Shown: positions 1 to 11,775, numbered from the stretch's first letter. The stretch: DNA of 11,775 nucleotides from Deinococcales bacterium (GCA_031414595.1 JANNVX010000110.1:1-11775), one strand, 5' to 3'. Made by a program: numbers and translations. The notes: generated from the sequence alone by a model not told the origin.

Positions 1-49
1 CAAGTTTGAAATGGGGTTGCAAGGCTTGTTGTACAGGTTTATGCTTCAT
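1..49 (-). CDS. 5' fragment of a probable IS4-family transposase (runs off the left edge)
   Basis: Minus-strand ATG at 49 is preceded by GAGGAAGG (SD-like) and reads MKHKPVQQALQPHFKL. From memory this resembles the N-termini of Deinococcus-type IS4 transposases (L..al..hF.lD.RRL). Only 16 codons are visible. Confidence 0.5.
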   Translation of the reverse strand, partial: MKHKPVQQALQPHFKL

Positions 50-50
50 A

Positions 51-84
51 TGGCTACCTTCCTCGTGGTGGAGTGATGTAGCCA
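51..84 (-). promoter_or_regulatory. Hairpin sequestering the RBS of the putative transposase
   Basis: TGGCTAC (51-57) and GTAGCCA (78-84) form a perfect 7-bp inverted repeat with extra internal CTC/GAG pairing. On the minus-strand RNA the 3' side carries GAGGAAGG and ends 1 nt before the ATG. Confidence 0.55.
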
Positions 85-120
85 CTATTCTTACTTTTTA
101 TTGTGAGCGACGTTAAGTAC

Positions 121-1461
121 CTACTTTTGACCAGTAGTTAGATTCATATTATAAAAATTTATAAGATGGAAGAAATTTCTTGTATCTTTAGAGTTAATGA
201 AAAAACTTACCCCTAGGAGATTATTGTCATGCACCATAGCACTATCAATTATTGTATAGAAATTTTTCCCTTGGGTTGAAAACTGAAATGAATCAATAAA
301 ACTTGGCTCATTCGATTTGGCTGAATAAATAAAAGTGTCATTTGCTAAAAATTCATCCAAAGTTGGCGAAAGAATATATGCAATGGTGTTACGAATAAAA
401 CCAGATGTAATAGTTTGGATAGTTAGAAGACTCAAGGCAATTGCAATAGGTAAGGCTCGAGTCAAAATCCAAAACCAATTTAATTTCTTATTCTGAGGTG
501 TAATAGCTTGAGAAGTGGCTTTTTGTTTCTCAAACCCACTTAATAATTTTAGCCGCATTTCTTCTGCGGCAGAATACCTAAACTCCATCCGCAACTCGAG
601 CGCCTTCTCAAGAATATCCCCCAATTCCCTCGAGACTTTCTGCACTGCAATCATGCTCGGCTCAATGCTTGCGCCATTGGCTCGGTCTAAGGCGCTTGGC
701 ACTCGAGAACCCGTCATGGCTTCACAAAATGTAGCCGCCAAAGCATACAAATCTGTGGCTGGGCTAAGCGTTACTTCCGAACCAAACTGCTCGAGTGGGG
801 CGTATTCAGGTGTGGCAATGCGGCTACTGACTTTGGTTCGTTCGCCTTTTCTAAATTCGGTCAAGCTACCAAAATCTATCAGTTCGACTTTGTTGGGTGT
901 AAACATGATATTGGCTGGTTTAATATCACGGTGCAAAAATCCGTGGCTATGCAGTTCTCCTAAGACCTCGAGAATGGTCAGCAGGGCTTGTTTGGTTTCT
1001 TCGGCTGTTAAGAGTTGTCCGTTCTGAATTCGACTCTCGAGGGTTTGCCCATCTAAAAGCTCTAACGCCATGTACGCGGTGCTGTTTTCTTCCCAGTACG
1101 CAAAGAGTTTTGTGGCACTTGGGTGCTTAAGTTTTCGCAGCATTTGTGCTTCGCGGCTTGTTCGGGCTATTGCGCTTTGCATTTCAGCTTGGCTCGAGGT
1201 GCTGACTTGCTTGTTGTAGCCCCTTGAAGCCAGTCCTTCTGGGAAAAGTTCTTTAATTGCCACATACTTTTGTTGCTCGAGGTGCAGTGCTTTGTAGACA
1301 ATACCAAAGCCTCCTCGTCCTAAAACAGATTGAATTTCTAAGGTATTGCCAAAAAGCAGTGTGCCGTTTGGTAATTCATCAGAGCCAAGACTCGAGCCAC
1401 AGGTTACGCATTGTGTGACTTGGTTTGTGTTTTCGGTTTGGCAATAAGGACAAGTCAGCAT
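121..1461 (-). CDS. Hanks-type Ser/Thr protein kinase with N-terminal Zn ribbon, one TM helix and a probably truncated C-terminal domain
   Basis: CPYC...CVTC Zn ribbon; kinase motifs GRGGFGIV, VAIKE, HRDIKPAN, DFG, TPEYAPLEQ and DLYALA; hydrophobic segment NWFWILTRALPIAIALSLLTI. Confidence 0.95.
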   Translation of the reverse strand: MLTCPYCQTENTNQVTQCVTCGSSLGSDELPNGTLLFGNTLEIQSVLGRGGFGIVYKALHLEQQKYVAIKELFPEGLASRGYNKQVSTSSQAEMQSAIARTSREAQMLRKLKHPSATKLFAYWEENSTAYMALELLDGQTLESRIQNGQLLTAEETKQALLTILEVLGELHSHGFLHRDIKPANIMFTPNKVELIDFGSLTEFRKGERTKVSSRIATPEYAPLEQFGSEVTLSPATDLYALAATFCEAMTGSRVPSALDRANGASIEPSMIAVQKVSRELGDILEKALELRMEFRYSAAEEMRLKLLSGFEKQKATSQAITPQNKKLNWFWILTRALPIAIALSLLTIQTITSGFIRNTIAYILSPTLDEFLANDTFIYSAKSNEPSFIDSFQFSTQGKNFYTIIDSAMVHDNNLLGVSFFINSKDTRNFFHLINFYNMNLTTGQK

Positions 1462-1578
1462 GGTTTTTTTTACGAGACAAGTGGGCTTTGGGTTTCACTC
1501 GAGATGATTGCTACGGAATTTTTGGGCAAACTGGAACTGCCAAAGCAGTAGCTATTTTTCAAATAGGGTGTGCATCTT

Positions 1579-1794
1579 TTATCTTTCTCGAACTTGATTC
1601 AAAAATGCCAAGGCTCGAGTGCGACATAACTCTGCATCGGACAATTCAAACGGCTCGAGGGTGACAAACAGCACTTCAAGCGAGTCCCCCAACCAGACGG
1701 CAGCAACTCGCCCACCACAAATGCGTCCAATACTGATTTCGGGCAAGCCAGACAGCACCTCGAGTAGCGCAGCTTCACCAATGGTTTTTAACAT
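1579..1794 (-). CDS. Small hypothetical protein (71 aa) coupled to the ftsB-like gene
   Basis: Its ATG overlaps the upstream stop (TAATG at 1796-1792 on the minus strand). Same strand as its neighbours and fills the gap. No recognisable motif. Confidence 0.6.
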   Translation of the reverse strand: MLKTIGEAALLEVLSGLPEISIGRICGGRVAAVWLGDSLEVLFVTLEPFELSDAELCRTRALAFLNQVRER

Positions 1795-2108
1795 TAACGC
1801 ACCTTTGGCACAATCACGGTTTCGCCACGTTTAACAAAGCCCTGCTTACGTGCCAGACGTTCCAAGTACAGTTTATCTTCACGGGCTTGGGTGGCTCGTT
1901 CTTTTAACAATTTAATCTCGAGTTTGAGGGTATTGATTTTTTCTTGTTCAACACCAGCAGCTTGAGCAGACTCGACATGACGATACAAAGTTAAGCCCGT
2001 CCAGATGGTCAGTTGTACTAAACCAAGTCCCAACAAAAACGTCAACAACAACTGCGGCAAGAAATTCCGCAACGGGCGAGGCGTGGTAATTTTCCCAAGA
2101 TTAGTCAC
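1794..2108 (-). CDS. ftsB: FtsB/DivIC-like septum formation initiator
   Basis: Short N-terminus, single TM helix (LLLTFLLGLGLVQLTIW), coiled coil and C-terminal YLERLARKQGFVKRGE typical of FtsB/DivIC. Start placed at GTG 2108 because an extended -10 lies just upstream; the ORF extends to 2144. Confidence 0.8.
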   Translation of the reverse strand: MTNLGKITTPRPLRNFLPQLLLTFLLGLGLVQLTIWTGLTLYRHVESAQAAGVEQEKINTLKLEIKLLKERATQAREDKLYLERLARKQGFVKRGETVIVPKVR

Positions 2109-2116
2109 TGCTAGGC

Positions 2117-2125
2117 AGTCTAGCA
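2117..2125 (-). promoter_or_regulatory. Extended -10 box (TGcTAGACT) for a probably leaderless ftsB transcript
   Basis: Minus strand reads TGC-TAGACT, 8 nt, then GTG (2108). No SD sequence. Confidence 0.5.
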
Positions 2126-2164
2126 CACTATCGGCATCAAGCAATACGTGGCTGGCAGATTCGT

Positions 2165-3244
2165 TTATTGGGTCACACGATTGAGGACAAATTTTAAGTC
2201 AACCGGGCGTTTATTGCGCCAAACACTGAGGGTTACTGTGTCTCCCGGACGGCGTTTGGCGACTTGTTGAATCACATCGTAACGCCCTTGAACATTGGTG
2301 TTGCCGACCTTAAGAATGATGTCGCCTAAACTGGTGATACGTCCATCGCGGTCGCGCACCGAAGCCCGAAGCCCGGCTCGAGCCGCCGCACCACTCGGGT
2401 CAACCTCCAAGACCAGTGCGCCGCGATTAGAGTTTAAGCCAACACTGGTTAAAGCAAACGGCTCGAGTTCAGCCACATCTTTAAGTTCTGCACCCAGCTT
2501 GCCCCGTTGCGAAACCCCAAACCGCTCGAGGTCGGATAGACTTTGTTGTACCAAAGGCGCGGGAATAGCCAAGCCAATTTTTCCAGTGGCAGTCAGACTA
2601 CTTTCTAAGTTAGCATCCACCACGCCAATCACCAAACCTTTACTGTCCAGCACAGGTCCGCCAGAATTGCCACTTTCGATATTGGCATCGGTCAGCATCA
2701 TCTCAGGGATTTCAATGCCAATTTCATCGGGGAATTCTTCGATGCGATTAAAGCCAGAAACCACGCCAGTCGAAATATTATTGGGTTTGCGTTGCGGACT
2801 GCCTAGCACAATGGCTTTTTGCCCAGGCAAAACTTCGCCGCTCGAGAATTTCAGGACTGTTGGGGCAGTCACCCCTTGGATACTCAGCACCGCAATGTCT
2901 ATACCAATGTCGTAACCTTGGATTTCGGCACGAAAACGCCGTCCATCCCAGAGCTGCACTTGTACGCCAACTGGGTCGTTGTTGACGGCATGGTAATTGG
3001 TGATGATGCGGTTAGAAGTGTAGAAAAAACCGGTTGAGTAAATGTTGGGGTCTTCGCCTTGTGGCACGGCTTCGGGAGCGCTCTTAGAAATAATTGTTAC
3101 AACCCCACGCATATTGCGGGTTTTGACTTCGACATTGTTTATTTCGTCTGGTGTGACCAAACGAGACTGAGCGGCGGTAAAACCAGAGTAATACCCCAAA
3201 CCGATTGCGATTACAAACACCAATAAGACACCAAGTCGCCACAC
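2165..3244 (-). CDS. htrA: HtrA/DegQ-family trypsin-like serine protease with a PDZ domain
   Basis: N-terminal TM/signal segment; catalytic triad motifs TNYHAV, DIAVL and GNSGGP; C-terminal PDZ (SGAAARAGLR...GDIILKV...GDTVTLSVWR). Confidence 0.95.
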   Translation of the reverse strand: MWRLGVLLVFVIAIGLGYYSGFTAAQSRLVTPDEINNVEVKTRNMRGVVTIISKSAPEAVPQGEDPNIYSTGFFYTSNRIITNYHAVNNDPVGVQVQLWDGRRFRAEIQGYDIGIDIAVLSIQGVTAPTVLKFSSGEVLPGQKAIVLGSPQRKPNNISTGVVSGFNRIEEFPDEIGIEIPEMMLTDANIESGNSGGPVLDSKGLVIGVVDANLESSLTATGKIGLAIPAPLVQQSLSDLERFGVSQRGKLGAELKDVAELEPFALTSVGLNSNRGALVLEVDPSGAAARAGLRASVRDRDGRITSLGDIILKVGNTNVQGRYDVIQQVAKRRPGDTVTLSVWRNKRPVDLKFVLNRVTQ

Positions 3245-3250
3245 AAGTCC

Positions 3251-3256
3251 ATTGTA
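3251..3256 (-). promoter_or_regulatory. -10 box TACAAT for leaderless htrA
   Basis: Minus strand reads TACAAT-GGACTT-GTG, a 6-nt spacer to the start codon. No SD sequence. Confidence 0.65.
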
Positions 3257-3361
3257 CTTCTTTGCACAAAAGAAAACACAAAATCAGATGATAAACCCTC
3301 AATCAAGGTATTCTTTGCCTTTGCACATGTTTTTCAGGCTTAAAAGCGCAAAAATAGCAAT

Positions 3362-3715
3362 ATGAAATCATTCATCCTGACCTCCGTTATGCTGCTCACT
3401 TCAAGTTTTGCCAGTTCCCCCCTCGAGAAAACATGGCAGTTGGGTACAACCCAGAGCATCACCTTTGAAGCTGGCAAAGTCAGTGGTTTTGCGGGCTGCA
3501 ACTCATTTTTTGGCACGTACACCCAACAAGGCGCAAATCTGAACTTCTCGAGTATGGGGAGTACCCGCAAAGCCTGCGAGAAAAATATTATGACTAGCGA
3601 AGCCAAATTTTTAAGCTTACTCGAGAAAAACCGACGTTTTTTAATAAGTCAAGATGGAATGCGCTTAACCCTGATAGGTGAAACGATCCTACGTTTTACC
3701 AGCCCCAAACGTTAG
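3362..3715 (+). CDS. Secreted META-domain (HslJ-like) protein
   Basis: Signal peptide ending SFA; META motifs VSGFAGCNSFFGTY, STRKAC and E.KFLSLL. Confidence 0.9.
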   Translation: MKSFILTSVMLLTSSFASSPLEKTWQLGTTQSITFEAGKVSGFAGCNSFFGTYTQQGANLNFSSMGSTRKACEKNIMTSEAKFLSLLEKNRRFLISQDGMRLTLIGETILRFTSPKR

Positions 3716-3718
3716 AAT
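3713..3718 (+). promoter_or_regulatory. -10 box TAGAAT for the leaderless ABC-F gene, overlapping the META stop codon
   Basis: TAGAAT-TGGTAC-ATG(3725), a 6-nt spacer. No SD sequence. Confidence 0.6.
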
Positions 3719-3724
3719 TGGTAC

Positions 3725-5947
3725 ATGCTGCTTCGTGCCATTGATATTCGCCTGAATTATGCTCAAGAAACCATTCTTGGGGGCGTTTCGTTGCTGCTCG
3801 AGAGCAAAAACCGTGTGGCACTGACAGGTCGTAATGGTAGTGGTAAGACTTCTTTACTAAAAATTTTGATGCAGACCCTAAAACCAGATTCGGGTTCACT
3901 CGAGATTTTTAGGCGTTTAGGCTGGCTCGAGCAAGACCCGAATTTTGCGGGTTTGACTGTCCAAGCAGTGATGCAGCAAGCCATGACCCATTTGCAGCAA
4001 CTCGAAGCCCATTTGCGCCTCCTCGAGCAGACTGCCAACATTGGCGAAGAATGGGCAGTCACCCTAGAAGCCTTTGAACAAGCGGGTGGCTATGTGGCAC
4101 AAGCTCGAGCCGAAGCGACTTTAGAAGCCCTCGGTTTGACCGAATTTTTAGACCGCCAAGCCGATTCTTTAAGCGGTGGTGAACGCACCCGACTGGCACT
4201 GGCAGCTGTTCTCATTGCCCAACCCGATGTGCTGCTTTTGGACGAGCCGACCAATCATTTGGATATAGATATGCGAATTTTTCTCGAGAAGCGTCTGCTC
4301 GAATACCACGGCGCAGTGCTGATTGTTTCGCATGACCGACGTTTATTAGACGCAGTTTGCCAAGAAACCCTGCATCTTGAACGCGGGGAGCTAGCCCGAT
4401 ACGCGGGTGGTTATAGTAAATCCCGTGCAGCCCGACTCGAGGCAAGGCGGATTCAAGCCAAGACCGCTCGAATCGGTGGTTTTGAACTGCGCCGCTTACG
4501 CAGTGCGGCTAAAACTGTGGCGGCTTGGGGAGTGAACAATGCTAAATTAGCCCGTCGTGCCAAAGCCTTGGCTTCTCGAGCCGAGCGTTTAACTGTCGTG
4601 GATGCACCTATTAAAGAACGGGTTTTAAGAATGCAGCTACAAAGCAACGAGCCAAAAGCCAAATTGGTCTTAAGAGCCGAACGAATCAGTAAAACATATG
4701 GTCAACGAAACATTCTTACTAAAGCTGATTTAAGACTTCGGACTGGTGACAGAGTAGCGCTGCTGGCTAAAAATGGGGCGGGTAAAACCACGCTGCTTAG
4801 AATCCTGCTTGGCGAACTACCCCCAGATATTCCCGACCCACTCGAGCCTCCCGAAGTGCGTTATGCCGATGGTGTGACTGTAGCTTACTTTGACCAGAAT
4901 TATCACGGCTTAAATCAAAAAGAACCAGTGCTAGACCAACTTAGCGCTCGAGTCGGTACAAGAAGTGCAGTTGCTTTGCTTGGGCGGTACGGTTTTCCCC
5001 CAGAAATGCAGTCTCGAATACCCAGTACCTTATCGGGTGGTGAACGCGCTCGGGCTGGACTGGCTTTAATTGCTGCTACTCGAGCCGATGTGATGATACT
5101 AGACGAACCAACCAATCACTTAGACGTAGAAACCTTAGAAGCCTTAGAAGAAGCCATTTTAGGGTATCCGGGCAGTGTTTTATTTGTCACCCATGACCGC
5201 AGTTTTGCCAAAGCGGTGGCGACTCGGGTGATGACCATAGATAATGGGCAACTGCTCGAGTTTGAACAAGGCTTTGGCGGTTTTGAAAAATTCCGTAAGG
5301 GCGAACGCCGCACCCTAGACCCAGCCAGATTGTTAGAAGGCGAAAACCCACCACCACCGCCCAAAACCTACACCCCAGAACAACAATTGCAATTACTCGA
5401 GGAGCGAGATGTAGAACTCGAGGACTTATTTTTGCACCGTGGTTTAACCGAACGCGAATGGCAACGTTACCGCATCGAAGCCCGAGCCATTTTAGAGCGC
5501 CTGTGTGAGCTTCACGCCGACCGTTACGCCATGCCAAGCGAATATGACCACGCCATGACCATTCGCCCACTCGAGATTCGAGCAGTAAGCGACGAGACGG
5601 GTTTAGCATGGCAATTCTGGGCAAAAAATTCGGCTGGTTGCCCAACCTTACACGGGGTTCTCGAGCAGCAGACCCTAACTTTAAGCTGGCAAGGAGAAAC
5701 AAAGGTTGCCCTGCCGTGGTTTACCAAAGCTGTCCTGCGCGGTGCAGTTAGCCTAGGCTTTGAGCGCCTAGGCTGTAAAAATATAATTCTGCCAGAAGTC
5801 CTCGAGCCATTTAACAATCAAATCTCAAGTCTCGAGTACGCTGTAAAATTGGGTTTAATGCGCCTACTAGCCAAACGCAAGCGCCACAGAAAACCACGTC
5901 CCACATTAACCGTAGGGGCGGGGCTTGCTTCATATACTCCGACTTAA
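3725..5947 (+). CDS. ABC-F family ribosome-associated ATPase with a long C-terminal extension
   Basis: Two NBDs: GRNGSGKT/LSGGE/LLLDEPTNHLD/SHDR and AKNGAGKT/LSGGE/ILDEPTNHLD/THDR. Basic helical interdomain linker and no TM segments. The last 11 codons lie inside the REP/MITE insertion. Confidence 0.93.
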   Translation: MLLRAIDIRLNYAQETILGGVSLLLESKNRVALTGRNGSGKTSLLKILMQTLKPDSGSLEIFRRLGWLEQDPNFAGLTVQAVMQQAMTHLQQLEAHLRLLEQTANIGEEWAVTLEAFEQAGGYVAQARAEATLEALGLTEFLDRQADSLSGGERTRLALAAVLIAQPDVLLLDEPTNHLDIDMRIFLEKRLLEYHGAVLIVSHDRRLLDAVCQETLHLERGELARYAGGYSKSRAARLEARRIQAKTARIGGFELRRLRSAAKTVAAWGVNNAKLARRAKALASRAERLTVVDAPIKERVLRMQLQSNEPKAKLVLRAERISKTYGQRNILTKADLRLRTGDRVALLAKNGAGKTTLLRILLGELPPDIPDPLEPPEVRYADGVTVAYFDQNYHGLNQKEPVLDQLSARVGTRSAVALLGRYGFPPEMQSRIPSTLSGGERARAGLALIAATRADVMILDEPTNHLDVETLEALEEAILGYPGSVLFVTHDRSFAKAVATRVMTIDNGQLLEFEQGFGGFEKFRKGERRTLDPARLLEGENPPPPPKTYTPEQQLQLLEERDVELEDLFLHRGLTEREWQRYRIEARAILERLCELHADRYAMPSEYDHAMTIRPLEIRAVSDETGLAWQFWAKNSAGCPTLHGVLEQQTLTLSWQGETKVALPWFTKAVLRGAVSLGFERLGCKNIILPEVLEPFNNQISSLEYAVKLGLMRLLAKRKRHRKPRPTLTVGAGLASYTPT

Positions 5948-6233
5948 TCGTTTTTGCTGTTTGTAACAACAAATCTTATGTTCCAATTCGTGACTTCGCA
6001 CTAGGTTTTTGTCCTCCCCGCGAAGCAGGGGAGGTGGCAAGCGAAGCGCGTCGGAGGGGTCTCGCACAGCGTCTCTTCGTTTCCGCGCCGCAGACCCCTC
6101 CGTCACTCGTTGCACTTCTTGACCACAAAAGCAGCACCTTCGGGCTTGGGTCGCTCGTGCCACCTCCCACCTGTCTAACGACAGGGGAGGACTTTTTCGC
6201 GCTGCACACGTTTTTCTTGATTAAGTCGGAGTA
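5935..6233. mobile_element. 299-bp non-autonomous MITE with 15-bp TIRs and a 4-bp CATA target duplication
   Basis: TACTCCGACTTAATC (5935-5949) and GATTAAGTCGGAGTA (6219-6233) form a perfect inverted repeat. CATA flanks both sides directly (5931-5934 and 6234-6237). No transposase ORF inside. Confidence 0.85.
6011..6192. repeat. GC-rich multi-stem palindromic element (CCTCCCC...GGGGAGG type) inside the MITE
   Basis: Nested inverted repeats: GTCCTCCCC 6011-6019 with GGGGAGGAC 6184-6192; GGGAGGTGGCA 6029-6039 with TGCCACCTCCC 6158-6168; CGGAGGGGTCT 6052-6062 with AGACCCCTCCG 6092-6102. Also two GCGAAGC mini-hairpins (6020-6026 and 6041-6047). Confidence 0.8.
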
Positions 6234-6267
6234 CATAACACAGGGGTTCGCCCCTACGAAAAACCTT

Positions 6268-6393
6268 TTAACTGTATCCTTGCCCGAAACAAAACTCACC
6301 TCACCTGAACCCCCTGTAAAACCCCCAAGCCCCCTGCTCGAGACCAGCAAAAAACGGCGACGGCGTAAGCGCAAAAAGGTCATTACAGTGTGA
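6268..6393 (+). pseudogene. Probable detached original C-terminal tail of the ABC-F gene
   Basis: Reads LTVSLPETKLTSPEPPVKPPSPLLETSKKRRRRKRKKVITV*. It has no convincing start of its own and matches the composition of the ABC-F end (KRKRHRKPRPTLT). It joins in frame through TTAACCGTA (5906-5914) and TTAACTGTA (6268-6276). Confidence 0.5.
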
Positions 6394-6414
6394 GAAACGC
6401 TACATATCCGATTT

Positions 6415-6430
6415 TGTCACGCACCTGACA
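6415..6430. promoter_or_regulatory. Palindromic operator-like site TGTCA-N6-TGACA
   Basis: TGTCA-CGCACC-TGACA with T- and A-rich flanks, covering the expected -35 region of the DUF2207 promoter. Confidence 0.45.
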
Positions 6431-6439
6431 TAAATTCTG

Positions 6440-6445
6440 TACAAT
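6440..6445 (+). promoter_or_regulatory. -10 box TACAAT for the leaderless DUF2207 gene
   Basis: TACAAT-GAGAGTT-ATG(6453). The ORF-track ATG at 6444 lies within the -10 box, so the real start is probably 6453. Confidence 0.6.
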
Positions 6446-6452
6446 GAGAGTT

Positions 6453-8294
6453 ATGAAGTCAGTCCGAATGTTTTTACTGCTCTTGTGTTTTTTCTCGAGT
6501 CACGCAGTTGCCAAGTCATTTACTTTTTCTAACATCGAGCAGGATGTGTATTTTGAAGCCAATGGACGTGTTCGGGTGATTGATACCCGCACCTATGATT
6601 TTGACGGAGATTTTAGCAAAGCCTACCTAAATGTGGATTCTCGAGGCTCAGTCAAATTTGAAGGCGTACAAGCCCTTGATGGCAAGGCGTTTTATGGGTT
6701 TATCATAGATGGCAACACGATTAACTGGTCGTATGCCGCCAGCGACGAGCAACGCCAATTTCGGATTATTTATTCAATGGCAAATGAACTCGATGTTGCC
6801 CAAGATGGCGCAAAATTTGACCGCCAAATTCTCGAGCCAGAACATGTGGCGGTTGGCAATTACACCGTGCGGCTTCATGCCCCAAATGGTTCACCCGACC
6901 CGTTTAAGGTTTTTGTGTTTTCCAGAAATGCGCGGCTTGGCACACTGAGTTTTGATGACCCAAAAGGCATTGCCACCATCAGTATGCAAAATGTATCCGA
7001 GGATGAATGGGTGCGTACTTTTGTGCTGTTACCGGCTGGTCAGTTTTTGAATCGCAATTTAGAAGGCAACCAATTACCAACATGGCTCGAGGGCTTAAAA
7101 CTCGAGACGGCTGCTTTTCGCAATGCCTCAGCGCAAGCCATCGCAAGAGGAGGTTTTGCCCCGCCACCGCCGCCGCCGCCAGCTTGGTTACTGGCATTGC
7201 CTTTGGTGGGGGCATTGTTTTTTGGTGGAACGATTTGGAACACCTACCAAAAATACGGACGTGAGCCAAACATCCCCGAAGTCGGCAGGTATTACCGTGA
7301 ACCTGCACAGAATATCCCGCCGGGCATCGTTCCGTATGTCATGGGGATCATCAATCCGGGCAGTGGGGCATTGGGGGCAGCCATCAGTGCAACCTTAATG
7401 GATTTTACCAGACGCGGTTTTCTCGAGCTACGCAAAGGGCAGACCAGTGGCTTTTTGGGTATGGGCAAAAAAGAAGAGGTTCAGTTTGAACTCGCCAAAC
7501 GCCCGCAGGACGGCGAATTAACCGATTTTGAAGAAGAAATTTGGAACATTGTTAATCGCGCCAGAGGTTTTGATAACATTGTTACCCAAACCGAATTAAA
7601 AACCTATTTCGCCATGAGTTCAAGCAGTTTACAAACACTCTCGAGTCTGCCGCGTCAGTGGTACGAAGATAAATTTGGCGCATTGCTCGATACCTCCGAC
7701 AGCAGCAAAACCACACCGATTATCGTCGCCGCTTTTATCCTTGGTTTACTGACTTTTTTTGCTGCCTTGTTCTTTGTGATTGAATCAAGTCCAGCTTTGG
7801 GTTTTATGCTGGCAGCCGCCGGAATGCTGACTTTACTGGGTGGAATTCTAGCCAGTATCTCCTTATCTCGGTGGAACGCCGATAAGTTACTCAATGCCAA
7901 ACGCTGGAGTGCTTATAAGAATTTCTTGCTCGATTTTTCACAAATGGAAACCGCCCCAGCCGAACACCTAAAACTCTGGGATTATCATTTTGTCTACGCC
8001 ACTGCTTTAGGGGTTGCCCAACCGTACTTAAAGAACTTACGCACCCTAGCCGAGCGTTACCCACAGTATTATCACGCGCCGTACTGGTTGCCAGCTTCGT
8101 ATTACAGCAGCAATGTATCTGACTTAAATAACCTCTCGAGTCAATTGGCGGCGGTCAACAGTTTAGCCAGTTTGTCCAGTAACCTCAGCAGCTTAGAAAG
8201 TGCCTTATCAAGCAGTTCTGGCAGTGGTGGAGGTTTTAGCGGCGGTAGTTCTGGCGGCTCGAGCGGAGGTGGTGGCTCGAGTGGTGCAAGCTAA
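6453..8294 (+). CDS. DUF2207 (YciQ-like) predicted membrane protein
   Basis: Signal peptide (..HAVA), beta-rich extracellular domain, Pro7 linker and TM helices. Motifs AISATLMDF.RRGFL, W.AYKNFL.DFS and LWDYHFVYATALGV, plus a Gly/Ser-rich C-tail. Adjacent to lemA, a common pairing. Confidence 0.88.
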   Translation: MKSVRMFLLLLCFFSSHAVAKSFTFSNIEQDVYFEANGRVRVIDTRTYDFDGDFSKAYLNVDSRGSVKFEGVQALDGKAFYGFIIDGNTINWSYAASDEQRQFRIIYSMANELDVAQDGAKFDRQILEPEHVAVGNYTVRLHAPNGSPDPFKVFVFSRNARLGTLSFDDPKGIATISMQNVSEDEWVRTFVLLPAGQFLNRNLEGNQLPTWLEGLKLETAAFRNASAQAIARGGFAPPPPPPPAWLLALPLVGALFFGGTIWNTYQKYGREPNIPEVGRYYREPAQNIPPGIVPYVMGIINPGSGALGAAISATLMDFTRRGFLELRKGQTSGFLGMGKKEEVQFELAKRPQDGELTDFEEEIWNIVNRARGFDNIVTQTELKTYFAMSSSSLQTLSSLPRQWYEDKFGALLDTSDSSKTTPIIVAAFILGLLTFFAALFFVIESSPALGFMLAAAGMLTLLGGILASISLSRWNADKLLNAKRWSAYKNFLLDFSQMETAPAEHLKLWDYHFVYATALGVAQPYLKNLRTLAERYPQYYHAPYWLPASYYSSNVSDLNNLSSQLAAVNSLASLSSNLSSLESALSSSSGSGGGFSGGSSGGSSGGGGSSGAS

Positions 8295-8390
8295 GCCCCA
8301 CACTGGCGGCGTATTTAAGACCCACACAGCATTTTTTGAGATAATGCGCTACGCTCTACATGCAAATTATTCGTCCTTCGCCCTCTCTCA

Positions 8391-8426
8391 GAGCTTTTAG
8401 CTCACAGCTAGAAGCTCATTAAGGAG
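8391..8426 (+). promoter_or_regulatory. 11-bp hairpin followed by the lemA Shine-Dalgarno
   Basis: GAGCTTTTAGC-TCACA-GCTAGAAGCTC (8391-8417, one G-U pair). AAGGAG at 8421-8426 lies 5 nt before the ATG. Confidence 0.55.
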
Positions 8427-8431
8427 TTCTC

Positions 8432-8980
8432 ATGGGTCCAATTATTGTTCTGGTGGTTGTTGCGCTACTTGTGGTCTTTGCGATTGGTGTTTTTAATAAC
8501 ATTGTTTCACTCGAGAATCGTGTGGCTAATGCTTTGGGGCAAATAGATGTACAACTCAAAAAACGCTCTGATTTAGTGCCGAATTTGGTCAGTACAGTTA
8601 AAGGCTACGCCGCCCATGAAACCAGTGTTTTTGAAAAAGTCACAGAAGCCAGAAGTAAATTAGACAATGCCAGTGGCATCGAAGATAAAGCCGCCGCCTC
8701 GAGTCTGCTGTCTGGCGCACTCCGCACAGTTTTTGCGGTGGCAGAGGCCTACCCAGACTTAAAAGCCAATCAGAACTTTATTCAATTGCAAACCGAACTC
8801 GCCGATTTAGAAGATAAAATTGCTTACAGCCGCCAGTTCTATAACGACACCGCCCTCGAGTTTAACAATTCGATTACCACTGTTCCGGGCGTATTCTTTG
8901 CAAATCCGATGCAAAAGACTAAGAAAACCATGTTTGAGGCAAGCGAGGGCGATAAAGTCGTGCCTTCGGTAGCATTTTAA
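8432..8980 (+). CDS. lemA: LemA family protein
   Basis: N-terminal TM helix; motifs IDVQLKKRSDLVPNLV..VKGYAAHE, AVAEAYPDLKANQNF.QLQ.EL and EDKIAYSRQFYND; strong SD. Confidence 0.97.
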   Translation: MGPIIVLVVVALLVVFAIGVFNNIVSLENRVANALGQIDVQLKKRSDLVPNLVSTVKGYAAHETSVFEKVTEARSKLDNASGIEDKAAASSLLSGALRTVFAVAEAYPDLKANQNFIQLQTELADLEDKIAYSRQFYNDTALEFNNSITTVPGVFFANPMQKTKKTMFEASEGDKVVPSVAF

Positions 8981-11637
8981 GCCAGTTGTAGTAGCTTTGT
9001 GCTTTGCAACAACAGCATCGTGGTTTCTAAACCACGTTCAAGCCCTCGAGTCGTGGCGCGTTGGAAGTTTTCTTGCCCGATTCGTTGCTGTAAGTACATT
9101 TGTGTCTGACTGAGGAGTGTTTTAATTTCATGATTGCTTTGGGGGTGATTCAGTGCCAAGCCTAAGTATTCGCAAGCACTGAACAGTTCATTTTGACCGA
9201 CAAGAACATGAGCAAAACCTGCCAGAACCTCGAGTTGTAAACGCTGGTCATGGAGTTCTCGAGCCAGAGCAAGGGCTTTTAAGTAATAGTCTTGGGCTTG
9301 GGTAAACTGACCTAAAGTGACGGCAATATGTCCAAGCTGAATTTGGATATAACTGGCATCACGGTTGGTGGCTAAGTCTTTACAAATGGCTAGGGCTTCT
9401 AAAAAAAGTTCTTGAGCTGTATCTAACTCCCCAGCTTTCATTTCGATTCGCCCTAAGTTGGTGAAATGTAGAATCTGCCCAAAACGATTTCCAATTTTTT
9501 GGGAAATCTCGAGGGCTTCGGTCTGGCAAGCTCGAGCGCTGGCAAAATCTTGACGCTCAGCCGCCACACTGCCCAAGGCACTCAAAATTAGGGCAATCCC
9601 ACTGACCGAAGCCGTAGGACGCAGAATTGTAAGCGATTCCTCGAGTAACCTAGAAGCCTTAGCTAAATCACCACCAATCATCATTTCGGCTTGTCCTAAC
9701 CAAGACATGGCAATGGCTCGAATAAATTTATTTTGGGCTAAATCCACCGTTTCTTCGCAAACTTGGTGCATTTCTTGAAAATGTCCTAGGCGATTTAAGG
9801 AACGCGCCCAGATGTTACGGGCTGAACCCAGTAAATCTAAGTCATTGAGTTCTGTGGCAATGTCCATACTTTTTTGTACGCTCTGGATTGAAGTATGTAA
9901 ATCACCGAGCATTTGTTGTAATTGCGCCAATGACATCCAAGCATTACAAAGTAAGTGGCTGATTGGCGCTGGATTATCTTGTAGACTGGCTTTAAGCCAA
10001 GTGATACCTTCGCGCAGTAAACCACTACGAATCCAAAACCCACTCAAAGCGGTAGCTAATTCCATTAAAAAATTCTGATCATTGCCTGCTTGCGCCCATG
10101 TTAAGGCGGTGCGTAAATTATCCAATTCGGCTTCTAAAGTAAGCAATAACGTCTGTTCAAAAGCGTGTAACTTGTGGTTATTTTGTTCAACAAAATCCAA
10201 ATAATAGCCAGCATGGGCATGGGCAACTTCTGCCCAATCGTTTTCGACTAAGCGCAATTTTTCGGCAGCGTATTCCCTAATCAGTTCATGCAAACTAAAA
10301 CGCCCAGCGCTAAAACGCAGTAAACTTTTTGAAGTTAAACTCAGCAAATCGCGGTTGCCAATGCCCGTGATGGTCATGGCGGCTTCTTTACTAAAACCAC
10401 CCCTAAAAATAGACAAGCGCCTTAAACTGCGTTGCTCGGTGGCAGATAACAACTGCCATGAATAAGCAAAAGTCGCCCGTAAACCCGCTTGACGTGGCGG
10501 TAAATCGCTTAAGCCACCTTCAAGAAAATCGAGGCTTTGTATAATTTCATGTTCAATATCGGCAATGCTCATGGCTCGCATCCACGCGGCTGCCAGTTCT
10601 AAAGCCAAAGGCGCACCAGCCAGTAACACACAGACTCGAGCCGCCGCATCTTGTTCGGCTTGGTTGGGTTGCCATGCTCTGTGTCGTCGCACTGCTGCCA
10701 CAAATGCCAGCCCAGCCCCCGTCTGCATCAGTTCTGCCCCAGACTTTGGCAGGCTTAAACCACCCAGTTCAAGCACATGCTCAGCCCGAACCTCGAGACG
10801 GGTTCTCGAGGTAAAAAGCAGGGTCAAGTGCGGGATGGTACAGAACCGAAGCGCAAATTCTCGAGCCGTATCTATACAATGCTCAACATTATCAAGCACC
10901 AAGACCAAACGATTTTCTCGGCGCATTAAGGCATCAAAAAGGTTGTCTTCTAAGGCATTACTGGACATAAAACCAAGCCCTAAAGCCGAGATAACACTCG
11001 GCGCGAAACTACTATTGGCTTGCAGACCGACCAAAGGCACAAAGACCACATCGGTATTTGTGGCTAAGCCGCGAACCGCTTCAAGTGCCAGACTGGTTTT
11101 ACCAATGCCGCCAATGCCCATGACGGTGACTAAGTTATTCTCGAGTAACCATGCACGCAATAAACCCAGTTCGGTCTCGCGTCCTAAAAGTGGGGTTAGG
11201 GCTTGTGGCAAAACAAAACGCGAAGCCGCAGGTGCAACTTTGGCAGCCACTTGGGTCAGTCGCCCAAGCGCCAAGATTATTTCTTCAGACAGAACTTCAC
11301 CAAGCTCGAGTAATTCACGTTCAAAACGCGCCACCATCTTTTCGGCACGGGAAACCTGATTTGCTTCACCCGCCAAACGAATAAATTCAAGCAGAATTAC
11401 TTCGTCTAAAACCCCTAAGTTCTCGAGTAAATCCAGCCCCTCGAGTGGAGAACTGGATTTAACCAAACGCAGGGTTATGTCACGGCGACCAGAGGCCATA
11501 AATTCTCGCTCTAAGGTCAGCCACGCCCCAAATTCGCTGTCGTTCGGCACAACCCCCTCGAGCAGAGTTCCATGCCCCAGTTGCAGCGCCTCGCGTTCAC
11601 GCCCAGACTGGAGCGCAGCCTTAAAATCCAGCAAATC
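8977..11637 (-). pseudogene. AfsR/SARP-like regulator (BTAD + NB-ARC STAND ATPase + TPRs), 5'-truncated by an IS630-like insertion
   Basis: Begins abruptly at DLLDFKAAL..ALQL..G.LLEG..EFGAWL..ERE, the start of a BTAD domain. Then Walker A GIGGIGKT, Walker B VLVLDNVE, TSR, GAPLALELAA, LHELIREYA and many TPR-like repeats. The usual N-terminal wHTH is absent, and the frame is closed upstream by TAA at 11649-11647 within IS sequence. Confidence 0.8.
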
Positions 11638-11775
11638 ATACCAACTTTAGGTAGATAATAAGGAATGTCAAGATTAGGCACACCTCTAACCGCCCACCAT
11701 ACGACTGAAGAACTCGAGAAACACTACAAACAGTGCAAAGATGCCAAAGAAAAAACTCGTCGCCAAGTGATATGG
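11636..11775 (+). mobile_element. Left end of an IS630-family element
   Basis: TCATACCA at 11636 resembles IS630-type ends and coincides with the break in the STAND gene. A transposase-like ORF starts 29 nt later. The exact boundary is uncertain by a few bp. Confidence 0.7.
11665..11775 (+). CDS. IS630-family transposase N-terminus (partial, runs off the right edge)
   Basis: MSRLGTPLTAHHTTEELEKHYKQCKDAKEKTRRQVIW matches the remembered H.s.EELe..Yr..kD..e+.+.q.IW pattern of IS630 HTH N-termini. Confidence 0.8.
   Translation, partial: MSRLGTPLTAHHTTEELEKHYKQCKDAKEKTRRQVIW

Follow-up and report, generated by a model that had tools for sequence, protein, structure and literature searches.

CTCGAG is very probably a genuine highly iterated palindrome (HIP) of an uncultured Deinococcales family: a bare 6-bp word that occurs about 5 times per kb, is spread almost at random through genes, intergenic spacers and both strands, and is present in every family genome sampled. 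The stretch of 11,775 nucleotides that we analysed, here called the window, contains exactly 70 sites, whereas 200 dinucleotide-preserving shuffles gave a mean of 1.69 and a largest count of 6, and none (0/200) reached 70. The original prediction of about 70 sites against some 3 expected was therefore sound, as was its reading of individual sites in each codon phase and between genes:

456..11718, strandless (palindromic): the 70 CTCGAG sites, a local sample of the genome-wide highly iterated palindrome, by exact-match count and shuffles
3422..3427, plus strand: phase-0 site, CTC-GAG = Leu-Glu, reading PLEK, inside a META-domain gene (3362-3715; Pfam META)
3547..3552, plus strand: site starting at codon position 3, TTC-TCG-AGT = Phe-Ser-Ser, reading NFSS
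4104..4109, plus strand: site starting at codon position 2, GCT-CGA-GCC = Ala-Arg-Ala, reading QARA, in an ABC-F ATPase gene (3725-5947; ABC_tran twice)
1498..1503, strandless: intergenic site between a kinase gene (121-1461, minus strand) and a DivIC-like gene (1794-2144, minus strand)

Nine main ORFs on both strands hold 65 of the window sites, 39 of them in phase 0 and 13 in each of the other two phases; the remaining five are intergenic (1498, 1614, 1654, 1759 and 11713). The one-off variants CTCGAA, CTCGAT and CTCGAC occur 6, 3 and 1 times, which gives the total of ten that had been noticed. The window DNA, or part of it, is also listed in 12 public sequencing runs, nearly all of it in four; all are kept as contigs.

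The enrichment extends far beyond the window. The whole genome (4.49 Mb in 120 contigs, GC 47.2%) carries 23,235 CTCGAG, one per 193 bp, and the observed/expected ratio (O/E) was 23.9, 43.6 and 18.1 under Markov orders 0, 1 and 2, close to the 25-fold first estimated; it was 3.8 and 1.16 under orders 3 and 4, for which the expectation is built from the motif's own sub-words. Under orders 0-3 CTCGAG ranked first among all hexamers genome-wide. Its O/E of 23.9 here, and of 14.7 in a family genome with a GC content of 59%, compares with the value of about 15 or more that defines HIPs. Other 6-bp palindromes were heavily depleted, 32 of the 64 having an O/E of at most 0.10, in keeping with the premise that such words are usually avoided. 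Our literature search found no published account of CTCGAG hyper-abundance.

A trivial origin of the motif, as a by-product of codon usage or Leu-Glu content, as a dispersed repeat, or as an artefact of assembly or binning, is refuted, and we give it practically no weight. Its one attraction is that 59% of coding sites lie in the CTC-GAG phase (12,102, against 4,005 and 4,313 in the other two phases, in our own crude set of 3,866 ORFs of at least 100 aa picked greedily by length). However, CTCGAG is as dense in non-coding DNA (5.46 per kb) as in coding DNA (5.14 per kb), so that, as in other HIPs, enrichment is seen in all three frames and between genes. A synonymous-codon shuffle that kept the protein and codon usage of each gene left only 1,972 +/- 40 of 20,420 coding sites, a loss of 90%, and CTC and GAG are minor codons once motif copies are set aside. 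Leu-Glu pairs are written CTC-GAG in 12,102 of 20,173 cases (60%, against 1.6% expected). Leu-Glu is the most over-represented dipeptide in the proteome (O/E 2.23), whereas Glu-Leu is at 0.98. Leu-Glu frequency is thus not the cause of the motif, as had been argued; rather, the motif produces the Leu-Glu excess, and the pressure behind it is enough to double this dipeptide. Flanking positions, 10 on each side across the genome, carry at most 0.026 bit each, and this lack of conserved sequence past the 6-bp core rules out a REP or MITE. The motif is abundant in 19 of 19 genomes, and the closest named records are separately deposited MAGs, which speaks against an assembly or binning artefact.

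These nearest named records are Deinococcales MAGs, bearing out the proposal of a HIP1-like palindrome outside cyanobacteria. All 18 other genomes of the family carry CTCGAG at 4.3-6.8 sites per kb, and the reversed word GAGCTC occurs 0-568 times per genome in the same set. The suggestion that the enrichment is confined to one lineage failed: in sampled genomes of three sister families CTCGAG is the top over-represented palindrome, with a milder enrichment of 5-8 times expectation. A fourth sister family shuns the word, its genomes of about 4.5 Mb having 128-457 sites each.

At low divergence the individual sites are protected, but between genera they turn over fully. In 71 kb compared with a relative at about 91% nucleotide identity, 374 sites were shared, 47 were found here only and 42 there only, a conservation of 88.8%; all hexamers together reach 61.2% and those with four G or C 61.3%. 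Third-codon-position divergence was 5.7% within sites (n = 790) and 16-22% (around 20%) outside. Sites are therefore kept better than both control words and equivalent codon positions outside them, as in HIPs, and the expectation that the motif is actively kept, also at synonymous positions, was borne out. One-mismatch variants enjoy no such protection. Compared with 61.2% for hexamers in general, conservation was 41.7% in transition neighbours (n = 103), 20 of which read CTCGAG in the relative, and 46.5% in transversion neighbours (n = 86). Between genera, 151 orthologues had CTCGAG in common at 193 of 858 sites, and at 493 conserved Leu-Glu pairs joint use of the motif was 0.280, against 0.265 if independent. 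Perfect CTCGAG is about 20 times commoner in the genome than each transition neighbour; as a two-state equilibrium, these counts would correspond to a scaled advantage or conversion bias of about S = ln 20 = 3 per site (~e^3).

Low-GC imported islands are free of CTCGAG, a depletion that we had been led to look for, and the word is found inside CRISPR repeats. It is present at 4-9 per kb in most of the genes for methyltransferases and defence in this genome. In 152 CRISPR spacers from five family genomes there were 29 CTCGAG (6.39 per kb, against 1.13 sites expected; Poisson P = 1.5e-30), a density that matches that of the host, and the same spacers held GGCC once and CCGG twice (19.9 expected for each). 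None of this genome's 58 spacers matched its own DNA outside the arrays. Taken together, the protection of sites, their interchangeability, the unprotected variants, the doubling of Leu-Glu and the motif-rich mobile DNA suggest that some factor specific for exactly these 6 bp sees all long-resident DNA.

CTCGAG in Deinococcales is a denser counterpart, in another phylum, of cyanobacterial HIP1 (GCGATCGC). As described in two studies (Elhai 2015, PMC4390886; Xu, Lawrence and Durand 2018, PMC5861425), HIP1 and the alternate HIPs are likewise short GC-rich palindromes, over-represented 15-300-fold, that occur in all reading frames and between genes, are made of otherwise rare codons, are better conserved between related genomes than control words, are scarce in imported DNA and occur inside CRISPR repeats. 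The differences lie in the phylum, the word, its length (6 bp against 8 bp) and its density, about 5,200 sites per Mb against 300-2,700 for HIP1 (Elhai Table 2, PMC4390886), as well as in the one-mismatch variants, which are conserved below average here although Xu et al. report conservation of HIP1* variants (PMC5861425). Elhai (PMC4390886) ties each HIP to a cognate methyltransferase, and we found none co-distributed with CTCGAG in this family.

As the best explanation as a whole we favour, at slightly less than even confidence, a HIP held by a weak per-site bias and linked to methylation as a mark of resident DNA. That CTCGAG itself is such a methylatable mark, as HIP1 is in cyanobacteria, may be the case but is put forward more tentatively. 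The mark would be written by CTCGAG-specific methyltransferases exchangeable between genomes and read during DNA recombination, uptake or repair, so that each extra site would bring a small advantage. For HIP1, a recent preprint reports that methylation boosts transformation more than 100-fold (Kamoku and Nielsen 2024, bioRxiv 10.1101/2024.09.10.611283). The candidate writer is a gamma-class, BstVI-like enzyme encoded by an ORF on contig C89 of this genome. Its product contains Eco57I and TaqI_C domains, with matches to the solved enzymes CamA and M.BseCI, and shares 48% identity with a Planktothrix protein listed by NCBI as 'Modification methylase BstVI'. BstVI, like XhoI and PaeR7I, recognizes CTCGAG, the word of the iterated palindrome.

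The chief weakness of the methylation reading is the absence of a family-wide methyltransferase. A close copy of the BstVI-like gene (86% identity) was found in only 1 of 12 family genomes searched, and TaqI_C domains in only 5 of 18. Orthologues of this genome's D12 enzyme at more than 60% identity were found in only 2 of 18, a divergent 424-aa enzyme in 7 of 18 and a Type ISP-like enzyme in 9 of 18. No C5 methylase was found in a 91% complete family genome (G010), and no N4/N6 beta-class methyltransferase in a single-contig one (G013), whose seven methyltransferase ORFs are at most 38% identical to anything in this genome, although neighbouring genes reach 70-89%. The conserved orphan methyltransferase that the original prediction sought was thus not recovered, and in the searches run no methyltransferase orthologue group is common to the whole family. 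Site gains and losses, judged from genome neighbour counts and the relative at about 91% identity, showed no hotspot of the 5-methylcytosine type. Divergence climbs only slightly away from sites, being 16.4% in the first 1-5 bp and 21.7% at more than 320 bp, and the gap hazard does not rise with distance between sites, so that Elhai's methyl-directed mismatch-repair ratchet is without clear support.

Restriction systems normally cause avoidance of their own site. The sister family that shuns CTCGAG fits this pattern; the present family and its mobile DNA do not. A resident restriction system of the XhoI/PaeR7I type that targets the word was rejected, since CTCGAG is enriched in both host and CRISPR spacers and a search of 19 genomes gave no XhoI-family nuclease (PF04555), with a model that matched no control genome either.

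An unlikely alternative to the methylation-linked mark is a methylation-free tag of self DNA, whereby an uptake or recombination machinery that prefers CTCGAG-bearing DNA would spread the word through the family gene pool by molecular drive. The known tags of this kind, the DUS of Neisseria and the USS of the Pasteurellaceae (Haemophilus), are asymmetric words of 9-12 nt, about one in each kb, for which a pilin or uptake preference is known. Like CTCGAG they are family-wide, rich in core DNA and absent from imported islands, turn over, distort peptides and require no methyltransferase. Such a tag would explain one word throughout the family with milder levels in sister families, interchangeable sites, altered proteins and islands without the word, and, provided that genes are exchanged chiefly within the family, the motif-rich methyltransferase and defence genes. 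On the other hand, CTCGAG is palindromic, 6 bp long and present at 5 per kb, its uninformative flanks do not extend it to the 9-12 nt, non-palindromic form of known uptake sequences, and a 6-mer discriminates only about 20-fold. Uptake would not raise the word in lytic phages, whereas the CRISPR spacers match the host in motif density; for the tag to hold, most spacers would have to stem from plasmids, integrated elements or related strains. A 2026 GBE paper argues for an uptake role of HIP1 (PMC13756078). ComEC turned up in all five of the family genomes searched, which is weak evidence for uptake because it also matched in 10 of 14 control genomes, and no receptor candidate was found.

Improbable, too, is a sequence-specific repair or gene-conversion bias, in which a Vsr-like enzyme would correct near-cognate or mismatched CTCGAG to the perfect word, so that sites accumulate in every replicon without benefit. 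Such a process would affect host and mobile DNA alike, at similar density in all compartments, would need only the weak bias of about e^3, and would make one-off variants short-lived; it also suits the GC-59% family genome (4.70 per kb overall), which is denser in non-coding DNA (7.42 per kb) than in coding DNA (about 4.3 per kb). Dcm/Vsr very-short-patch repair in Escherichia coli, where CCWGG goes up and CTWGG down, offers a precedent, as repair bias at a palindromic methylation site can lift the frequency of a word genome-wide. Its effect is below 2-fold with the T-variant depleted, whereas CTCGAG shows a 24-fold effect and the T:G-derived variants CTTGAG and CTCAAG are not depleted (O/E 1.07; all transition neighbours 1.07-1.23, against a median of 0.83). 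None of five family genomes yielded Vsr, although the model did match in controls, and a repair bias of the very-short-patch type is therefore not supported. There is also no conserved C5 methylase. To our knowledge, no enzyme family biases repair toward a 6-bp palindrome.

Site spacing bears on a further reading, proposed for HIP1 by Xu, Lawrence and Durand 2018 (PMC5861425), in which the word would be bound by an abundant dimeric protein that belongs to the nucleoid or organizes the chromosome; we consider this very doubtful here. A homodimer would be well served by a perfect 6-bp palindrome, density hardly differs between genes and intergenic spacers, and sites exclude each other at distances below 18 nt, at the synonymous level too (0/26 at 6 nt, 0.126 at 9-11 nt and 0.31 at 12-17 nt, with controls at 0.46-0.59), which could be a footprint. 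Exclusion is, however, equally explained by avoidance of GAGCTC at 6 nt and of hairpins with 6-bp stems and loops of 3-11 nt. Gaps are otherwise near-exponential (CV 0.99) and helical periodicity of about 10.5 bp was not found (top spectral power 0.05, below the 95% null of 0.088); for HIP1, a periodic distribution of 10-90 kb is reported (PMC4390886; PMC5861425). No candidate protein was found, and invading DNA would have no obvious reason to carry its sites.

Chi sites, which are read by RecBCD or AddAB, are also short over-represented 'self' words that protect or activate resident DNA and are profitable to mobile elements. They are asymmetric, orientation-biased and modestly enriched; CTCGAG is palindromic, and the sole PDDEXK_1 ORF of this genome is 256 aa long, with no protein of AddAB size.

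New here are the enrichment and avoidance in sister families, the protection and turnover of sites, the unstable variants, the motif-rich CRISPR spacers and the failure to find a methyltransferase, XhoI-type nuclease or Vsr common to the family; the interpretation first offered for the motif is partly supported. A broader and rather speculative reading is that CTCGAG is an ancient, order-wide signature of resident DNA in Deinococcales, taken to an extreme in this uncultured family and reversed into avoidance in another, that would be read by a conserved factor and not by a dedicated methyltransferase, and would be obligatory for the chromosome and for persisting mobile elements. If true, this would uncouple the HIP phenomenon from cognate methylation and would represent a new kind of DNA discrimination or processing based on sequence density.

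The window holds exactly 70 copies of CTCGAG between positions 456 and 11718, in agreement with the approximately 70 of the original prediction; across 200 dinucleotide-preserving shuffles the mean was 1.69 and the maximum 6. Sixty-five sites lie inside the nine main ORFs and five between them, on both strands and in all three codon phases (39/13/13). The examples given for each phase were correct, with position 3422 read as CTC-GAG (PLEK), 3547 as C-TCG-AG (NFSS) and 4104 as CT-CGA-G (QARA), and the site at 1498 is intergenic, as claimed. The one-off variants, put at about ten, number 10 (CTCGAA 6, CTCGAT 3, CTCGAC 1). The nine ORFs are ordinary genes, with the following products.

Products of the main window ORFs.
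Ser/Thr kinase
DivIC-like protein
HtrA-type protease
META-domain protein
ABC-F ATPase
DUF2207-LemA pair
NB-ARC/TPR STAND NTPase

At window positions 576-1461 the kinase gene has a second copy, 88% identical, elsewhere in the source genome (G000:C22:16568-17453). The right end of the window (11635-11775) is a multi-copy element; G000 has 18 copies, of which 17 lie at the end of a contig. For the left end (1-141) there are 3 copies, every one of them likewise terminal, and neither end is an inverted copy of the other. The end element is probably an IS or a comparable repeat at which the assembly breaks, and a congener has copies of it at 91-92% identity. A short repeat at 5908-6260 looks like a MITE: it has 11 internal copies in G000 and pieces in most family genomes, contains no CTCGAG, and overlaps a minus-strand ORF without a Pfam match (5976-6383). 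One 17-kb contig of the congener G001 (locus L001) aligns to three G000 contigs (C41, C10 and C110), so either rearrangement is frequent or MAG assembly has been chimeric.

The enrichment extends beyond the window, which is one entire contig of G000. The G000 assembly (4.49 Mb in 120 contigs, GC 47.2%) contains 23,235 CTCGAG, one per 193 bp, covering approximately 3% of all bases. The observed/expected ratio (O/E) was 23.9, 43.6, 18.1, 3.8 and 1.16 under Markov orders 0, 1, 2, 3 and 4, and CTCGAG ranked first among all hexamers at orders 0-3. Orders 3 and 4 say little because they are built from the sub-words of the motif; the order-4 null is uninformative, since the motif itself makes CTCGA and TCGAG.

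Gene calling on G000 was our own and crude (3,866 ORFs with a minimum length of 100 aa, covering 88% of the DNA). On this basis there were 5.14 sites per kb in coding and 5.46 per kb in the remaining DNA, with coding sites distributed 12,102/4,005/4,313 over the three phases. When synonymous codons were permuted within each gene, 1,972 ± 40 of the 20,420 coding sites remained, and 925 remained when codon order was permuted. As originally argued, therefore, Leu-Glu frequency does not explain the motif: the synonymous shuffle removes most coding sites, and non-coding density equals coding density. Leu-Glu is written CTC-GAG in 12,102 of 20,173 pairs (60%), against 1.6% predicted from codon use in other contexts. 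Among the dipeptides of the proteome, Leu-Glu also has the highest over-representation (O/E 2.23), compared with 0.98 for the reversed Glu-Leu, 0.53 for Met-Glu and 0.72 for Val-Glu, and we conclude that pressure for CTCGAG has changed proteins.

Palindromes are otherwise scarce in G000. Half of the six-base palindromes (32 of 64) have an O/E of at most 0.10, and TGCGCA (2 copies), GGCGCC (3), CGATCG (3) and GAGCTC (6) are rare; among tetramers, GGCC has 152 copies (O/E 0.011) and GATC an O/E of 0.14. Such avoidance is a mark of heavy, changing restriction pressure.

The flanks of CTCGAG carry at most 0.026 bit per position over ten positions on each side, so the unit is a bare hexamer; a dispersed repeat (REP or MITE) was rejected, there being no conserved sequence past the hexamer. 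Within this uniform background the 8-bp palindrome CCTCGAGG occurs 178 times, compared with 1,108-1,905 copies for the other fifteen NCTCGAGN, making it approximately 4-5 times rarer than predicted from the flanks. This scarcity suggests either a separate restriction pressure specific to the 8-bp word or a flank preference of a factor recognizing CTCGAG (hereafter, reader).

Density is flat over gene starts, with a small dip from -20 to +20 (4.1 per kb), and modestly higher near stop codons (~7.5 per kb). Gaps between sites are near-exponential (mean 191, CV 0.99), with a hazard that reaches a plateau of ~6.2 per kb at 75-300 bp and is lower for long gaps. That CTCGAG is a binding site for a nucleoid protein appears quite improbable: our spacing analysis of G000 found no helical periodicity. 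Pairs spaced 7 bp apart are in excess (101 cases); a repeat was considered as the cause and rejected, as the flanks are not shared. Close pairs are avoided even at the synonymous level, as seen where two Leu-Glu pairs lie near each other.

Motif use at the second of two Leu-Glu pairs in G000, by distance.
6 nt: 0 of 26 if the first is the motif, 0.59 if not
9-11 nt: 0.126 if the first is the motif, 0.46 if not
12-17 nt: 0.31 if the first is the motif, 0.56 if not
At least 18 nt: same rate whether or not the first is the motif

A pair at 6 nt would create GAGCTC, the word with 6 copies in the genome, and other short distances would form hairpins with 6-bp stems and short loops. As an alternative to avoidance of GAGCTC and hairpins, the short-range exclusion may be the footprint of a protein.

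To follow sites over a short divergence, we aligned 71 kb with a congener at ~91% nucleotide identity. The two genomes have 374 sites in common, with 47 found in G000 only and 42 in the congener only, a conservation of 88.8% compared with 61.2% for all hexamers and 61.3% for other hexamers with four G/C bases. Third codon positions, at which synonymous conservation had been proposed as a check, were 5.7% diverged inside sites (n = 790) versus 16-22% outside, and non-coding positions 7.1% (n = 156) versus 11.9%. Site differences were mostly single transitions. The one-off variants were less stable than the average hexamer: transition neighbours were 41.7% conserved (n = 103), with 20 being the perfect word in the congener, and transversion neighbours 46.5% (n = 86). 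Genome-wide, transition neighbours have an O/E of 1.07-1.23 and transversion neighbours 0.17-0.70, against a median of 0.83. CTCGAG is approximately 20 times commoner than a transition neighbour (23,235 versus a mean of 1,155), which in a two-state model, used here as an unfitted guide, would correspond to a scaled bias of about ln 20 = 3.

Between genera, we compared 151 orthologues drawn from 400 kb; their proteins are 67% identical, and third codon positions agree at 42% where the residues are identical. Of 858 sites, 193 were common, against 3 expected by density alone; at 493 Leu-Glu pairs kept in both proteins, joint use of the motif was 0.280, compared with 0.265 if use were independent. 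Conservation between close relatives together with independence between genera indicates that sites are protected in the short term and interchangeable in the long term. What is kept is a density or propensity, rather than particular sites. A model in which the mutation rate climbs with distance from the site, as set out in the accessible portion of Elhai (PMC4390886), was tried and rejected, the trend being weak here. A sequence-specific repair bias might also favour the word, and we consider this improbable: Vsr was found in none of five family genomes.

The nearest named records to the ABC-F protein of the window are labelled 'MAG: Deinococcales bacterium' (96% and 94% identity), followed by Trueperaceae MAGs at ~43% protein identity. 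Records of the 12 public runs listed for this DNA, all stored as contigs, place the family in freshwater sediment. All 18 other genomes of the family (one uncultured Deinococcales family, here represented by five genera; MAGs 57-94% complete, except the single-contig G013) have 4.3-6.8 CTCGAG per kb, and the reversed word GAGCTC occurs 0-568 times per genome. In a 400-kb sample of G013 (GC 59%) we counted 4.70 per kb (O/E 14.7), with 7.42 per kb in non-coding DNA; as this genome is still motif-dense, the trait spans a 12-point GC range. These genome- and family-wide counts uphold the description of CTCGAG as a HIP1-like iterated palindrome outside cyanobacteria, and we regard it firmly as a highly iterated palindrome (HIP).

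We also sampled 100 kb from one complete genome of each of three sister families (G019:C4, G025:C1 and G042:C1; loci L491-L505), where mild enrichment was unexpected.

CTCGAG in 100-kb samples of three sister families, ranked among ~4,080 hexamers.
G019: O/E 5.0, rank 5, top palindrome
G025: O/E 8.0, rank 1
G042: O/E 7.3, rank 1

The motif exceeded a synonymous shuffle 1.9-3.5 times in these samples and reached 1.5-2.6 per kb in non-coding DNA; other NTCGAN words stood at 0.1-2.1. Whole-genome counts matched the samples for G019 and G025. A fourth sister family avoids the word, with 128-457 sites in genomes of ~4.5 Mb. As a continuous trait, CTCGAG O/E ranges from below 0.3 to 24. The mild sister-family form suggests an old, conserved reader, and in part on this basis we give some weight to a conserved reader other than a methyltransferase, on the whole an unlikely reading.

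CRISPR spacers sample DNA invading the cell. Arrays were located in G000 and in other members of the family.

CRISPR arrays.
G000, C11:14152-16121
G000, C82:70753-71697
G000, C101:43-1634
G006 and G009: arrays also present

The 58 spacers of G000 contained 9 CTCGAG (4.93 per kb), against 0.43 sites expected from composition. Four further genomes of the family, belonging to two genera, contributed 94 spacers, counted after one irregular array had been left out; these contained 20 sites (7.38 per kb), against 0.71 sites expected. CTCGAG offsets within spacers vary, so this is not spill-over from the repeats. Pooled, the 152 spacers hold 29 sites against 1.13 expected (6.39 per kb, Poisson P = 1.5e-30), compared with a single GGCC and two CCGG (19.9 expected for each). 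Invaders therefore avoid host restriction words yet carry CTCGAG at host density, and do not treat it as a restriction target. The spacers may derive from phage, plasmid or related-chromosome DNA; either the factor favouring CTCGAG acts on invaders too, or the invaders are long-term members of the family gene pool. None of the 58 G000 spacers matched its own genome outside the arrays, two spacers searched in IMG/VR had no exact match, and no TerL_ATPase or HK97 capsid family was detected in G000. Among the IMG/VR matches listed, 80 loci with three CTCGAG within 72 bp had flanking DNA; these were mostly of GC 63-72%, with GAGCTC also common, and encoded no protein more than 39% identical to G000.

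CTCGAG is itself part of six of the eight CRISPR repeat types observed among family members, which recalls the HIP1 element that, according to the accessible text of PMC6604393, lies within the Synechocystis CRISPR1 repeat. The G000 repeat was not found in the other genomes of the family.

The depletion anticipated for acquired islands was also seen: G000 has 43 CTCGAG-free gaps longer than 1.5 kb, mostly of GC 32-40%. The eight largest annotated (loci L506-L513, including G000:C46:36667-41608) encode surface-polysaccharide synthesis enzymes, a PT-HINT toxin with a SUKH immunity gene, ABC-3C components (CTD12, DUF2326), NOV_C, PNP_UDP_1 and a clostripain-family peptidase, and are typical imported accessory DNA. 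We conclude firmly that CTCGAG is held by a weak, uniform, exact-match bias acting on all DNA long resident in the cells.

The conserved CTCGAG methyltransferase that had been proposed did not emerge. G000 has approximately 25 DNA methyltransferase genes, a set that differs even between close relatives, and no orthologue group (C5, N4/N6, D12, TaqI_C or others) among the candidates tested was common to the family; the searches used five Pfam families, and an unrecognized class could escape them. The candidates examined as universal were rejected. An Eco57I + TaqI_C enzyme on contig C89 had one close copy (86% identical) in 12 family genomes searched, and TaqI_C domains occurred in 5 of 18. A 1,108-aa Type ISP-like protein (N6_Mtase + Type_ISP_C) was present in 9 of 18, a divergent 424-aa enzyme in 7 of 18 and, with orthologues counted at more than 60% identity, a D12 enzyme adjoining a MutH/Sau3AI-like gene in 2 of 18. 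The C5 methylase had no match in G010 (91% complete), nor the N4/N6 beta-class in G013, where seven methyltransferase ORFs are at most 38% identical to anything in G000 and their neighbour genes are 70-89% identical. The XhoI nuclease family PF04555 was detected in 0 of 19 genomes, with a profile that matched no control genome either. An AddAB/RecB-type nuclease was rejected as a Chi reader: G000 has a 256-aa PDDEXK_1 ORF and no AddAB-size protein.

The Type ISP-like protein is encoded on the minus strand at G000:C64:35336-38662 (locus L257:5337-8663). Its first ~340 residues gave no match to a nuclease or helicase family, its relatives are variable (30-96% identity), and in one congener its gene adjoins a stretch syntenic with the window.

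The C89 enzyme matches the solved enzymes CamA and M.BseCI and shares 48% identity, across 99% of its length, with a Planktothrix protein annotated at NCBI as 'Modification methylase BstVI'. We take BstVI to be an XhoI isoschizomer. By way of this annotation label, the putative BstVI-like gene is the sole lead to a methyltransferase specificity. Because of this gene and the analogy with HIP1, we tentatively favour, as a proposed mechanism that is possible rather than probable, that CTCGAG may be a methylation-linked mark of resident DNA. This reading is weakened by the missing family-wide methyltransferase and would require that non-orthologous methyltransferases of the same specificity replace one another. 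The word might instead be a tag for uptake or recombination that is independent of methylation, which we consider rather unlikely; ComEC was present in all five family genomes searched, a result of little discriminating value.

HIP1 has been a phylum-specific puzzle for approximately 30 years. The Deinococcales CTCGAG is an independent case in another phylum, and denser. The HIP papers cited here concern cyanobacteria only (Elhai 2015, PMC4390886; Xu et al. 2018, PMC5861425), as do Kamoku and Nielsen 2024 and a 2026 paper in GBE (PMC13756078) that treats HIP1 and type IV secretion. We found no published CTCGAG over-representation in Deinococcota in a literature search mostly outside subscription journals. 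The available part of a 2026 hot-spring epigenome preprint (10.64898/2026.06.24.734251) lists CTCGAG among methylated motifs, both for Fimbriimonadia and for one host-phage subnetwork.

Three results narrow the possible mechanisms: mobile DNA recorded by CRISPR has the word, no methyltransferase orthologue group was found to follow its distribution, and a mild form exists in complete sister-family genomes. A second HIP case in another phylum also allows comparison, with the features common to both as candidate causes. For genomes of the family, the absence of CTCGAG flags imported DNA, and its presence is a strong signal for binning and for assigning plasmids and phages to hosts. The case is an extreme one, in which a single hexamer determines how 60% of Leu-Glu pairs are encoded and has raised the dipeptide twofold in the proteome.
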